A DNA stretch of 64,000 nt from Limisphaerales bacterium (GTDB lineage Bacteria > Verrucomicrobiota > Verrucomicrobiia > Limisphaerales > AAA164-E04): contig OZ242022.1 in assembly GCA_965204945.1 (NCBI GenBank), positions 4,245,591-4,309,590 on the forward strand, written 5' to 3'. Shown here in pieces: positions 1 to 64,000 of the stretch. The notes under the pieces were generated by a model. It was not told the DNA's origin. It made no database searches and saw nothing but the letters and a program-made list of their open reading frames with translations. The translations under genes and the position numbers were made by a program. How positions within the stretch are numbered: position 1 is the stretch's first letter; every line of letters begins with the position of its first letter.

Positions 1-1058
1 CGAAAGACTATTTGTTAGTCATTGACGAATCACACGCCACGGTGCCACAAATCGGCGGAATGTACGCCGGCGACCGATCTCGAAAAACAACGCTGGTAGA
101 ACATGGATTCCGCCTCCCCAGCGCCTTAGACAACCGTCCTCTGAACTTTAAGGAATTCCAAGCTTTCCAACACCAAACCATTTACGTCAGCGCCACGCCG
201 TCCTCGCGTGAAATTGAGTGGAGCCGAGGCAAAGTCATCGAACAAATCGTCCGACCAACCGGATTGTTAGATCCAAAAGTAACCGTCAAACCGCTTTGCG
301 GACAAATCGACGACCTCATCGAAGAATCTCGAAAGAGAGCCGACGCCAAAGAACGCGTCCTAGTCACCACCCTAACTAAACGAACTGCTGAAGAACTAAG
401 CGACTATCTCAAAGACATTGGAATCCACGTCCGATACCTCCACAGCGAAATCGACGCCATCCAAAGAGTGGAAATCCTCAGGGCACTGCGCAAAGGAGAA
501 TTTGACGTCCTTGTCGGCATCAACCTACTACGCGAAGGACTGGACCTGCCGGAAGTCTCGCTCGTCGCCATCCTTGACGCAGACAAAGAAGGCTACCTTC
601 GCTCCACCACCAGCCTCATCCAAACCGCCGGAAGAGCCGCTCGCCACTTGTCCGGCCAAGTAATCCTCTACGCGGATACAAAAACCAAAAGCATCCAAGA
701 ATTCCTGGCCACCTCCAGCTATCGCCGACGAAAACAAATCCAATACAACAAAACCCACAACATCGCCCCCAAACAAGTTACCCGGCCAGTCGAAGACAGC
801 CTCTCATGGCGCACTCAAGGCCGCGGCAAATCCCCCGCTGTCCTAAAAGACGCTCCGGCAGACCTCGACATACAAGCCGTCATCCAAGATCTGGAAGAAG
901 AAATGATCATGGCCTCCAACAATCTCGAATTCGAAAAAGCCGCCTTGCTCCGCGACCAAATCCGCGCCCTCAAAAAGAAAGTGGAACAACCCGCAACAAA
1001 AACAACAAGACGCTCCACAAAATACCCCAAAAAGAAACGAAAACGAAGAATCCGCTGA
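1..1058 (+). CDS. uvrB: Excinuclease ABC subunit B, C-terminal ~350 aa (5' end outside window)
   Basis: Frame of ORF 12..1058 stays open to base 3 ([21 protein letters not shown]). It has a DESH helicase motif, [11 protein letters not shown], and a C-terminal UVR coiled coil ([17 protein letters not shown]). Confidence 0.95.
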
Positions 1059-2367
1059 CTGCTGGCAACCATCGCTTTTGACCGTGAACAACCGCTCTAT
1101 GTCCGAACAACTCGCTCTAAAAAACGTCTAGCAGAAACAAACTCCTATAATAACTTAAACATACCAGCCGGAAAATCGGAATAAATTATATCAAAACTAT
1201 AATAAATAAGGTAGAAAACTATAAAAACTCCGCAAACCCAATCTCCGCAGAGATTAAAATATCAATTCCAATTTCTCACCCGTTCAAGAAGCCAACAGAG
1301 GATCCCCTAGTTTTAATTCCTGCTCACATTCTCCTACATAACAAAAACCATAAATAAAATTGTTCGCCCGCCCCCGCCCATGTTTTTAAAACTTGCTTGG
1401 GAATGAAACTCCAAACCCATATGGCGCACCCCAGACAAAGCGAAAACTACAACATATCAAAAACGCCACTCTCCCAAGCTTTTCAACAAACGCTAAACCA
1501 AAAAACGAAAAGCCCAAAAAGGCTATTGCCCGCCCGTTTCTTCCCACTGACGCAAGGCCTCCTGCATCCACTAATCCCCCCGCCTCATGCCCATCCTCTT
1601 CCAATCAGCACAAAGCCAAAGTAAATGTTTACCTCCAACAATCCTCCCTTGAGAATTCACTACACATCCTAAATCAATTCAGATTGGCGATAGTTTTCTC
1701 TGACAATTCCTGCTTCTGTGAATTCATCAACGCAATATAGCCTCATCTATATCTCTCAAAACGATTTTCCCACAAACACCTACCATCTTCCCTAATTCTT
1801 CCCGGATGTGATAAACTTACCCCTCGCTTTCCATCCCTCTACCCTATCGCCCAGGTTGCAAAGCCTATTGTCCTCATCTACCTATTGATGCGCATGGAAG
1901 AGGGCCTCTTCACCTTAGCATGTAAGTTGTCAGAGAAGGATCTTTTGCACCCGCCCAAGCTATATGGCCGAGTTGTTTTCTGCGGGAGGATTGGGCGCAA
2001 GTTCTGCTGGTGGCATATCCATTTCTCCATCCACGGCGCCGCTAAGAATCGGAGACAAGTCTTGATTGACTTAGCCATTAGCGCGCATTTGCTCCATCTC
2101 TTCTAGCGTCGGCAAGCGAATCGTGCCGTCTTCAATCACCAACAGAGACAAACTCAATCGACAAAACTAACGAGCCAACAGGCTTTGTCTCGGTTGCATC
2201 TCATTATCTTTGGGTTTCATAAGACCAATGAGGAATAACAAGCCAGTAAAGTTATCCGCAGGAATCTCCGTAACCAATCGATACCGAATCCGATCAACTT
2301 GCTCTCTGGTTATATTCTCTTCCCCCGGTATTAGATTCCTTTGGCTTAACATGTTCCCGGCAACGCA

Positions 2368-3249
2368 TCAGTAAACACCCTCCCTTTCCTCTTTCCAAGT
2401 AGGCTGTTTCCAATCTTGGATTTCATTATCCCAGAGTTCACTGGTTGGATGCGGTTGGTTGGGATCGTGTTTGCTGGCTACTTTGTAGCTTTCTAAGGCG
2501 ACTATGGTATTCGCAATTTGAATGGGGTTCTCTCTGGCGCCTTCTTCTTCAAAGATGCGGTAGGCCTGACCAAACTCCGGCAGATAGGGGTATTGCTGCT
2601 CGTAAAAATCGGCCAGCTGTTTGTGACGATTGAGAAGGCGCCATTGTTCCATGATTTCAGGATCTGGTTTTCGGGCATTTTTAACCTCCTGTCTGATATT
2701 GTCTTCTTCTTTGTGTTTTTCTTCGAAGGACAGATCGTCTCTTGCCCAGATTTCCCAGTATTTAGTCTTCATGCCATGCCATAATTTGCCCGATTTCTTC
2801 TCTAATCCTTCTCGGTAGACTTGGAACTTTTCTGTACTGTGCGCGGTGTTACTTTCCGGGTCAAAGACGAGATTTTGGTGATATCGGGGCTGAAAGAGGA
2901 AGTTATCGATCCAGTCTTTGCGTTCGGCGCAAAGCTTGGCGTAAGCGGCACGATCGGCGGCCGCGTCTTGTTTCTTCCACCATTGAGTCGCTCGCTCGTG
3001 GGCAGTGGGAAGGCGTCCGTATTTTCGCATCTCCGTTTTCTCCTTGGCGAGTCGTTCGACAATTTTTTGGCGGATAATTTCTTCATTTTCGGGAGTCAAG
3101 TCAGTTCTGTATTCCTTGAGGATGATGGCATCAATTTTATTGAGCGATATCGATGCCTCCTCTTCCGTGTTGGTCGTCTCTTGGGGAGCAAGGAAGACAA
3201 TGGCGGCCATGACCAGAATGCCTCTCGCAATGATGTAAACACTTTTCAT
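2368..3249 (-). CDS. Hypothetical secreted protein (~293 aa), charged and Trp-rich
   Basis: Long ORF 2368..3360. The internal Met at 3249 gives a signal-peptide-like N-terminus (MKSVYIIARGILVMAAIVFLAPQ). I recognise no family. Confidence 0.55.
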   Translation of the reverse strand: MKSVYIIARGILVMAAIVFLAPQETTNTEEEASISLNKIDAIILKEYRTDLTPENEEIIRQKIVERLAKEKTEMRKYGRLPTAHERATQWWKKQDAAADRAAYAKLCAERKDWIDNFLFQPRYHQNLVFDPESNTAHSTEKFQVYREGLEKKSGKLWHGMKTKYWEIWARDDLSFEEKHKEEDNIRQEVKNARKPDPEIMEQWRLLNRHKQLADFYEQQYPYLPEFGQAYRIFEEEGARENPIQIANTIVALESYKVASKHDPNQPHPTSELWDNEIQDWKQPTWKEEREGVY

Positions 3250-3378
3250 TTCAGATGTTCTCCTTTCTTGTTTGGTTTTTCGTTTATGGCTTGCCGACGC
3301 TCTCGTTTTGGTAGACGGGGTATTCGTATTTGGTTGCGCGTTTGCATAGCGGATGCACACGACGACACCAACTATGTC

Positions 3379-3696
3379 TTATGTTATGTGTTGTGCGCCA
3401 GAGAGTAGTATATCTGGATTTTGAAGTATCTTGTGGCGTCTCCGATCCATTCGAGTCTGCTGATGATTTTGAAATCGATATTCATCGAGTTCTTCCTGCA
3501 TTTCAGCCGCAGTGGGTTCCTTGACGTAGCCTCCCCCAAGAGAAGGTGATGCTTTGAAGCTATCTTTGACTAGGCCGTCAACGGTACCATGTGAATAAGG
3601 GCGTCCATGAGCCATCCGATTTTTGCTCGAGGACTGCGTAGGTTTTGGAGTGGCCGTTGAAATTGGGGTTGTGGCTGACTTCAGCCGGAACTTCAT
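3379..3696 (-). CDS. Hypothetical protein (~105 aa)
   Basis: ORF 3379..3705. The ATG at 3696 lies 2 nt after the stop of the upstream ORF. No recognisable motif. Confidence 0.3.
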   Translation of the reverse strand: MKFRLKSATTPISTATPKPTQSSSKNRMAHGRPYSHGTVDGLVKDSFKASPSLGGGYVKEPTAAEMQEELDEYRFQNHQQTRMDRRRHKILQNPDILLSGAQHIT

Positions 3697-3697
3697 T

Positions 3698-4058
3698 TTA
3701 GTCAAGGGCGGCCGGGCTTAAACTGGAGTCAGTGCCGCTGGTGTTATAGGCTTTGTGATACAATGCGTTGGCTTTGGCGTCGATGCTGCGGCCTTCTGTT
3801 TTCGTACCTGAGTCGTCGTAGGAATAATTTCGTTCGTAATATTCTCGGTTGAGGTAAAGCCATCCGTCAGGTTGCGCATAGGCGGTTTTCTGGAGTTTTT
3901 TTGGAGAACGCAGCATTGAGCGCCTTGTTGAGTACGTATCCGGCAAAGAATTTCACGAAGAAATCTCCGGATTTTGTGGCAAGGATGGGGACGAAGAAGG
4001 CCTCATGCGTTCTTTGATGATAGAAAACGCCGGTAGCAGTGATTGCGAGAGTGGCCAC
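3698..4058 (-). pseudogene. Hypothetical ~119-aa protein split into two frames at an A7 run
   Basis: ORFs 3867..4058 and 3698..3946 overlap. They join as ...NAAFSKK/LQKTAYAQPDGW... if the A7 run (T7 on + strand, 3896..3902) is read as A6. Confidence 0.3.
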
Positions 4059-4617
4059 TAGGGCGGTTTTCTTGCGCTAGTTCCATTGATTGAGCCGTTG
4101 GCGTAGAGGATGGAGTTTCGCTGACAAGCGAGAGACTGCGTTGACGGCGAGCATTTCAACCTTCCACAGGATGTCTTCCGGCCAGCGCAGGAACCAAGGT
4201 GTCTTCTTCGCATTCATTTCATTGTTAGGATTATCTTGACCGATTCGAGAGGAATTGTTAAGTGAGTTTTTGCTGTTTAATGGCGCCACAATACAGATTT
4301 CTTTATCGGTTCGTGTCGTTTATTCCGCAATTCGGGTCGATGAAACACACCCTAAGCACCGATCCCGAAACACCCATCCACTAACTTGCTAATTACAAAT
4401 CGAAAATATTAAACCACAAAGCACTGGCCGCTGATTTGCCAGCGCAGGAACTAGCCGGCTATATGTCACTGAGCCGTGGATCCCCGCAAATACCCGGCTG
4501 TTGGAGGAGGCAGACGAATCCACAAATCACAAGATACCGGCCACGAAGCTATGGTGGTTTGTCGTTTTTGTCGCTTGCCGCACAAACAGCCAAAAAATCC
4601 GCATCGCTAAACCGAAT

Positions 4618-5383
4618 CTACGAAGTTGCGGCGGCTTGGCGGCGTTGTTTCTTTTGCATCTTTTGGAAGTGGCGGCGGAGAATGACAAAACCCAAAGCAA
4701 ACAAGCCGAATACAAGGGCATATTCCTCCGGCTCGGGGATGGTGGCGCTGTGGAAGCGCAAAGTCACTCCACTCCCCGCAAAGTTCGGGTTCAGATTCGC
4801 CCAGTTGTTCACATTCCCGGTAACAAAATCGCTAACCGGCTTGTTTATTAACAAACCCGATCCCGTCCAAGAAGACGCCTGCCCACTATAACTCCCATAG
4901 TTGAAACCGCTGCTCACCCGAATGCCAATGTTGTCGGCGGAAGTCACATCGTTCATAAACATCCGATTAATCGTGCGGTTGACGGGCGTCGTGCCGATGG
5001 TGATGGTCGGCGTGTTGGTGGCGTTGTTGGCAAAAGGAGACCCCGAGCCCCAAACTCCCGCTATTCTATTACTCACCGACACGATGTCTTTGGAGTTGGA
5101 ACTGGAAAAGAGGGGAGAGAGCGTGATGGTTTGGTTGGAAGGCTTGTTGGCGTTGTAAATGTTGCTGGCCGTCTGCCAACCATCGGCGCTAGAAGCGTTG
5201 CCGCTGGTGCGCAGCGTGCCGGCGGCGCCGACACTGGAGCTGCCGCTAAAAATCCAGATGCTGTTGGTGGGGGTATCCTGGCTGGGATAGACGTCAATGA
5301 TCAACTGCGCTTGGGCGTTGCCCCCCCCCCCCCCCCCCGCAAATGCAGGCGATGGCGGCCAATAAGGGTAGTTTTCGTTTCAT
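4618..5383 (-). CDS. PEP-CTERM sorting-domain protein; signal peptide and body are in different frames across a poly-G tract
   Basis: C-terminus is IPEPEEYALVFGLFALGFVILRR plus a basic tail, which is the PEP motif, a TM helix and an Arg cluster. The body is Ser/Gly/Asn/Thr-rich. The ATG at 5383 encodes MKRKLPLLAAIACIC, followed by G18. The body frame reads GNAQAQLIIDV... (AXA cleavage-like). Confidence 0.75.
5321..5338 (-). repeat. Homopolymer G18 (C18 on + strand) inside the 5' end of the PEP-CTERM gene
   Basis: Counted directly: C at 5321..5338. Confidence 0.95.
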
Positions 5384-5995
5384 AAGAATCTAGTTCGCTG
5401 TCAAAAATCTCTTTGTTTCTAATCGCTCCGCCGCAACAAGTCAAGCACCAAAATCACAAAAAGAGAAAAAAGTTAAGAAAAATTCTTTGGAAAACGGCAA
5501 AATCCGCTCATTCAAGCGCGAAAAAGAGGAATTCGCTGAGGAATGGGCGAGCCAAAGCTGGTTTTGGCGCGAATTGGGGGAGAGTGCAAAACAAGGAAAC
5601 CCTCAAAAAACGCGCAAATTCCATCTTGCTGTTAGCCAAGCGCCTCCTTGCTGTTGCAGGAAAAAGAAAGCTTTGGAGGCGGTTGGCCATCCAATCGACG
5701 CATTGGCTTTCACTGAATCAGCAAGGATGGAAGAGGCAAGAGGCGACGGCGGCCAAGCGGCAAGGCGGATTGGCTTGCGGGATTAGCGGTTGCCGTTCGT
5801 TTGTGGTCATGATTTCTTCTTCCACGGTCAAGTGATGAATAGGATCTCGCTGGCGGGATGGTTGAGTCAGAGCCGATGGCGGCGCGGTTTGCTTGGCTGG
5901 CGCGCATTTGCTGGCTTTTGAAGAGTTGGAAGGAATTTTCTCATGATTGGTTGGGGGCGCTTTTCTCTTCGATTGACCGGTTCGTCGTCTTCGTG

Positions 5996-6074
5996 CTGGC
6001 CGCTGGCTTCGCAAAGAGAGCGTCCAAAAGAGAAAGCCCGGAAAGGAAAATTCTTCCTTTGCCTTGCTGTTTAC
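5996..6074. repeat. Copy 1 of a ~80-bp conserved non-coding repeat (hairpin 6042..6060)
   Basis: Shares the invariant 20-mer GAGCGTCCAAAAGAGAAAGC, a hairpin, and GCCTTGCTGTT with copies 2 and 3. Confidence 0.85.
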
Positions 6075-6261
6075 AATGACCGGCGGCAAGCAAAGGACGG
6101 AATTCCCCAAAAAGCGCGCCGTTGTCGCTTTGCCAATGGTGATATTTTCTTTGGAGGGGAGAGCAAAGTTTCCTTCTCGTATTTTTTTGTGTTGAAGAGG
6201 GGTCGGGGATTGTTGGCAAGAGGGGATCGTTTTTTGAAGGAGGAATTCCCTTGCCGCCAAT

Positions 6262-6340
6262 CTCTGGCCATTGACTTCGCAAAAAGAGCGTCCAAAAGAG
6301 AAAGCCCGGAGGGCAAAATTTGCCTTCGCCTTGCTGTTAT
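6262..6340. repeat. Copy 2 of the repeat (hairpin 6309..6327)
   Basis: Same conserved blocks. It has a 1-nt length difference from copy 1, so any reading frame is not conserved. Confidence 0.85.
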
Positions 6341-6531
6341 GGGGACGGAAGTTTTGCGGAATGGGAAGAACGGGCAAGGACGACAAAACTGCAAAGGGGT
6401 CGAAGATGGGCGGTTAGTTTTGAAGGAGTTCCATTGGTTATTGGAGCTGGGCTGGCTATCGAATTCACCTAAGTGGTGAGAAATTCCATCTTGCCGATTG
6501 TAATAAGCGCCAATCCATTTTGGCCTCGAAT

Positions 6532-6615
6532 CCCTGGCTACTGGCCGCTGACTTCGCAACAAGAGCGTCCAAAAGAGAAAGCTGGGGGAAAATTCTTTTC
6601 CGCTTTGCTGTTTGC
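6532..6615. repeat. Copy 3 of the repeat (hairpin 6587..6601)
   Basis: Same conserved blocks. The 3' block reads GCTTTGCTGTT. Confidence 0.85.
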
Positions 6616-7370
6616 CCATAGCCGGCTTCCGGTTTTCCTATCTTCTCAAGTCAACAATCCCGAAGCCGTCGTCTTTGCCGAGAGAAAAAGGAAATGGGAG
6701 GCATTTTCTCGGCAAGGCATTGCGATTAGAGGGAACGCGCTCTGAATGGATGGCAAAGTTTCGTTGAACTTGCGCGGAGGTCAAGGATTATACTCGGCTT
6801 GCTGTTTTGATCAGGATGGGTTGCGTTCGATGCGGGCGATTACTTTTATGTTGCGCTGGAAATTACTAATACGGCGCCGAGGGTAAGCAATCCGAATCCG
6901 AATTCGGGCTGAAATTGATAATCAAGATATTCAGATTCTAATTCTTCTCGGTGCTTTGAGACCGCATAAACGAAATTATATTGAATTAAAAGGCTAACAA
7001 TCCCGGTGACATAAAGTCAGTTGTATTTTTTTTTTGAACAACACGAGAAGAAGGAAAAGCAAGCCTAGAATCATAACGATCTTTCCGTCTCTCGTGAAGT
7101 AGGGTCCGGAGTTCTAGATGTCTTCTTCCTGATATTCCCAAGTTTCTTCGAATGGGTGGTAGATTTTTGGTACTACTTTTACATAAGGAAGGAAAACTGC
7201 GATGATAAGAAAGCAGGAACCGATCAGGGCGAGAATCTGTTTTAATATGAGGTTGGCTTGGTTGCGGTTTTGCCGAGCGGGTTGCGTTGACTGTTTTTAT
7301 TTCGTTCATAATCTTGCGAGGAGTCGCCGACGCCATTGTTTTCAAAATGCAATTTGGGCGGCGCGTTGGT

Positions 7371-7601
7371 TTAAGGGAGGAAGACGCGCAGGAGGATGGC
7401 GATGGACACGGCAAAGTTCGCGCCAACCATCCATTTTAGCAGCCGCAAATCGGATTCCACGGAAGTCGCGCGGTTCTCGTAGGCCGCGATTTCTTCGGCG
7501 GCGGCCCGCGCTTGCTCTTCCGGCGCTCCGGCTGCTTTTAGCGCGTCGTAGGTTTTGGATAACATCACGCTCATGCGAAAAATGTGATCTTTTCGTTTCA
7601 A
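7371..7601 (-). CDS. Small DUF1640-like coiled-coil protein with C-terminal TM anchor
   Basis: SKTYDALKAAGAPEEQARAAAEEIA...DLRLLKWMVGANFAVSIAILL. It is a paralogue of the 50934..51347 gene. The start is uncertain (Met at 7601 or 7574). Confidence 0.6.
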   Translation of the reverse strand: MKRKDHIFRMSVMLSKTYDALKAAGAPEEQARAAAEEIAAYENRATSVESDLRLLKWMVGANFAVSIAILLRVFLP

Positions 7602-7901
7602 TATGGCAAGGGAAATTTAGCGGGACGCCGGGGAACTTCGTTGAGATTTGTCCGGCGTTCTATTTTGCGCTTGCGTGTTCGGCGTAGTTGAGGCATAATT
7701 TTTGGTCGATTGAATTGATGAGGGCGTTTGCGATCCAGAGGAGCGAGGGATGTTGGGTTCTCGTGAGGCCAAAGGCTGGGCGAGATGTCTTTTATCGAAC
7801 CTTCCATGATTATTAGCGTCGGTTAAACCGAGACTGAGCGGGGTCGTCCGTTTCTTCCCGCCTTGTTGCCGGCGTCTTTCTCTGTAAACCGAAGCGCGAC
7901 T

Positions 7902-9542
7902 ATGCCAAAGCAAAATTCTGAAATTGAGATTTACGACACAACTTTGCGGGACGGCACCCAAGGAGAGGGTGTCAATTTTTCCGTGGCCGACAAAATTCGC
8001 TTGGCCGAGCGCTTTGACGCTTTTGGCATTCACTATGTGGAAGGCGGCTGGCCGGGTTCCAATCCGCGGGATATTGAGTTTTTTGAGGCGGCCAAAGATA
8101 GGAAGTGGAAAAAAGCGCGGATTGCGGCTTTTGGCTCGACGCGGCGCAAGGGCGTTTTAGTGGAGCAAGATGAGCAGGTGCGCTTGTTGGTGGAGGCGAA
8201 GACGCCGGTTGTTACCATCTTTGGGAAAACCTGGCTTCTGCATGTAAAAGAGGTGCTAAAAGCGTCCGCGGAGGAAAATATTCGTATGATTGCGGACACG
8301 GTTCGTTATCTCAAAGAGCAGGGAAGGCACGTGATTTACGATGCGGAGCATGCGTTTGACGGGTTCAAGGACGATTCCGAATATGCGTTGGCGACTTGGA
8401 AGGCGGCGGCGCAGGCCGGCGCCGACACCGTGGTGCTTTGCGATACCAACGGAGGCTCCTTGCCGAGTGAGGTTTACCGAATCACGAAGCTGGCGATGGC
8501 GGCGCGCCGGCCTGTCGGCATTCATACGCATAACGACATTGGCTTGGGCGTGGCCAACGCGCTGGCCGCCATTGAGGCCGGCGCCGTTCACGTTCAAGGA
8601 ACGTTCAACGGCTACGGCGAGCGAACCGGCAACTGCAGCCTGACTTCCGTGATTCCCAACGTCGCCCTCAAGATGAACCGTCCCTGCGTTCCGAAGAAGT
8701 CGATTCGGGGTTTGGCGGAACTCTCGCGGTTCGTTGACGAGATCGCCAACTTGGCGCACGACAATCGGCGGCCTTGGGTGGGCGCCTCCGCCTTTGCCCA
8801 TAAGGGAGGCATGCACGTCAACGCCATCCAAAAAGTGGCCCATAGTTTTGAGCACAGCCGGCCGGAGACCGTGGGCAATCGCCGCCGCATTCTCATGAGC
8901 GATCTGGCCGGACGAAGCAATATCGTCATGAAGGCCAAGGAGTTGGGCTTTGCCATTGACAGCCATACGCCGGAGATCAAAGACATTCTCAAGGACGTGA
9001 AGAAACTCGAACATGAAGGCTACGAGTTTGAAGCGGCCGAAGCCTCGCTGTCGTTGCTCATCCGAAGGCGGCTGGAACACGTTCCCGCTCTTTTTCAAGT
9101 GGAGGGCTATCATGTTTCGATGCGGCGGGACGGCAAAGCGTCGGTGTGCCAAGCGACTACCAAAGTTCGGGTGGGAGAGGAAGTGTCTCACACGGTGGCC
9201 GAAGGAGACGGCCCTGTGAACGCTTTGGATGGCGCGCTTCGCCGGGCGCTTCGGCAGTTTTTTCCCAAACAGTTGAGGCCGGTTCGGTTGACGGATTACA
9301 AAGTGCGCATTCTGGATTCTTCGAGCGGCACTGCCGCTCGGACGCGCGTATTTATTGAGTCTTCGGACGGCAAGCGGAGTTGGTGCACCGTCGCCGCTCA
9401 CGACAACATTATCGAAGCGAGTTTGCAGGCGCTGATCGACGGTTTTGAATATCGCCTGCTTATGCAAAACAGATCGCGTCCGCAAGCGAATAAAAGCCGC
9501 CCCGCTAGTCGGCCTGCCGGCGGAAAGCGCAACGATTCTTAA
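7902..9542 (+). CDS. cimA: (R)-citramalate synthase / 2-isopropylmalate synthase family
   Basis: MPKQNSEIEIYDTTLRDGTQGEGVNFSVADKIRLAERFDAFGIHYVEGGWPGSNPRDIEFF plus the C-terminal LeuA-dimer-like region. ATG at 7902. Confidence 0.85.
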   Translation: MPKQNSEIEIYDTTLRDGTQGEGVNFSVADKIRLAERFDAFGIHYVEGGWPGSNPRDIEFFEAAKDRKWKKARIAAFGSTRRKGVLVEQDEQVRLLVEAKTPVVTIFGKTWLLHVKEVLKASAEENIRMIADTVRYLKEQGRHVIYDAEHAFDGFKDDSEYALATWKAAAQAGADTVVLCDTNGGSLPSEVYRITKLAMAARRPVGIHTHNDIGLGVANALAAIEAGAVHVQGTFNGYGERTGNCSLTSVIPNVALKMNRPCVPKKSIRGLAELSRFVDEIANLAHDNRRPWVGASAFAHKGGMHVNAIQKVAHSFEHSRPETVGNRRRILMSDLAGRSNIVMKAKELGFAIDSHTPEIKDILKDVKKLEHEGYEFEAAEASLSLLIRRRLEHVPALFQVEGYHVSMRRDGKASVCQATTKVRVGEEVSHTVAEGDGPVNALDGALRRALRQFFPKQLRPVRLTDYKVRILDSSSGTAARTRVFIESSDGKRSWCTVAAHDNIIEASLQALIDGFEYRLLMQNRSRPQANKSRPASRPAGGKRNDS

Positions 9543-9546
9543 AGTT

Positions 9547-12258
9547 ATGTTGAATCTTCCCAAAGCGTACGAGCCTCGGAACTTTGAGTCCAAATGGTAT
9601 CGGTTCTGGTTGGAGCGGGATTGTTTTCGGGCGGACGCCGCTTCCGCCAAGCCGCCGTATTCCATCGTCATTCCGCCGCCGAATGTGACCGGTGTCCTTC
9701 ACATCGGCCACGTTCTCAACAACACCATCCAAGACATTTTGGCCCGCAAGGCCCGCATGGAGGGCTTTGAAGTGCTTTGGCTTCCGGGCACTGATCACGC
9801 GGGCATTGCCACGCAGGTAGTTGTGGAAAAGCAGCTCAAAAAGGAGCAAGGCCTCTCTCGACACGATGTGGGGCGCGAGGCGTTTGTCGAAAAGGTTTGG
9901 CAGTGGAAAGAGAAGCATGGAGGCATCATCATCGATCAGCTGAAGAAACTGGGCTGTTCCTGCGACTGGTCCAGGGAACGCTTTACGATGGACGAGGATT
10001 ATTCCCGGACAGTCGCCGAAACCTTTGTGGATCTTTATCGGAAAGGGCAGATTTATCGAGGCCGGCGTATGGTGAACTGGTGTCCCATATCTCGCACCGC
10101 GCTCTCGGACGAAGAAGTGATTATGAAGGAGCAAAAAGGCTTGCTTTACTACTTCAAGGTTGAGATTGAAGAGGAACCCGGCGTTTTTCTGTCTATCGCC
10201 ACCACTCGTCCGGAAACGATACCGGGAGACTCGGCGCTCGCCGTCAACCCGAAGGATCCGAGATATGCCCGTTATGTTGGGAAGCACGTATTGAGGCCTC
10301 TTCCTCGGGAACTACCTTTGGAGAAAAAACGCATTCCCATCGTCGGCGACGAACACGTTGACTTTGAGTTTGGAACCGGCGTGCTTAAGGTTACTCCCGC
10401 TCACGACAAGGCTGATTTTGAGATTGGAGAGCGGCATTCGCTTTCCGTGATTGAAGTCATAGACGAATCGGGAGTGATGAACGCCGCCGCTGGCCAAGAC
10501 TTGCAAGGGATGGATCGCTTCCAAGCCCGTAAAGCCGCCGTCAGGCTTCTTGAAGGCATGGGACTTCTTGAAAAGGAGGAGACTTACGTCAACAACGTTG
10601 GATTCAGCGAGCGGGCGGACGTGCCTATTGAGCCGCGCCTCTCCGAGCAATGGTTCATGAAATATCCCCGCGCTGAGAAGGCCAGAGAGATCGTCGCCTC
10701 CGGCGAGTTGAATTTCTATCCCGCGCGCTGGAAAAAGGTGTACGACCATTGGATGGCAAATCTTCAGGATTGGTGCATCAGCCGCCAACTTTGGTGGGGA
10801 CACCGCATCCCGGTTTGGCATCGCGGCGAAGAGAGGAAGTGCCAAGTGGATTCTCCCGGCGAATGCTGGACGCAGGATCCGGACGTCCTAGACACCTGGT
10901 GTTCTTCTTGGCTTTGGCCCTTTGCAACTATGGATAAGCCGACTCTGGAAAAGTTTTATCCGACCACCGTTCTTGTGACCGCCCCTGAAATCCTCTTCTT
11001 CTGGGTGGCGCGAATGATCATGGCCGGCCTGGAATACAAAGGCGAAAAGCCTTTTGGCGCCGTATGCCTGCACGGCATCGTCCGCGACCGTCGCGGCCGC
11101 AAAATGTCCAAGAGCCTGGGCAACTCGCCCGATCCGCTGGACTTGATTGCCCGGCACGGCGCCGACGCCCTGCGCTTTGGCATTATGCGTTCCACCCCGC
11201 GCGGCCAAGATACCTTGTTTGACGAGCAGAACGTGGCCTTGGGCCGACACTTTTGCAACAAGCTCTGGAACGCCTGCCGGTTTCGACAGATGCAAGGAGG
11301 ACGACGGGCGACGGGCGGCGTCTTGGATGCCTCGCCTTTGTCTTCGGATGACCGGTGGATTCTCCTCAAGCTCGACCGCGCCATTGCCGAAGTCACCGCC
11401 GCCATCCACGAATTCAAACTTAACGAAGCCACGGGCGCGCTCTACCGTTTCTTCTGGAGCGAGTATTGCGATTGGTATCTGGAATCCACCAAAGCCGTGT
11501 TTCAAGGAACAGACGAGCGCCGCAAGGCCGGCACTCTGGCCGTCGCGGACTTTGTGCTGGGCAACACGCTGCGGCTCTTGCATCCGTTTTTGCCCTTTGT
11601 CACTGAAGAATTGTGGCAGGGAATGGGATTCGCCGCCGAGTGTCCAAAAGAGCGAGGAGGCCTCACCATTATGAACGCGCCATGGCCTCAGAAACTGGAT
11701 CCGGATTTTCGAGATCGTCACGGTCTGGACGACTGTTGCGCAGCGTTTGCCGACGCAAAACACGCGCTTGTCCGTGAAGGAAGAAACTTGCGCGCCGCAG
11801 CCGGAATTCCTTCAAACAAAAAAATCCCCTTCCAAATAAAACCATTAAAACCGATCCCAGAACACGACGCCGCCATCCTGCGCATCCTCCTTCGAGCCGA
11901 GTCTCTGCTCTTTGTCTCCGAACTGCCGCCAAGCGCCCCGTCCGTTCGTTCCGAACTCGGCGATCTGTGCCTTCTGACGCAACCCGGCCATTCCGAAGCC
12001 GGCTTTGGCCGAAAATCCAAAGAGATTTTGGAATCGGAAATTGCCCAGCACGCCAAAGAAATCGAGAAAATCCAAAAAGAAATTGACAAAGTGGAAGCCA
12101 AACTGAGCAACCCGAACTTTGTCGCCAAAGCGCCGGCAAAAATCGTTCAAGAACACCAAAAAAGGAAGCAAGCATGGGCCGAAAAACTCGATCAGGCCAA
12201 GAAGAATCAGAAAATTGCGGCTTTAGATTTTCAACCGCATCCCAAAAATAAAGAATAG
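9547..12258 (+). CDS. valS: Valine--tRNA ligase
   Basis: PPPNVTGVLHIGH (HIGH motif), KMSKSLGN (KMSKS motif), C-terminal coiled coil. The ATG at 9547 lies 5 nt after the cimA stop. Confidence 0.95.
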   Translation: MLNLPKAYEPRNFESKWYRFWLERDCFRADAASAKPPYSIVIPPPNVTGVLHIGHVLNNTIQDILARKARMEGFEVLWLPGTDHAGIATQVVVEKQLKKEQGLSRHDVGREAFVEKVWQWKEKHGGIIIDQLKKLGCSCDWSRERFTMDEDYSRTVAETFVDLYRKGQIYRGRRMVNWCPISRTALSDEEVIMKEQKGLLYYFKVEIEEEPGVFLSIATTRPETIPGDSALAVNPKDPRYARYVGKHVLRPLPRELPLEKKRIPIVGDEHVDFEFGTGVLKVTPAHDKADFEIGERHSLSVIEVIDESGVMNAAAGQDLQGMDRFQARKAAVRLLEGMGLLEKEETYVNNVGFSERADVPIEPRLSEQWFMKYPRAEKAREIVASGELNFYPARWKKVYDHWMANLQDWCISRQLWWGHRIPVWHRGEERKCQVDSPGECWTQDPDVLDTWCSSWLWPFATMDKPTLEKFYPTTVLVTAPEILFFWVARMIMAGLEYKGEKPFGAVCLHGIVRDRRGRKMSKSLGNSPDPLDLIARHGADALRFGIMRSTPRGQDTLFDEQNVALGRHFCNKLWNACRFRQMQGGRRATGGVLDASPLSSDDRWILLKLDRAIAEVTAAIHEFKLNEATGALYRFFWSEYCDWYLESTKAVFQGTDERRKAGTLAVADFVLGNTLRLLHPFLPFVTEELWQGMGFAAECPKERGGLTIMNAPWPQKLDPDFRDRHGLDDCCAAFADAKHALVREGRNLRAAAGIPSNKKIPFQIKPLKPIPEHDAAILRILLRAESLLFVSELPPSAPSVRSELGDLCLLTQPGHSEAGFGRKSKEILESEIAQHAKEIEKIQKEIDKVEAKLSNPNFVAKAPAKIVQEHQKRKQAWAEKLDQAKKNQKIAALDFQPHPKNKE

Positions 12259-12298
12259 TCTGTTAATAAATCGTTCCTCAAAGAGGCGTTTTTAAGTT

Positions 12299-12329
12299 GA
12301 ACTGCTAATTTTAAACATTTTAGCAGTTC
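12299..12329 (+). terminator. Perfect 10-bp inverted repeat (GAACTGCTAA / TTAGCAGTTC, 11-nt loop) downstream of valS
   Basis: Read directly. It is preceded by a short CCTC-AAA-GAGG-CGTTTTT hairpin. There is no strong U-tract after the long stem, so terminator function is tentative. Confidence 0.35.
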
Positions 12330-12386
12330 ATTATACAGTTGATTTTCTAATCTACTTGTAATCAATAACTTAAGTGAGTTTTAACA

Positions 12387-13028
12387 ATGCAAAAAATACG
12401 CATTCCTCAAACACCGCCTGAATGGCAGGAATTAATGACCAAGTTAAAGCCGGCGAAAGGGCTGGTCGAGATTCTTTCCCAAATCCAGAACAGCAAAACG
12501 CGAGATTCCTATTTGCATTGGGACGAATTAAGGCATAAAACGCCGCCGCCCGGCATCAGTCACCACGAATGGTGGTTTGGGGTGAAGCTCTCCCGATTTT
12601 GAACAACTACTTAACGATGGAGAGAATTCAAGAACTCAAATCCTCGCCGCTCACTCGGGATCTGGTTTTTGAAATTCACAAACTTGTAACGGAAAAAACT
12701 TTGAACGACCCAACTGCCTCGGGGAGGTTTCGTCGACCGGACGAAGTGATAGAAGTCGGAAACGATTACGGGAATGTTTACCACTCACCGCCCCCAGCAG
12801 AGGAACTCTCCAAACGCATGAAACAAATGTGGGCTTTTGCTAACGCTACACCTTTGCCAGCCTGCCATGAGTCACAAAGTCGCACCGCTAACCGCGCGGA
12901 CGGACTTGATGAAGTTGGGCCAACGAGGCCTGCTCAAGAGAGGAAAAAACGGCAGAAGAATCGTCTTTTTTGCTCCCGCTGACTTATCCTCACGATTAAA
13001 AAAACTTCCGGAGAAAATGGCGAAATAA
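12387..13028 (+). pseudogene. Fic-family protein remnant: three frames, two internal deletions, HPFxDGNGR core missing
   Basis: The N-terminal segment reads YLHWDELRHKTPPPGISHHEWWFGVKLSR. The middle segment reads ILNNYLTMERIQELKSSPLTRDLVFEIHKLVTEKTLNDPTASGRFR...HSPPPAEELSKRMKQMWAFANA. The C-terminal wHTH segment reads SHKVAPLTARTDLMKLGQRGLLKRGKNGRRIVFFAP. Confidence 0.75.
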
Positions 13029-13099
13029 GCCCCGATTTGGAAACTGCCAAACAAAATCCCCTCTCCCGTCGCGGCGAAAGTGTTTGTATGAGAAATTGC

Positions 13100-13175
13100 T
13101 GGTACTCCCGCCGGGACTCGAACCCAGATCGACGGTTTAGGAAACCGCTGCTCTATCCGCTTGAGCTACGGAAGC
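13100..13175 (-). tRNA. tRNA-Arg, anticodon CCU
   Basis: Hand-folded cloverleaf: GCTTCCG-TA-GCTC-AAGCGGATA-GAGC-A-GCGGT-TTCCTAA-ACCGT-CGAT-CTGGG-TTCGAGT-CCCGG-CGGGAGT-A-CCA. Pair 1-72 is G-U. Confidence 0.85.
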
Positions 13176-13253
13176 GTGCCATTGAACTTTTTAGCTTATC
13201 AAATTGCGGCAAAACAACGAAGAAAATTCTCCAGCGAAGCGAGGCAAGAGCCG

Positions 13254-15722
13254 TTAACGCCTCGGCGCAAGCGGGAATTTTTTCCCAGATCGAGTGGTAA
13301 TTTCAGAAGCGCGCCGAGAAAATGTGAGTTTCACGGCACCGTCTACGCCGGTGAAGAGGACTTGGACGTTTTTAGAACGAAAATGACGACGGATGGATCG
13401 GACCCAACGCTCGCCGTTTTGGTTGTGGCTTCCCGTGACGACAATCACTTGAGGCTCCAGTTGCCCAAGAACGTGCAAATTGGGCGGTTGGCGATCTGCC
13501 GGCAAACCAAGGCTGATAAAGTCCGCCTTCAAATCAGGTTGCCGATTGAGGAGTTCTTTTTGACTCTCGCGATTCAGGTCGGAGAGGAGGAGGATTTTCA
13601 AGCCGTGAAGCTCGCCAAAAAGCACCAAAGGAGCGCTATCGGCCGGGCTTGGGTCGTCGCCAGCGCGCGGATGAAGAATCTGCCAATCGCCGATTCGATC
13701 CTTGGCGGTTCGCTGGTGAATGGGAACGCCTTCGGCGCGGAGTTGTTGAATGAGGCCGCGATAAAAAGAAGACCGAAAGGCAAGCGGACTAATGACAACT
13801 TGGTCGGGAGGTTTTTGTTGGAAGAGTTGGGAAAGAGCTTCCAAATGCTGTTTGTCGCCGTGAGTCAGGAGGTGGTTTCGATAGCGGGCGCTCGGCGGTT
13901 GATTGCGCAGGAACGGCTCCAGAATGAAGGAGGAACACCACTTTGGCCTGCCGTCGATGAGCCAGTCGTTTTGAGCGCCGGGAGTGTCAATGCTAACCGC
14001 GTCGCCTCCGGGAATGGGAAGAATCGAAATGGTTGTGCGGTGTTTGCCGGCAAGGAAACTGTCGCCCAAAATTCCCAAAATGGCGGCGGCGCACGCAGCG
14101 ATAAAAATCTTTTTCCCGCGAGAAGGAGGCGCGAGAGCGAACGTTGCCAGAGCCAAGTAGTAAAGGAAAACACAAGACAGAGGCGGCCTTGAAATCTCGA
14201 ACCAAGCCAACGGCAAGCCGGCAGAGGTTTTGCAAGTTTTGATCATAATCGTCATCCAAAGCCAAGCGCTGGAGTTTGCCAACGACGCCACTGCGGGCGC
14301 CCATGCCGCCGTTGCCAAAGCAAGCCAAGCGCTCGCCATCACAAGAGGCGCCAAAAAAAGCACCAAAATAAAATTGACGAGCAGAGAAACCGGCGTGAAC
14401 AAATTGAAATACCACATGATGAGAGGGAGCGAGCCCAACCAAGCAATCGCGGAAACAGCGAAGCAACGGCCAATGTTCCCAATCCATCGGCGAGCGAACC
14501 GCCGCCAGTTCGATGGATAAGATTGGGGAACCAGTTCGTCATCGCGAAACCACGCTCTGCTCCAATCCACCAACGGTCGGCAAAAAACCACAATCGCGCT
14601 AACAATCACAAACGAAAGCTGAAAGCCCGGTTGGAAAACCTGAAGCGGATCCCAAAACAAAAGAAGCAACGCGGCCGCGCCAATGGAATTGAGAGACTCC
14701 GGCGGCCTCTTCCACATCCAGCCGAGAAGAATCACGCAAGCCATCGTAGTTGCCCGAACCGCGGAAGCGGGAAAACCAGTCACCGCAGTGTAAAACCAAA
14801 GGCAGGGAATGCATACCACTCCCATCCAGCGCCGAGGAATCCCGCAACATTTGGCCGCCAGCGCCAGCATAGTCGCAACCAACATCACGTGCAGGCCGCT
14901 AATCGCAAAGACGTGAAAAGTGCCCGATTGAACGAACGGTTTGCGCAGCTCGTTCGTCAATCCTGCGCGCCAACCGAGAACCATTGCCCAAATGAGCTGC
15001 GTCGATTCGTCTCTGCGAGGTTGTCCAATGGTCAACGCCCGTCGCGCCCAATCTTGAAAGCGAGAGGGAAGCGGCCGCGTCGTCATCGGTTCCAAAAGGC
15101 TCGCCTTCGAATTCCAATCCCGAATCGTCATCACATAGGGAATGCCTTGATAGCGGAGAATCTTGCGGAAATCGAACTGCCCTTCCACCAGAGATTGCCG
15201 GGGAGGGGCGAGGATTCCCGCCAACCGAATCCGTTGCCCCCGATGAACGCCGGCCATCGGCGCGGCGTTGACTTGAACGCGGACGCGTCCATAGGCCGTT
15301 TGCCAGCGCGACTGCAAACAGATGCGCGAAACCTTCAAGTCCAATTGAGTTTGAATCCGCTTGCTCGATGCGGAGTGGGAGACTCTGCTTTGCGGACGAG
15401 AAACAACGGTGCCTTCTATTTCGCAAAGCCGGGCGCGCTCACCGATGAGGAGACGAAGATCGTGAGGAAGCCTTATCGCCGTATGATGGCGGTGAAGAAA
15501 CCAGCCCAACAGCAACATAGCGCAGGCGATTCCAAGCAGGCGCGCCGGCAGACGAACGGCCAGCATTGTGCCAAGGAAAACAGCCAAAGCGCCGGCCAAG
15601 AGCCAAGGATTCAAAATGAATTCCCCAGCAAGGATGCCAAGAATCAGCAAGGCGGCGAGAAACGCGCAGGGACGCCTGCGGACTTCCAGTTCGGGAAAGA
15701 ATTTTGCGCCTTTTCCCGCCAT
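13254..15722 (-). CDS. comEC: DNA internalisation competence protein ComEC/Rec2 (TM domain plus metallo-beta-lactamase domain)
   Basis: 822 aa with many TM helices and a C-terminal LLTHGDKQH beta-lactamase-fold motif. Confidence 0.85.
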   Translation of the reverse strand: MAGKGAKFFPELEVRRRPCAFLAALLILGILAGEFILNPWLLAGALAVFLGTMLAVRLPARLLGIACAMLLLGWFLHRHHTAIRLPHDLRLLIGERARLCEIEGTVVSRPQSRVSHSASSKRIQTQLDLKVSRICLQSRWQTAYGRVRVQVNAAPMAGVHRGQRIRLAGILAPPRQSLVEGQFDFRKILRYQGIPYVMTIRDWNSKASLLEPMTTRPLPSRFQDWARRALTIGQPRRDESTQLIWAMVLGWRAGLTNELRKPFVQSGTFHVFAISGLHVMLVATMLALAAKCCGIPRRWMGVVCIPCLWFYTAVTGFPASAVRATTMACVILLGWMWKRPPESLNSIGAAALLLLFWDPLQVFQPGFQLSFVIVSAIVVFCRPLVDWSRAWFRDDELVPQSYPSNWRRFARRWIGNIGRCFAVSAIAWLGSLPLIMWYFNLFTPVSLLVNFILVLFLAPLVMASAWLALATAAWAPAVASLANSSAWLWMTIMIKTCKTSAGLPLAWFEISRPPLSCVFLYYLALATFALAPPSRGKKIFIAACAAAILGILGDSFLAGKHRTTISILPIPGGDAVSIDTPGAQNDWLIDGRPKWCSSFILEPFLRNQPPSARYRNHLLTHGDKQHLEALSQLFQQKPPDQVVISPLAFRSSFYRGLIQQLRAEGVPIHQRTAKDRIGDWQILHPRAGDDPSPADSAPLVLFGELHGLKILLLSDLNRESQKELLNRQPDLKADFISLGLPADRQPPNLHVLGQLEPQVIVVTGSHNQNGERWVRSIRRHFRSKNVQVLFTGVDGAVKLTFSRRASEITTRSGKKFPLAPRR

Positions 15723-16028
15723 ATTGCGGGCAGTGGTAGGATGCTCAAAAAGAAGCCAACAAACGCGGATAAGGGATTAAACAAGAGCCAAACGAGCGAC
15801 GACCGCCGCCGCTTGACTTTGCTTTCTCAAGCGGTTGTTTCCATAGATAGCCGAGTGCGTTGTGTGCGTTCATGGTGTAATTACTTCTAATAGGACTGTT
15901 TCTCTTATGGATTTTTCTATATTGTTTAATTTCCTCACCGTCGTTTGGGTAACTAATGCCGAGACTTCAATCCCTTTGATTGTTTCGCAGATAGCAGTTC
16001 TATTTTAAATTCTTCTTTTATTGTCATT

Positions 16029-18755
16029 TCAAAAGAGTTCTGGGTTGGTTGGTTCTGAATTAGCGTGGTAACGCTTGCCAGTGACCATTGGCTCTTGGGC
16101 GAGCAAGTGCCGGGCTTTTATACATAAATTTTCATCAAAGCCGGTGTGTTTGCAAACGGCTTTGTCTATCTCTATCTGCACGTGGCAATTATGCGCTTCG
16201 GGCAATCGTTTGCGCGGCTGTTTACACCATTCATCATAAACCTCCGCTAACGCATGAAACGCAGACGGCTTCATGCCAAATAATAAGGGCATCGGAATGC
16301 GGTTGAAATTTTCTGTTGGAAATTGAACATAAGAAATATCTCTGTTCGCTCTTGCTAATATCATTCCCACTTTGGCGGGCGTGCTATTGAGGAGGAGGCA
16401 GACGGCTTTCTCCACCGTCTCTTTATCCACATCGGGGATGTTCACCACAACTTCGGCGCTATACCACTCACTTCCAACTGATGAGATAGTAGTTCGGCAG
16501 GCAAAGTTTTTGATGGTTGTCAATCGGACTCGTTCAGAAATTTTCAATCGGCTAGCTTTTTGCAAAGCATTGACAAAATTCGGTTTGTCTTTCTTTGGTT
16601 TTACATGGCAGTCCGGCTTGACTTCCATTTTATCGCAGTAGTTGGTTTTGTGCGAGTATAGGCAAGGCGTGGCGTGCATCTCTCTGGGATCGCATTTTTG
16701 CGCGCCAATCCTAATAATTGCTCCCCTCGTTTTGATCTTGACTTGATCCTCTAAAGTGCTTGTCCAGTATGTTGGGATTTCTAAGGCGATGCGATAGAGT
16801 TCGTTGCTGAGAAACTGCGTGGCGCTCCAATCTCCCTTTGCCATGTTTGCCGGGCTGATGTTATCCACTTCGCCCCATTCCTGTCCTTCTCCGTCTAAGA
16901 TTTGGCTGGCGCATTGCACGGCATCCCATTCGGTGGCCGGATTGTCGGCCAACTTGATGACTTTGGTTGGCCTTGGAGTCTTCTTTTTGCGCTCCAAAAC
17001 TAATAGCATTTCGCTAATGCTCGTGTTGCCTGAGAAGAAGGTTCGCGTTGGATCATAAGAAACGATGATGTATTGGATATGAAAGTGTTTAGGCAACCAG
17101 ATTCGAGCGTCATAAGATGACACACCAGATGTAATTGTAGATGGCAAGACGATGCCCGCTTTGCCGGTTTTCGGGTCAATGTATTTATGGGTTAGCGGAA
17201 TGAATGCTGTCGAGTTGCCAGCCGCAGTCATCGCCGGGTTGATTTGCCGAAAATATCTCTCTCTTTCCCGCAGTTTTTTCTGCACTTCTGGTTTCTTATG
17301 TTTGTTCCTTTTCTCTCTGATCGTATAAGGCGGATTCATAATGGCGAAGTCAAACTTATCGCATTCCAGTTTTTGCTCCGGGCTGTCTAGCTTTTTAGCA
17401 ATGATCGGCGGATTGAAGACTAGATCATCCATTCCTCGCAGCATTTCTAGCGAGCCTAATCGGGCTTCGGTTTCTCCTTCCGGGACGCCGAGCATCATGC
17501 TTCGCAGTTGGGTGTTTTCAAATTTTACGCCGGGGGCGATCATTCCCAATCCGGCGGCGGTTTGGAAGACGGCGCGGTTGTTAATGTCAAAGCCATAGAG
17601 CATTTGCTCGAATAAGGCTTTGGCTACTTCGGGGTTCTGCTTTGTCTTTTGCAGGATGTAGTTGGCGCAAGCAATCAATAACGTTCCAGAACCGCAGGCA
17701 AAGTCCACGATGCGCAGGTTTTTGACTTGGTCGAGGTTTTTCCATTTGATGTTCGCTTTATGGAACATCAGGTGCGTTAGCATAGTGGCGGCGGGGAGAG
17801 TGGTATACATGGCTCCTTCCTGCTTAGCGGCCGCTATGGAGTTGCAAAAGCTGATGCCCACGAGGTCGTGGTGATGCGCGCCTTTGGCGCTCTGAATATC
17901 GTGGGCGGTTTGCGCAAGCCTTTTGACGGCGTCGTTGCTGCGATGACTGACAGTCAATGCTTTCAGGATGGCGCAGTTCCATTCTAATATGTCTTTGTAA
18001 TCCACATCCAGCCATTTGGCGTAGGCGTCCTTGAGGCTGGCGATGATGTTTTCGGAGTCGATGCACTCTTGCAATGTTGGCGGGCGGGCGGCTTTTTTGC
18101 GGAATTGGGGGATGAGGTGGATGATGTCGTCTAGTTTGGTATGGAACATGAAGACGGTCAGCAAATCGATCAGCAATCCTTGGAAGTCGGTTTCCGCCGC
18201 CGCTTCGCCGAGTTTATGCATGATAGAGTCGGCGTTTTCGGAGAGCTTTTGGAAGGCTTCGTGGACGGCGATTTCAGCGTCTTTGGCTAGGTCTTCCGGT
18301 TGGCCGAGTTCGCTGGGAAGGCTTCGGATGAGGGCGGGCAAGTCTTTGACGTCGTAGTCTTTCCATTTTTTCCATTTTGGCGACTTCTGCTTGCTGCGGA
18401 TGCGGAGCGGCGTTCGCACGGAAACTCTCACCTTTCCATGTTCAAGGTGGTCTTGGTTTTCAATCTGGTCGGGATAGATGAGAGCGAGGGCGCCGTCGCA
18501 GAAGCGTTTGCCGGCTTTGTTGAAGATTAGCTCGTCGGCTTGGCGGACGGAGGCTTGTTTGTTGGCGCCCAGTTTGATACCCCAACCGCGTTTGGCCTCG
18601 ATGCCGATGGTGTAGCCTTGGACGTCGAAACAGACAAGGTCGACTAATCGTCGTTTGCCTTTGTCGTATTTGAAGGGGTGTTCGACTCCCGTTTTGATTC
18701 CCGCTTTCCGCAGGATCTCAGCGAGGTAAGCAGTCAATGCATTTTCGTTAGCCAT
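16029..18755 (-). CDS. Fused PD-(D/E)xK nuclease / gamma-class N6-adenine DNA methyltransferase / putative target-recognition region (type IIG, MmeI-like layout, 908 aa)
   Basis: N-terminus is VEHP...RRLVDLVCFDVQGYTIGIEAKRG, an E..D..ExK pattern. Motif I is RIVDFACGSGTLLIACANYI and motif IV is FDFAIMNPPYT. About 400 aa of C-terminal sequence is unassigned. Confidence 0.75.
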   Translation of the reverse strand: MANENALTAYLAEILRKAGIKTGVEHPFKYDKGKRRLVDLVCFDVQGYTIGIEAKRGWGIKLGANKQASVRQADELIFNKAGKRFCDGALALIYPDQIENQDHLEHGKVRVSVRTPLRIRSKQKSPKWKKWKDYDVKDLPALIRSLPSELGQPEDLAKDAEIAVHEAFQKLSENADSIMHKLGEAAAETDFQGLLIDLLTVFMFHTKLDDIIHLIPQFRKKAARPPTLQECIDSENIIASLKDAYAKWLDVDYKDILEWNCAILKALTVSHRSNDAVKRLAQTAHDIQSAKGAHHHDLVGISFCNSIAAAKQEGAMYTTLPAATMLTHLMFHKANIKWKNLDQVKNLRIVDFACGSGTLLIACANYILQKTKQNPEVAKALFEQMLYGFDINNRAVFQTAAGLGMIAPGVKFENTQLRSMMLGVPEGETEARLGSLEMLRGMDDLVFNPPIIAKKLDSPEQKLECDKFDFAIMNPPYTIREKRNKHKKPEVQKKLRERERYFRQINPAMTAAGNSTAFIPLTHKYIDPKTGKAGIVLPSTITSGVSSYDARIWLPKHFHIQYIIVSYDPTRTFFSGNTSISEMLLVLERKKKTPRPTKVIKLADNPATEWDAVQCASQILDGEGQEWGEVDNISPANMAKGDWSATQFLSNELYRIALEIPTYWTSTLEDQVKIKTRGAIIRIGAQKCDPREMHATPCLYSHKTNYCDKMEVKPDCHVKPKKDKPNFVNALQKASRLKISERVRLTTIKNFACRTTISSVGSEWYSAEVVVNIPDVDKETVEKAVCLLLNSTPAKVGMILARANRDISYVQFPTENFNRIPMPLLFGMKPSAFHALAEVYDEWCKQPRKRLPEAHNCHVQIEIDKAVCKHTGFDENLCIKARHLLAQEPMVTGKRYHANSEPTNPELF

Positions 18756-19154
18756 TTACTGTTTCTGTTCGCGCCGCGACTCTTCCTCCACGGTCGCCAT
18801 TCTTGCCGCCTCGGCTTGTTGTTGGATTGCTTGGTGGTTTGCTTGCTGTTGTTGGGCGAATGCTATGTTGGCTAATTCTTCCGGCGTAGGATGAGGCAGA
18901 GGAACAGCGGGCGCAGGATCGGGGTCGGGATAGGGCGACGGTTCGGTGGTGGCCGTTGCCCCCATTTCTTGCATTATTCGGGCGTATTCGGTAGCCTTGG
19001 CTTGCTCTCGTTCGGCTCGCCGTTGTCTGCGAGAATTCCCTTGGTGCTTGTCCGGATGCCAGATGGAAACCAAGTCTCGCCAAGCCTCCTGCGCTTCTGA
19101 AAGAGACGCATTCCTGCTTAATTCAAGCGTTTGATATGCCTCGTCTAGTGTCAT
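18756..19154 (-). CDS. J-domain (DnaJ-like) protein, 132 aa, with a Pro/Gln-rich tail
   Basis: MTLDEAYQTLELSRNASLSEAQEAWRDLVSIWHPDKHQGN contains the HPD tripeptide. Its TAA stop (18758..18756) is directly followed by the ATG (18755) of the methyltransferase gene. Confidence 0.8.
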   Translation of the reverse strand: MTLDEAYQTLELSRNASLSEAQEAWRDLVSIWHPDKHQGNSRRQRRAEREQAKATEYARIMQEMGATATTEPSPYPDPDPAPAVPLPHPTPEELANIAFAQQQQANHQAIQQQAEAARMATVEEESRREQKQ

Positions 19155-19273
19155 TTCAGTTCAGTTCGTATCGTTAAGTTGGCTTCGCAAGTGGCAGAAA
19201 CTTTGCCCGACTGGATAAGGTCAAGGATGGCTTGCTCGTTGTTTGTTGTGCTTGCAGGCACGGCGGCGTGTTT

Positions 19274-20452
19274 TTAGCGGGTTCCCATGCCGACGCTTTG
19301 GACGGTTTGAAAGAGTTTGCCTTCGGTCTTGATGCTCGGCGCGATGATGATTTCGGTTTCCTGAAAAGCGCGGATGTCGGCGGCGCCGACGTTGCCCATG
19401 CAGGTTCGTATGGCGCCGACGAGGTTTTGAGATCCGTCGTCCACTTCGGCCGGGCCAAAGAGGATTTGCTCTAGTGTTCCGGTAATGCCCACCTTAATCC
19501 GTGTGCCTCGGGGGAGATTGGCGTGCGGAGTGGCCATTCCCCAGTGGTTGCCTTGTCCGGGCGCTTCCACCGTGCGGGCGAAGGCGCTGCCGACCATGAC
19601 GGCGTCCGCGCCGCAAGCTAAGGCTTTGCAAACGTCGCCTCCTTTGCTCATGCCGCCGTCGGTGATGATGGGCACGTAGCGGCCGCTTTTTTTGTGGTAG
19701 TAGTCGCGGGCGGCGGCGCAATCCACTGTGGCGGTGACTTGGGGAACGCCGAGACCAAGCACGCCTCGGCTGGTGCAGGCGGCTCCGGGACCGACCCCCA
19801 CAAGAACGCCCGCCACGCCGCGTTCCATCAGTTGAAGCGCCACATTGTAGGTGACGGCGTTGCCGATGATGACCGGAATGTTCATGTCTCGGCAAAAAGA
19901 AGCCAGATCCAAGGACTTGTATTTTGAGGAAATGTGACGGACGGTGGAAACAGTGGATTGAACCACGAAAATGTCCGCGCCAGATTCTTGGGCAATGGCG
20001 CCGTAGCGTTCGGCCTTTTGAGGAATGGCGCTGACGGCCGCCCAAACGCCGGTTTCTTTGATCTCGGCGATTCGTTTGCGGATCAGCTCTTCTTTGATAG
20101 GTTCGGCGTAGAGTTTTTGTATCAGCGAAGTAACGCTGTCTTGATCGGCGTTGACCACTTGCGCCAGCGCTCCGGAGGGATTTTCGTAGCGGGTTTGAAT
20201 TCCTTCCAGATTGATGACGCCAATGCCGCCCAAGTTGCCCATGACTTGGCAAAAGCGCACGTCGGTGACGCCGTCCATTGCGCTGGCGAGAATGGGGATT
20301 TTGAGGAGAATGCCTCCGCCGTCTTTGGTCGGAATCCGAAAACTAGTGTCCACTTCTTCCGGATTGATCGTGACTTCCCCCGGCACGAGGGCAATCTCGT
20401 CGAACCCGTAGGTGACGCGGGCTTTTCGATTGCGGCCAATCCACATTCCCAT
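19274..20452 (-). CDS. IMP dehydrogenase-related protein lacking CBS domains (GuaB3-like)
   Basis: [10 protein letters not shown]...[11 protein letters not shown]...[11 protein letters not shown]...[27 protein letters not shown]. Confidence 0.8.
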
Positions 20453-20487
20453 AATGCTTCAGAATTGGGGCGCGAGGTCTTCCGGCG

Positions 20488-20808
20488 CTAAGGTTGCTCG
20501 CCGTTTTGTTCCTCTTCCTCTTCTTCGTCAAAGTATTCGTCGTCGGGTTCGAATTCGGGTTCCGCGTAATTCAAGGGCATGGGCATTTGGGCGGCTCGAT
20601 GAACGGCGGATTGGCCTTCGGGCACTTCCTCCAGCGGGACGGCAAAGTAGGCTTGTTTCACTTTGCCCCATAGCTCCAGGATGGGGTCTTCGGCGGGACG
20701 AACCAGTCGATAGTGACGGTTGGTTCTTTCATCGCGGACGATGTCTCCGTTTTCCGGCACCTTGCCGTCGTCGTTCTCAGCAATTAGGTATACTTCTTGT
20801 TCTTCCAT
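20488..20808 (-). CDS. Hypothetical acidic protein (106 aa, poly-Glu tail)
   Basis: Clean ORF on the same strand as its neighbours. No recognised family. Confidence 0.45.
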   Translation of the reverse strand: MEEQEVYLIAENDDGKVPENGDIVRDERTNRHYRLVRPAEDPILELWGKVKQAYFAVPLEEVPEGQSAVHRAAQMPMPLNYAEPEFEPDDEYFDEEEEEEQNGEQP

Positions 20809-21004
20809 AAGCGTTAGTGATTTGCAGAATTTATTTATCGGTCAATTTCTTCTGAGTGGATTTTTGCGGCGGCGCGCCGCCACTGTCCGCCGCTATAGGC
20901 GTCCGTAGGGATGCTGTTTTCGTCGCTCTTTTCACATTCCTATGCACAACTTGCATCTGCGTCAACGGCGATTCTGTTTGTCGGGTTTCCTCACTCTCTG
21001 CGAT

Positions 21005-21235
21005 TCAAAAGTTGAATTTGTTGTTCATGACGCTGCAATGCGGGCATCGGGAGCGTTCCACGTCGGAATCATCGGTGTAAACATAGGCACAATTTTTGCA
21101 GCGAAACACGTTGTCGTTACTTCGCGGGGGCTCGAAACGCCTCCGGCGAACTTCGGAGCATAACCCAATCAAAGACAAGCAGGCAAGCGAAGAAGCAACG
21201 TAGCAGAATAAAAAATCGTCCAAGGAGAGGGTCAT
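21005..21235 (-). CDS. Small membrane-anchored zinc-ribbon protein (76 aa)
   Basis: One TM helix, then CKNC...x14...CPHC. The ATG overlaps the upstream stop (ATGA at 21232..21235). Confidence 0.5.
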   Translation of the reverse strand: MTLSLDDFLFCYVASSLACLSLIGLCSEVRRRRFEPPRSNDNVFRCKNCAYVYTDDSDVERSRCPHCSVMNNKFNF

Positions 21236-22044
21236 GGCGAGTTGTCGGCAGAGAGGCCGTCTTGCGGAGCGCTGACGGACCAGTGAAAAATGATTTTTCC
21301 CCAAACAAAGCCGCCGGCCGCCGGCCGGGAAGAATCCGGCGCCGGTTGGAACCGAAGTTGGCGAACCCACCTTAGCGCCTCCGCATCCGCTCCGGGAAGA
21401 TAGCCGGCCGGCAAACGCTTCGCCGGCAAACTGTTGGAAAGAATGACCGCGGTTTGCACTCGCCCAAGTTGGTCGACGACCGCCTCGATGACGGTTGGAT
21501 GCGGCAAAGTTTTCGGCGGCCAAGAAGGAGCGGAAATCGCCGGGTAGATTTTCGGCAACCGGGTTTGGACGTCGCCGAGAATGCGAATGAGCGGCGCGGA
21601 CTCCGTCGTTTTTTGCGAATGCTCGGATTCAGAGAGAACCGGCGACGGCTTCGACACAACCGAGGAAGAAATCGATGGCTGCGCGCTTTTGCGCTTCCCA
21701 ACCGCCGTCCCGTCAACGGCCCGCTTTCCCTCGTAGTATTGCGGCGGCTCCGTCCAAGCTTCGTATTTGTGATCCGGCGACCAAGTCTCTTCCCAGAGAC
21801 TGCCGGAGAAACTTTGCCGATGAATCCGAGAGAAAAGAGAAGGATCGCGAGATAACAACCAGTTGCCCGCGCTCCTTTGTTGAGAGTCGATGAGATAAAC
21901 GCCGCCGTCCGAGGACTTCTGAGGCGGCGGCAAAGCCCAATCGGAAACGAAAAAGACCAGCATCCCCTGAATGGCGAAGACAAAGACAACCATGGAAATC
22001 CACTGCGAAATCGTCCACCGCGTCGGTTCGTTCGTCGCCGTCAT
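21232..22044 (-). CDS. TonB-like energy-transducer protein (N-terminal TM helix, Pro-rich linker, TonB_C-like end)
   Basis: WTISQWISMVVFVFAIQGMLVFFV...PPPQK...; C-terminal VIEAVVDQLGRV...ALRWVRQLRFQPA. It lies downstream of exbB and exbD. Confidence 0.5.
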   Translation of the reverse strand: MTATNEPTRWTISQWISMVVFVFAIQGMLVFFVSDWALPPPQKSSDGGVYLIDSQQRSAGNWLLSRDPSLFSRIHRQSFSGSLWEETWSPDHKYEAWTEPPQYYEGKRAVDGTAVGKRKSAQPSISSSVVSKPSPVLSESEHSQKTTESAPLIRILGDVQTRLPKIYPAISAPSWPPKTLPHPTVIEAVVDQLGRVQTAVILSNSLPAKRLPAGYLPGADAEALRWVRQLRFQPAPDSSRPAAGGFVWGKIIFHWSVSAPQDGLSADNSP

Positions 22045-22478
22045 TGATCGTGAAAAAGAGTTTGCTCGCCCACCCCAAACGCCTCGCCAATGCCCACCTG
22101 AAAAACTTGGCCGACGCCCTCTTCCAGAGCGATTTGATAGACTTGGGAAAATGTTTCGTAGCCGGCTTCCTTGTCCATCAAAACAATGAGAGAAGGCGGA
22201 CGCTCGGACTGGACGACGGCCCGCCCCAGTTTCTTGCGAAACTCCTCCAAGCTGACTAATTGACTCTTAAAGTGGATTTGCCCCCCCTCGGCAATTGCCA
22301 CTTCTAGTTGGGGCAAGTTGGGACGGACGCTTTGAGGTTGCCTCATCCTTACCCCCGGAAAAGGAACCAGCAGGGGGCTAAACACCAAAAAAATGACCAG
22401 CAGAAAAAAGACCGAGGCGAAGGGAGCAAAGTCCAGCCTGCCGCCGTGAAAAATCTTGGCCTTGCGGGGGAATTTCAT
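22041..22478 (-). CDS. exbD: Biopolymer transport protein ExbD/TolR
   Basis: MKFPRKAKIFHGGRLDFAPFASVFFLLVIFLVF.... The ATGA overlap with the exbB stop is at 22475..22478. Confidence 0.75.
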   Translation of the reverse strand: MKFPRKAKIFHGGRLDFAPFASVFFLLVIFLVFSPLLVPFPGVRMRQPQSVRPNLPQLEVAIAEGGQIHFKSQLVSLEEFRKKLGRAVVQSERPPSLIVLMDKEAGYETFSQVYQIALEEGVGQVFQVGIGEAFGVGEQTLFHDQ

Positions 22479-23158
22479 CTCGCTTCCCTTCCATTCGGGT
22501 TCTCGGTTTCCAAGACAATATTGATGATTTCCATGGACGCCTTTTCCATATCTAAAACGATGGAGTTGACGCGGCTCACCAAATAATTGTAAGCGGCGTA
22601 GCAGGGAATCGCAATCGCCAAGCCAAAGGCGGCGCAAGTCAACGCCTTCATAATGCCTTCCGCCAACTTCGAAAAGCCCGGATAAACAGCGCTCCCCGAA
22701 ACCGCAAAGGAAATATCGATCATTCCCAAAATTGTCCCGAACAAGCCAAGAAGCGGCGCAATTTGAGCAATCGTCGCCAGCAGGTTGAGTTTTTCCTCCA
22801 ATCGAGAAACTTCTATCAATCCCGTTTCTTCCAAAGTTTCGCGCACAGATTCCCGGCCAGAGCCTCGTCTGAGAATAGCGGCTCTTACCAACTGCGCCAC
22901 CGGACCGGGCGTCGCGTCGCAAATGGAAATGGCCTCCACGACGTTCGACTGCCGCAAGACGTTCCGAATCCCTTCCAAGAACCCGGCCGAGTGAATCTGA
23001 GCCCGATGATAATGAAGAAACCTCTCGATAAATATCCCAATGGCCAAAGCGCTAATCAGCAACAGAATCCACGCCACCGGCCCGCCGGATTGAATCAAAC
23101 TAGGCAACGACATTGACAACGAAAATAAGCCATACCCCAAGCGCCCGCAAGCGGCCAC
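22475..23158 (-). CDS. exbB: MotA/TolQ/ExbB proton-channel protein
   Basis: Three TM helices and LATIAQIAPLLGLFGTILGMI. Confidence 0.85.
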   Translation of the reverse strand: MAACGRLGYGLFSLSMSLPSLIQSGGPVAWILLLISALAIGIFIERFLHYHRAQIHSAGFLEGIRNVLRQSNVVEAISICDATPGPVAQLVRAAILRRGSGRESVRETLEETGLIEVSRLEEKLNLLATIAQIAPLLGLFGTILGMIDISFAVSGSAVYPGFSKLAEGIMKALTCAAFGLAIAIPCYAAYNYLVSRVNSIVLDMEKASMEIINIVLETENPNGREAR

Positions 23159-23159
23159 T

Positions 23160-24035
23160 TCAATGCGTCAGCGCGTAATACACGATGTTAATGCCCATCG
23201 GATAGGAATACTTCTCCGAATAAGCGGCAAAAAACCACCGGCTCACGCCTTCTTCCTCCCAGCCATCACTCAAATCCGTGTTGTGACACATAAGCACCAT
23301 AATCCGCCCCTTGTCGTCCAAAATCGCCTTGTAATCCGCGGGGCGCGGCGTCTCCCAATAGATTTCATCCTCCCAAGACTCTGCAGCAGTTCCCCGATTG
23401 CGATGCGCCGAGTCCTCGCTGGGAACTTGCGGCGCCTTCTCCAAAGGAAAAACGCAGTGGAAAATGGGATGCGTCAAAGGAAGACTCACCGGCTCCCGAT
23501 CTGGAAAGACCGATTCCATTTCCCCAAGAAAATGCTCCAGCATGCCCTCGCCCCAGAAATCGTCCACCATAAGAAAACCCCCGTTCAGCAAATAAGTCCG
23601 CAATACCTCCGCCTCCACCGGAGAAAGAAACAAATTCCGAGGATCAATCATAAAAATAAAGGGATAATCAAACAACCGATCGTCTAAGAAATCCATCACC
23701 TCCCCTTGCGGATCCACTTTCATCGAGGTCAACTCCTCCAGCCGATAAGAAAAATTCAAATCAGCGGCCGGATAATCAATCCGCCAACGACCTCTGCCGC
23801 TCCGGGAAAAATACATCACCCGAACAAAAGTGAACACATCCTCCCGAAACTTCTCCATGACCTCCCACTCCGGCACGCCGCCGCGCAAATCCCCGCCTCG
23901 CCCGGAAATCATCCGACCCCTTCCCATGCCCGTTCCGCCGAAATCAGCCCCACCTCCCGACCGTTGCCCCAAAGCAATCGGAACGAACAACGCTGCCAAA
24001 AACAAAACCACAAACTTCTTGCCAAACTTCTCCAT
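23160..24035 (-). CDS. DUF4159-like secreted protein
   Basis: Signal peptide MEKFGKKFVVLFLAALFVPIALG. Also WRIDYPAADLNFSYRL...DYPFIFMIDPRNLFLSPVEAEVLRTYLLNGGFLMVDDFWG. Confidence 0.65.
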   Translation of the reverse strand: MEKFGKKFVVLFLAALFVPIALGQRSGGGADFGGTGMGRGRMISGRGGDLRGGVPEWEVMEKFREDVFTFVRVMYFSRSGRGRWRIDYPAADLNFSYRLEELTSMKVDPQGEVMDFLDDRLFDYPFIFMIDPRNLFLSPVEAEVLRTYLLNGGFLMVDDFWGEGMLEHFLGEMESVFPDREPVSLPLTHPIFHCVFPLEKAPQVPSEDSAHRNRGTAAESWEDEIYWETPRPADYKAILDDKGRIMVLMCHNTDLSDGWEEEGVSRWFFAAYSEKYSYPMGINIVYYALTH

Positions 24036-24412
24036 ACACACAAGCCACAACCACAATAAGCGAAACAATAATAATAATCCAATGCCGATCCTACGCGTCC
24101 CAGCGCCCAAATCCCGCGGAGATTCTGCAACAATCTCAACCTAATTGGCAAACGTATTGTCCATCCCATAGTTATACTGCGACTACAATATCTCTTAGCA
24201 AAAGACACGTCGCACACAATTTACGACGCAATAAAAAACACAAATCAACCATAAAACTCTCCAGCCAGAAAAAGCAAAGGGAAAACAGAAAACCAACCGC
24301 TACTTCTTGCCTCGCCCCCACAAACGCCGATAACTTCCCCTCCCAATAAAGCGAACAGAAAAAACAAAGTCGGCAAGGTCTCAAAGGCTGTTTTTCCTCT
24401 CGTTTAGCCCTC

Positions 24413-27082
24413 CTAGCGCAAGCGACGAATGCGATAAAAACACGAGGGCGCATTGGTATGCAACAACGGCAACCGCACCGCCGTGTTCGTCCGCGTCGCC
24501 GCTATCTCCCCAGAAGCCGGCAACCACCCTTGCGAAGACAATAGGTTCGTCTGGCATTGAACTTGATATACCCGCCCCACAACCGACGGCCAACGCAACG
24601 AGATAAAGTGGGTCTCGCTCAAATCATCCGTAATCCTTAATGCGGGCTCCGGCTGCGGCGCATTCCCTGATATCAACAACGATACCCATTGATTCGTCCA
24701 CACCGCTTGATTCGTATAGGCCATTGCGCTTCCCGTCACCGGCCGCAACGGAAAGGTCAACCGCCTCCGTCCCCCTCTTTGGGTCACATTCACTTCATAA
24801 ACGCCGTTGGTGATTGGACTTTCCACAACCACTTGCTCCACATTGTCCCGGCTGTTGTGACCGCGCCGAGCTGCCCTTGCCGGATTGGCCGGATCTAACA
24901 CCCAAGGATAAAAATATTGGAGGGACGGAGCTGTGTTTGTGTTGGAAGTTATGTTTGTGTTGGAGTTGGAGTTGGTAACGATTGTAGGCTGAGTGAGATA
25001 TAAGTTTAGATTGTTAACGAGCATTCGATCAGTAGAGTCTAAGGCGGGGGCCGGCAAGGTTTGCGGCGGCGGATCGTTCCAGCAAAGAGTGACTTTGAGT
25101 GGCTCGTTGCCTCTGGCCACAACGGGAAACTTGATGTAATCGGTGTAGTCTTTGGTTGTTCCATTGGTGGCCACGGTTCGGATGTTGTATAGAGGAACTT
25201 CTTTGATGTGGGCGAGAGAATCGCTGTGGAAGTTGTTGGTCATGAGGTTGGCGGCGGATAGGGCGTTGAAGAGCCCCCAACCGAAGCGATAGTCGGGGCC
25301 GGGATGATCCCCGGCTTCATCGGCGGTGTGAATGGCGCGCGCGCGCAAAGTGGAAGCCAGCATTGGCTGGTTGTTGGTTCCCACTTGCCGGCGATGCAGT
25401 TGCACCAACAAATTCAACGAACCCGCTACCGTCGGCGCCGCTATGCTGGTGCCGGAAACAGTACGATAACTCATATTGACGTCATTGGTTGAAGTGCTTT
25501 GATCGATATCAGTTGAGTAAATATGCTCTCCGGCGGCAACGACGTCGGGTTTGATTCTTCCGTCGTCTGTCGGCCCCCAACTGCTGAACGCGCTCATCAC
25601 GACGTTGGTGTTTACTATCACATTGGTCGTCGTCACTGTATTAGTGATCATCATGCCATCAGGAAAAGTGGTTATGTTTGTGGTAGTAACAATGTTGGTT
25701 GTCATGGATCCATAACCCCCCGGTATTTTCCGCACGGCACCGACAACCAAACCATTTTTGTTCACTGTATATGCTCGCAATAGATCGTAACCACCGTCCA
25801 CATCGAAGTCATTAGCGGGCAGGGTATTCGTATGTAATACTGGAGTCATGTTAGTAACTAATGTTGATATTCCATTAACGGTGTTTGTTGTGACTTGGTT
25901 AGTTAGTGCAAAATAGCGATTAGTTACTAAGGTAAGGTGAAATTGTCCATCAATGTCAGAAATCCCGTAGGGGCGTCCAGGATTACCTCGCTCATTGCCG
26001 GCAGGCCATACCGAAAGATAATAACGGCTCCAATAGGCAATGTCGTCGACTGCCTGCGAACGTTCGCCGTAAAATCCAAACTTATAATCCTCCGTAGCAT
26101 TGACAGCGGGGACTCCCCTCCAGATGGGGTAGTAATTATTCGAATAGTTAATCCATCCTCCCCAACCAGCATGTCGATCGTAAGAGTTATTGGAAAGTCG
26201 AAAATGATTGTTGGCGTTGGCAAAGGCGGCGGTCATTTCCGTGAAGTCATTGCGGTAGTCGTGCGCGAGCAACGTAGCATGAGGTGACATTCCTCTGGCA
26301 CGGGGATCGGCACCGGTCGCCACCAACGTGCCGGCGTCGAGTGTTGCATGCTGATCTGCACCGGCGTCGTTGACGTCGTCTCCGTCGATCACTCGGCTAC
26401 TGACTTCGTCAGCACTGCTGGTAATCGCAAACTCTTGATGGCTGGCCAGAACATCTCCTCTGTCCCACATGGCCAACTGAGTGCCTTCCCCATTGAGGTT
26501 CAAACCGGAAAGTCCGTGGAGCAACGCGCTGTTCGTTGTCCACAGTTCGTCGGTTCCAATCGTGTCCGCTGCTTCCACATTGGCAGTGGTGAGATAAACA
26601 GGCTCGCCATGTTCCACTCCAACCATCACGGCAAAAAAATGGTAGTATTGTACAGGGCGCTCTATTGGAAAAGAAATCTCCCCATTGTCCCACGGATCGA
26701 GGCGAACAAGACGATCCCGCCATACCAGCGGCAAGCCGGTTCGTTTGGAGAAGGCTTCGGCCTCGGCGCGTTCGGCGGCCTGCCACGCACCGAGCTCGTT
26801 GGAAAAAGTCCGGACAAGTTCCGGGCCGCCGCCAGTTTTCCATAGTTCAAAGCCAATGGGCTCAGGCAAGCCTTCGATGCTGAGGCCGGGCGGTTGCAAC
26901 CAAGGCGCAAAGTTCTCGTTGAAGTCTTCCAGAACGGCGGGATCGATGCCCGGCCCGTTTTCATCCACAATAACCGGCCCGTTGGGCGGGTCTTCGTCTT
27001 CGCCCGGAGCAGATTGCGCCAACAAGCCGACGTTGCCGCCAGCCAATAGTGCCAAAGATGCGAAAAGAATGAACTTTTTCAT
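24413..27082 (-). CDS. S8 (subtilisin-like) serine peptidase, secreted, 889 aa
   Basis: Signal peptide MKKFILFASLALLAGG. Candidate catalytic residues sit in AMWDRGDV (Asp), DQHATLDAGT (His) and SGTSIAAPTVAGSL (Ser). Confidence 0.85.
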   Translation of the reverse strand: MKKFILFASLALLAGGNVGLLAQSAPGEDEDPPNGPVIVDENGPGIDPAVLEDFNENFAPWLQPPGLSIEGLPEPIGFELWKTGGGPELVRTFSNELGAWQAAERAEAEAFSKRTGLPLVWRDRLVRLDPWDNGEISFPIERPVQYYHFFAVMVGVEHGEPVYLTTANVEAADTIGTDELWTTNSALLHGLSGLNLNGEGTQLAMWDRGDVLASHQEFAITSSADEVSSRVIDGDDVNDAGADQHATLDAGTLVATGADPRARGMSPHATLLAHDYRNDFTEMTAAFANANNHFRLSNNSYDRHAGWGGWINYSNNYYPIWRGVPAVNATEDYKFGFYGERSQAVDDIAYWSRYYLSVWPAGNERGNPGRPYGISDIDGQFHLTLVTNRYFALTNQVTTNTVNGISTLVTNMTPVLHTNTLPANDFDVDGGYDLLRAYTVNKNGLVVGAVRKIPGGYGSMTTNIVTTTNITTFPDGMMITNTVTTTNVIVNTNVVMSAFSSWGPTDDGRIKPDVVAAGEHIYSTDIDQSTSTNDVNMSYRTVSGTSIAAPTVAGSLNLLVQLHRRQVGTNNQPMLASTLRARAIHTADEAGDHPGPDYRFGWGLFNALSAANLMTNNFHSDSLAHIKEVPLYNIRTVATNGTTKDYTDYIKFPVVARGNEPLKVTLCWNDPPPQTLPAPALDSTDRMLVNNLNLYLTQPTIVTNSNSNTNITSNTNTAPSLQYFYPWVLDPANPARAARRGHNSRDNVEQVVVESPITNGVYEVNVTQRGGRRRLTFPLRPVTGSAMAYTNQAVWTNQWVSLLISGNAPQPEPALRITDDLSETHFISLRWPSVVGRVYQVQCQTNLLSSQGWLPASGEIAATRTNTAVRLPLLHTNAPSCFYRIRRLR

Positions 27083-27106
27083 GACTTCAGTCTTAATTCA
27101 GTCCTA

Positions 27107-27165
27107 AATTGATCGTTTAGTGGCAATCAAAGCCGAACTTGCGTCCAGAGTCAACAAAAAAAAGG
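27107..27165. repeat. Leader repeat X1 (upstream of the S8 peptidase start)
   Basis: GAT(C/T)(G/A)TTTAGTGG(C/T)AAT.CAAAGCCGAACTTG...GAGTCAACAAAAAAGG is shared with 27211..27268. Confidence 0.7.
27126..27154 (-). promoter_or_regulatory. Sigma70-like promoter candidate for the S8 peptidase gene (TTGACT-N17-TTTGAT)
   Basis: -35 at 27154..27149, -10 at 27131..27126, about 44 nt upstream of the ATG at 27082. The same block is duplicated at 27211..27268. Confidence 0.3.
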
Positions 27166-27210
27166 CTGTCTGTTTGCGGCATTAGAAACTTTTTCATCAT
27201 TTTCACCTTA

Positions 27211-27268
27211 CAATGATTATTTAGTGGTAATACAAAGCCGAACTTGTATTTTGAGTCAACAAAAAAGG
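27211..27268. repeat. Leader repeat X2
   Basis: Near-identical to X1. On the minus strand it is followed by a truncated ATGAAAAAGTTT start copy at 27196. Confidence 0.7.
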
Positions 27269-27284
27269 TTTGGAGGAGTTCGGG

Positions 27285-27540
27285 GTCGTCTGATGGTTTC
27301 CCCAGTTCAAGGCCGATGGGTTTAGGCAGGCCTTTGATAGTGAGGCCGGGTGGTTGCCGCTAAGGCGCAAAGTTTTTGTTGAAGTTTTGGGGAGCGGCAA
27401 GGTCGATGCCCGCTTGTTTTCGTCTATGATGTCGGGGTTGTAGGGTAGGTTTTTGTCTTTGCCGGGCGCGGGTTGCACCAGCAAGCCATGGTTGTCGCTA
27501 GCTCACAATGCCAAAGATGCGCAAAGGAGAAACTTCTTCA
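27285..27540 (-). pseudogene. Degenerate duplicate of the first ~85 codons of the S8 peptidase gene
   Basis: 27285..27545 aligns by eye with 26825..27085 at an offset of ~460 bp. One example is TGAGGCCGGGTGGTTGCCGCTAAGGCGCAAAG against TGAGGCCGGGCGGTTGCAACCAAGGCGCAAAG. The start is degraded to GTG and there are in-frame stops. Confidence 0.7.
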
Positions 27541-27848
27541 CGATTAAGTTTATCTTTTCCACGGGTTTATTTGGCAGAGATTAAGGCCTTGGTTTGTGTT
27601 TAGATATAGCAAAAGAACTTGTTTGTTTGGAGAAGAGAAATGGCGAGAAATGGTTTGTTCAGTTTGTTTTTATACATGCGCCGTGTGTTAGTTTCCAGCA
27701 GAAGTGGAGTTGGATTGGCCGGGAAGGCAATGGAGAAGGCCATCCGGCGTATTGGGGAATTTGCCGTTTCATTGCGGAGCGAAGAAGGCGTCGTGTTTTT
27801 CCTTTTACTTGCTTTTTCGGGACAATACTTTTTTAACTTGAAAGAAAT

Positions 27849-28925
27849 ATGCGTTTGGAGCATCTGCAAAACGTCTCACAAATTGTGGTTAAGTTTGGGA
27901 CCGGGATTTTGACCGATGAGGACAATTTACTGGAATCTTCTCAGATGGAGCAGCTGGTGGATCAAGTGGCTTCGTTGTATCGGGACGGCAAGGAAGTGAT
28001 TGTAGTTTCTTCGGGGGCGGTCGGGGCGGGTATGGGCGTTCTCGGCCTCAAGAGGCGTCCCGCCTTGTTGCCGCAGCTTCAGGCGTGCGCGGCTTTGGGG
28101 CAGTCGAAGTTGATCGCCGCTTATCAAGCGCTTTTCGCTAAGAAGGGGATTTTGACGGCTCAAGTGTTGCTAACGCATGAAGACCTTCAGGATCACGATC
28201 GTCACCTCAACGCCCGCAACACTCTTTCGACGTTGATGGAACAGGGGATTGTTCCCATCGTAAACGAGAACGATGCTGTTTCTTTTACGGAGTTGAAGTT
28301 TGGCGACAATGACGCGTTGTCCGCGCTTGTGGCGTGTTTGTTGCCGGCAGATTTGCTGATTATCCTGACTACGGCCGAAGGAGTGATTCAAGGGTTTGGC
28401 GCCTCTGAATCCAAACGGCTTGGCGTGATTGAAAAGATTGATCGCCGCATTGAGTCCTTGTCCGGAGGAACGCAAAAATCCACCGCTATCGGCGGCATGA
28501 CGAGCAAAATTCAAGCCGCGAAGATCGCCAGCCGCGCCGGCATTCCCACTCTCATCGCCTCCGGCCGCAACCCCCGCATTTTGAGCCGTCTTTTGACCGG
28601 AGAAGACGAAGGGACGCTCATCCTCCCCGCCGCCGCGAAACTGAAGGGAAGGAAACGTTGGATCGCTTTTTTTCACCGTCCTCAAGGAAAATTGATTGTT
28701 GACGCCGGCGCCAAAACGGCTCTGCGGGAAAACGGAAAAAGTCTTCTTTCCAAAGGCGTTGTCCGCGCCGCCGGTCGTTTCCGCAAAAACGAAGTGGTCT
28801 CCATTTGCGATTGGGAAGGCACCGAGTTCGGGCGCGGTCTGGCGGCTTTGGACGCGCCTCAATTCGCCAAGAAACCCATCCAGGCAAAAGTCGCCGTTCA
28901 CCGCGACAACATGGTCATTCTCTGA
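27849..28925 (+). CDS. proB: Glutamate 5-kinase (with PUA domain)
   Basis: VVKFGTGILT...VVSSGAVGAGM...IVNENDAV...FGDNDALSA; 358 aa. Confidence 0.9.
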   Translation: MRLEHLQNVSQIVVKFGTGILTDEDNLLESSQMEQLVDQVASLYRDGKEVIVVSSGAVGAGMGVLGLKRRPALLPQLQACAALGQSKLIAAYQALFAKKGILTAQVLLTHEDLQDHDRHLNARNTLSTLMEQGIVPIVNENDAVSFTELKFGDNDALSALVACLLPADLLIILTTAEGVIQGFGASESKRLGVIEKIDRRIESLSGGTQKSTAIGGMTSKIQAAKIASRAGIPTLIASGRNPRILSRLLTGEDEGTLILPAAAKLKGRKRWIAFFHRPQGKLIVDAGAKTALRENGKSLLSKGVVRAAGRFRKNEVVSICDWEGTEFGRGLAALDAPQFAKKPIQAKVAVHRDNMVIL

Positions 28926-28929
28926 TTCG

Positions 28930-29604
28930 ATGAAACCTCCCCAAGAAAACCAAGCGCCGATTCAACGTCTCCTCCAAGTCATGGCCTCTCTTCGCTCGCC
29001 GGAAGGTTGCCCTTGGGATCGCGAACAAAACCACATGAGCCTGCGCTTTTGCGCCGTCGAGGAAGTCTACGAACTTATAGACGCAATTGAGGCCGGCAAC
29101 GAGGAAGAGATGATCGAGGAACTCGGCGACTTGCTTCTGCAAGTGATCTTTCACTGCCAACTGGGGCAAGAACGCAATGCTTTTGATTTCGATCAAGTCT
29201 GCCGGAGGCTCGTCGACAAACTCATCCATCGCCATCCCCACGTCTTCGGCCAAAGCAAAGCCAAAACCATCGACGCCGTCTGGACGCAGTGGGAACAACT
29301 CAAAAAAGCGGAAAAACAAGGCGGCCCAAGCGAACGCGCTTCCGCATTGGACGGCATTCCCCGCCATTTTCCCGCCTTGCTATACGCCGAAAAACTCGTC
29401 CACAAAGCCCGCAAAAGCGGTCTGATTCCTTCTTTCGAAGACGCGGACGGCGCTTCCGAAGATGCCTCGACGTTGGGAGAACAACTCTTCCACATCGTCC
29501 AAACCGCACAACAACAAGGCCTCTCCGCCGAATCCCTCCTTCGCAAAACCATTCAACAAAAAGAAAAACTTTGGCGAGCCAACGAAGGCAAAACAACCCC
29601 CTAA
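28930..29604 (+). CDS. mazG: Nucleoside triphosphate pyrophosphohydrolase MazG
   Basis: LLQVMASLRSPEGCPWDREQNHMSL...EEVYELIDAIE...EELGDLLLQVIFH. Confidence 0.85.
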   Translation: MKPPQENQAPIQRLLQVMASLRSPEGCPWDREQNHMSLRFCAVEEVYELIDAIEAGNEEEMIEELGDLLLQVIFHCQLGQERNAFDFDQVCRRLVDKLIHRHPHVFGQSKAKTIDAVWTQWEQLKKAEKQGGPSERASALDGIPRHFPALLYAEKLVHKARKSGLIPSFEDADGASEDASTLGEQLFHIVQTAQQQGLSAESLLRKTIQQKEKLWRANEGKTTP

Positions 29605-29806
29605 AGAAAACCCCAGAAAACAACAAGCCTCATGCTGAGACAATATCCCGCCCGGCGCTTGCAACGCAATAGAGAACAAAGAAAGACCTTCGCGTTTACC
29701 CATTTGCCCGCAGGCCAATTCAAGGAACAAACTTGCCAACCTAGAAAGAGCGCCGGGAATTTTCCGAGCTTGATTGCAACGCTCCATATCGGGCAAAGTT
29801 CTTCTT

Positions 29807-30544
29807 ATGGCGGAATACGATTCCATCGCCGAAGCATATCGGGACTCCAAACGGCTACCGTTTCGAGAATGCATTGAAAGGCACACACTCTTCAAAACAC
29901 TGGGCAACATTCAAGGAAAGACGGCGCTTGACTTGGCTTGCGGAGACGGATTCTACACGCGCCTAATCCGCCAAGCCGGCGCAACGGAGGCAACGGGCGT
30001 CGATATTTCTCCGGAGATGATTCGGCTGGCGGAACAAGAAGAGAAACGACAACCGCTGGGCTGCCGCTATGTATGCCAAGACGTCGCCAAAATGAAACCC
30101 TCCACTCCCGTCGACGTCGTAGTGGCCATGTATCTTCTAAACTACGCCGACACTGCGGAACGTCTCCGCCACTTTTGCCAAGTTTGCTATAACGCGTTAC
30201 GACCCTCAGGCAGGTTCGTCGGCGTCAATGACAACGTTCTCAATCCTCCCAAAGGAACTTTGCTCTGGAAAAAGTACGGATTTGAAAAGACTTGCCCCCA
30301 CCCCGCCAAAGAAGGAGACGTTATTTTATACACCATAACCAACCAGGATGGCCGCTCCTTCCAGTTCCAAAACTACTATCTCAAACCGGAGACTTACCAA
30401 AACGCCTTTTGCGCCGCCGGGTTTCAACACTTTCGCTGGGTTCCTCTCTCCCTGCATCCTTCCCAACAAAACAATCCTTTCTGGGGAGACTTCATAGCCA
30501 GCCCGCCCATCATCGGCTTGGAAGCGCAGAAATCAATCGCTTGA
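29807..30544 (+). CDS. Class I SAM-dependent methyltransferase
   Basis: ALDLACGDGFYTRL (motif I) and the overall size. Confidence 0.7.
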   Translation: MAEYDSIAEAYRDSKRLPFRECIERHTLFKTLGNIQGKTALDLACGDGFYTRLIRQAGATEATGVDISPEMIRLAEQEEKRQPLGCRYVCQDVAKMKPSTPVDVVVAMYLLNYADTAERLRHFCQVCYNALRPSGRFVGVNDNVLNPPKGTLLWKKYGFEKTCPHPAKEGDVILYTITNQDGRSFQFQNYYLKPETYQNAFCAAGFQHFRWVPLSLHPSQQNNPFWGDFIASPPIIGLEAQKSIA

Positions 30545-30584
30545 CCAAACCGCCCTAAATAGAAACTTCTAAACCCCATATCGT

Positions 30585-33121
30585 ATGAACGAAGCCTCTG
30601 CCCGAATCAAAATCAACCACCTTTTAGAAAAAGCCGGCTGGCGCTTCTTTCCTGAAAAAGGCCAGCCCGCCAACATCCAACTAGAATCTAGCGTCAATAT
30701 TACAAAGCAAGACCCCGACAACATGGGAAACAACTTCGAAAAATACAAAAAAGGATACGTCGACTTCCTGCTCCTCAAGGACAAAGGCTCCGCGCTCATC
30801 GTGCTAGAAGCCAAGTCTGAAGACAAAGATCCATTGGTCGGGAAAGAGCAAGCCCGCCAATACGCTCGCTCTCTAAACTGCCGGTTCATTCTTCTCTCCA
30901 ACGGCAACCTCCACTATTTTGGGATCTCCAACGCGGCAATCCCTACCAAATCACTTCCTTCCCAACACCCCACTCTGTCGCCGAATATTCAAAAGCCGAT
31001 CCGCCTGATCCTCAACGCCTCGCCGACGAACCAATCGAAAAAGACTACATCGCCCTTACCCAAAAAGCCGACTACGACCTACAAGCCGCATGGAAAAACA
31101 AAAACGAACGTCCCGACTTCATCCAATCCCAAGGCCTGCGCTTCCTCCGCCCCTACCAACTCCGCGCCGTCCACGCCCTGCAGCGAGCTGCGCGCAACGG
31201 CCAAGACCGCTTCCTCTTTGAAATGGCCACCGGCACCGGCAAAACCCTTGTCTCCGCCGCTGTTGTCAAACTCTTCCTCCGCACCAACAACGCCCGCCGC
31301 ATCCTCTTCCTCGTAGACCGACTAGAACTAGAAGAACAAGCGCGAAAAGTTTTCGACGCACTCCTTTCCAACGACTTTACATCAGTTGTCTACAAAGAAC
31401 GTCGCGACGACTGGAGGCGCGCCGAGATTGTCGTCAGCACCGTCCAATCCCTCCTCTTCGACAACAAATTCCAACGGCTCTTCTCCCCTACGGACTTTGA
31501 CCTAGTCATCTCCGACGAAGCGCACCGCTCCATCGGCGGCAATGCGCGAGCCGTCTTCAACTACTTTGTCGGCTACAAACTCGGCCTTACTGCCACCCCG
31601 CGCGACTATCTAAAAGGCTTCGACAACACCAACACTCCAACACATGACCCCCGACAAACCGAGCGCCGCCTCTTGCTGGACACCTACCGCACCTTCGGAT
31701 GTGAAAGCGGACAACCCACCTTCCGCTACTCCCTAATAGACGGCGCAGAAGACAAAGTTTTAATCAACCCCAATGTAGTAGGCGTCCGCACCGATGTCAC
31801 CACACAACTCCTCTCCGAACAAGGCTTCTCCGTATCATTCACCGACGAAGAGTCAGGCGACAAACAGGAAACGGCATACGCGCGCCGCGACTTCGAAAAG
31901 CGCTTTTTCTCCGCCGCCACCAACGCCCTCTTCTGCAAAACCTTCCTTCAATACGCCCTGCGCGATCCCATCAGCGGCGAAATCGGCAAGTCTATCATCT
32001 TCGCCGTCAGCCAACATCACGCCGCCCGATTAACCCAAACCCTCAACGAAATGTCCGACCGCATGTTTCCCAACAAATACCAATCCGACTTTGCCGTGCA
32101 AGTCACTTCCCAAATAGACAAAGCGCAACAATTTGCCGTCCAATTCGCCAACAACAAACTCCTCGGTTCAGGCAACTTCAACCCCCAATATCACACCTCC
32201 AAAGCCCGCGTCTGCGTCACCGTCGGCATGATGACCACCGGCTACGACTGCCCGGACATCCTCAACATCGGCTTGTTCCGCCCCATCTTTTCCCCTACCG
32301 ACTTCATCCAAATCAAAGGCCGCGGCACACGACCCCATAACTTCCTCAACGACCTAACTGACAATAATCTAAAAGACAATATCGCCGAGCCGGAAAAGAA
32401 AACCTTCCAGCTATTCGACTTCTTCGCCAACTACGAATACTTTGAAACACAATACAACTACGACGAAATCATCCCACTCCCCCAATCCAGCGCCGGCAAA
32501 ATCCAACACGGCGACGACAGCCCAACCGTCTATCCAGACGCCTATCAATACACCGGCGCCGACCACATGGACTCTATACAAGAAGAACAAATCGGACCCA
32601 AAGGCATGAAAATTGACCGCATGTTCTTTGACCGATTCGCCGACACCGTCCGCCAAGACGAAACCATCGCATCCGCCGTCGAATCCGGCCAGTGGGACAA
32701 TGTTATTGACTACATAAAGCGCGAAGTCTTCAACAAACCCGAAGAATACTATACCCTCGACAAATTGCGCAGAGCCGCCGCAGTGGATCGCCGCCTAACC
32801 TTGCGCGAAATCCTAGAAAAAATCTTCAACCTCATCCCGCGTTTCAAATCTAAGAACGAACTGCTGGAAGAAGAATTCAGCAAATTCATCGCTGACCACA
32901 AACCCGCCGAATCCGAAACCATTCCCGCTATCAAAACTTACTTCAAAGCCTACCTCACCAGCGGAAGAACGCGGGACATCATCGACGGGCGACGCTTCCC
33001 AGAGTTGTCCACCAACCCCGACTTTTCTATCCATGACTACCAAGCCGCTCCCCAAAAATACCGCGCCCTCGTCCCCGAATACATCAAAGACTACGTCTCC
33101 CTGAATCAATTCGCTGCGTAA
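30585..33121 (+). pseudogene. hsdR: Type I restriction enzyme R subunit (EcoEI-like HsdR), frameshifted at a T4 run
   Basis: Frame 0 encodes the nuclease part DFLLLKDKGSALIVLEAKSE...ILLSNGNLHYF. The protein continues in another frame as WDLQRGNPYQITSFPTP...LRPYQLRAV...EMATGTGKTLV...VISDEAHRS...LGLTATP. The junction is at TTTT 30917..30920. Confidence 0.8.
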
Positions 33122-33178
33122 AATCAATAAACTTGCTTGACAAACCGCCGGCCAATCATTAGCCTCCTTTTCTTGCCT

Positions 33179-35572
33179 ATGTTAGACAGCGACACCAAAC
33201 GGCGCATTGACGCCGCCCGCGACCTGCTCGTCGGCAAAGTCCCCGACCCCAAAAGCCAAGTCGAACAAATCACCATCGCCCTCATCTACAAGTTCATGGA
33301 CGACATCGACGCCCAGAGCGAAGAATGGGGAGGAGCCCGATCCTTCTTCGCAGGCGACTTCGCCCGCTACGGCTGGACAAAACTATTGAGCGGCGGCCTT
33401 GGCGGTCACCAAATGCTTGCCTTATACGCGGAATCCTTGGCGAAAATGCCCGAGAACCCCGGCATCCCGCCGCTCTTCCGCAACATTTTCAACAACGCCT
33501 ATTTGCCGTATCGAGACCCCGAAACTCTGCGCGCCTTCCTCAAAATCATTGACGAGTTCCAATACGATCATAGCGAACGCTTAGGCGACGCCTTTGAATA
33601 CTTGCTAGCCATCCTCGGCGCCCAAGGCGACGCCGGCCAGTTCCGCACGCCCCGCCATATCATCGACTTCATCGTCAACCTCCTCAACCCGCAAAAACAC
33701 GAAACCATATTAGACCCCGCCTGTGGCACCGCCGGCTTCCTCATCTCCTCCTACAAACACATTCGCAAGACCAATACCGACGACAAGGGCGACAGCACGC
33801 TCACGCCCGACGACAAGGGCCGACTTGCCGCCAACTTCAAAAGCTATGACATCTCGCCCGATATGGTGCGCCTATCGTTAGTGAACATGTATCTGCACGG
33901 TTTTGTGGCGCCGCAAATCTATGAATACGACACCTTGACCAGCGAACAACGCTGGCGCGAACGCGCTGATGTCATCTTAGCCAACCCGCCCTTTATGTCG
34001 CCCAAAGGAGGCATTCGGCCGCACAGCCGCTTCTCCATACGATCCAAACGCAGCGAAGTATTGTTTGTGGACTACATTGCCGAGCATCTGACGGCCAACG
34101 GCCGGGCGGGAATCATCGTGCCGGAAGGAATCATCTTCCAAAGCCAGTCCGCCTACAAACAACTGCGAAAGTTGTTAGTGGAAAAACACTTGGCGGCCGT
34201 CATTTCCTTGCCGGCGGGCGTCTTTCAACCCTATTCCGGCGTCAAGACTTCCATCTTGATATTAGACGGCGCATTGGCACGGCGGCGGGAAAGCGTTGCC
34301 TTTTTCAAAGTGGAAAGCGACGGCTACGACTTAGGGGCGCAACGCCGTCCGATAGAACAGAACAACTTACCGCAAATAATCCAAGCCGTGAAAGAATGGC
34401 AAGCTGTAAACATAGAAGAACTAGAAAAAGAAACAAAGTTCTCTTCCTTTATCCTGTCTAAACTCCTTCGGCAAGGCATGGCTTTGATTGTAAAGAAAAG
34501 CGCCATCGCCGCCACCGGCGACTATAACCTGAGCCAAGAACGCTACAAACAAACCACCCGCGCCCAATCCAAATACCCAATGGCAAAGTTAGGCGAAGTT
34601 TGCGAGATTCGAAAAGGAAAAGCAATTACACGCAAAGAAGTTGTCAAAGGCTCCATTCCTGTCATCGCTGGCGGACAAAGTCCCTCCACTTATCACAATG
34701 TGGCGAACCGCACGGGAGAAACGATTACTGTTAGCGCATCGGGATATGCTGGTTATGTCAATTACTTCAATGAACCAATATTTGCCTCTGATTGTTTGAC
34801 AATCAAACCAAAAGATGAACGGGTTCTAAGTGCTTTTGTCTTTCGGGTTATGAAGTTCAAGCAAGCGGACATTTACAAACTTCAAGTTGGTGCAGGACAA
34901 CGACATGTTTATGCTAAAGATTTGGCTTTATTGGAAATCCCCTTGCCACCTATTGAAGTCCAGCGAGAGCTTGTCCACGAAATAGAAAACCACCAGCGCA
35001 TAATAGATGCCGCCAGCCAAATCGTAAAAAATTATTCTCCCCGCATCCCCATTAATCCATCATGGCCCCTTATAGAGATAGGTAAAGTTATTAAAACTGT
35101 AACCCCGCCGGCCAGAATTCAAGCTAGAGATTTCAGCGATGACGGAAAGTATCCAGTTATAGACCAATCTCAAAACCCTGTTGCTGGTTGGACGGACGAT
35201 AATAAATACTTGATTGACAGTTCTAGCGGCATGGTGATTTTTGGAGACCACACATGCGCCGTCAAATTTATAGATGGTAAATTTGCCCAAGGCGCAGATG
35301 GAATTAAAATCATTACAGTCAACGAGCAATTAAAGCCGAAGTTTTTCTATTTTTACCTCTTAAGCTCCCCAATCATTCCAGACGGTTACAAGCGACACTT
35401 CAGGAAATTAAAGGAAACGCCCATAGCCATTCCGCCGCTAAAAGAGCAAAAAGCCATCATCACCGAAATCGAAGCCGAGCAATCCCTAGTCAACGCCAAC
35501 CGTGAATTAGCGAACCGAATGGAAAAGAAGATTCAACTTGCCATCGCCCGAGTGTGGGCGCAGGATGTTTGA
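33179..35572 (+). CDS. hsdM: Fused type I methyltransferase-specificity polypeptide (HsdM + two-TRD HsdS), ~798 aa
   Basis: LDPACGTAGFLISS (motif I) and ILANPPFMSPKGG (motif IV). Two S-type TRDs follow: KLGEVCEIRKGKAIT...LPPIEVQRELV and WPLIEIGKVIKTV...IPPLKEQKAIITEIE. Confidence 0.8.
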   Translation: MLDSDTKRRIDAARDLLVGKVPDPKSQVEQITIALIYKFMDDIDAQSEEWGGARSFFAGDFARYGWTKLLSGGLGGHQMLALYAESLAKMPENPGIPPLFRNIFNNAYLPYRDPETLRAFLKIIDEFQYDHSERLGDAFEYLLAILGAQGDAGQFRTPRHIIDFIVNLLNPQKHETILDPACGTAGFLISSYKHIRKTNTDDKGDSTLTPDDKGRLAANFKSYDISPDMVRLSLVNMYLHGFVAPQIYEYDTLTSEQRWRERADVILANPPFMSPKGGIRPHSRFSIRSKRSEVLFVDYIAEHLTANGRAGIIVPEGIIFQSQSAYKQLRKLLVEKHLAAVISLPAGVFQPYSGVKTSILILDGALARRRESVAFFKVESDGYDLGAQRRPIEQNNLPQIIQAVKEWQAVNIEELEKETKFSSFILSKLLRQGMALIVKKSAIAATGDYNLSQERYKQTTRAQSKYPMAKLGEVCEIRKGKAITRKEVVKGSIPVIAGGQSPSTYHNVANRTGETITVSASGYAGYVNYFNEPIFASDCLTIKPKDERVLSAFVFRVMKFKQADIYKLQVGAGQRHVYAKDLALLEIPLPPIEVQRELVHEIENHQRIIDAASQIVKNYSPRIPINPSWPLIEIGKVIKTVTPPARIQARDFSDDGKYPVIDQSQNPVAGWTDDNKYLIDSSSGMVIFGDHTCAVKFIDGKFAQGADGIKIITVNEQLKPKFFYFYLLSSPIIPDGYKRHFRKLKETPIAIPPLKEQKAIITEIEAEQSLVNANRELANRMEKKIQLAIARVWAQDV

Positions 35573-35650
35573 GATTTGCGGCGGCGCGTTTATGTCGCTG
35601 ACAATTTAAAAGGTTTTTATGAAATTGAGAGTGGATTGGGAGGAACGGTT

Positions 35651-36691
35651 ATGCTAACGCAGCTAAAAATACGGAATTATCGGGGTTTTCAGGATTTAAC
35701 TATGGATTCTTTGAAGTCCATTAATCTCATTGCCGGCAAAAACAACACTGGCAAAACCAATTTTCTGGAAGCGGTTTTTCTTCTGTCCGGCGGTGGAGAT
35801 CCTCAATTTGCACTCAACACCAACGTGCTTCGTGGTTTGGAAGTAGGCAAGAAATCGAGAGTGGTGATCGAGCCTTTCTGGAAGCGACTCTTCTTTGACT
35901 CGAATATGGAAGAACCCATTGTGATTGAAGGAAGTCATGCGTCACATGGACAATTGATTTTGGAAATTGGGCCGGAGAGACAATCCACTATCCAAATTCC
36001 TTTGGATATCGCTAAAAGATCTATGGCGACGAACCAAATGAACGTCCCTTCGCTTGGCTTTCAGTTCAACGGTACTAAAAGCCTCCTAACAGTAAAGGGA
36101 GGCGATGTGGAGATAAATCATACCCCTATATCGACCCCATTTGTTGCGGCCATTCTTTTGTCAGGCAACAAAAATAATTTGGAAGCACCGCGCAGATTGG
36201 GAGAGTTGCAACAGAAAAAACAAGTAGACGTCGTTTTGAAAGCGCTCCAGATTATTGAGCCGAAATTGAAGAGCATTGAGGAAAATTCCTCCAGCGGTGA
36301 GTCTACGATTTGGGTCGATATTGGATTATCCGAACTGTTGCCTCTGGCGGATATGGGCGAAGGGATAAACAGAGTTGCCCGGATTGTTTTGATCATAGCT
36401 TCCATACCCAAGGACAGCGTTGTTCTAATAGATGAAATTGAGAACGGGTTGCACCACTCGTTTTTGCCTGATGTTTGGCGGTATATCGATAAAGTGGCGC
36501 AGAAGTTCGACACTCAGATCATTGCGACGACGCATAGCCGTGAATGCGTAAGGGCAACACAGCGCGCTCCACTGGATCCCGAGAGATTTCGTTACCATCG
36601 CCTTGAAGTCAGTGAGGAGGGAAATCATTCGGTGACTTATGATCCGGAATTACTTGAAGCTGCGTTTGAACATAATTTTGAGATTCGATGA
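35651..36691 (+). CDS. ABC/SMC-like ATPase (AAA_15/AAA_21 class), 346 aa
   Basis: Walker A IAGKNNTGKTNFLEA, Walker B VVLIDEIENGLH, and ATTHS. GGAGGA lies 8 nt upstream of the ATG. Confidence 0.8.
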   Translation: MLTQLKIRNYRGFQDLTMDSLKSINLIAGKNNTGKTNFLEAVFLLSGGGDPQFALNTNVLRGLEVGKKSRVVIEPFWKRLFFDSNMEEPIVIEGSHASHGQLILEIGPERQSTIQIPLDIAKRSMATNQMNVPSLGFQFNGTKSLLTVKGGDVEINHTPISTPFVAAILLSGNKNNLEAPRRLGELQQKKQVDVVLKALQIIEPKLKSIEENSSSGESTIWVDIGLSELLPLADMGEGINRVARIVLIIASIPKDSVVLIDEIENGLHHSFLPDVWRYIDKVAQKFDTQIIATTHSRECVRATQRAPLDPERFRYHRLEVSEEGNHSVTYDPELLEAAFEHNFEIR

Positions 36692-37428
36692 GTATGTCAA
36701 ACGAAACAGAAGAAATACGAATCAAACCGGTTCAGCTTTTGGTTGAGGGCAACGACGAACGCAATTTCTTTGAGGCGTTCATCGATCATCTTTCAATCAA
36801 TGTTCAGGTGCAGAGCTTTGACAGGAAAAACTTTTGTTCAAAATGCGGTCAATCAATTCCCGACATTCAGATTCAAAACTTCAAAAGTAAAGACAAATTG
36901 CGCAAATTTCTGCCTATGTTTGTAGTAGCACCGGGCTTTCGTGATAAAGTGCAAAGCATTGGGATTGTGCGGGACGCGGATTGTTCTGCTAGATCGGCGT
37001 TTCAAAGCGTGCAAGATGCGTTGAGAAATGCAAACGCCAAACTATTAGAAGATGATAAACTGCCTGTGCCAGATTGTCCTGAGAAGCGCGAGGTGAAGGA
37101 CAAGTTGGCGGTGGAGGTGCTGATTTTGCCCGGCGGAGATCGCACAAAAGGCATGTTGGAAACGTTGCTTTGCCAAACTTTTGCCGGCACGAAAATAGAT
37201 GGTTGCATTGATGAATTTTTCCAGTGCGTTGAGCCTTTGTTAAAAGAACCAATTAAGAAGCATCGAGAGGACAAGGCACGGGCCTTTGCTTATTTGACAA
37301 CTCGACCCAATCCGCATCATTCGGTGGGCGTGGCGGCGAAGAAGAAAGACTGGGATTTGGATTCTCCTGTTTTTGGAAGAGTACGCAGTTTTTTGGAAAG
37401 GATTGTGGTGTTGCCGAGGGTAAAATAG
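36688..37428 (+). CDS. Toprim-like (OLD / RloB / DUF3226 / DUF4435 class) putative nuclease, 246 aa
   Basis: LLVEGNDERNFF (Toprim Glu motif) and IGIVRDADCS (DxD motif). There is a 4-nt ATGA overlap with the ATPase gene. Confidence 0.6.
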   Translation: MSMSNETEEIRIKPVQLLVEGNDERNFFEAFIDHLSINVQVQSFDRKNFCSKCGQSIPDIQIQNFKSKDKLRKFLPMFVVAPGFRDKVQSIGIVRDADCSARSAFQSVQDALRNANAKLLEDDKLPVPDCPEKREVKDKLAVEVLILPGGDRTKGMLETLLCQTFAGTKIDGCIDEFFQCVEPLLKEPIKKHREDKARAFAYLTTRPNPHHSVGVAAKKKDWDLDSPVFGRVRSFLERIVVLPRVK

Positions 37429-37443
37429 TGAGAAAGGACGGCA

Positions 37444-38625
37444 ATGTTTCCGGATAGTTTTATGGGAAAAATCTGGCTTGGCATTTTGGCGGTTGCGGGG
37501 CTTTGGTTTGCCGTGCGGAGCGTGCGGCAGTCTGAGGAACCGGGGAAGCAACTTTTGCGTTTGGGCGCGAGCGCGGTTCTGCTTTTGTTGGGGATTTTCG
37601 GCGCCGCGTATTTTTTGGAAATCCAGCAGAAAGCGTCTGTTCTTGGCCGTGTTGCTTCTCGAATTGCGGCTTTTGCAGCTCCTTTGTTGGTGGCGTCGTG
37701 CGGCGTTTTGCTGGGCGTTCTTTGGGCGCCTTCGATGGGTCGGCTGGTTGCGGCGCCGCTCACCAGTTTGTTTGACGGCGGCAAAGCGGGGACTTATCGG
37801 CAACCACTCTACGCTATCGCCGAAGCCCGCCGAAAGCGGGGAAGGTATGCCGAAGCGGCGGCGGAAGTTCGGAAACAATTGGAAGAATTTCCCGGAGACA
37901 TCAATGGAACGCTTTTGCTCATGGATTTGTGCGCGAAAGATCTCGGCCAAATGGAAGAAGCGCGGGCGGCTATGGAAGAGTATTTGCAAAACGGGCCGCA
38001 CCCGCCGAAAAATCTCTTCCGCGTTCTTGCCCATATGGCCGAAATTTACCTCGCGACAGACGGCGGTCGGGAAAAGGCCCAACAATGTCTCGAGCAAATT
38101 CAGGCTATGTGTCCCGGAACGGAACAGGAGATGATGGCCGCTCAAAGGCTGGCGCACATTGGCTCGGCGGAGTTTCTTGAAGCGAAGAAACAAGCAGTTC
38201 GCGTTCCGGTAAAAGAGTTTGACCGTCGGTTGGGGCTTCAAGGGAAAAAGCCGGTTTTCCAAAGAAACGAACAAACGCCGGAGGAATTGGCCGGCGAGTA
38301 TGTTCGTCAACTGCAAGCGCACCCGCTTGATTTAGAAGCCAGAGAAAACTTAGCGCGTCTTTATGCCAACCATTATCGGAGACTTGACATGGCAGTTGAG
38401 CAACTAGAAACGATGGTGAACTATAGAAATCAGCAAGCTCGTCAAGTTGTTCGCTGGCTCCACTTAATGGCTGATTGGCACATCCAACTTGGCGGCGATA
38501 TAGAAAAGGCCAAAGAATGCATGCAGCGAATTTCGGCGCGTTTTCCGAACACCGCCCACGACTCCCAAGCCCAAAAGCGCATCCACTACCTCCGCCGAGA
38601 ACTACGCAATCGACACCTATCCTGA
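37444..38625 (+). CDS. Membrane-anchored TPR-repeat protein (393 aa)
   Basis: Three or four N-terminal TM helices followed by TPR-like helical repeats (RGRYAEAAAEVRKQLEEFPGD...). Confidence 0.6.
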   Translation: MFPDSFMGKIWLGILAVAGLWFAVRSVRQSEEPGKQLLRLGASAVLLLLGIFGAAYFLEIQQKASVLGRVASRIAAFAAPLLVASCGVLLGVLWAPSMGRLVAAPLTSLFDGGKAGTYRQPLYAIAEARRKRGRYAEAAAEVRKQLEEFPGDINGTLLLMDLCAKDLGQMEEARAAMEEYLQNGPHPPKNLFRVLAHMAEIYLATDGGREKAQQCLEQIQAMCPGTEQEMMAAQRLAHIGSAEFLEAKKQAVRVPVKEFDRRLGLQGKKPVFQRNEQTPEELAGEYVRQLQAHPLDLEARENLARLYANHYRRLDMAVEQLETMVNYRNQQARQVVRWLHLMADWHIQLGGDIEKAKECMQRISARFPNTAHDSQAQKRIHYLRRELRNRHLS

Positions 38626-39245
38626 TATTCCTTACAATGGCGGAAAACATTCGCAATATAACTACTTTGCTCTTTGTTGAAGCCTGCTTTTCTTAGGTGA
38701 TAACGCATATCCTCCTCTGTTAGAGACGACTGATATCGGCAGCTGTCAAAAATAAACTGGTAAAAACGATTCCAATCGTATGGATGAAGGCACCGCTTGT
38801 TCGCTGAGAACGAAAATTTCTCGAACTGGTCTTTTAACCTTGGGATAAGCCGAGGCAGGCAAGACTCTTGTTTTGGAATTCGCAGACGGTAACGACGCTT
38901 GTAAAGCTTATTGTATAATTTAATGGGTTTGACAAAGAGTTCTCTAATTGCGTTTACATATACTTCGTAACTCGGATTCCATTGCGATGCTATAGCTTTG
39001 ATCTGTATTATTGTCATCTCTTTTGGCCAAGACTCAAACATTCCGACAAGCCCTTCGTGAATCTCGTGTAAATCACGACTAAATCCAACAGTCATAGGAT
39101 CAAAATCACCATGGAAATTGAGTTTAGATTTAATAATCATCTTTGCTTTGCCTGATTTTACTTCTTTCTTAAGAATCGAATTCATGTGAAGCAAGAATTG
39201 TTTAGGCTCTTCTTTTATTCGCAGTGTAATTTCTGGGAGAGACAT
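38586..39245 (-). CDS. Hypothetical protein, AT-rich orphan (219 aa)
   Basis: Clean ORF in a low-GC stretch. Its 3' end overlaps the convergent TPR gene by 40 nt. No family recognised. Confidence 0.45.
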   Translation of the reverse strand: MSLPEITLRIKEEPKQFLLHMNSILKKEVKSGKAKMIIKSKLNFHGDFDPMTVGFSRDLHEIHEGLVGMFESWPKEMTIIQIKAIASQWNPSYEVYVNAIRELFVKPIKLYNKLYKRRYRLRIPKQESCLPRLIPRLKDQFEKFSFSANKRCLHPYDWNRFYQFIFDSCRYQSSLTEEDMRYHLRKAGFNKEQSSYIANVFRHCKEYQDRCRLRSSRRR

Positions 39246-39290
39246 TTTTTGTAGAATCTTTGAAGTGGTTAAAGTTTTTGAGATTTTATT

Positions 39291-40175
39291 CTATCGAAAA
39301 CTTGCAAATGAGATGGGAAACCGAACTTCCTTATCTCCACGCGCATAGAGAGAAGCAATTTGTGGCGTCCGAAACACAAGTTCGTAGTTCCCCGGTTTTG
39401 TTAACTCGTCAATCGGAAATACTGCGTCAAATTCACTCAACGAAATTTTGCCGTCAACCGCGTTAGATTGAGTGTCCAAAATTTCCTGAATTTCATCGCG
39501 GCTAAAGCCGGTATATGCGGCCATTTGCTCTTCGGACAATCCCATTGCTCGGTAACTTCTCAACACTTGTTCCTTCTGCTCTTTTGTCATATTAGTGGTC
39601 CATCCTTTGGATATCTGCTTCATTGTTTGATCGATCGACGCAAAGGTTGCCTGCATTTCCTTACTCGGCTTGTCCGCAAATGGATTTTTACCAGCCCACG
39701 CCTGAATTTCTAATAACGGATCCACACGAACGCCATCGCGCAGAAGAATGAATTGCTGCAACGAGATGATATTACCTGCATAAATAGCAATCCTAAGGGC
39801 ACCGATCTTGCGGGCGTATTGAACGAAGTTGTCGTCTATTTTCCGGTAATCCCTGGTTTGTTCTCTTGCGTGGTTGGCGATGAGGTAAAGTGGTGTGGCA
39901 ACTTGGATGTAAATGGAGTCCTGATTGAAAAGACTGCGCGGAGCCTTTGTTAGGTAGGTATATTGGAGCGCGTCATTATCTTTGCTGGCCTTTCCTAATG
40001 CGATGGCTTGCCGGACGTCGGCATCGGTTGGGTTGGCGATGATTCCATTGGTGTAGTTGCGAAATTCTTGGGGAATTTTGCTACGAATGGCGTGTTCGCG
40101 AATTGAGTAACCTCCGGCGCAACCGGCGGCAAGCAACGCTGTCGTTAGTGCGGCGATTAAAAATGAGTATTTCAT
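39291..40175 (-). CDS. Hypothetical lipoprotein (294 aa)
   Basis: Lipobox in MKYSFLIAALTTALLAAGC. Confidence 0.6.
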   Translation of the reverse strand: MKYSFLIAALTTALLAAGCAGGYSIREHAIRSKIPQEFRNYTNGIIANPTDADVRQAIALGKASKDNDALQYTYLTKAPRSLFNQDSIYIQVATPLYLIANHAREQTRDYRKIDDNFVQYARKIGALRIAIYAGNIISLQQFILLRDGVRVDPLLEIQAWAGKNPFADKPSKEMQATFASIDQTMKQISKGWTTNMTKEQKEQVLRSYRAMGLSEEQMAAYTGFSRDEIQEILDTQSNAVDGKISLSEFDAVFPIDELTKPGNYELVFRTPQIASLYARGDKEVRFPISFASFR

Positions 40176-40216
40176 ATTTTGTCGTGGTGGTTTGGTTTGC
40201 AGTGGGTTTGCGGCGT

Positions 40217-40600
40217 TTATTTGAGGCGGAGGGCGATTTGTTTTTCGAGTTCGCTGGAGAGGTCGATGTTGGGGCGGCCGAAGCGGGTTCGGCTTTGGAC
40301 GAGGACTCGGCTGACTTTGGGACCGACAGCTTCGATTTGGACGTAGACGGTGGTCTCATCGATTTTGGCGACCAGAGCCTTGTTGACGCGGTTTTCGTTG
40401 ACGATGGTGCCGTTGAAGCGGAGTACTTCGAGGGCGGCGAGGTAGAGGTCTTCGACGGGGCGTTGGTAACGGCCTTCGATGGTGTCTTTCATCCACGGCA
40501 GGCCTGTTTTGCGTCCGCCGTCGACGGTGGTGTAGCAACCGGAAGAAAGGGCGGCTGCGGTCAAGCAAAGCAGTATTGAGATAATAGATGCAAGTTTCAT
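40217..40600 (-). CDS. Small lipoprotein (127 aa, DUF3568-like)
   Basis: Lipobox in MKLASIISILLCLTAAALSSGC. Confidence 0.55.
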   Translation of the reverse strand: MKLASIISILLCLTAAALSSGCYTTVDGGRKTGLPWMKDTIEGRYQRPVEDLYLAALEVLRFNGTIVNENRVNKALVAKIDETTVYVQIEAVGPKVSRVLVQSRTRFGRPNIDLSSELEKQIALRLK

Positions 40601-40667
40601 AGAGAGGATTGCAAACGAATCGGCGTTTTTCGTCAAGTCTTAAAATTAAGTCGCACAGGCGGGATGG

Positions 40668-41615
40668 CTATGGCGTTGGATTGGCATCCGGCGGGGAGAT
40701 TTTCTTCGCTCGGAGTTGGAATCGCCGGGCGATCCAGCCGTGTTTTGGCGCGAATACTGCGGCCAGCATGAACACTAGGCCGGCAGTTACGGCCATCATC
40801 CCCGAAATGGAAGTGTCGGCAAAACCAAACCAGCGGGGGATTGTCAGCGCGGCGGCGTGGCCGGCTAGGGCGGAGAAGGCGGCTATGGCCAGGCTCCAGG
40901 CAATCATGGCGCCTAGTTTGTCCGTGAGGAGGTGCGCTGCGGCGGCGGGAGCGATTAGCATGGCGATGACGATGATGCTACCGACGGCTTCGAAGGAGGC
41001 GACTGCGGTTATCGCCACGATGATCATTAGCAGGTAGTGCATGGTTTTGGCGCTGAATCCGAGGGTGGTGGAAAGTTCGGGATCGAAGGAGCTGATTCGG
41101 AGTTCTTTGAAAAAGAGGAAAACGAACAGAAGGTTGAAGAGGAAGGCGCCGCCCAAGACGGCGACGGCTCGCGGCACTTGGATTTTGGTTTCTCCCCAGT
41201 GTAGAGTGCATAGCGCGTCTAGCGGCGTTAGCTCAATAGCGCCGTAAAGCACGCAGCCGGGGTCAAGGTCGACGTGGTCCGCCGCTTGGGCGATCAAGAG
41301 CAGGCCTCCTGCAAAGAGGGTTGTAAAGACAATACCCATAGCGGCGCCACGGTCGACTTGGCCGAAGCGGCTGATCCACTGGGTAAAGACGGCGGTCAAG
41401 GCGCCTACGGCTGCTGCGCCGATGAACATGGGAAGGCTGGCGCGGCTTCCGGTGAGAAGGAAGGCTATCGCTAATCCCGGCAAAACGGCGTGGGAGATGG
41501 CGTCGCCCATCATGCTCATCTGCCGAAGGACGAGGAAGTTGCCGACAATGGCGCAGGCCATAGCGCATAGAACGCCGACGGTTGCGATCCAGAGGTCGTA
41601 GCTTTGCCATTCCAT
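40668..41615 (-). CDS. Metal (Mn/Zn/Fe) ABC transporter permease
   Basis: LRQMSMMGDAISHAVLPG and the multi-TM ABC-3 family look. The ATG overlaps the upstream TGA by 1 nt (41615). Confidence 0.85.
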   Translation of the reverse strand: MEWQSYDLWIATVGVLCAMACAIVGNFLVLRQMSMMGDAISHAVLPGLAIAFLLTGSRASLPMFIGAAAVGALTAVFTQWISRFGQVDRGAAMGIVFTTLFAGGLLLIAQAADHVDLDPGCVLYGAIELTPLDALCTLHWGETKIQVPRAVAVLGGAFLFNLLFVFLFFKELRISSFDPELSTTLGFSAKTMHYLLMIIVAITAVASFEAVGSIIVIAMLIAPAAAAHLLTDKLGAMIAWSLAIAAFSALAGHAAALTIPRWFGFADTSISGMMAVTAGLVFMLAAVFAPKHGWIARRFQLRAKKISPPDANPTP

Positions 41616-43105
41616 CAACTGCTTCCTTCGGTTAGAGGATGGGGGCTTCCGGGCATGGAGGAGTGTTTTGGGTCTCGGTCGTCCGGTAGTAGTGTTTCTA
41701 GTTCTTTCACGAGTTCCGTCCCCAAAACGTGTTCGACTGCGTCTGCGTCTCGGTCGACGTGGCTGGGAGCGATGTCTGCGTTTTGAATTAGGTATAGCTC
41801 CCACAAACGATGATTTCGGGTCACTTTTGCGGCTTCTCGAAAGCCGACTTCTGAGAACAGCAATTCGTTTGCGCCATAGCGTTCGATCAAGGCGTCGTCG
41901 TATGCGGATTGGATTTCGCGCTGAAGGAATCTTGTCGACCAGGATCGGGAGGCCAAAAGGCCGCGCAGCAAGATCGGCCTATTTTGTACGCGGTTTTGTT
42001 CGGAAGGATTGGCGTGGGCTTCGAGCCATTCGTAAGATGCCCGCAGCAAGTGTTGTCTCGCGATTTTTCGTTTGAGTGTGGAGTGCCGGATAAAGCGGAC
42101 GAAAACGCCGCGCGCCGTGCCGAAGAGCATGCTGGCGAGGAACAATCCGGCGGCAATCAGGACGATGACGGCGCCGGCCGGCAAACGTGGGAACAGGCCG
42201 CTGACTCCGGCGCCCAGCCAGCCGCTGAGACCTCCGATTGCGGCGCCCAAAACCAACGTCGCGCCGAGTTTGCGCGTCCAGAAACGAGCCGCCGCCGCCG
42301 GTGTAATCAAAAAGGCAATCACCAAAATCAGCCCCACCGCTTGAAGCCCGGCCACCGTGACCATCGTTACTAAGGCAAGCATTGCGGCATCCAGCGTCCG
42401 TACCGGCCAGCCTTGGGCGGCCGCAAACCCTTCGTCAAAACAGAGCATTTGGAACTCTTTGAACAAAAGGACGCAGAGGAAGACGGCGACGAGCGTCACC
42501 CCGGCCACTACCGCAAAATCGCGCAAGATCATAGAAGCCGCCTTTCCATAAAGGAACGATTCTAGGCCGGCGGCGCTGCCTTGCGGCATCTGCTGAATGA
42601 TCCCCAGCAGCGCAATTCCAAGCCCGAAAAAGACGCTCAACACTATCCCCATCGCCGCATCGTCTTTGATTCGAGTTCCGTTTCGGATTCCCAGCACCGT
42701 CGCGCAACCGAAAATCCCGGCGGCGGCGGCTCCCCAAAGAAGCCCGGCCAGAGACTTTCCGTCGCCGCCGGCAGACGCCATAGCGATGAAGGCAACGCAA
42801 ATTCCCGGTAACATGGCGTGCGAGAGCGTGTCGCCCATTAACGAACGTTTGCGCAACAGCAGAAATCCGCCGACCAATCCGCCGGCAGTTCCCAGCAGGG
42901 AAGCGCTGATGACGACTAATCTTGTATTATAGTCGCGCAACGAAGCGACGCGCCAGATTTCTTCCATCGAAGGGAGCGCCAATCGCGAGTCCTCCGCGGC
43001 AAAGAGGAGAGGAGTCTTTCCTTCGCCTGCGGAAAACGCCGCTTCGGACGCGGTTGAACTCCCCGCCAAAAAGAGAAAAACAACCATGCCAAGCGTAGTC
43101 TTCAT
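41615..43105 (-). CDS. Metal ABC transporter permease fused to a C-terminal DtxR-family repressor domain (YtgC-YtgR-like)
   Basis: Permease part: LRKRSLMGDTLSHAMLPG. C-terminal ~150 aa: ...FREAAKVTRNHRLWELYLIQNADIAPSHVDRDADAVEHVLGTELVKELETLL. ATGA overlap with the ATPase gene at 43102..43105. Confidence 0.8.
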   Translation of the reverse strand: MKTTLGMVVFLFLAGSSTASEAAFSAGEGKTPLLFAAEDSRLALPSMEEIWRVASLRDYNTRLVVISASLLGTAGGLVGGFLLLRKRSLMGDTLSHAMLPGICVAFIAMASAGGDGKSLAGLLWGAAAAGIFGCATVLGIRNGTRIKDDAAMGIVLSVFFGLGIALLGIIQQMPQGSAAGLESFLYGKAASMILRDFAVVAGVTLVAVFLCVLLFKEFQMLCFDEGFAAAQGWPVRTLDAAMLALVTMVTVAGLQAVGLILVIAFLITPAAAARFWTRKLGATLVLGAAIGGLSGWLGAGVSGLFPRLPAGAVIVLIAAGLFLASMLFGTARGVFVRFIRHSTLKRKIARQHLLRASYEWLEAHANPSEQNRVQNRPILLRGLLASRSWSTRFLQREIQSAYDDALIERYGANELLFSEVGFREAAKVTRNHRLWELYLIQNADIAPSHVDRDADAVEHVLGTELVKELETLLPDDRDPKHSSMPGSPHPLTEGSS

Positions 43106-43953
43106 TCTCCGGCGTGCTGCACTGCCTCCGCTGCGGCGGAGAGCACGGTCAATTTGCCTCCGTAGGTTTTGCGCAAGTTTTCTTGATGGAAGACTTTTTT
43201 CGTCGGGCCGGCGTCGACGACTCGCATGTTTAACAAGATGATCCAATCGAAGTATTCGGCCACCGTGGCCAAGTCGTGGTGGACGATTAGACAGGTTTTG
43301 CCCCGTTTTTTTAGGTCTCGAAGCAGCTCGACAACCGCCCGCTCGGTGGCGGCGTCAACCGCCGCGAAGGGCTCGTCCATCAAGTAAAGCCGTGCGTTTT
43401 GCGCCAGCGCTCTGGCCAGAAAAACGCGTTGTTGCTGGCCGCCGGAGAGTTGGCTAATTTGCCGGCCGGCGTAGTCTGCCAGGCCCACGCGCTCTAACGC
43501 TTGCAACGCTTCGGCTCGGCAACGTTTGTCGACCGGCTTGAACCATCCCAGCCGATGATAGCCGCCCATAGCGACTACGTCCAAAGCGCTCGCCGGAAAA
43601 TCCCAATCCACGCTTTCTCTTTGCGGCACATAACCGACGAGGCTTCGCTGTTTGCGATAGGGACGTCCGTAAACGCGCACGAGGCCAGAAGCCTTCGGAA
43701 CCAAGTCCAGGCAGGCCTTGAGTAATGTGCTTTTGCCGGCGCCGTTGGGGCCAATCAACCCGACCAGCTTCCCTTCCGGCATTTCCAAATCAACGTCCCA
43801 AACCGCCGGCTTGCGATGATAGGCGACCGTCAAATCATGAATGGAAAGCGGCGAGGCGGGAGAATGTTCGGGCGGGACGGTTTCGCCGCCTTCCAGCCTC
43901 TCCTTCCGGGCTGGCGCCTGCGTCGCTCGGTCAATATGAAACAAACGAATCAT
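43102..43953 (-). CDS. Metal ABC transporter ATP-binding protein
   Basis: GPNGAGKSTLLK, LSGGQQQRVFLARAL, LYLMDEPFAAVD. The start is uncertain: ATG at 43953, or a GTG at 44046 overlapping the upstream stop. Confidence 0.9.
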   Translation of the reverse strand: MIRLFHIDRATQAPARKERLEGGETVPPEHSPASPLSIHDLTVAYHRKPAVWDVDLEMPEGKLVGLIGPNGAGKSTLLKACLDLVPKASGLVRVYGRPYRKQRSLVGYVPQRESVDWDFPASALDVVAMGGYHRLGWFKPVDKRCRAEALQALERVGLADYAGRQISQLSGGQQQRVFLARALAQNARLYLMDEPFAAVDAATERAVVELLRDLKKRGKTCLIVHHDLATVAEYFDWIILLNMRVVDAGPTKKVFHQENLRKTYGGKLTVLSAAAEAVQHAGE

Positions 43954-44045
43954 GAATAATTGCCTTCGCCCACTGCAAGACGGCAAGACAAAGCGGGCAA
44001 AGAAAGACGATCCCAAGCATCCGTCTCTCTGCATCCGCAAAGGCA

Positions 44046-45062
44046 CTAGCGCAATGTTTTTCCGCTCAGTTTGCCGTTCATTCCTTGTTCCGGGGCCTTG
44101 CCGCCAAGGGCGCGGACAATAGTCGTTACGTTGTGATCAATCATACCCACGTAAGTTCCTTCGTAGATGCCGCGTTTGCCCATCGCGTCGGAGAAAAGGT
44201 CGCCGCCAATTGTTACTTCGTGGCCTTGTGCGCGGGCGCCTTCCACCAGCGCTTGAACGTTTTTCTCCGATACGGAGGTTTCCACAAAGACGGCCGGAAT
44301 TTTTCGGGAAACCAAAAACGAGACCAGCGTTTCTATGTCTTTGACTCCCGCTTCGGACTCGGTGCTCAACCCTTGAATGCCTCGCACTTCCAGGCCGTAA
44401 GCTCGCCCCAAGTAGCGGAAAGCATCGTGCGCCGTGACGAGAACTCGTTGCGCGGGCGGAATGGAAGCGATTGTTTTGCGGGCGTAGTCGTCCAATCGGC
44501 GAAGCGTTTCCAAATAGGAGTCGGCGTTTTCTCGGTACGCCGCCGCATTTTGAGGATCGAATTCGCAGAGCGCGTCGGCCACAACTTGAGTCGCCCGCAT
44601 CCAACCCCGGACGTCCATCCACAAGTGCGGGTCGTGGCGATTGGCCTCATCGATCATCCCGTAATCTTCCCGCTTTAGAATTGCCTCGCTCACGGCGCAA
44701 ACCGTCCGCCCTTCCCGCTTGGCTTGCGCCAGCACGTCCGCCATTTTGCCCTCGAGTTTTAGGCCGTTGTAAAAAACAATTTCCGCTTGGAGGATTGCCA
44801 GCACGTCGTTGCGGGTGGGTTTGTACAAATGAGGATCCACTCCCTCTCCAATCAACCCTTTCAACTTCGCATGATTCCCCGCAACCTGCCGCGCGACGTC
44901 GGCAATCATTCCCACCGTGGCCACCGCTGAGTAGGGATACGTCAACGGTTTCCGGCTATCGCTTGAATTGGTCTCCGTCTTGCGATCCCCGCCCGTTGGC
45001 GAACATCCCAACAACACGCCGGCCAGACACACCGTCAACCATCCGCAGTTGGCTCGTTTCAT
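44046..45062 (-). CDS. Metal ABC transporter substrate-binding lipoprotein (TroA/MntA/ZnuA family)
   Basis: Lipobox LAGVLLGCS. Also DPHLWMD and the VTAHDAFRYL region typical of cluster A-I SBPs. Confidence 0.85.
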   Translation of the reverse strand: MKRANCGWLTVCLAGVLLGCSPTGGDRKTETNSSDSRKPLTYPYSAVATVGMIADVARQVAGNHAKLKGLIGEGVDPHLYKPTRNDVLAILQAEIVFYNGLKLEGKMADVLAQAKREGRTVCAVSEAILKREDYGMIDEANRHDPHLWMDVRGWMRATQVVADALCEFDPQNAAAYRENADSYLETLRRLDDYARKTIASIPPAQRVLVTAHDAFRYLGRAYGLEVRGIQGLSTESEAGVKDIETLVSFLVSRKIPAVFVETSVSEKNVQALVEGARAQGHEVTIGGDLFSDAMGKRGIYEGTYVGMIDHNVTTIVRALGGKAPEQGMNGKLSGKTLR

Positions 45063-45307
45063 CGTTTTCCCGTTCAAAAGACTAAAAATTCCAAGAAACG
45101 CCGCTAAAGAAAATTGCGCCTTCAGACTCTCCCGTTCCATCCAGCCGGAAAACCGGCGTCCAGTTGCGCAACGCTTCGCCGCAAGACAAGCACTCTCTGC
45201 GAGAGCGCTGGAGGATTATCCGTTTCATCTCAATTTATTAGTTGCGTCTAAGTTTTACAAAACTGAAAGTATTTTACGAGGACGGATAGACGAGTCAACA
45301 AAGATTG

Positions 45308-45326
45308 GGAAAAAGATTCTTTTTCC
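45308..45326. promoter_or_regulatory. 19-bp palindrome GGAAAAAG-ATT-CTTTTTCC upstream of mntR (candidate operator)
   Basis: Read directly. It sits in the divergent intergenic region between the importer operon and mntR. Confidence 0.25.
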
Positions 45327-45344
45327 GTTGAATAAAAAATTTGC

Positions 45345-45764
45345 TTGGGCAAAATTTCTCTCGTGCCGCCGTTCAAGAACAAAAACAGCGTCTCCGCCGA
45401 AGATTATCTCGAGAGAATCCACGAGCTTATTGATGAGAAAGGCTACGCGCGGGCTGTCGACATCGCCAACGCCCTCGGCATCAGCCAATCCTCCGTCAGC
45501 TCCATGGTGCAAAAATTAGCGGCCGAAGGACTGCTCAACTACGAGAAATATCGGGGGATGACTTTGACTAAAAAAGGCAAAAAAATCGCCCTTGCCGTTC
45601 ACAAGCGTCACGAAATTCTCAAACGCTTTCTATCCTTGCTCAAAGTCCCGCAAAAGGCGCAGGAGCGGGACATCGAAGGATTGGAACACCACATCAGCAA
45701 AGAAACCGTCCGGGCGCTTGCCCAACTCTCGGATGATCTGGAAATTCGCGCCGGCAAAGGATAG
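45345..45764 (+). CDS. mntR: DtxR/MntR-family metal-dependent transcriptional regulator
   Basis: SAEDYLERIHELIDEKGYARAVDIANALGISQSSVSSMVQKLAAEGLL...KRHEILKRFL. The start codon is uncertain (TTG 45345 or GTG 45363). Confidence 0.85.
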   Translation: MGKISLVPPFKNKNSVSAEDYLERIHELIDEKGYARAVDIANALGISQSSVSSMVQKLAAEGLLNYEKYRGMTLTKKGKKIALAVHKRHEILKRFLSLLKVPQKAQERDIEGLEHHISKETVRALAQLSDDLEIRAGKG

Positions 45765-45868
45765 TTTCACCAAGCGACACCGCGCGAACATTCCTATTTC
45801 AAAACCGAGAGAAAACGCCTTATCCTAACTCGTCCAAGAACCATACACCACTAAAATATATTTGAGAT

Positions 45869-46849
45869 ATGCCGACTACGCCTCCCGAACAATCTTCCCT
45901 TCGCAAGCCCTTCTCTCCTCGCCGCGTTCTTCATTTATGGAGAACGAAAATTTTTATTCAGTCCGTCTTGTCCTACCTACCCTTGGGAAATAAACTAAAC
46001 GACTTGTGCCAAATCTGGAACGGCACTTATTCCCCAAAAAGCATGGAAAGAGCCCTATGGTTGCGGATTGAAGCATTGAATAAAGCGCGTAGACATGTTC
46101 CCTTGAATGGATCCACCGCGGTAGAAATTGGCACCGGCTGGGTCGCCTACATGTCTATATTGCTCTATTTATATGGAGCGCGCCGCTGCTATACCTATGA
46201 TCATATTCCGCATCTCCAATTCAACATGGTAACGCGGTTTCTGAAAATCATCGGTAAGAACCTAAAAAGGATTTCTGTATTGTCGAACATTCCGCTGGAA
46301 GAACTGGAGCATCGATTGAAAAACATCGCCGGAAAAAATAATTTAGAAGAGTTTCTGCGGGCGGCCGGAATAAAGTATAAAGCGCCCGGCGATGCCGGCG
46401 ACACCGGGCTGGCGGACGGGAGTGTGGATTTGGTTTTGAGCTACGCCGTGCTAGCCCACGTTCCTCGCCAAGCGTTGGCCGGTCTGTTGAAAGAAGTAGC
46501 CCGCCTAATTAGCGATCATGGAAAATCGTTCCATTGTATAGGCTTGTTTGATCCCAATCATAAAGTCGGATCCAAAGTGAGCAAGCTAAACTTCCTCAAG
46601 TATTCGCCGAGGTTTTATAATTTCTTTATCAACAACAAAATGAACTACCATAATAGACTCAGAGAGCCGGAATATCTTAAACTGTTCAAGGAGTGCGGAT
46701 ATTGCGTCGAGTATTTAGAAAGTGAAGTGGATGAATCAGACATTGCGCTGCTCGGCCGGATGAAGGTTGCCGAAGAGTTTCAGCGCTTTGACAATCGGCA
46801 ATTAGCGGTGTGGAAAATGAGCGTGGTTCTCTCCGCCCGCCGTTGTTAG
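45869..46849 (+). CDS. SAM-dependent methyltransferase-like protein (326 aa)
   Basis: VEIGTGW (motif I-like) and DLVLSYAVLAHV. Confidence 0.55.
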   Translation: MPTTPPEQSSLRKPFSPRRVLHLWRTKIFIQSVLSYLPLGNKLNDLCQIWNGTYSPKSMERALWLRIEALNKARRHVPLNGSTAVEIGTGWVAYMSILLYLYGARRCYTYDHIPHLQFNMVTRFLKIIGKNLKRISVLSNIPLEELEHRLKNIAGKNNLEEFLRAAGIKYKAPGDAGDTGLADGSVDLVLSYAVLAHVPRQALAGLLKEVARLISDHGKSFHCIGLFDPNHKVGSKVSKLNFLKYSPRFYNFFINNKMNYHNRLREPEYLKLFKECGYCVEYLESEVDESDIALLGRMKVAEEFQRFDNRQLAVWKMSVVLSARRC

Positions 46850-47012
46850 ATAGTATTCCTTTTGCCCAACGGCGGATCCAAGCCTTGCCCTCTAAAATCT
46901 AAGATCAACTGAGGGAAAGTCACAAACCATTCCCGCCCTCTGGCATGAGAGGCATTTTATGTAGTGGGCTATGCTCCTGCGTTACAATATTGGAAAACAG
47001 AGCAAAAGGCGG

Positions 47013-48539
47013 TCAACTCCAGATTTGGCGATCGAGGCTGCGGTATTGGATGGCTTCGGAAATGTGATAACTGTCGATGTGTTCAGACTGAGCGAGGTCG
47101 GCAATAGTTCGGGCGACTTTGAGGATGCGGTCATAAGCGCGGGCGCTGAGTTTCAAATTTTCCATCGCTTGGCGAAGGAGGTCGAGGGTGGGACGATCTA
47201 ATGCGCAGTGTTGTTTTAGGAGGCGGCTTTCCATAGCGGCGTTGTGGTTGACGGATGGGTGTTTTTTAAAGCGGCGGTGTTGGATGTTTCGGGCGGCAAT
47301 GACGCGTTGCCGAATGGCGTCGGAATTTTCGCCGGTTTGTTGGTCGGTCATTTTTTTGAAGGGAACGAGGGGGACTTCGATATGTATATCGATGCGATCC
47401 AGCAGAGGCCCGGAGATTCTGCCGAGGTAACGTTGAATTTCTCTATCAGAGCATTGGGACTCGCCGGGCATTTTGCCGTCGGGCGAGGGGTTCATGGCGG
47501 CCACAAGCATGAAGTTGGCCGGGAATGTGGCCGAGCCGGCGGCGCGAGAAATGGTGACGCAGCCTTCTTCCAGAGGCTGCCTCATAGTTTCCAGAACGCT
47601 GCGTTTGAATTCTGGAAGTTCGTCGAGGAAGAGCACTCCGTTGTGGGCGATGGAGATTTCGCCGGGAACGGGGTTGGCGCTGCCGCCGAGTAGCCCGGCA
47701 TCGCTGGCGGTATGATGCGGGGCGCGAAAAGGTCGCTGGGTAACGAGCGCTTGGTTGTCGGCAAGAAGCCCCGCAACGCTGTGGATTTTGGTGGTTTCCA
47801 GAGCTTCGTCCCGAGTAAGGGGCGGCAGGATGGAGGGGAGACGCTTGGCCAACATGGATTTTCCAGTGCCGGGCGGCCCAATCAAGAGAATGTTGTGGCC
47901 TCCGGCGGCGGCCACTTCGAGGGCGCGTTTGGCATTTTCTTGGCCGCGAACTTCGGCAAAGTCGGCTTCTACCGTCGGCGAGATTTGGGTGATCTCGTCC
48001 GGGTTTATTGGAACGGGCTCAATGGATTCTTGGCCGTCTAGGAACTCGACGGCCTGTCTGAGGTTCTGGAGGGGATAGACGTCGATGTTGCCCACGACGG
48101 CGGCTTCGCCTGCGTTGGCTTGAGGAACTAGCAGGCCTTTCTTTCCTTCGGTCTTCGCTCGAATGGCGATGGGAAGAATGCCTTTGACGGAGCGGATGGC
48201 GCCGTTGAGCGCAAGTTCGCCAACCATGACGTAGTCGTCCAGATTATCGGCGGAGCATTGCTCGCTAGCGCCCAACATGCCGACGGCGATGGGCAGGTCA
48301 AAACTCGGCCCTTCTTTCTTCAAGTCGGCCGGCGCCAAGTTGATGGTCGTTTTGCCCATTGGAAAGCGATAGCCGCTATTGGTAAGCGCGGTAGTCACTC
48401 GGTCTCGAGACTCTCGGACGGCGACGTCGGGCAACCCGACGATGAGAATCTTGGTGTCGCCCCAACTGGTGTTGACCTCGACTTCTACAGGATAGGCATG
48501 AATGCCGTTGACCGCCGCTGAATGCACCTTTGCAAGCAT
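47013..48539 (-). CDS. comM: YifB/ComM family Mg-chelatase-like AAA+ ATPase
   Basis: [13 protein letters not shown]..., [24 protein letters not shown]. 508 aa. Confidence 0.9.
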
Positions 48540-48658
48540 TTTCTAAAAAAATCTATACAAGAAGGGAACGATCTTTTGAAAGAAGAAACGCCAAAAATGC
48601 CGCTTTTTTCCAAGAAAGAGAAGAAAACTTTGTCTGGCGAACCAACGACAAGCCAGAT

Positions 48659-49135
48659 TCAAAAAAACGCGCGCGCCCGCAAAAGCATTTCTCGCAACCA
48701 GTCAAAATCAAAGAAACCTTCAAAAAGCGCCCAGTGAAAAACAAGCAACCCCGCAACGCAAAACCCCCAGTTTCGCCAGAGAGTCTTTTCCTTAGAATTG
48801 GCCGCCAAGACAAAATGGCCAAATCCATTCAGCAAAACAACCGCCGCAAAAGCGGCCAGTATGGCGGCCTCCGTTGCCGGGCGAGAACCAATCCGCAGAA
48901 AGCCAAAACGAACGCTGGTTGCGGCGGGCACGCCAATAAGAATAATCGCCAGACAAACAACATGGAGAAAGTGAATGGCGCGGCGACGCACAAACAAAAG
49001 ATGCCAAGCGGAGCGCGCCCTGGCAAGAAACAAACAACAATGGCAAGATTTTGGGGCCGACTTGCGCAAAGATAGGATAGCCCGAAGTTTTCTAGAAAAT
49101 CCTCCCCACTCGGCTTTTGCGTTGCCGGCCTCCAA
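48659..49135 (-). CDS. Possible small membrane protein upstream of comM
   Basis: The ORF has three hydrophobic segments. No family recognised and the start is unclear. Confidence 0.3.
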   Translation of the reverse strand: MEAGNAKAEWGGFSRKLRAILSLRKSAPKSCHCCLFLARARSAWHLLFVRRRAIHFLHVVCLAIILIGVPAATSVRFGFLRIGSRPATEAAILAAFAAVVLLNGFGHFVLAANSKEKTLWRNWGFCVAGLLVFHWALFEGFFDFDWLREMLLRARAFF

Positions 49136-49155
49136 ATCTTCGATAGGATGCGCCT

Positions 49156-49968
49156 ATGGCTTTGGATGCGTTGGGAATCATTGCGGGAAGCCGATCTCTG
49201 CCTCAAGAAATTGCGCGCGCCGCTCGCGCCGCCGGCGTTCGGCGATTGGCGGCGGTGGGTTTTGAAGGAGAAACCGAACCGGCTTTGGGAACTTTGGTGG
49301 ACGAAATCGCCTACCTCCGCGTCGGCCAGCTCTCCAAAATGATTCGCTTCTTTCAACAACGCGGGATTGCCCGGTGCGTCATGGTCGGGCAGATTGCGCC
49401 CAAGAATCTGTTTCGTCTTCGGCCGGATTGGCGCGCCGCCGCTCTGTTGTTGCGCTTGAAAGAGAAGAACGCCCGCACTCTCTTCGGCGGCATTGCCAAT
49501 GAGTTGCAAAAGGAGGGGATCGAGCTGATTGAGGCGACTCCCTGGTTGCGTCCGCTGATGCCTGCGGCGGGATTTTTGCTCGGCGCGCCTTTGTCTCCGG
49601 CGCAGAAGGAGGACTTGAGTTTTGGAATGCGCGTCGCCAAAGAGATTGCGCGACTGGAGATTGGACAAAGCGCGGTCGTCAAGCAAGGCACGGTTCTGGC
49701 GGTGGAAGGTTTTGAAGGAACGGACGCATGCCTGCGTCGGGGCGGAGAATTGGCGGGGCCAAATGGCGGCGCAACAGCGGCAAAGACAACGCACGAAAAT
49801 CACGACATGCGCTTTGACATTCCCTGCGTGGGCGAGACCACGGTGCAAACATGCTTGGAATCCGGGATTGCGACGCTGGGTTTGGAAGGCGGCCGAGTGA
49901 TTGTTTTGGAGCGAGAGCGAATCCAAAGCCAAATTGCCGGCCAAAAGTTTTCTATGATTTTTGTTTGA
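49156..49968 (+). CDS. lpxI: UDP-2,3-diacylglucosamine diphosphatase LpxI (DUF1009)
   Basis: LGIIAGSRSLPQEIA...VMVGQI...EGTDACLRRGGEL. Confidence 0.75.
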   Translation: MALDALGIIAGSRSLPQEIARAARAAGVRRLAAVGFEGETEPALGTLVDEIAYLRVGQLSKMIRFFQQRGIARCVMVGQIAPKNLFRLRPDWRAAALLLRLKEKNARTLFGGIANELQKEGIELIEATPWLRPLMPAAGFLLGAPLSPAQKEDLSFGMRVAKEIARLEIGQSAVVKQGTVLAVEGFEGTDACLRRGGELAGPNGGATAAKTTHENHDMRFDIPCVGETTVQTCLESGIATLGLEGGRVIVLERERIQSQIAGQKFSMIFV

Positions 49969-50036
49969 TCGGCCAAGCAGTTCAACGAGCCAGCGCGGAC
50001 GGCAATGCGGATTTCGCAGTTTGCCAAAGCGCGGCT

Positions 50037-50858
50037 CTATTCGCTGATGGGAATTTTGAAAAAACAAAGCCAATCGTCGAGCCTTCCACCCAAGTCAATC
50101 GTTCCGCGGGCGTCGTTCACATTGAAGTGGCGCCATTCGACGTGGCCGTCTTCAAAAAGAAAATTGCCGCCGCGCGGCGAAGCATCGCGGGCGCGATGGT
50201 TGGCGGTAGGCACTTGTTTGCCGCCTCTTTGGGTGAACCAATTCACATTGCCTTGGTTGTTGTTCACGTTCCAGTTTCCAAGCCCTTGAAGACGGTCGAT
50301 TAGAATTGGCGCATTTTTGTAGCGGCCGCCCATTTTCTTGCGAGGAACGCTCCATCCGCCAACGCCGTTGACGTCGTATTGGACTCTCGTCGATTCTCGT
50401 TTGCGATGAGGAAGGTGAAAATAGCCGGTGAGTATTCGATCAGGAGCGGGATTATCTTTTGACCAAAGATCTGCAACTCTGTGCCATTTGTCCGTTGGGC
50501 AGAAGATGAGGTGAAACTTGGGTTTTTCGGTTTCGGTTCGGCGGGATTCGATCAAATAGTCTCTCCAAAAAGTTTGGCTCGTTTTTCCCATCCAGCTCCA
50601 ATGTCGGCCGTCGGTGTTGTCGGGAAAGTAGTTGTCGTTGTCGCCGGCGTAAAGATGGTGGGCGATGCCCCATTGTTTTTCGTTGCTTACGCAAAGCGCT
50701 CGGTCGGCCTGCGCTTTGGCTCGGCTCAGGGCGGGCAACAGCATGCCGGCGAGGATGGCGATGATCGCTATGACTACCAGCAGTTCGATGAGGGTAAACC
50801 CGATTCGGGAAGAAAAGGGCGTGGGTTCTTTGCCGGGCAAGAAGTTTGTTGTTTTCAT
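50037..50858 (-). CDS. Prepilin-type N-terminal cleavage/methylation domain protein, DUF1559 family
   Basis: [29 protein letters not shown] and the C-terminal H-x-DG region ([10 protein letters not shown]). Confidence 0.85.
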
Positions 50859-50933
50859 AAGCGTTTTCGGAAGATTTTTGCAATGATGGAATAAACGCCG
50901 GCGCCGGGAGAACGCCGCGCAAAATTTCTCATT

Positions 50934-51347
50934 TTACGACGGAAAGATGTAATCCAGCGCCTTGATGAGGGCGACGGCGAGTACCAAGGCGGAATAGAGT
51001 TTTACCGTCAAGCGCGACTCTATCGTCTGGATTTTCCCTTCTAACGCTTGGATTTTCCCTTCTAACGCTTGGATTTTCCCTTCTAACGCTTGGATTTTCC
51101 CTTCTAACGCTTGGATTTTCCCCTCTAACGCTTGAATTTTCCCCTCTAACGCTTGAATATCGCCCTTCAACTCGCTTCGCAACGACTGGATACTGCTTTC
51201 TAACACTTGAATATCCCCTGTTGTCGCAAGCCCTTCGCTGATGGCAGCTCCGATTTGCTCTGTAACGGCCTCCGCTTGCGAGTCGTTAAACCCGGCCGAG
51301 CGCAACGCCTTGACGGCTTTGTAGGTATCAAAAGCAACTGTGGACAT
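50934..51347 (-). CDS. DUF1640-like coiled-coil protein with an expanded heptad array and a C-terminal TM anchor
   Basis: MSTVAFDTYKAVKALRSAGFNDSQAEAV..., then (GKIQALE)x6, then ...LYSALVLAVALIKAL. Confidence 0.7.
   Translation of the reverse strand: MSTVAFDTYKAVKALRSAGFNDSQAEAVTEQIGAAISEGLATTGDIQVLESSIQSLRSELKGDIQALEGKIQALEGKIQALEGKIQALEGKIQALEGKIQALEGKIQTIESRLTVKLYSALVLAVALIKALDYIFPS
51029..51154. repeat. Tandem 21-bp repeat x6 (4 identical, 2 near-identical units) encoding GKIQALE heptads
   Basis: Unit GGATTTTCCCTTCTAACGCTT read directly, in frame within the CDS. Confidence 0.95.
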
Positions 51348-51399
51348 CACAAAAAACAAGGATAAAGGGAAATAGACTTTCGGTCAAGCAAACTCTTCG

Positions 51400-53097
51400 C
51401 TAACTCTTGCTTGCGCCCGCTTGCAAGACGCAACCTCGGCTGGCTTGGGAAACCTGCGCCGCATAACGTCGCAATCCAGAGTCGACATTGTCGAGCAAAG
51501 GGCGCTCCTTCCACTTCTTAAGGCGAGCGGCCATTTCCCTATCGCTGATGTGAAGGTGAATTTTGCCTTCCAACAGATCAAAACTAATGCGATCTCCGTC
51601 CTGAACGACTGCGATAGGACCGCCAACGGCGGCTTCTGGAGAGCAATGCACGCCAAGGGTTCCGTGAGAAACGCCGGAAACCCGCCCGTCGCAAACCAGT
51701 GCGACTTTGCCATCCCATTGCGGCGTCGAAAGCGCGGCAGAGGCGATTAATAGTTCGGGCATGCCGGGAGAACCGACCGGGCCTTGCCAGCGCAGAACAA
51801 CGACGTGGCCGGGTTGAATCCGTCCGTCTGCAGCAGCCGCGGCGACTTCCTCGCCATCGTCAAAACATAAAGCTTTGCCTGAAAATTCCGGCGTTTGGAG
51901 GCTTGACACTTTAAAAACAATGCCTTCTGGCGCCAAGTTGCCGAAGCAAACCTGCATGTCCGCATATTTTTTGAACGGATGCTCTGCCGTCGCGATCAAT
52001 TCCTGATCCGGCGGCAAAACCGGCGCTTGAACATAGTTGGCGGCTAGCGTGTCGCCCGTGACGGTTAGGCAATCGCCATCAAGAATTCCAGAATCCAGCA
52101 GGCGCCGGAACAGCGCGGCAGTGCCGCCCAATCGATGGAGATCGATCATGTTGAACGGCCCGCGCGGAGCAAAATTGCACAGCACCGGAGTCTGGCGGAC
52201 AACGCGCTGAACGTCTTTCAAATCAAAATCCGCCCCCGCTTCGCGCGCCAGCGCGAGCAGATGCAACACGGCGTTTGTGGAGCCGCCAATGGCCGCCGTT
52301 GTCTTCATCGCATTCTCAAAAGCCTTTTTCGTGAGGATGTCGCGCGGACGAATCCCTCGCTTGAGAAGATTCTTCATCAGGGCGCCGCCTCGTTGGAAGT
52401 CGCTTCGCTTGGCGGGGTCTTCGGCAGGAATAGACGCGCTTCCCGGCGGAATCAAACCCATCGCCTCGCCCGCAACGGCCATCGTGTTAAACGTAGCCAT
52501 CAGCCCGCAACCACCGCGTCCGGGGCACGCGCTCCGAATGATTTCGTCCGCCTCTTCTGCCAACATCGCGCCCTGTTGAGCAGCCGCTTGAGCATCGTAG
52601 GCGGAAAGAATCGTAATGAACCGTCCCTTGTGCCGGCCGGGACAAATGCTTCCCCCGCTGAAAATCAAGCCGGGAAAATTCGTCCGCGCCAACGCAATAG
52701 CCAAGCCGGGAAAGTTCTTGTCGCAAAAGTGAATGCCAACCATCCCGTCAAAACAATGAGCGGAAGCCATAGCGGAAAAACTGTCGGCAATCATCTCCCG
52801 CGAAGGCAGAGAGTAACGGCCGCCATCCATCCCTTGCGTCAAGTTATCGCTGACACCCGGAAGCCCGCACTTATACGCCCGCAACCGCTCCTCTTCGCAT
52901 CCGCAGATCACCGACTGCGAGGCCTCGTGACTTCCGCGGTTGCAAAGATTGACATCCAACTCCGGCGCGCCGACGGCAATCAGTGGACGGTCAAATTCCC
53001 CCGCCTCCCATCCCAATCCATGCAAAAAAGCCGCAACCGCCGCATTCCTCGAAGCAGTCAACCGGCGGCTGTTCCAGTTCAATTCCCCAGTCGTCAT
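51400..53097 (-). CDS. ilvD: IlvD/Edd-family dehydratase (dihydroxy-acid or sugar-acid dehydratase)
   Basis: SLPSREMIADS...CFDGMVGIHFCDKNFPG...GGSTNAVLHLLA. 565 aa. Substrate is not assignable from sequence alone. Confidence 0.8.
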   Translation of the reverse strand: MTTGELNWNSRRLTASRNAAVAAFLHGLGWEAGEFDRPLIAVGAPELDVNLCNRGSHEASQSVICGCEEERLRAYKCGLPGVSDNLTQGMDGGRYSLPSREMIADSFSAMASAHCFDGMVGIHFCDKNFPGLAIALARTNFPGLIFSGGSICPGRHKGRFITILSAYDAQAAAQQGAMLAEEADEIIRSACPGRGGCGLMATFNTMAVAGEAMGLIPPGSASIPAEDPAKRSDFQRGGALMKNLLKRGIRPRDILTKKAFENAMKTTAAIGGSTNAVLHLLALAREAGADFDLKDVQRVVRQTPVLCNFAPRGPFNMIDLHRLGGTAALFRRLLDSGILDGDCLTVTGDTLAANYVQAPVLPPDQELIATAEHPFKKYADMQVCFGNLAPEGIVFKVSSLQTPEFSGKALCFDDGEEVAAAAADGRIQPGHVVVLRWQGPVGSPGMPELLIASAALSTPQWDGKVALVCDGRVSGVSHGTLGVHCSPEAAVGGPIAVVQDGDRISFDLLEGKIHLHISDREMAARLKKWKERPLLDNVDSGLRRYAAQVSQASRGCVLQAGASKS

Positions 53098-55576
53098 TCG
53101 CTCTTTCCAAGCAACGGCAAAACCTTATAAAAGAGCATACAATAAAGCAAAACAAAAGCACTCCGAAAACTGCTCGCCAACCACTCCAAAACAGAATCCT
53201 CTTCTTTTCTCCCCAACCGCACGGCTTCCATTTATTCAGAGATATAACCATCCGCAGCTTCTACTATCTAAAACAAAACCTCGACGAAACTGCCGATCCT
53301 TCCAGAAGATTTTAAACATACTTCGGTTTGGCAAGACTCCCCATTCACAAATCGACCATCGCCGACAAACCCTCCCAATCCATCGATTCACTAAAAGCCC
53401 TTCCCGCCTTTTGTTGGAATCAAAATTGGAAAAACGTCTTCTCTCCGCAAAAACCAATTGCTCAACCAGACTTCCACACCTCTTCCCTTACCGCCCAGCC
53501 GCAAAGTCTGGAATGCCAAAAGCATACTTCAAATAATCTTGCCGATTTTGACATCGAAAACCACTGGCTAACGTCATTGCGCAAAGCAGATTAACCCTCC
53601 TTATTGCCTTAGTTTTCTAGCGTATTGTTAGAAAAGCATGAAAAACTATGCCCACCAACTTTGCTTTGATTTTGATGAAAAGCCGCGCTCGGCGCCACAA
53701 CAAAGAAAAACAGGCGCATCCCAACCCGTCAATCTACGAACTTTGCATAATGTGCTTCACTTCCCCATTTGGATGATGGGCGCAGCATCTCCCAGCAGAA
53801 TCTTAGAGCGAAAAACGGCGCCTTTGCCAAACGCTCGCAGAACTGAAAACCATCCAACAATTATCATCCCCTCCCTCATAAATCGCTGACTCCGGCTAAT
53901 CCTCAATGGATATTCGATGTTGTTTCCATCCCTAGAACATAAATCTTCTGAGGTTCGATTTTGTTGAGGCAGATTTTTTGGAGAGAAGCCCATGCGCGCG
54001 GGAAGGGGAAGCGGGTTTCCATTGGCAAATCCAAAGTTAGATTCCAACTTCGCAAAGGGCTTGTTGTCCGCGGCTTGGGAAAAGAGTCTTTTGCGTTATT
54101 AGAGTTTGCAGCGGCGGCGGCGGCGGTCAAAGAGATTATGCTTATAGAGGCGGGCTGTATCAAGAGTTCAACTTCTGATAGGAGAGGCCGTATTTACAAT
54201 GGCGGCCTTTGATTGATTAGCAGGAAGGGAAGGATTTGATAATCTAAATAAGATATTGTTTACTGATATGAAGAGAAGGGATTGGAGGTTGAGATATTAG
54301 GTAGAGTTTCCAGTGGTTGGGTGGGGTGTGGGGGAAGGTGGACAACAAAGCAGAGCGCGGGATTCGGCGAGGGAGTCGAGAATACGAGACAGTCTGCTCA
54401 CACAGCCAAAACAGAGACAGATTAACCGTGTCTTCGAGTCTCTCTTTAAAATCGTATAATATTATAAAAATAGTCAAAAATTGTATCACAACGGAACTAA
54501 ATCGAAACTAGTTTAAGTCCTAGAGAAACTGTTGAAACTACGAGGTTGGAATCTTCCGCAGGAGTATTTTTATTGCTCTTTTCCTTGTCGTATTCTTCGA
54601 GAGACTGAGTCACGACGCATGCAACTGCTTCTCTAAACATGCTAAGAATAATGCATGGGGAGTCCTTTTATGTTCATTGAGTTACTAATTGTTGTTTCTA
54701 TCATCACTGTTCCAGACGAGCGGATTCGATCTGCACAAAAGAAAGCGCTTGCAATAATTTTCCTTGTTCCAAAGTTGCTCAGGGCATTTTGGAGCGTTAA
54801 CTGGCGACACGGTTGCATGCAATTGATAGATAGATGGAATCGCTAACTTGCATCAGTGTTCTAAGAATTAGAATATTAAAGTTCGCACTGGGAATGTAAA
54901 GACCGATAGGCTTGCAGATAGTTGTTTTTGTCCATAATCCATAACGTGTAGAACTTTGGATACGGACTCGATATCGGGAGATACTTGATTGACTACTTTG
55001 TCCTGCTTTATAGCGAAATATGCCTCGCCAAATATACACCATGTACAAAAAGGGAAAACAAATAACCACATCTTTTCGGCAACCAAACTCTGGAACTACA
55101 ATCGCGGGAAGCATTGGCTATAAGGTTTTCCGTTTAGTCAAGAGAAATGTAATCGGCCGGTCGTTCAATCTCGGTCGGCTTTATTGCGTTTATCAAACAG
55201 CGGTCACTTGTGAGGATTAAATCAATTGGACTTTGCCTATCTTGCAGAGTTGCCGCTACTGGCATTTTGGCAATAATGCGCCGTGGAGAAATTGAGAAGT
55301 ATTGGAGGTTGGACAACTGGAATACGGTTGAATTAGGGGATCCTTTTTGGGTAAATATCCACCGAGACGGTCACTCTATGGTTATACTATAAAAGATTGT
55401 CGAGGATGTATAGGGCAATGGCCGGCTTTTGTTGGCAAGGTTGTTTCTCACGAGAACTTCTCGACGTGGCCGTCGATGAATACGGCATTTCGGAAGCCGT
55501 GCTAGGGTTGGTGGTCAGCGATAAAGTGGGGCATTCTCCGCGCCGAGTTGGACGCGCCATTTTCCATTTCATCGTT

Positions 55577-55975
55577 TTAGTCTCTGTCGATAAGGCGTCC
55601 ATTCATTTGGGCGTTCCATTGGTAACTGGAGCCTTCTCGCTCGAATTGCCGGTTGCAGTCGGATCGGGATTTGAAAGTCTTGTGGATTCCTTTGATATAA
55701 GGCTCCAGCACGATTCGCATGGGGTTAGTCGATCTCTTTGGAACATGCCGGAGGATGGAAAACCGTTGGGAATGATCGTCCGCATATAAGCGGGCGGCGA
55801 TGCCCAGTTGTCGCAAATTGCTACTACAATGAATTGCGTTAGCCTTCGCTTTTGCTTTGGACAATGCGGGGAGTAGCAAGCCGGCGAGGATGCCGATGAT
55901 CGCGATGACGACGAGCAGTTCGATCAAAGTGAGTGCAATCGACTTGCGTCCGGGTTTTTTGAATTGTTGCAACAT
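55577..55975 (-). CDS. Short prepilin-type N-terminal methylation-domain protein (~132 aa)
   Basis: [29 protein letters not shown]. It is much shorter than the DUF1559 paralogue and may be truncated. Confidence 0.6.
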
Positions 55976-56383
55976 ACGCCCAGATTCTGCACGCGCTGAG
56001 AAATATCGCAAGAGTTTTCTTACAAAAGGCGGATATTTTTATCTGAATCAAACAAACATATACCTAGTTCCTGTTTGGCGAATTCAACAAGTTTCTCCGG
56101 CAACGGAAGAAATTATGATTGACGCCGATGGTTTGGATTTATAGTGTTTCTCAGCAAAAAGTTTTATGTCGAATTTGTCCGTTAACAATGCGTCGGCTGG
56201 AGGCCAAAGGAAGGCATCGCGGCAAGCAGGAAACCAAACTCTCCAGCTTCTAGCCCATCAGAATTTGTCTAATTGCTTTTGCCCGCTTTTTTCGCAAGCG
56301 GCGATTGCCAGCAAGGATAACGGAAACTTTCCTGAAGGAATATTGAGGCTTGTTTGGTCGCGTTGAGTTAGGGTAGGTTAGAT

Positions 56384-57340
56384 GTGTTTATGAGGGCGGA
56401 TGGCGGTATTTTTCGAGGATGCATTCCGGCTTTGATGACGCCTTGCACAGCGGAGCGGGAGCCGGATTACGAGGCGTTGGTATCGACGGCGGTTTCCTTG
56501 ATTGAGATGGGGATGCGGGCGGCGGTGTATTGCGGGTCGATGGGAGATTGGCCTTTGCTGACGGACACGCAGAGGCAAGAGGGTGTGCGGCGATTAGTGG
56601 AGGCGGGAGTGCCGGTGATTGTAGGCACGGGGGCGCAGAATTCGAAGGCGGCGGCGGCGCATGCGGCGCATGCCAGAGAAATGGGAGCTAAGGGGTTGAT
56701 GCTGATTCCGCGGGTGTTGTCGCGGGGCGCATCGGCAGCGGCGCAGCGGGCGCACTTTGCGCGGATTCTCCAAGCGGGCGGAAATCTGCCGGCAATTATT
56801 TACAACAGTCCGCATTATGGTTTTGAGACGAGGGCGGACTTATTTTTTGATTTGCGGAGGCAGTTTCCGTCGTTGGTGGGATTTAAAGAGTTTGGCGGGG
56901 CGGCGGCGCTGAGCTATGCGGCGGAGCATATCACGCATAAGGAAAGAGGGTTGGCGTTGTTGGCGGGAGTGGATACGCAGGTGTTTCATGGTTTTGTGCA
57001 TTGCGGCGCGGTGGGCGCGATTACGGGGATTGGAAACGTGTTGCCGCAGGAGATATTGCGATTGGTGGAGTTATGTGAACGGGCGGCGGCGGGGGATGTA
57101 AAAGCGCGGCGCCATGCTTGGGAATTAAATCAAGCGCTGTTGGTGTTGGCGAGCTTTGACGCGGGGCCGGACTTGGTATTATACTATAAACACTTGATGG
57201 TAGAAAGGGGTTACAAAGTGTTCCAACGGCACTTCAATGAGACGGATGAGTTGGGGCCAAGTCAGAAGGCTTTTGCTTCCACTCATTTGCGGTTATTTGA
57301 AAAGTGGTGGGAGGCTTGGCCGGGAAAGGCGGATGTATGA
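56384..57340 (+). CDS. Dihydrodipicolinate synthase family protein (probable pyrroline-4-hydroxy-2-carboxylate deaminase)
   Basis: GCIPALMTPC...VIVGTG...IIYNSP (DHDPS fold). Context is next to the hydroxyproline epimerase. Start is GTG 56384 or ATG 56390. Confidence 0.75.
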   Translation: MFMRADGGIFRGCIPALMTPCTAEREPDYEALVSTAVSLIEMGMRAAVYCGSMGDWPLLTDTQRQEGVRRLVEAGVPVIVGTGAQNSKAAAAHAAHAREMGAKGLMLIPRVLSRGASAAAQRAHFARILQAGGNLPAIIYNSPHYGFETRADLFFDLRRQFPSLVGFKEFGGAAALSYAAEHITHKERGLALLAGVDTQVFHGFVHCGAVGAITGIGNVLPQEILRLVELCERAAAGDVKARRHAWELNQALLVLASFDAGPDLVLYYKHLMVERGYKVFQRHFNETDELGPSQKAFASTHLRLFEKWWEAWPGKADV

Positions 57341-58293
57341 TGCGGGTTATTGATTCTCATACGGCGGGGGAGCCGACTCGGTTGATTGTGGAGGGCGGGC
57401 CGGATTTAGGAACGGGATCGATGGCGGAACGGCGGGAACGATTTGCTCGGGAGTTTGATGTTTATCGGCGCACGTCGATTTTGGAGCCGCGTGGGTCGGA
57501 TGTTTTGGTGGGCGCTTTGTTGTGTGAGCCGGAGTACGCTTCGTGCGCGGCAGGCGTGCTGTTTTTCAACAACGTCGGTTATCTTGGAATGTGTGGGCAC
57601 GGGATGATTGGCACGGTTGTGTCTTTGGCACATATGGGGCGCATTCGGCCGGGGAGTCATCGGTTGGAGACGCCGGTAGGGGTGGTAAAGGTGGATCTTT
57701 TAAATCCTAATGAGGTTACTATTGAAAATGTGCCAAGTTATCGGCATAGAAAAAGGGTGAGGGTAGAGGTTTCTAGACTGGGTATGATCACGGGGGACGT
57801 AGCATGGGGGGGTAACTGGTTTTACTTGGTAGAGGAGATTCCTTGTCCGTTGCGATTGGCGAACGTCGAGGAGTTGACGCAGGCGGGGCGGCGCATTCGG
57901 GAAGCGTTGCGAGATCAAGGCATTGTGGGGAAGGGAGGATGCGAGATTGATCATATAGAGTTTTTTGGACCGCCGGAGGCTTCCGATGCGCATAGTCGAA
58001 ATTTTGTTTTGTGTCCGGGCAACGCGTATGATCGCTCGCCATGCGGCACGGGAACGAGCGCGAAGTTGGCTTGTTTGGCTGCGGAGGGAAAGTTGTCGTC
58101 GGGCGAGGTTTGGGTGCAGGAAAGCATTGTCGGGAGTCGGTTTGAGGCTTGTTATCGGCAGGATGAGGTGGGACGGGTCATTCCGCAGATTACCGGCCGG
58201 GCGTATGTTTGCGGCGAGGCGATTTTGCTGCAGCATCCGGAGGATCCATTTCGGGAGGGGATTATATCCCAACATCCTCGTGAAAAATGGTGA
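57337..58293 (+). CDS. 4-hydroxyproline 2-epimerase / proline racemase family
   Basis: MRVIDSHTAGEPTRLIV. Both catalytic Cys contexts are present (GMCGHG and SPCGTGTSA). ATGA overlap with the upstream gene. Confidence 0.85.
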   Translation: MMRVIDSHTAGEPTRLIVEGGPDLGTGSMAERRERFAREFDVYRRTSILEPRGSDVLVGALLCEPEYASCAAGVLFFNNVGYLGMCGHGMIGTVVSLAHMGRIRPGSHRLETPVGVVKVDLLNPNEVTIENVPSYRHRKRVRVEVSRLGMITGDVAWGGNWFYLVEEIPCPLRLANVEELTQAGRRIREALRDQGIVGKGGCEIDHIEFFGPPEASDAHSRNFVLCPGNAYDRSPCGTGTSAKLACLAAEGKLSSGEVWVQESIVGSRFEACYRQDEVGRVIPQITGRAYVCGEAILLQHPEDPFREGIISQHPREKW

Positions 58294-59542
58294 ATCGGTT
58301 TTGATTGTCGGCGGAGGCGTGGTGGGCATTGCGTGCGCGCATTATCTTTTGCGGGCCGGCGGGCGGGTGACGGTGATTGAGAAGGGTTCTCTGGCGGGAG
58401 CTTGTTCTCATGCGAATTGCGGTTTTGTTTGCCCAAGCCACGTGTTGCCGCTGACTGAACCGGGAGCCATTGGCTTGGCCGTTCGAGCTCTTTTCAATCC
58501 GAACGCGCCGTTCCGAGTGCGTCCGCAGTTTCGTCCGGCTTTGTGGCGTTGGATGTGGCGGTTTGCCCGGCGCTGTCGGCATCAGACGATGCTGGAGGCG
58601 GGGGCGCCTTTGAAGGCGATTCTGGATTCGTCTATGGCGGAGTATCGCTGTTTGGTGCGCGAAGAGAAGCTGGCTTGCGAATGGCGGGAGGACGGATTGC
58701 TTTACGTACTGCGGACGGAAAAGGGAATGGCCGATTTTGGAAAGACCGACGAGTTGCTCAAAAAGGAGTTTGGAGTCGCGGCGCAGAGGATTGAGGGAAA
58801 AGACTTGGCGGCGTTTGAGCCGGCGCTTCGGACGGACTTGGCTGGGGGGTTCTTTTATCCGGGCGACGCGCACTTGCGGCCGGACGCCTTGAGCCGGCGT
58901 TGGACACGGCGTCTGCGACAAAAGGGAGTGGAGTTTGTTACAGACTGCGAGCTGCAACAGATTCGGAAGCAAGGCAATCGAATAGTTGCGGCGCAGACTT
59001 CGCGCGGAGAAATGTCGGCGGATCAATATGTGTTTGCGCTTGGGGCGTGGAGCGCAAAGTGGGGGCGAGAGTTGCGCTGTTCCATTCCGGTCGAGCCGGG
59101 CAAGGGGTATTCCGTGACCATGCAGAGGCCTTCTCTTTGCCCCGCGCATCCGCTTTTGTTTCCCGAACACAAGGTGGCGGCAACGCCGTTTGCGGACGGC
59201 TATCGACTGGGGTCGATGATGGAGTTTGCCGGATTTGACGAAACGATTGCGGAAAAGCGAATCCAACAATTGCGAACTTCGGCCGAGCCGTATCTTTTGG
59301 AGCCGCACACTTCCCGGACGCGGGAAACTTGGTTTGGCTGGCGGCCGATGACTTGGGACAGCCTGCCAATCATTGGGCAGACGCCAAACCTGCAAAATGC
59401 GTTTTTGGCTACGGGACACAACATGCTGGGGCTAAGCATGGCGCCGGGAACGGGCCGTTTGCTGGCGGAACTCATGCGCGGGCAAAAGACGCACATCGAC
59501 GCAAGTGCTTTCTCCCCAAACCGATTCTCGGCGGCGGGCTAG
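58280..59542 (+). CDS. FAD-dependent oxidoreductase (D-amino-acid / D-hydroxyproline dehydrogenase-like)
   Basis: VLIVGGGVVGIACAHYLLRAGGRVTVIEKG (Rossmann GxGxxG motif). A GTG start overlaps the epimerase 3' end by 14 nt. Confidence 0.75.
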   Translation: MKNGESVLIVGGGVVGIACAHYLLRAGGRVTVIEKGSLAGACSHANCGFVCPSHVLPLTEPGAIGLAVRALFNPNAPFRVRPQFRPALWRWMWRFARRCRHQTMLEAGAPLKAILDSSMAEYRCLVREEKLACEWREDGLLYVLRTEKGMADFGKTDELLKKEFGVAAQRIEGKDLAAFEPALRTDLAGGFFYPGDAHLRPDALSRRWTRRLRQKGVEFVTDCELQQIRKQGNRIVAAQTSRGEMSADQYVFALGAWSAKWGRELRCSIPVEPGKGYSVTMQRPSLCPAHPLLFPEHKVAATPFADGYRLGSMMEFAGFDETIAEKRIQQLRTSAEPYLLEPHTSRTRETWFGWRPMTWDSLPIIGQTPNLQNAFLATGHNMLGLSMAPGTGRLLAELMRGQKTHIDASAFSPNRFSAAG

Positions 59543-59854
59543 ATTGTTTCCCGTTCCCACTTTGCGTATCCAAAGCGCAGTTTTCCCCAAAAGGAGGGGA
59601 GGGAAAGAAAAGACAGCGGCCGTTGGATTCGGGCATCATGGATGGGAGCCTCTGACGCCTTGGGATGAACGGATGGATTTTTAGATTTTCCGCTGTGTTC
59701 TCCTTCTTTTTGGCCATTGTTTTTTCGCCGCAATTCGTGGAAACTACTGTCTAAATAATCAGAGGTTGTAGAGTTTAACCCAGAGAAACGGCAAAGTCGA
59801 TTGAACTCTGGTCTTGCTAAATTCAAGGAAACAGGCAATGTTTTTTCTTTTTGG

Positions 59855-59929
59855 GCGCGGTTAGCTCAGCGGTAGAGCATCACCTTGACACGGTGGGGGT
59901 CACTGGTTCGAACCCAGTATCGCGCACCA
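59855..59929 (+). tRNA. tRNA-Val, anticodon GAC
   Basis: Hand-folded: GCGCGGT-TA-GCTC-AGCGGTA-GAGC-A-TCACC-TTGACAC-GGTGG-GGGTC-ACTGG-TTCGAAC-CCAGT-ATCGCGC-A-CCA. Confidence 0.9.
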
Positions 59930-60011
59930 TTTTCCTGCCGTTTTATTGGATGTCGAAAATTTTGGACAATTTTTGTGTTTTGCGGTTTTATTGCACGTCT
60001 TTGTTGACGTT

Positions 60012-61487
60012 ATGGATGAGGCTCATTCGTTAATTGCCCAACGTCGTCGCAAGTTGATCGAGATTCGCAAGCGGGGTGTGGATCCGTTTGCGAACAAGTT
60101 TGCTCCGTCTGAGACTTGCCGACAAGCGCTTGAAAATTACGCCGATGGGCGAAAGACTCGAGTCGCTGGGCGCATTGTTTCCCATCGAGTGATGGGGAAG
60201 AGCCAGTTTCTGCACGTCAAAGATCAAAGCGGGAAAATTCAGATTTACGCCCAAAAGCAGGCTCTTGGCGAGGAGGCTTTTGCGTTGCTTCAACAGTCGG
60301 ACCTTGGCGACGTCATTGGGGCCGAAGGCACGTTATTCACCACCAAAACAGGTGAGCTGTCCATCCGCCTCTCCGCATTTGTTCTTCTGAGCAAAGCCAT
60401 CCGCCCTCCGCCTGAAAAATGGCACGGTTTGGAGGATACGGAAACCCGCTACCGGCAACGTTATCTCGACTTGATGGCAAACGACGAAGTCAAAGCCATT
60501 TTCCTCAAGAGAAGCGGAATTATTCGGGAAATTCGAAGCTTTTTGCACAATCGAGGCTACGTCGAAGTCGAAACGCCGATGCTGCAATCTGTTCCCGGCG
60601 GCGCGTCCGCGCAACCCTTCGTTACCTATCACAAGGCGCTTGGCCGTTCCTTTTACTTGCGAATTGCCATCGAGCTCTATCTCAAGCGTCTGCTGGTCGG
60701 CGGCATCGATCGGGTGTTTGAAATCGGCCGCAACTTTCGAAACGAAGGGCTTTCCCGCCGCCACAATCCGGAGTTCACCATGCTGGAGGCTTATCAAGCA
60801 TATGGCGATTACGAAACCATGATGGAATTGGTGCAATCTATGATCCGTAGCGTAGCCGAGAAAACCGTCGGCAGCTTGCTTATAGAACACAAAAACAAAG
60901 CCGGCGCCATTGCCAAAACAATCGATCTCCGCCCAGACTGGCGCCGAGTGCGCTACAAAGACTTGATCCGCAAAACCGCCGGCGATGATTGGTTCCAGCA
61001 GACGCCCGACCAACGCCGCGCCAAAGCCCTCAGCCTCGGCTTAGAAATTCACGAGACCGACCAAGACTTTGAAGTCACCAACGCTGTTTTTGAAAAATGC
61101 ATCGAGCCTACTTTGATTCAGCCAACCTTCGTTACCCACCTGCCCAAAGAGTTAGTGCCGCTCGCCAAACTGTCGCCCGACGACCCGACAACGGTCGAAG
61201 TGTTCGAATGTTGCATCAACGGACAAGAAATCGCCCCCGCCTACACCGAGCAAAACGATCCCCTCCAACAACGGCAACGGCTGGAACAACAGGCCGCCGG
61301 CGAGCCTCAAAAACTCGACGAAGACTTTCTCGTCGCTTTGGAACACGGCATGCCGCCCGCCGGAGGCATGGGAATGGGAATCGACCGGCTCTGCATGACG
61401 CTTTTGGGGCAAGAAAACATTCGCGACGTTATTCTCTTCCCGCAAATGAAGCCCAAACCAACCTCCGACAGCCTCCCCGCAAAGTAA
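60012..61487 (+). CDS. lysS: Lysine--tRNA ligase (class II)
   Basis: RVAGRIVSHRVMGKSQFLHVKD (OB fold), FRNEG, GMGIDRL. 491 aa. Confidence 0.92.
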   Translation: MDEAHSLIAQRRRKLIEIRKRGVDPFANKFAPSETCRQALENYADGRKTRVAGRIVSHRVMGKSQFLHVKDQSGKIQIYAQKQALGEEAFALLQQSDLGDVIGAEGTLFTTKTGELSIRLSAFVLLSKAIRPPPEKWHGLEDTETRYRQRYLDLMANDEVKAIFLKRSGIIREIRSFLHNRGYVEVETPMLQSVPGGASAQPFVTYHKALGRSFYLRIAIELYLKRLLVGGIDRVFEIGRNFRNEGLSRRHNPEFTMLEAYQAYGDYETMMELVQSMIRSVAEKTVGSLLIEHKNKAGAIAKTIDLRPDWRRVRYKDLIRKTAGDDWFQQTPDQRRAKALSLGLEIHETDQDFEVTNAVFEKCIEPTLIQPTFVTHLPKELVPLAKLSPDDPTTVEVFECCINGQEIAPAYTEQNDPLQQRQRLEQQAAGEPQKLDEDFLVALEHGMPPAGGMGMGIDRLCMTLLGQENIRDVILFPQMKPKPTSDSLPAK

Positions 61488-61591
61488 CCTAACCGGGTAG
61501 CCGGCAGTTTCAACAAAGTCTTTTCCCCTTGCGCCAAGTCCTTCGCCATCTTATACTAAATAAGTTTTCCAGCACAAAACCCTTACTTTAT

Positions 61592-63082
61592 ATGACAGCA
61601 CAAACAGGGAACAATTCAACAAACACACATCTTACCTTGCTCGCAATCTCCTTCGCCTCCCTGCTGGCCGTGCTTCCAATGACAAAAGCTAAAGGCGATG
61701 GCCAAAGCAGGCCGCTCTCCGCCAAACAACCCAACATTATCCTCTGCATGGCCGATGACCACGGATGGCGCGACGCAGGCTACCAAGGACATCCCTTTGT
61801 CCGCACGCCTCACCTTGACAAAATGGCGGCCGAAGGGCTTCGTTTCAACCGCTGGTACGCCGCCGCGCCGGTTTGCAGTCCCACGCGCGGCAGCTGCCTC
61901 ACCGGACGACATCCCTATCGTTACGGCATTTACTCCGCTAACGTCGGCCATCTTAAATCCGAAGAAATCACCATCGCCGAAACGCTAAAAAAAGCAGGCT
62001 ACACAACCGGACACTTCGGCAAATGGCACCTCGGCACCTTCACGAAAACAGTGCGGGACGCCAACCGAGGCGGCACAAAACAAGGCGCCGCCCACTATTC
62101 TCCTCCTTGGGAAAACGGCTTCGACGAATGTTTCTCCACCGAATCAAAAGTGCCCACCTTCAACCCCATGCAAAACCCTCCCCAAGTTGCCCGCGAAGCC
62201 AAACGAAACATCCCTGAAGGAGGCTTCTACGGCACGTCCTACTGGACCGCTCCCGGCCAACGAGTGCCGCACAATCAACTCCGCGGCGACGACTCCTATC
62301 TCATCATGGAACGCGCCCTCCGCTTCATCCGCCGGGCGCGCGCGCGCAAACAACCTTTCCTTGCCGTCATCTGGTTACACGCTCCGCACACCCCCGTCCT
62401 GGCGGACGAAGCGCACCGCAATCTCTATCCCCAACACCCGCACGGACTCTACGGACGGCATTACCACGGATGTCTCTCGGCGCTTGACGATCAAATAGGA
62501 CGGCTCCGCAACCAACTCGCCGCGCTTGGCATCGCCGAAAACACCATGCTTTGGTACAGCTCAGACAACGGACCGGAAAGCAACGCCAGAACCGGCGCCG
62601 GCTCCGCCGCTCCTTTTCGAGGTCGAAAACGAAGCCTCTACGAAGGAGGCATCCGCGTGCCGGGAATTCTCGTTTGGCCAGACCAAATCCAATCCCCTCG
62701 CGCCATCCAAACGCCTTGCGTCACCAGCGATTACTTTCCAACCATTCTCGACGCCCTCGGCCTTCCTTTGCCAAAGCGACCTTTTGACGGCATCAGCCTC
62801 ATGCCCTTAATTCGCGGCGAAATGCGCCAACGACCCCGCCCCATCGCCTTCCAATCCAAAAACGTCGCCGTCATTCAAAACAACCGCTTCAAACTCCTGG
62901 CCATCGGCATCCGCCAACATAATTGGGAACGCGCCAAAATCGAACTCTACGACCTCTTGGCAGACCCCGGCGAATCAATCAACCTTGCCTCCAAACAACC
63001 CGCAGTCGTCAAAACGCTGAAGAAACAACTGAAGGATTGGCTTGCCTCCTGCCGCCGCTCCGATCGAGGGCTGGACTACTAA
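61592..63082 (+). CDS. Sulfatase (formylglycine-dependent arylsulfatase family), secreted
   Basis: PNIILCMADDHGWRD and the CSPTRGSCLTGR (C-x-P-x-R) motif. Signal peptide at the Met at 61592. Confidence 0.88.
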   Translation: MTAQTGNNSTNTHLTLLAISFASLLAVLPMTKAKGDGQSRPLSAKQPNIILCMADDHGWRDAGYQGHPFVRTPHLDKMAAEGLRFNRWYAAAPVCSPTRGSCLTGRHPYRYGIYSANVGHLKSEEITIAETLKKAGYTTGHFGKWHLGTFTKTVRDANRGGTKQGAAHYSPPWENGFDECFSTESKVPTFNPMQNPPQVAREAKRNIPEGGFYGTSYWTAPGQRVPHNQLRGDDSYLIMERALRFIRRARARKQPFLAVIWLHAPHTPVLADEAHRNLYPQHPHGLYGRHYHGCLSALDDQIGRLRNQLAALGIAENTMLWYSSDNGPESNARTGAGSAAPFRGRKRSLYEGGIRVPGILVWPDQIQSPRAIQTPCVTSDYFPTILDALGLPLPKRPFDGISLMPLIRGEMRQRPRPIAFQSKNVAVIQNNRFKLLAIGIRQHNWERAKIELYDLLADPGESINLASKQPAVVKTLKKQLKDWLASCRRSDRGLDY

Positions 63083-63123
63083 AAGCCGCAATCTGCCCAA
63101 CAAAACTTTCGCCTCCATATACT

Positions 63124-63488
63124 TCACGAGAACCAATAGCACCCAATCACATCCACCGCTGCGCTGCACTGTTCCAGCGTGATATAACCAAGCAACGGCT
63201 CATACTCGCCCTTCTCCGGCCTCATATCCAGAAAAATCACTTTGCTGTAAATCGCCCGAAACCCTTCCACTCGAATTTTGACGGGACCGCATATTATTCC
63301 CGTGACTACCTCATCAGTAGCGAGTCGCAATTCAATAGTTTTCTCCATCTCAAAAGAGCCGAATTGTCCCTTCCACACTGAAGACAAAGTAAGATGGCTG
63401 GCTCCAGTATCCACCAGTGCGACTATCTTTTTATACCTTCCCGTCTGGTTGGGTTTTCTAGATCCACCGTGGCAATAATTCTTGCCAT
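63124..63488 (-). pseudogene. Retropepsin-like (clan AA) aspartic protease, ~121 aa, frameshifted at an A5 run
   Basis: The ATG at 63488 gives MARIIATVDLENPTRREGIKR then a stop. The next frame continues KKIVALVDTGASHLTL... (DTGA active-site motif). They join if A5 (T5 at 63428..63432 on + strand) is read as A6. Confidence 0.6.
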
Positions 63489-63538
63489 CGTATGTGTTAC
63501 CTACTTATCGAATGTAAAAAGTCCGCTAGAATCTTATA

Positions 63539-64000
63539 CTATAGCTGAATTGTATGTCCCGTCTTATAAGATGCATCGGCCGCCGCCACAATGCGCATGG
63601 AACGAATTGCGTCTTCATTATGCTCGGCAAGGTCCAAGTTTTTTTGAATCGCTTCCAGCAAGTAAAATTGCTCTCGATGGCACAGCGCGTCATGATCCGG
63701 TTCGTCCTGCATATCAATCCATTGATCTGCGCGAACAAACTTCCCTTCCGCATCCAGCTCGCTGTAATGTAGCCGCAGCGACTCCGTCTTCGTATGCGAT
63801 CCAATATCCGCAGAAGCCCCCTCGCCGCTTGCCCGTCGCGCCTCAATTGTCACGCATCCCTTCGGGCCTACCACGTCCTTCACAAAAAACGCCGTCTCAC
63901 TCATCATCGGCCCCCAACCCGCTTCATACCAACCCACAGAGCCGTCTTCAAAAGTCACTTGCAAATGCCCATAGTTAATCTTTCCTTTCGGCAAATCCGC
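63539..64000 (-). CDS. Gfo/Idh/MocA-family oxidoreductase, C-terminal part (5' end outside window)
   Basis: The frame is open to the window edge. The C-terminal alpha/beta domain resembles this family (WYEAGWGPMMSETAFFVKDVVGPKG...). Confidence 0.55.
   Translation of the reverse strand, partial: ADLPKGKINYGHLQVTFEDGSVGWYEAGWGPMMSETAFFVKDVVGPKGCVTIEARRASGEGASADIGSHTKTESLRLHYSELDAEGKFVRADQWIDMQDEPDHDALCHREQFYLLEAIQKNLDLAEHNEDAIRSMRIVAAADASYKTGHTIQL

Follow-up and report, generated by a model that had tools for sequence, protein, structure and literature searches.

Repeats upstream of a PEP-CTERM gene in a Limisphaerales bacterium as putative copies of a dispersed, lineage-restricted non-coding core

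The repeats found upstream of a PEP-CTERM surface-protein gene in the window—the whole stretch of 64,000 nucleotides of contig OZ242022.1 that was analyzed—are read here, with a confidence that is about evenly poised, as copies of a non-coding core, about 85–110 bp long and restricted to one lineage, in the long 5′ regions of a phase-variable PEP-CTERM gene family with more than 100 members. The preferred explanation, which may well be correct and may equally well not be, is that this core forms an upstream module, at the level of the DNA, in a contingency-gene family whose members recombine. According to this explanation, the core would act at the DNA level, upstream of the sigma-70-like promoter of the family and in one fixed orientation to the gene, and would represent the one stretch common to otherwise unalignable upstream regions. 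Recombination between family members would break and rejoin at the edges of the core, and short-tract gene conversion would keep neighboring cores alike, which would also account for the 20-mer that an earlier note on this DNA described as invariant. The conserved boxes consist of an A/G-rich 20-mer and a doubled TTGCC motif (TTTGCC-TTGCC) with the inverted partner GGCAA; they may serve as a family-wide regulator binding site, as a homology anchor for exchange, or as both. The repeated protein-binding or terminator element that had been among the earlier suggestions is the preferred functional reading for the DNA, with the core possibly being a candidate site of this kind.

Repeat architecture of the window

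Three repeat copies had been described in this region, and a repeat search of the window recovers them at 5996–6052, 6264–6320, and 6541–6597 with identities of 79–88% (Table 1). The 20-mer GAGCGTCCAAAAGAGAAAGC is exact in all three copies and occurs without mismatch at no other place in the 4.32-Mb genome. The block GC(C/T)TTGCTGTT is likewise present in each copy, with an additional fourth occurrence at 6796, and the stems read as had been claimed: AAAGGAA/TTCCTTT in copy 1, GAGGGCAA/TTGCCTTC in copy 2, and GGAAAA/TTTTCC in copy 3. Degenerate echoes are also confirmed, at about 5625, 5647, and 6798. The heptamer CTTGCYG is found 11 times in 5600–6850 (seven on the + strand and four on the − strand), against some 0.5 predicted by the shuffle mean of the window; across the window in full, it is found 53 times, compared with 23.7 in shuffles. 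Core copy 3 is followed by a local hairpin, AGCCGG-CTT-CCGGTT (6620–6634), with a T-rich tail. The start-to-start distances of the three copies are 268 and 277 nt. Neither is a multiple of 3 (the remainder is 1 in both cases), which means that a single ORF running through all three copies would use a different frame in each; the argument from frame against coding is thereby upheld. The overlapping ORFs over the repeats are without any Pfam match. Protein coding of the repeat region can be set aside.

Table 1. Features of the PEP-CTERM gene and its upstream region (positions are those of the window)
Feature	Position	Strand	Remarks
PEP-CTERM surface-protein gene	4618..5383	−	out of frame as sequenced at the G18 tract (5321–5338), signal-peptide region
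Sigma-70-like promoter of the PEP-CTERM gene	5416..5444	−	TTGACT (5444–5439), 17-nt spacer, TAGAAA (5421–5416)
Damaged “B” subfamily promoter-proximal module	5440..5711	+	partly deleted; CTTGCTG echoes at 5625 and 5647
Core copy 1	5996..6072	+	left box CTGGCCGCTGGCTTCGCAA, 20-mer 6018–6037, hairpin 1 6042–6060, GCCTTGCTGTT block 6061–6071
Second inverted repeat, copy 1	6063..6090	+	CTTGCTG (6063–6069), 14-nt loop, CGGCAAG (6084–6090)
Degenerate partial core	6153..6177	+	hairpin like that of copy 2, then T run; terminator-like site
Core copy 2	6264..6339	+	20-mer 6286–6305, hairpin 6309–6327, block 6328–6338
Core copy 3	6541..6613	+	20-mer 6563–6582, hairpin 6587–6601, block 6602–6612
Degenerate fourth core	6748..6809	+	GGATGGCAAAGTTTCGTT ... 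GGCTTGCTGTTT; from repeat search
Conserved boxes of the core			20-mer plus TTTGCCTTGCC...GGCAAG

Dispersal of the core in the genome

The number of copies is far larger than the three of the earlier note: iterated nhmmer yields 53 copies in this genome (G000), and a covariance model yields 48. The genome-wide survey had been set beforehand as a check on the proposal; besides the high copy number, it revealed substitutions without a clear stem-keeping bias. The reported periodicity of about 268 bp does not reflect a tandem array. Tandem Repeats Finder run on the window found no array with a period near 268, and an alignment of four “units” of about 270 nt shows similarity limited to a core of about 85 nt, the remainder being unrelated. 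A tandem duplication of a regulatory region, which had also been considered, is contradicted by the flanks of the cores, which are homologous to different loci elsewhere. The block 5881–6087 with copy 1 is 89–95% identical to four other loci, 6129–6339 (copy 2 with flank) is 83% identical to the locus 980447–980659, and 6330–6612 is about 70% identical to other loci. The cores fall into two subfamilies: “A,” which is the type of the window, and “B,” which is promoter-proximal and features a longer loop. The columns of the TTTGC.TTG block are invariant across 30 diverse copies.

Association with the PEP-CTERM genes and their promoter

The PEP-CTERM family has 114 matches in the genome, which encodes two exosortases. 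The gene of the window passes the PEP-CTERM model TIGR02595 with 18.1 bits (cut-off 16). In most aligned paralogs, the start of the signal peptide is followed by a slippage-prone repeat, namely a poly-G tract or CAAGCGG repeats. The G tracts are about 10–20 long and located at the same spot in the aligned paralogs, two of which carry the CAAGCGG repeats instead; one paralog (locus near 620250 of the genome) features a long C run at this spot. Just past the stop of the window's gene, 4440–4617 is similar to the 3′ ends of family genes, which encode the PEP-CTERM part, and such 3′ segments occur in tandem elsewhere, for example, at 822625–823442 of the genome.

The window's promoter stands some 35 nt ahead of the ATG, which is located at 5383. 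In an alignment of about 18 promoter-proximal regions, the pattern TTGAC(T/A)-N17-TA(G/A/T)AAA is conserved approximately 35–40 nt before the ATG, and among about 15 paralogs, both hexamers are kept with a variable spacer. Retention of the hexamers alongside spacers that vary from subgroup to subgroup is good evidence that this is the real family promoter. A T-rich tract precedes it. The “B” core lies about 70–170 nt upstream of the −35 hexamer and, hence, outside the predicted mRNA; the “A” cores of the window lie 610–1230 nt upstream of the ATG. A sigma-70 scan of 5250–7100 returned one site only, which is unrelated to the cores, and a 7-mer enrichment in 79 upstream regions recovered the shared modules with no single motif singled out. 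Rho utilization (C-rich gene-sense strand) was considered as well and rejected because the GC skew of 5400–6900 is the same as that of the neighboring genes.

In a tblastn search with family-protein queries, 43–45 of the 53 cores are immediately preceded by a PEP-CTERM gene of the family, or by a fragment of one, encoded on the opposite strand, with 7 of the 53 having no family gene within 2.5 kb. The C-terminal motif (PEPEEYALVFGLFALGFV...) is found 840–1900 nt from the cores. On the core's own strand, no constant gene is located 3′ of the core—the genes there are unrelated housekeeping genes. The core is tied to one paralogous family with a fixed position and orientation. The regulatory link to the PEP-CTERM gene that had been proposed is therefore sound in the broad sense that cores mark the 5′ regions of the family; its tandem-duplication part is not. 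By strict count, the core is detectable in 27 of 79 family genes, and overall in about a third to a half, so it is not needed for every member. Many cores adjoin broken or fragmentary genes.

Inverted repeats and folding potential

The hairpin of the core (hairpin 1) had been described as kept by compensatory changes. Its stems do pair; the compensation is barely above chance, with 89% paired versus 86% in shuffles. For the test, 92 copies (82 distinct) from three species were aligned to the model; in this alignment, 89.1% of the hairpin 1 cells are paired, compared with 86.4% when the partners are shuffled among sequences and 80–83% when they are slid by 1–2 columns. Double changes are observed in 13 cells versus 4.0 in shuffles, and G·U is found in 124 cells and A·C in 18. 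Purines make up the 5′ arm (AGGGGAA) and pyrimidines the 3′ arm (TTCCTTT); from this arm composition, we estimate that random pairing of the arms gives about 88% standard pairs and a large G·U excess. The high pairing after shuffling is, hence, explained by composition—a purine arm faces a pyrimidine arm. Chimeras of the 5′ half and the 3′ half of different copies fold with −4.98 kcal/mol versus −5.21 kcal/mol for native copies (p = 0.18). The + strand is more stable than the − strand (−5.2 versus −3.5 kcal/mol), and single-sequence folds reach a mean z of only about −1.1 on either strand. A G-C to C-G swap in the stem of copy 2 is real; the closest relative of copy 2 (near 2636396 of the genome) carries the 3′ change alone, and another copy features an uncompensated CGCC. 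RNAalifold, applied to a MAFFT alignment of 30 copies, yielded no consensus helix and no pairs, and a search of 4000–9000 against Rfam release 15 (E up to 1) gave a chance miRNA match only, with 21.5 bits versus a gathering score of 72. An alternative fold with an outer AAGAG/CTCTT and an inner TCCC/GGGA was discarded because the G009 copies read TCGC there. The potential to form the stem is conserved, and selection for the pairing itself is at most weakly indicated.

With its CTTGCCG, the GCCTTGCTGTT block supplies the 5′ arm to a second inverted repeat (CTTGCCG...CGGCAAG); the 3′ arm, CGGCAAG, follows about 13 nt on and is succeeded by TCTTTGT(C/T)CGCAAG. Besides copy 1, this repeat is found in 22 “class II” copies drawn from three species; the majority of copies (“class I,” to which copy 2 belongs) continue differently, with G/T-rich sequence. 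The second inverted repeat is register-specific, with 76.6% of the cells paired versus 25–28% when slid by 1–2 columns. Shuffled partners pair in 75.5%, and 152 of 500 shuffles attain the observed value, with no covariation seen. In 12 of the 22 copies, one position does not pair. G·U and A·C cells are equally frequent (13 each), which indicates no strand bias. A second register, TTTGCCT/AGGCAAG, was also tried and is worse than shuffles. Judged by these frequencies, the second inverted repeat is an ancestral DNA palindrome that appears to decay without compensation or strand bias, which argues against a conserved RNA. Some class II copies feature a 6–7 bp stem with a TCTTTGT tail, and most copies are without a terminator-like end. 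Terminator-like sites in 5250–7100 number 4, compared with 3.1 ± 1.7 in shuffles. G+C-rich hairpins with T-rich tails are also seen at 6824–6838 and 5785–5797 (+), at the ends of degenerate units, with a number not above shuffles. As to the family of small structured RNAs that the earlier note had proposed, a family does exist; an RNA structure is supported neither by Rfam and RNAalifold nor by the shuffles and the second inverted repeat.

Distribution among related genomes

The covariance model detects 48 cores in G000, 33 in G009, and 17 in G005. By BLAST and the covariance model, the core is absent from eight other congeners and from 30 genomes of other genera of the family or order. Six-frame matches of the PEP-CTERM family number 114 in G000, 104 in G009, and 107 in G005, with 0–1 in the other eight congeners; among the genomes searched, the same three hold both the core and the protein family. 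The PEP-CTERM family represents a lineage-specific mega-expansion in three species with genomes of 4.3–4.5 Mb. In G009 and G005, the PEP-CTERM motif, where seen within 1.5 kb, is located upstream of the core on the opposite strand. The core is alignable over about 100 copies of three species, and the flanks of the same copies are unalignable. Conservation between species is broad, with about 0.65 from −270 to +120 and a modest peak of 0.82 at the core, so the core is not a sharply isolated island in every subfamily.

Mosaic structure and exchange between loci

Homology from locus to locus ends at about +83 to +88 of the core or starts at about +8 to +12, which points to the core as the joint of mosaics. 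Such edge breakpoints would be expected at a conserved block whether or not the block has a function. The positional ortholog of copy 3 in G005 precedes cimA. The copy 3 flank 6378–6562 is 72% identical to this ortholog, and the similarity stops exactly where the 20-mer begins; from the 20-mer on, the core of copy 3 shares 31 of 71 positions with the G005 ortholog and 53 of 71 with copy 1. In a poorly resolved tree, common descent of copy 3 and the G005 ortholog is not rejected by the AU test (p-AU 0.38). The cores cluster by genome on the tree, with 21 label changes versus 40.9 in shuffles. The divergence of copy 3 from its ortholog, together with the confinement of the exact 20-mer to three neighbors, is suggestive of short-tract conversion between adjacent cores. 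The three distal cores of the window are probably by-products of exchange between family members and not three working units.

The structure of the region varies between strains, as copy 3 is missing in two instances: in G009, 121 nt stand in place of 6468–6851, and a sponge-metagenome contig of a related strain (run X6) joins 6364 to 6744. Pairs of 100%-identical segments of more than 3 kb around cores are also found in G000 (2758437/3085463 and 969587/1532579); these are recent large duplications with core, gene, and flanks.

Alternative explanations

It is unlikely, albeit worth weighing, that the cores are neutral relics, i.e., functionless remains of duplicated “upstream region plus gene” cassettes that are alike through recent copying or conversion. 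Both inverted repeats decay without compensation, as exemplified by the unpaired position of hairpin 2 in 12 of 22 copies, many cores stand beside broken or fragmentary genes, multi-kilobase duplicates of 100% identity exist, and the core is undetectable in most family genes—all of which such relics would accommodate. They would account less readily for a core that stays alignable across about 100 copies in three species while its flanks do not, for its fixed orientation relative to the gene, and for the invariant TTTGC.TTG columns of the 30 diverse copies. Small or cis-antisense RNAs, transcribed from the + strand away from the PEP-CTERM gene and comprising hairpin 1 and a terminator-like second hairpin, are quite improbable; they might act on upstream transcripts of sister loci. 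The paired fraction of 89% over the 82 distinct copies, the 13 double changes versus 4.0, the preponderance of G·U (124) over A·C (18), the more stable fold of the + strand, and the G+C-rich stem followed by a TCTTTGT tail at the end of several copies are consistent with such RNAs. However, shuffled partners pair nearly as often (86%, and about 80% when slid), arm composition alone predicts about 88% together with the G·U excess, and the chimera test is not significant (p = 0.18). RNAalifold finds no helix, Rfam no match, and the second inverted repeat neither covariation nor strand bias; moreover, the scan, the promoter alignment, and a reading of the sequence reveal no conserved promoter upstream of the core, and a terminator-like end is missing from the majority of copies.

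A miniature mobile element of the MITE, REP, or Correia type, inserting itself and accumulating near these genes by chance, would also be small, dispersed, and intergenic with internal inverted repeats, and its copy number would differ between species, as is the case for the core, whose presence or absence also varies at the cimA locus. This origin is nevertheless highly improbable: the edges of the core bear neither terminal inverted repeats nor target-site duplications, the orientation is fixed relative to one gene family, homology usually runs on into one flank, and the indel at the cimA locus spans about 310–380 nt and not the core alone. A clean empty site—the filled site minus the core alone plus a short duplication—was not found. 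Hardly tenable is a verrucomicrobial counterpart of the PEP-CTERM box with an enhancer site and a sigma-54 promoter under PrsK/PrsR control. PEP-CTERM genes are reported to follow long upstream stretches that have a pair of motifs in common (PMC1569441), and the left box of the core, TGGCC-N7-T(T/C)GCA, resembles a −24/−12 pattern. The PEP-CTERM box is defined by a −24 GG and a −12 GC 10 nt apart, directed toward the gene and located 23–221 nt before its start (PMC1569441). In the core, the GG–GC distance is 11 nt in the G000 copies versus 10 in the consensus and ranges from 8 to 11 across copies and species; the motif lies on the strand opposite to the PEP-CTERM gene and is directed away from it; the family genes have a conserved sigma-70-like promoter; and the motif of Haft et al. 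was seen only in Proteobacteria (PMC1569441). Identity with the sigma-54/PEP-CTERM box, hence, fails on spacing and strand.

Comparison with known systems

The PEP-CTERM genes of Proteobacteria are preceded by long upstream regions with a sigma-54 motif pair, and those outside Proteobacteria were noted to have upstream regulatory motifs that await discovery (Haft et al. 2006, PMC1569441). The core is one candidate for such a non-proteobacterial upstream motif. As with the PEP-CTERM box (PMC1569441), single-gene units have long non-coding upstream regions sharing a DNA element, and the element is distributed among lineages as the genes are. Unlike the PEP-CTERM box, the core is without a correctly spaced −24/−12 pair, its candidate motif lies on the other strand, and the genes have a sigma-70-like promoter; of the species searched, only three, all from one genus, contain the core. 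Reading the core as a DNA-level module, and not as a tandem repeat or a small RNA gene, would guide the annotation of long “empty” regions, and the core provides a defined sequence for testing regulator binding or recombination.

Contingency-gene families with on/off repeats are a textbook feature of host-adapted pathogens. Recombining, phase-variable surface-protein families with conserved 5′ homology blocks include Neisseria opa and pilE/pilS and Mycoplasma vsp/vlp. Like these, the present system features a large surface-protein paralog family whose members are each switched by a slippage-prone repeat where the signal peptide is encoded, together with upstream non-coding sequence common to the copies, mosaic structure, and signs of conversion. 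In contrast to the Neisseria and Mycoplasma families, the host is environmental or sponge-associated, the proteins are of the PEP-CTERM type, and the family is about ten times larger; distal “orphan” copies of the core, several to a locus, are also present, and a role in recombination is putative here. Three environmental or sponge-associated species carry about 100 genes each in such a family, and their upstream regions share a dedicated element that matches no described RNA family. A further reading, which is rather doubtful, is that the cores are cis sites coordinating the approximately 100 genes, either as docking sites of a regulator or silencer limiting the variants expressed or as initiators of gene conversion. 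Within this reading, their role would resemble that of the cis element preceding Neisseria pilE, and the + strand might give rise to a short divergent transcript. If true, coordinating cores would add a second layer of variation over the poly-G switches in a non-pathogenic, sponge-associated bacterium.

REP/BIME and Neisseria Correia elements are small dispersed intergenic repeats with inverted repeats. The core resembles them in its size class of tens to about 150 bp, its many copies, its intergenic location, and its hairpin-forming capability. Unlike these elements, it has neither terminal repeats nor target duplications, it is bound to one gene family and orientation, and its homology continues into the flanks.

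Occurrence in sponge metagenomes

In the sponge-metagenome DNA runs X5–X8, 22–39% of the sampled words from 4400–7400 are present, and contigs of 280–320 nt from these runs bear 1–2 differences from the window. These matches indicate that the organism or a close strain occurs in the sponge samples. Short-read contigs fragment within the repeats, and only 6042–7400 is covered by one long contig, with zero differences.

Follow-up and report, generated by a model that had tools for sequence, protein, structure and literature searches.

A solitary type IIG-like restriction-modification gene adjoined by a probably recently acquired J-domain ORF in a Limisphaerales genome

The locus between an IMPDH-family gene and comEC

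The window, that is, the whole stretch of 64,000 nucleotides analysed here from a Limisphaerales (Verrucomicrobiota) genome, carries a 908-aa type IIG-like restriction-modification gene directly preceded by a 132-aa J-domain ORF, both lying between an IMPDH/GMP-reductase-family gene and comEC (Table 1). The original prediction, made from the sequence alone, had called both ORFs at exactly these coordinates and had named the same two neighbours, and no mobility gene was seen at the locus, as it had also stated. The junction sequence, ...cag TAA ATG gct..., confirmed the claim that the stop codon of the J ORF (18758..18756) directly abuts the ATG of the methylase (18755..18753), and the two ORFs share a common reading frame. 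The J-to-methylase arrangement is identical in the 98%-identical strain L081, and because the assembly of this strain is independent, the arrangement is not an assembly artefact.

The order of IMPDH-like gene, methylase gene, and comEC defines four syntenic orthologous loci, L001 (86% identical), L002 (62%), L080 (88%), and L083 (85%). Between L001 and L002, the IMPDH-family gene is syntenic with 96.7% identity, and the synteny of comEC is kept in L001, L002, and L080. In L080, the same gap holds an additional D12 methylase and a HaeIII-like endonuclease. The gap between the IMPDH-family gene and comEC is a strain-variable defence slot in the Limisphaerales genome.

Table 1. Features of the locus, with positions counted from the first nucleotide of the window
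Feature	Position	Strand	Basis or remark
comEC, downstream neighbour, outside the system	13254..15722	-	Pfam Competence PF03772 (E 3.6e-53) and DUF4131
3' flank	15900..16028	-	Conserved with orthologous loci (downstream alignment by eye)
908-aa type IIG-like restriction-modification gene	16029..18755	-	ORF call, Pfam N6_Mtase and Eco57I matches, AlphaFold2, Foldseek
C-terminal region, putative target-recognition domain, ~residues 601-908	16029..16955	-	Structural alignment to CamA and M.BseCI
Mosaic (recombinant) 3' half, residues 451-908	16029..17405	-	Identity drop, lower GC, weaker codon fit
Gamma-class N6-adenine methyltransferase domain, ~residues 306-600	16956..17840	-	Pfam PF02384, motifs I and IV
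All-helical spacer/coupling domain, ~residues 136-305	17841..18350	-	DSSP on the model (helices 136-306); boundaries approximate
N-terminal PD-(D/E)xK nuclease domain, ~residues 1-135	18351..18755	-	Fold topology, Foldseek, invariant residues
132-aa orphan J-domain ORF	18756..19154	-	J domain ~residues 1-65, then Pro/Gln-rich tail
Last ~18-20 nt of the J ORF	18756..18775	-	Apparently homologous to the ancestral 5' leader of the enzyme gene
514-nt segment with the J ORF, interpreted as an insertion	18757..19270	-	Present here and in L081, absent from four syntenic orthologous loci
IMPDH/GMP-reductase-family gene, upstream neighbour, outside the system	19274..20452	-	Pfam PF00478 (E 1.8e-53)

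Domain architecture of the 908-aa protein

The AlphaFold2 model of the 908-aa protein (pLDDT 87, pTM 0.84), compared with the PDB by Foldseek, matched the type IIG enzyme BpuSI (PDB 3S1S) best over its whole length (E 6e-17, ~1000 aligned columns), followed by DrdV, CamA, and M.BseCI. BpuSI is similar in size (870 aa in the matched chain), and its domains follow the same order as in the 908-aa protein, with a PD-(D/E)xK nuclease at the N terminus, then a helical domain, a gamma-class N6-adenine methyltransferase, and a C-terminal recognition domain that is putative in the 908-aa protein. However, the two are only 12% identical in the structural alignment, with no sequence-level relationship detectable outside the methylase motifs. 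The global TM of 0.35 to BpuSI indicates that the domains are arranged differently in the 908-aa model. The DrdV/MmeI-type enzymes (PDB 7LVV and 7LO5) have the same architecture; the nuclease domain of DrdV matched the isolated N-terminal domain, and full-length DrdV was among the top matches. With 919 aa, MmeI is close in length to the 908-aa protein. Membership of the MmeI family by sequence was rejected, the MmeI_Mtase model scoring 17.1 bits against a cut-off of 27 bits over 22 residues only and none of the MmeI_N, helical, recognition-domain, and C-terminal models appearing in a scan listing matches up to E 0.1.

When modelled alone, the N-terminal 160 aa were predicted to adopt an alpha-beta-beta-beta-alpha-beta fold (H4-17, E21-31, E34-45, E48-56, H62-77, and E88-94 in the model), and the Foldseek matches listed for this domain were predominantly PD-(D/E)xK nucleases, among them Cas4 SSO0001, MGME1, NucS, AF1548, the R2 endonuclease domain, and Hjc, as well as the DrdV N-domain and lambda exonuclease. 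The Pfam scan gave no match in the nuclease domain. E4, D39, and E53-x-K55 are candidate catalytic residues of this nuclease. E4, D39, and E53 were invariant in all 96 aligned homologues; given that the mean column identity of the family is 40%, such invariance points to a nuclease under catalytic constraint. Position 55 is K in the 908-aa protein; 52 of the 96 homologues also have K and the other 44 have E. ExE is a known active variant of the nuclease motif (BamHI-like).

In the full-length structural alignment, the helical spacer coincides in position with the helical domain of BpuSI/DrdV-type enzymes. It is followed by the methyltransferase domain, in which N6_Mtase PF02384 matched residues 308-599 (E 6e-13) and which contains motif I (VDFACGSGTLL) and motif IV (NPPY), bearing out the predicted gamma class. 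Among 97 sequences, D351, A353, C354, G355, G357, N474, P475, and P476 were invariant, and motif IV reads NPP[Y/F] across the homologues. The Pfam scan gave no match in residues 601-908. The C-terminal ~300 aa, which are also the mosaic, variable part of the protein, superpose, jointly with the methylase, on the structures of CamA and M.BseCI (PDB 7LNI and 7QW5; target-normalised TM 0.63-0.71). As these chains of ~540-580 aa align over ~640 columns only, the N-terminal ~300 aa are not covered. CamA and M.BseCI, gamma-class N6-adenine methyltransferases with a recognition domain at the C terminus, are without nuclease and helical spacer, whereas the 908-aa protein carries 300 additional aa in which catalytic residues are conserved.

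The fold matches, the best match to BpuSI, and the invariant residues support the reading of the 908-aa protein as a nuclease and a methyltransferase fused in one polypeptide with a type IIG-like layout. The originally proposed order of nuclease, spacer, and methyltransferase was thus retained, and the MmeI label attached to it proved too specific, as the MmeI Pfam domains were not matched above threshold. The enzymatic activities would follow from this likeness. An orphan or regulatory methyltransferase, or a methylase subunit resembling PglX of BREX or MAD2 of MADS, with a non-catalytic N-terminal domain, is an unlikely identity for the protein. Such an identity would agree with the weak sequence matches to PglX and MAD2 models and the matches to PglX structures, with the absence of nuclease activity from CamA and M.BseCI, which gave strong methylase and recognition-domain matches, and with the E that replaces K55 in the 44 relatives. 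However, MAD2 reached 48.3 bits against an NCBIfam cut-off of 720 and BREX-1/5/6 PglX 16-22 bits against cut-offs of 500-900, E4, D39, and E53 are invariant, and a genuine type IIG enzyme is the best full-length match. Furthermore, no BREX or MADS partner genes or other recurrent neighbours were found, the neighbours being housekeeping genes. Membership of BREX PglX or MADS MAD2 was rejected on scores far below the family cut-offs and the absence of the system genes nearby. Clustering of the neighbouring ORFs at 79 loci found neither a specificity gene nor any other partner gene recurring around the homologues, and the 908-aa gene is solitary.

The J-domain ORF and the 514-nt segment

The 132-aa protein contains a J domain beyond chance, as originally predicted: Pfam DnaJ PF00226 matched at 31.7 bits against a cut-off of 27.8 bits (E 1.7e-7), and 857 J-domain relatives were found at E<=1e-3 among 1.84 billion representative proteins, with a best non-self E of 3.4e-12. 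Identity to the best non-self relatives is 33-50% and confined to the J domain; none among the 1.84 billion exceeded 50% identity, and in a search of 5.8 billion proteins the J protein itself was the sole match. The Pfam alignment covers only residues 6-44, equivalent to profile positions 2-40 of 63, which comprise helices I-II, the HPD motif (residues 33-35), and the start of helix III. Compared to the subclass consensus, helix III shows the exchanges L->R and I->A and has lost one residue of the INEAY motif, and a Pro/Gln-rich tail stands in place of helix IV. The prediction of a canonical J domain over ~65 residues was thus a little optimistic, helix III being degenerate, although the HPD is intact. 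Small J-domain-only (class III/C) proteins of the 'WHPDR...N-RL--KAE-K-K-INEAY' subclass are 33-50% identical to the J protein in helices I-II and HPD and likewise combine a short N-terminal J domain with a variable, often Pro-rich tail. Unlike in this subclass, helix III is changed in the J protein, and its genomic position, before a restriction-modification gene, is unique to it. Controller (C) proteins and other small regulators of restriction-modification operons are encoded by small ORFs immediately upstream of a restriction gene, overlapping or abutting it. The J ORF resembles them in position but, unlike them, is not conserved with the enzyme family, and Pfam and NCBIfam scans of the J ORF gave only J-domain-type matches and no DNA-binding family.

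In blastn comparisons with L001, L002, and L080, collinearity breaks exactly at window positions 19271 and 18756/18757, and only 25-26 nt separate the IMPDH-like stop codon from the methylase ATG in L001, L002, L080, and L083. The 5' leader of the enzyme gene in these orthologues reads ...GCAAAGACAAAGCA-ATG, and the same leader precedes the gene of L008, a paralogue at an unrelated locus; about 11 of 18 positions match the end of the J ORF in a hand count on the junction sequences. The 514-nt segment has probably been acquired recently by this lineage. The direction of the indel, which would be an insertion rather than a deletion, is deduced from parsimony and the apparent leader homology. Between the window and L081, the flanks differ by 2-3.2%, whereas the spacer, J ORF, and 5' part of the methylase gene differ at 4 of 1122 nt; in the J ORF, the one substitution is synonymous.

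The original prediction had raised the possibility that the J protein and the enzyme are a functional pair forming a chaperone-coupled defence module and had called for a survey of the neighbourhoods of enzyme homologues. No J-domain ORF was found within 6 kb on either side of the homologue at any of 79 loci, searched among ORFs of >=40 aa by phmmer with the J protein and with a generic J-domain HMM. Likewise, no J-domain ORF lies upstream in five further metagenomic loci; L084 and L085, close homologue loci at other genomic positions, are without it as well. The loci surveyed exclude that of P0004, a paralogue in the same genome, where a second J copy is possible. The pairing was thus found only in the window strain and L081. 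As four syntenic orthologues are without the J gene and the J protein is an orphan, the proposed pair was not upheld; the lack of J-domain ORFs beside the homologues is an outcome that the original prediction had itself named as refuting it.

It is very unlikely that a two-gene module has newly evolved in this strain only, in which a J protein co-translated with the enzyme brings in DnaK/Hsp70 for folding, gating, or alleviation of the nuclease. The J gene is missing from the four syntenic orthologues and all 79+ homologue loci, and the enzyme family clearly works without it; furthermore, the relatives of the J protein are all <=50% identical, core residues of its helix III are lost, and a client-binding domain is missing, the tail being of low complexity. 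No PADLOC model matched the J protein, and 'J-domain' was absent from the top-ranked papers of a literature search. These findings weigh against an intact HPD and a Pfam DnaJ match above threshold, a coding-like frame, the in-frame TAA-ATG abutment in two strains, and the near-identity of the J segment and enzyme 5' part between them (4 of 1122 nt, compared to 2-3% in the flanks), which seemingly spread as a unit. The related scenario, in which a captured J ORF has become wired by termination-reinitiation at TAA-ATG and recruits DnaK to the nascent or mature enzyme in this lineage, is judged highly improbable; if true, it would represent a chaperone-gated restriction system at the very start of its existence.

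The J ORF may nevertheless be expressed and functional, since its HPD is intact, its 132-codon frame is open and the most coding-like of the three, and its sole substitution is synonymous. Conversely, a plausible though less likely alternative is that the ORF is a dead relic, an untranslated and functionless fragment of a J-domain gene brought in through illegitimate recombination that is open only because it is young. The orphan status of the protein, the degenerate helix III and missing helix IV, the weak fit to host codon usage (0.095 compared to 0.25-0.41 bits per codon), and a stop codon that comes from the old leader region are in line with such a relic, and the substitutions are too few to show purifying selection. 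The 119-nt spacer upstream of the J ORF yielded no consensus promoter, though a scan for the sigma-70 consensus is of little value in Verrucomicrobiota. Against a relic stand not only the open frame, best of the three by codon statistics, and the HPD but also the abundance, in the same subclass, of real J-domain-only proteins that are small and vary in their tails.

Considering these results, we regard a type IIG-like enzyme of ordinary kind with an incidental J-domain insertion as the probable explanation of the locus. The J ORF would derive from the common class of small J-domain-only proteins, with helix III already diverged, and once inserted would read into the apparently preserved short 5' leader of the enzyme and stop directly before its ATG. 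In our reading, the J stop abuts the methylase ATG because the J ORF runs into this leader; the abutment would be a by-product of insertion and the adjacency therefore incidental. The exact abutment, originally taken to argue for co-translation, is in frame and compatible with translational coupling. Under the incidental-insertion explanation, the J ORF would have no function in the mechanism of the enzyme, though it could still be transcribed and translated, and if enzyme expression were affected, for example, through termination-reinitiation at TAAATG, this would be a secondary consequence confined to this strain. To our knowledge, no restriction-modification class has an Hsp70 co-chaperone partner. 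The pair would not constitute a new defence system, because the J gene appears to be a recent strain-specific insertion and not a conserved partner; nor does the locus offer a new defence architecture, because the J partnership is private to, and recent in, one strain cluster and is not a property of the family.

The enzyme family and its mosaic 3' half

The family of the 908-aa protein is conserved over the full length and comprises at least 290 proteins (E<=1e-3); with 554 genomic relatives, it ranges over Verrucomicrobiota, Chloroflexota, Bacteroidota, and Latescibacterota and, distantly, many archaea. The family is without a characterised member. Limisphaerales genomes hold 3-5 copies each, some of them frameshifted or truncated. 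Over residues 1-450, the 908-aa protein shares 96-100% identity with P0002, P0003, and P0004, the N-terminal half of P0004 being identical; after residue 450, identity drops to 42-88%, with two blocks near 100%. The GC content is 46.5% in the 3' half of the enzyme gene compared to 53.2% in the 5' half, and the 3' half fits the host codon usage less well. A multi-copy family with mosaic C-terminal halves and pseudogenes fits specificity shuffling.

Taking BpuSI-, MmeI-, and DrdV-type enzymes as models, we propose the following scenario. The 908-aa gene probably encodes a solitary single-polypeptide restriction-modification enzyme of type IIG architecture, the C-terminal region of which would read a DNA site. 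The gamma-class methyltransferase would N6-methylate adenine in the host copies of this site using S-adenosylmethionine, and unmodified incoming DNA would be cut by the N-terminal PD-(D/E)xK domain. Recombination probably exchanges the C-terminal, specificity-bearing halves among the family copies. For this large family, a high-confidence structural model is available, and the catalytic residues stand out clearly. New restriction specificities could be drawn from the family, which also offers an example of single-gene restriction-modification cassettes diversifying inside a genome. As a minor observation on the sequence downstream of the gene, the first ~25 nt of the 3' flank (15900..16028) resemble, by eye, the 3' flank of paralogues elsewhere.

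Arrangement of the two ORFs and its comparison with homologous loci

The ORF calls, the Pfam matches and the junction sequence (...CAG TAA ATG GCT...) bore out the original prediction that a 132-aa ORF encoding a J-domain protein (the J ORF) abuts, stop to start, a 908-aa ORF for a nuclease combined with an N6-adenine methyltransferase (the enzyme), and that the pair is flanked by comEC and an IMPDH-family gene. Both ORFs lie in the same reading frame with a single TAA between them, at which read-through would yield a 1041-residue J-domain–enzyme fusion. The same arrangement was present in L081, a locus of a closely related strain from an independent assembly that is 98.0% identical over 4 kb, indicating that the arrangement is real and no assembly artefact; the TAA is kept in both strains, with no substitution at that site.

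Coordinates of the features, in the window unless another locus is named
Feature	Coordinates	Strand	Basis or remark
Enzyme ORF, 908 aa	16029..18755	(-)	ORF call
J ORF, 132 aa	18756..19154	(-)	ORF call
TAA between the ORFs, with adjoining bases	18753..18758
Segment of 514 nt carrying the J ORF	18757..19270	(-)	read as an insertion
Spacer, J ORF and first 604 nt of the enzyme gene	18152..19273		compared with L081
3' half of the enzyme gene	16029..17405
5' half of the enzyme gene	17406..18755
Counterpart of the shared 3' flank	15900..16028
Short overlapping ORFs between valS and comEC, with adjoining tRNA-Arg (CCT)	12387..13028 (+) and 13100..13175 (-)
D12-class methylase and HaeIII-like endonuclease	L080 3803..5412		scaffold PANK22-1_SAMN12290269 scaffold_2288
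Second, partial enzyme copy	L008 13947..14726

Four loci, two from genomes (L001 and L002, with enzymes 86% and 62% identical to that of the window) and two from metagenomes (L080 and L083, 88% and 85%), show the gene order of the window, IMPDH-like gene, methylase and comEC, and are syntenic with it. The stop of the IMPDH-like gene lies 25–26 nt from the methylase ATG in all four, compared with 518 nt in the window, and blastn collinearity of the window with L001, L002 and L080 breaks exactly at 19271 and 18756/18757. In 79 loci with enzyme homologues, each including 6 kb of flank, neither a phmmer search with the J protein nor a generic J-domain HMM made from five canonical J domains matched any ORF of at least 40 aa. 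A J-domain ORF thus co-occurred with the enzyme neither in these 79 loci and the four syntenic orthologous loci nor in L084 and L085, which hold close homologues at other genomic positions, and the proposal that a J-domain gene is a partner of the enzyme family was not upheld. Clustering of neighbouring ORFs across the 79 loci revealed no recurrent partner of any kind; the recurrent clusters were rejected as partners, since by their coordinates they look like antisense ORFs that overlap the enzyme gene, or like synteny specific to a lineage. A mobile two-gene unit of the IMPDH-like gene and the enzyme, considered at the Dehalococcoidia locus L009, was also discarded, because the IMPDH-like gene lies 3.6 kb off with other genes between.

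We consider it probable that a solitary type IIG-like enzyme stands here beside an incidental, recent J-domain insertion that has no part in the enzyme's mechanism. A chaperone coupling of the J protein and the enzyme specific to this lineage, in which the two strains keep the arrangement, would be novel if true; however, the comparative evidence speaks against a J–enzyme partnership, and such a coupling is very improbable. Of 534 papers matching J-domain together with restriction or defence, the 12 best-ranked did not use the term 'J-domain'.

The D12-class methylase and HaeIII-like endonuclease between the enzyme gene and comEC in L080 indicate that the IMPDH–comEC slot varies in defence-gene content between strains. 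The short overlapping ORFs between valS and comEC in the window, which adjoin a tRNA-Arg (CCT), look like a broken Fic-domain gene, judging from a Fic/DOC match below the cut-off (E 9e-4).

Nature and recent history of the J ORF

The description of the J domain as canonical holds in part: Pfam DnaJ (PF00226) matched the J ORF above its cut-off (E 1.7e-7; 31.7 bits vs 27.8) and the HPD motif is intact, but the match is restricted to residues 6–44, corresponding to profile positions 2–40 of 63. A word-indexed search of 5.8 billion proteins with the J protein returned nothing but itself, and an exhaustive search of 1.84 billion representatives returned 857 J-domain proteins, none above 50% identity and with matches confined to the J domain. 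Viral contigs gave a single giant-virus J domain (42% over 43 aa) that sheds no light on the source, and the PHROGs search gave nothing meaningful. By these searches, the J ORF is an orphan.

Its closest relatives are small J-domain-only proteins with variable tails and the consensus ...AYRDLVxVWHPDR..N.RL..KAE.K.K.INEAY..., from which the J ORF departs by L-to-R and I-to-A replacements in the helix III core and by the loss of one residue from INEAY; beyond its J domain it has a Pro/Gln-rich tail. Of the three frames, that of the J ORF most resembles coding sequence, but it matches host codon usage only weakly (0.095 bits per codon vs 0.25–0.41 in neighbouring genes). With these replacements and this codon usage on one side and the intact HPD and coding-like frame on the other, it is conceivable, if somewhat doubtful, that the J ORF is a dead relic, a reading that is compatible with an incidental insertion beside a solitary enzyme and touches only whether the J protein is functional at all.

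Between the window and L081, the housekeeping flanks (the IMPDH-like gene and upstream genes) are 2–3.2% different, whereas only 4 of the 1122 nt that make up the spacer, the J ORF and the opening 604 nt of the enzyme gene are different, one of them a synonymous substitution in the J ORF. This points to a J segment that is young or has recently swept or been exchanged between strains, and its low divergence leaves insufficient variation for a selection test on the J ORF.

The last ~18 nt of the J ORF resemble the short enzyme leader of the orthologues (~11 of 18 positions by hand count), and this leader recurs in front of a paralogue at the unrelated locus L008; these nucleotides look homologous to the enzyme's old leader. 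The inserted J ORF would then run on into this leader and terminate one codon before the ATG, in which case the zero-spacer junction is a consequence of insertion and not evidence of design. On this leader comparison, we take the junction, earlier regarded as a sign of co-translation, as a by-product of insertion. Target-site duplications, inverted repeats, promoters and terminators around the 514-nt segment did not exceed chance.

Fold and catalytic residues of the enzyme

Pfam N6_Mtase matched enzyme residues 308–599 (E 6e-13) and Eco57I matched weakly; with the E threshold relaxed to 10, the N-terminal 200–300 aa and the C-terminal 309 aa still matched no Pfam domain. A sequence-profile search of the PDB recovered methylase motifs only, so that fold comparison was needed. 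In Foldseek against the PDB, the AlphaFold2 model of the enzyme, built on a 97-sequence alignment (pLDDT 87, pTM 0.84), matched best the type IIG enzyme BpuSI (3S1S; E 6e-17, ~1000 aligned columns), followed by CamA and M.BseCI, which consist of a methylase and a recognition domain (target TM 0.63–0.71), and then by the single-chain restriction-modification enzyme DrdV and the BREX methylase PglX. Membership in BREX PglX or MADS MAD2 was rejected, with scores failing the cut-offs by a wide margin and no partner genes present.

Modelled alone (pLDDT 88), residues 1–160 adopt an alpha-beta-beta-beta-alpha-beta fold, and the structural matches listed for them are predominantly PD-(D/E)xK nucleases, with modest E values (6e-3 to 0.2) and probabilities up to 0.99, including Cas4 SSO0001, MGME1, NucS/EndoMS, AF1548, the R2 endonuclease domain, Hjc, the DrdV nuclease domain, lambda exonuclease and PspGI. 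Of the 97 aligned sequences, 96 cover E4, D39 and E53, and none of these residues varies among them; NPP[F/Y] is likewise invariant. At position 55 of the nuclease motif, 52 of 96 homologues have K and 44 have E, and the window protein has K; an ExE form of the ExK motif, such as that of BamHI, is known to be active.

Fold, domain order and conservation of catalytic residues thus support the proposed type IIG-like layout, and the label 'MmeI' attached to it is withdrawn, since MmeI_Mtase scored below its cut-off (17 vs 27 bits) and the hits up to E 0.1 included no further MmeI model. Likenesses to CamA, M.BseCI and PglX might instead suggest a methylase that does not restrict, or one component of a multi-gene system, which is unlikely beside the invariant nuclease residues and the neighbourhoods described here. 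As a type IIG-like enzyme, the protein would methylate host sites and cut unmodified DNA, as its architecture suggests.

Mosaicism and spread of the enzyme family

At least 290 proteins, most of ~900 aa and none named by the source, match the enzyme at E<=1e-3, and a genome scan, which also placed the host in a Limisphaerales (Verrucomicrobiota) MAG lineage, found 554 relatives; the family is conserved over its full length. Related genomes carry 3–5 copies of the ~900-aa gene each. On the Limisphaerales chromosomes OZ241891.1 and OZ251460.1, the copies occupy unrelated loci (L001-L003, L006, L008, L011, L014-L016), wedged tightly between housekeeping genes. Several have decayed, with a frameshift in L011, truncation at residue 585 in L015 and a mere fragment in L016, and L008 holds a second, partial copy.

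Over residues 1–450, the homologous proteins P0002, P0003 and P0004 are 96–100% identical to the window protein, with P0004, a paralogue from the same genome, fully identical; past residue 450, the three are only 42–88% identical except for two near-100% blocks. GC content is 46.5% in the 3' half of the enzyme gene vs 53.2% in the 5' half, and codon adaptation to the host is weaker in the 3' half. This mosaicism suggests recombinational swapping of the specificity-bearing half.

Enzyme copies at different genomic positions (L002/L008 and L011/L084/L085) share a ~25-nt 5' leader (AAAAATTGCCGAGCAAAGACAAAAA-ATG) and a ~60-nt 3' flank (TGACGAAAYGACAAAGAAAGAATTTCTCCATGGTTGTTGTCGGCGCAGGGCTGGGGAGA), and by these shared ends the gene would appear to be mobile as a minimal cassette. 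An informal look through the neighbouring ORFs brought up no conspicuous recombinase gene.

Homologues with 39–47% identity occur in Dehalococcoidia, Latescibacterota, Rhodothermales and Bacteroidota MAGs (L004, L005, L007, L009, L010, L012, L013), and isolate names among them (Plut_, RHO3_, SB0665_, Poribacteria) suggest, as names only, sponge or coral hosts. There are thus hints of transfer across phyla within one habitat, the habitat being taken from names only. The enzyme family is old and broad, and is without a characterised member. Distant relatives (L017-L079; 22–31% identity), several spanning almost the whole query, are widely distributed in Chloroflexota and in archaeal MAGs of Bathyarchaeia, Sulfolobales, Desulfurococcales and Njordarchaeota.
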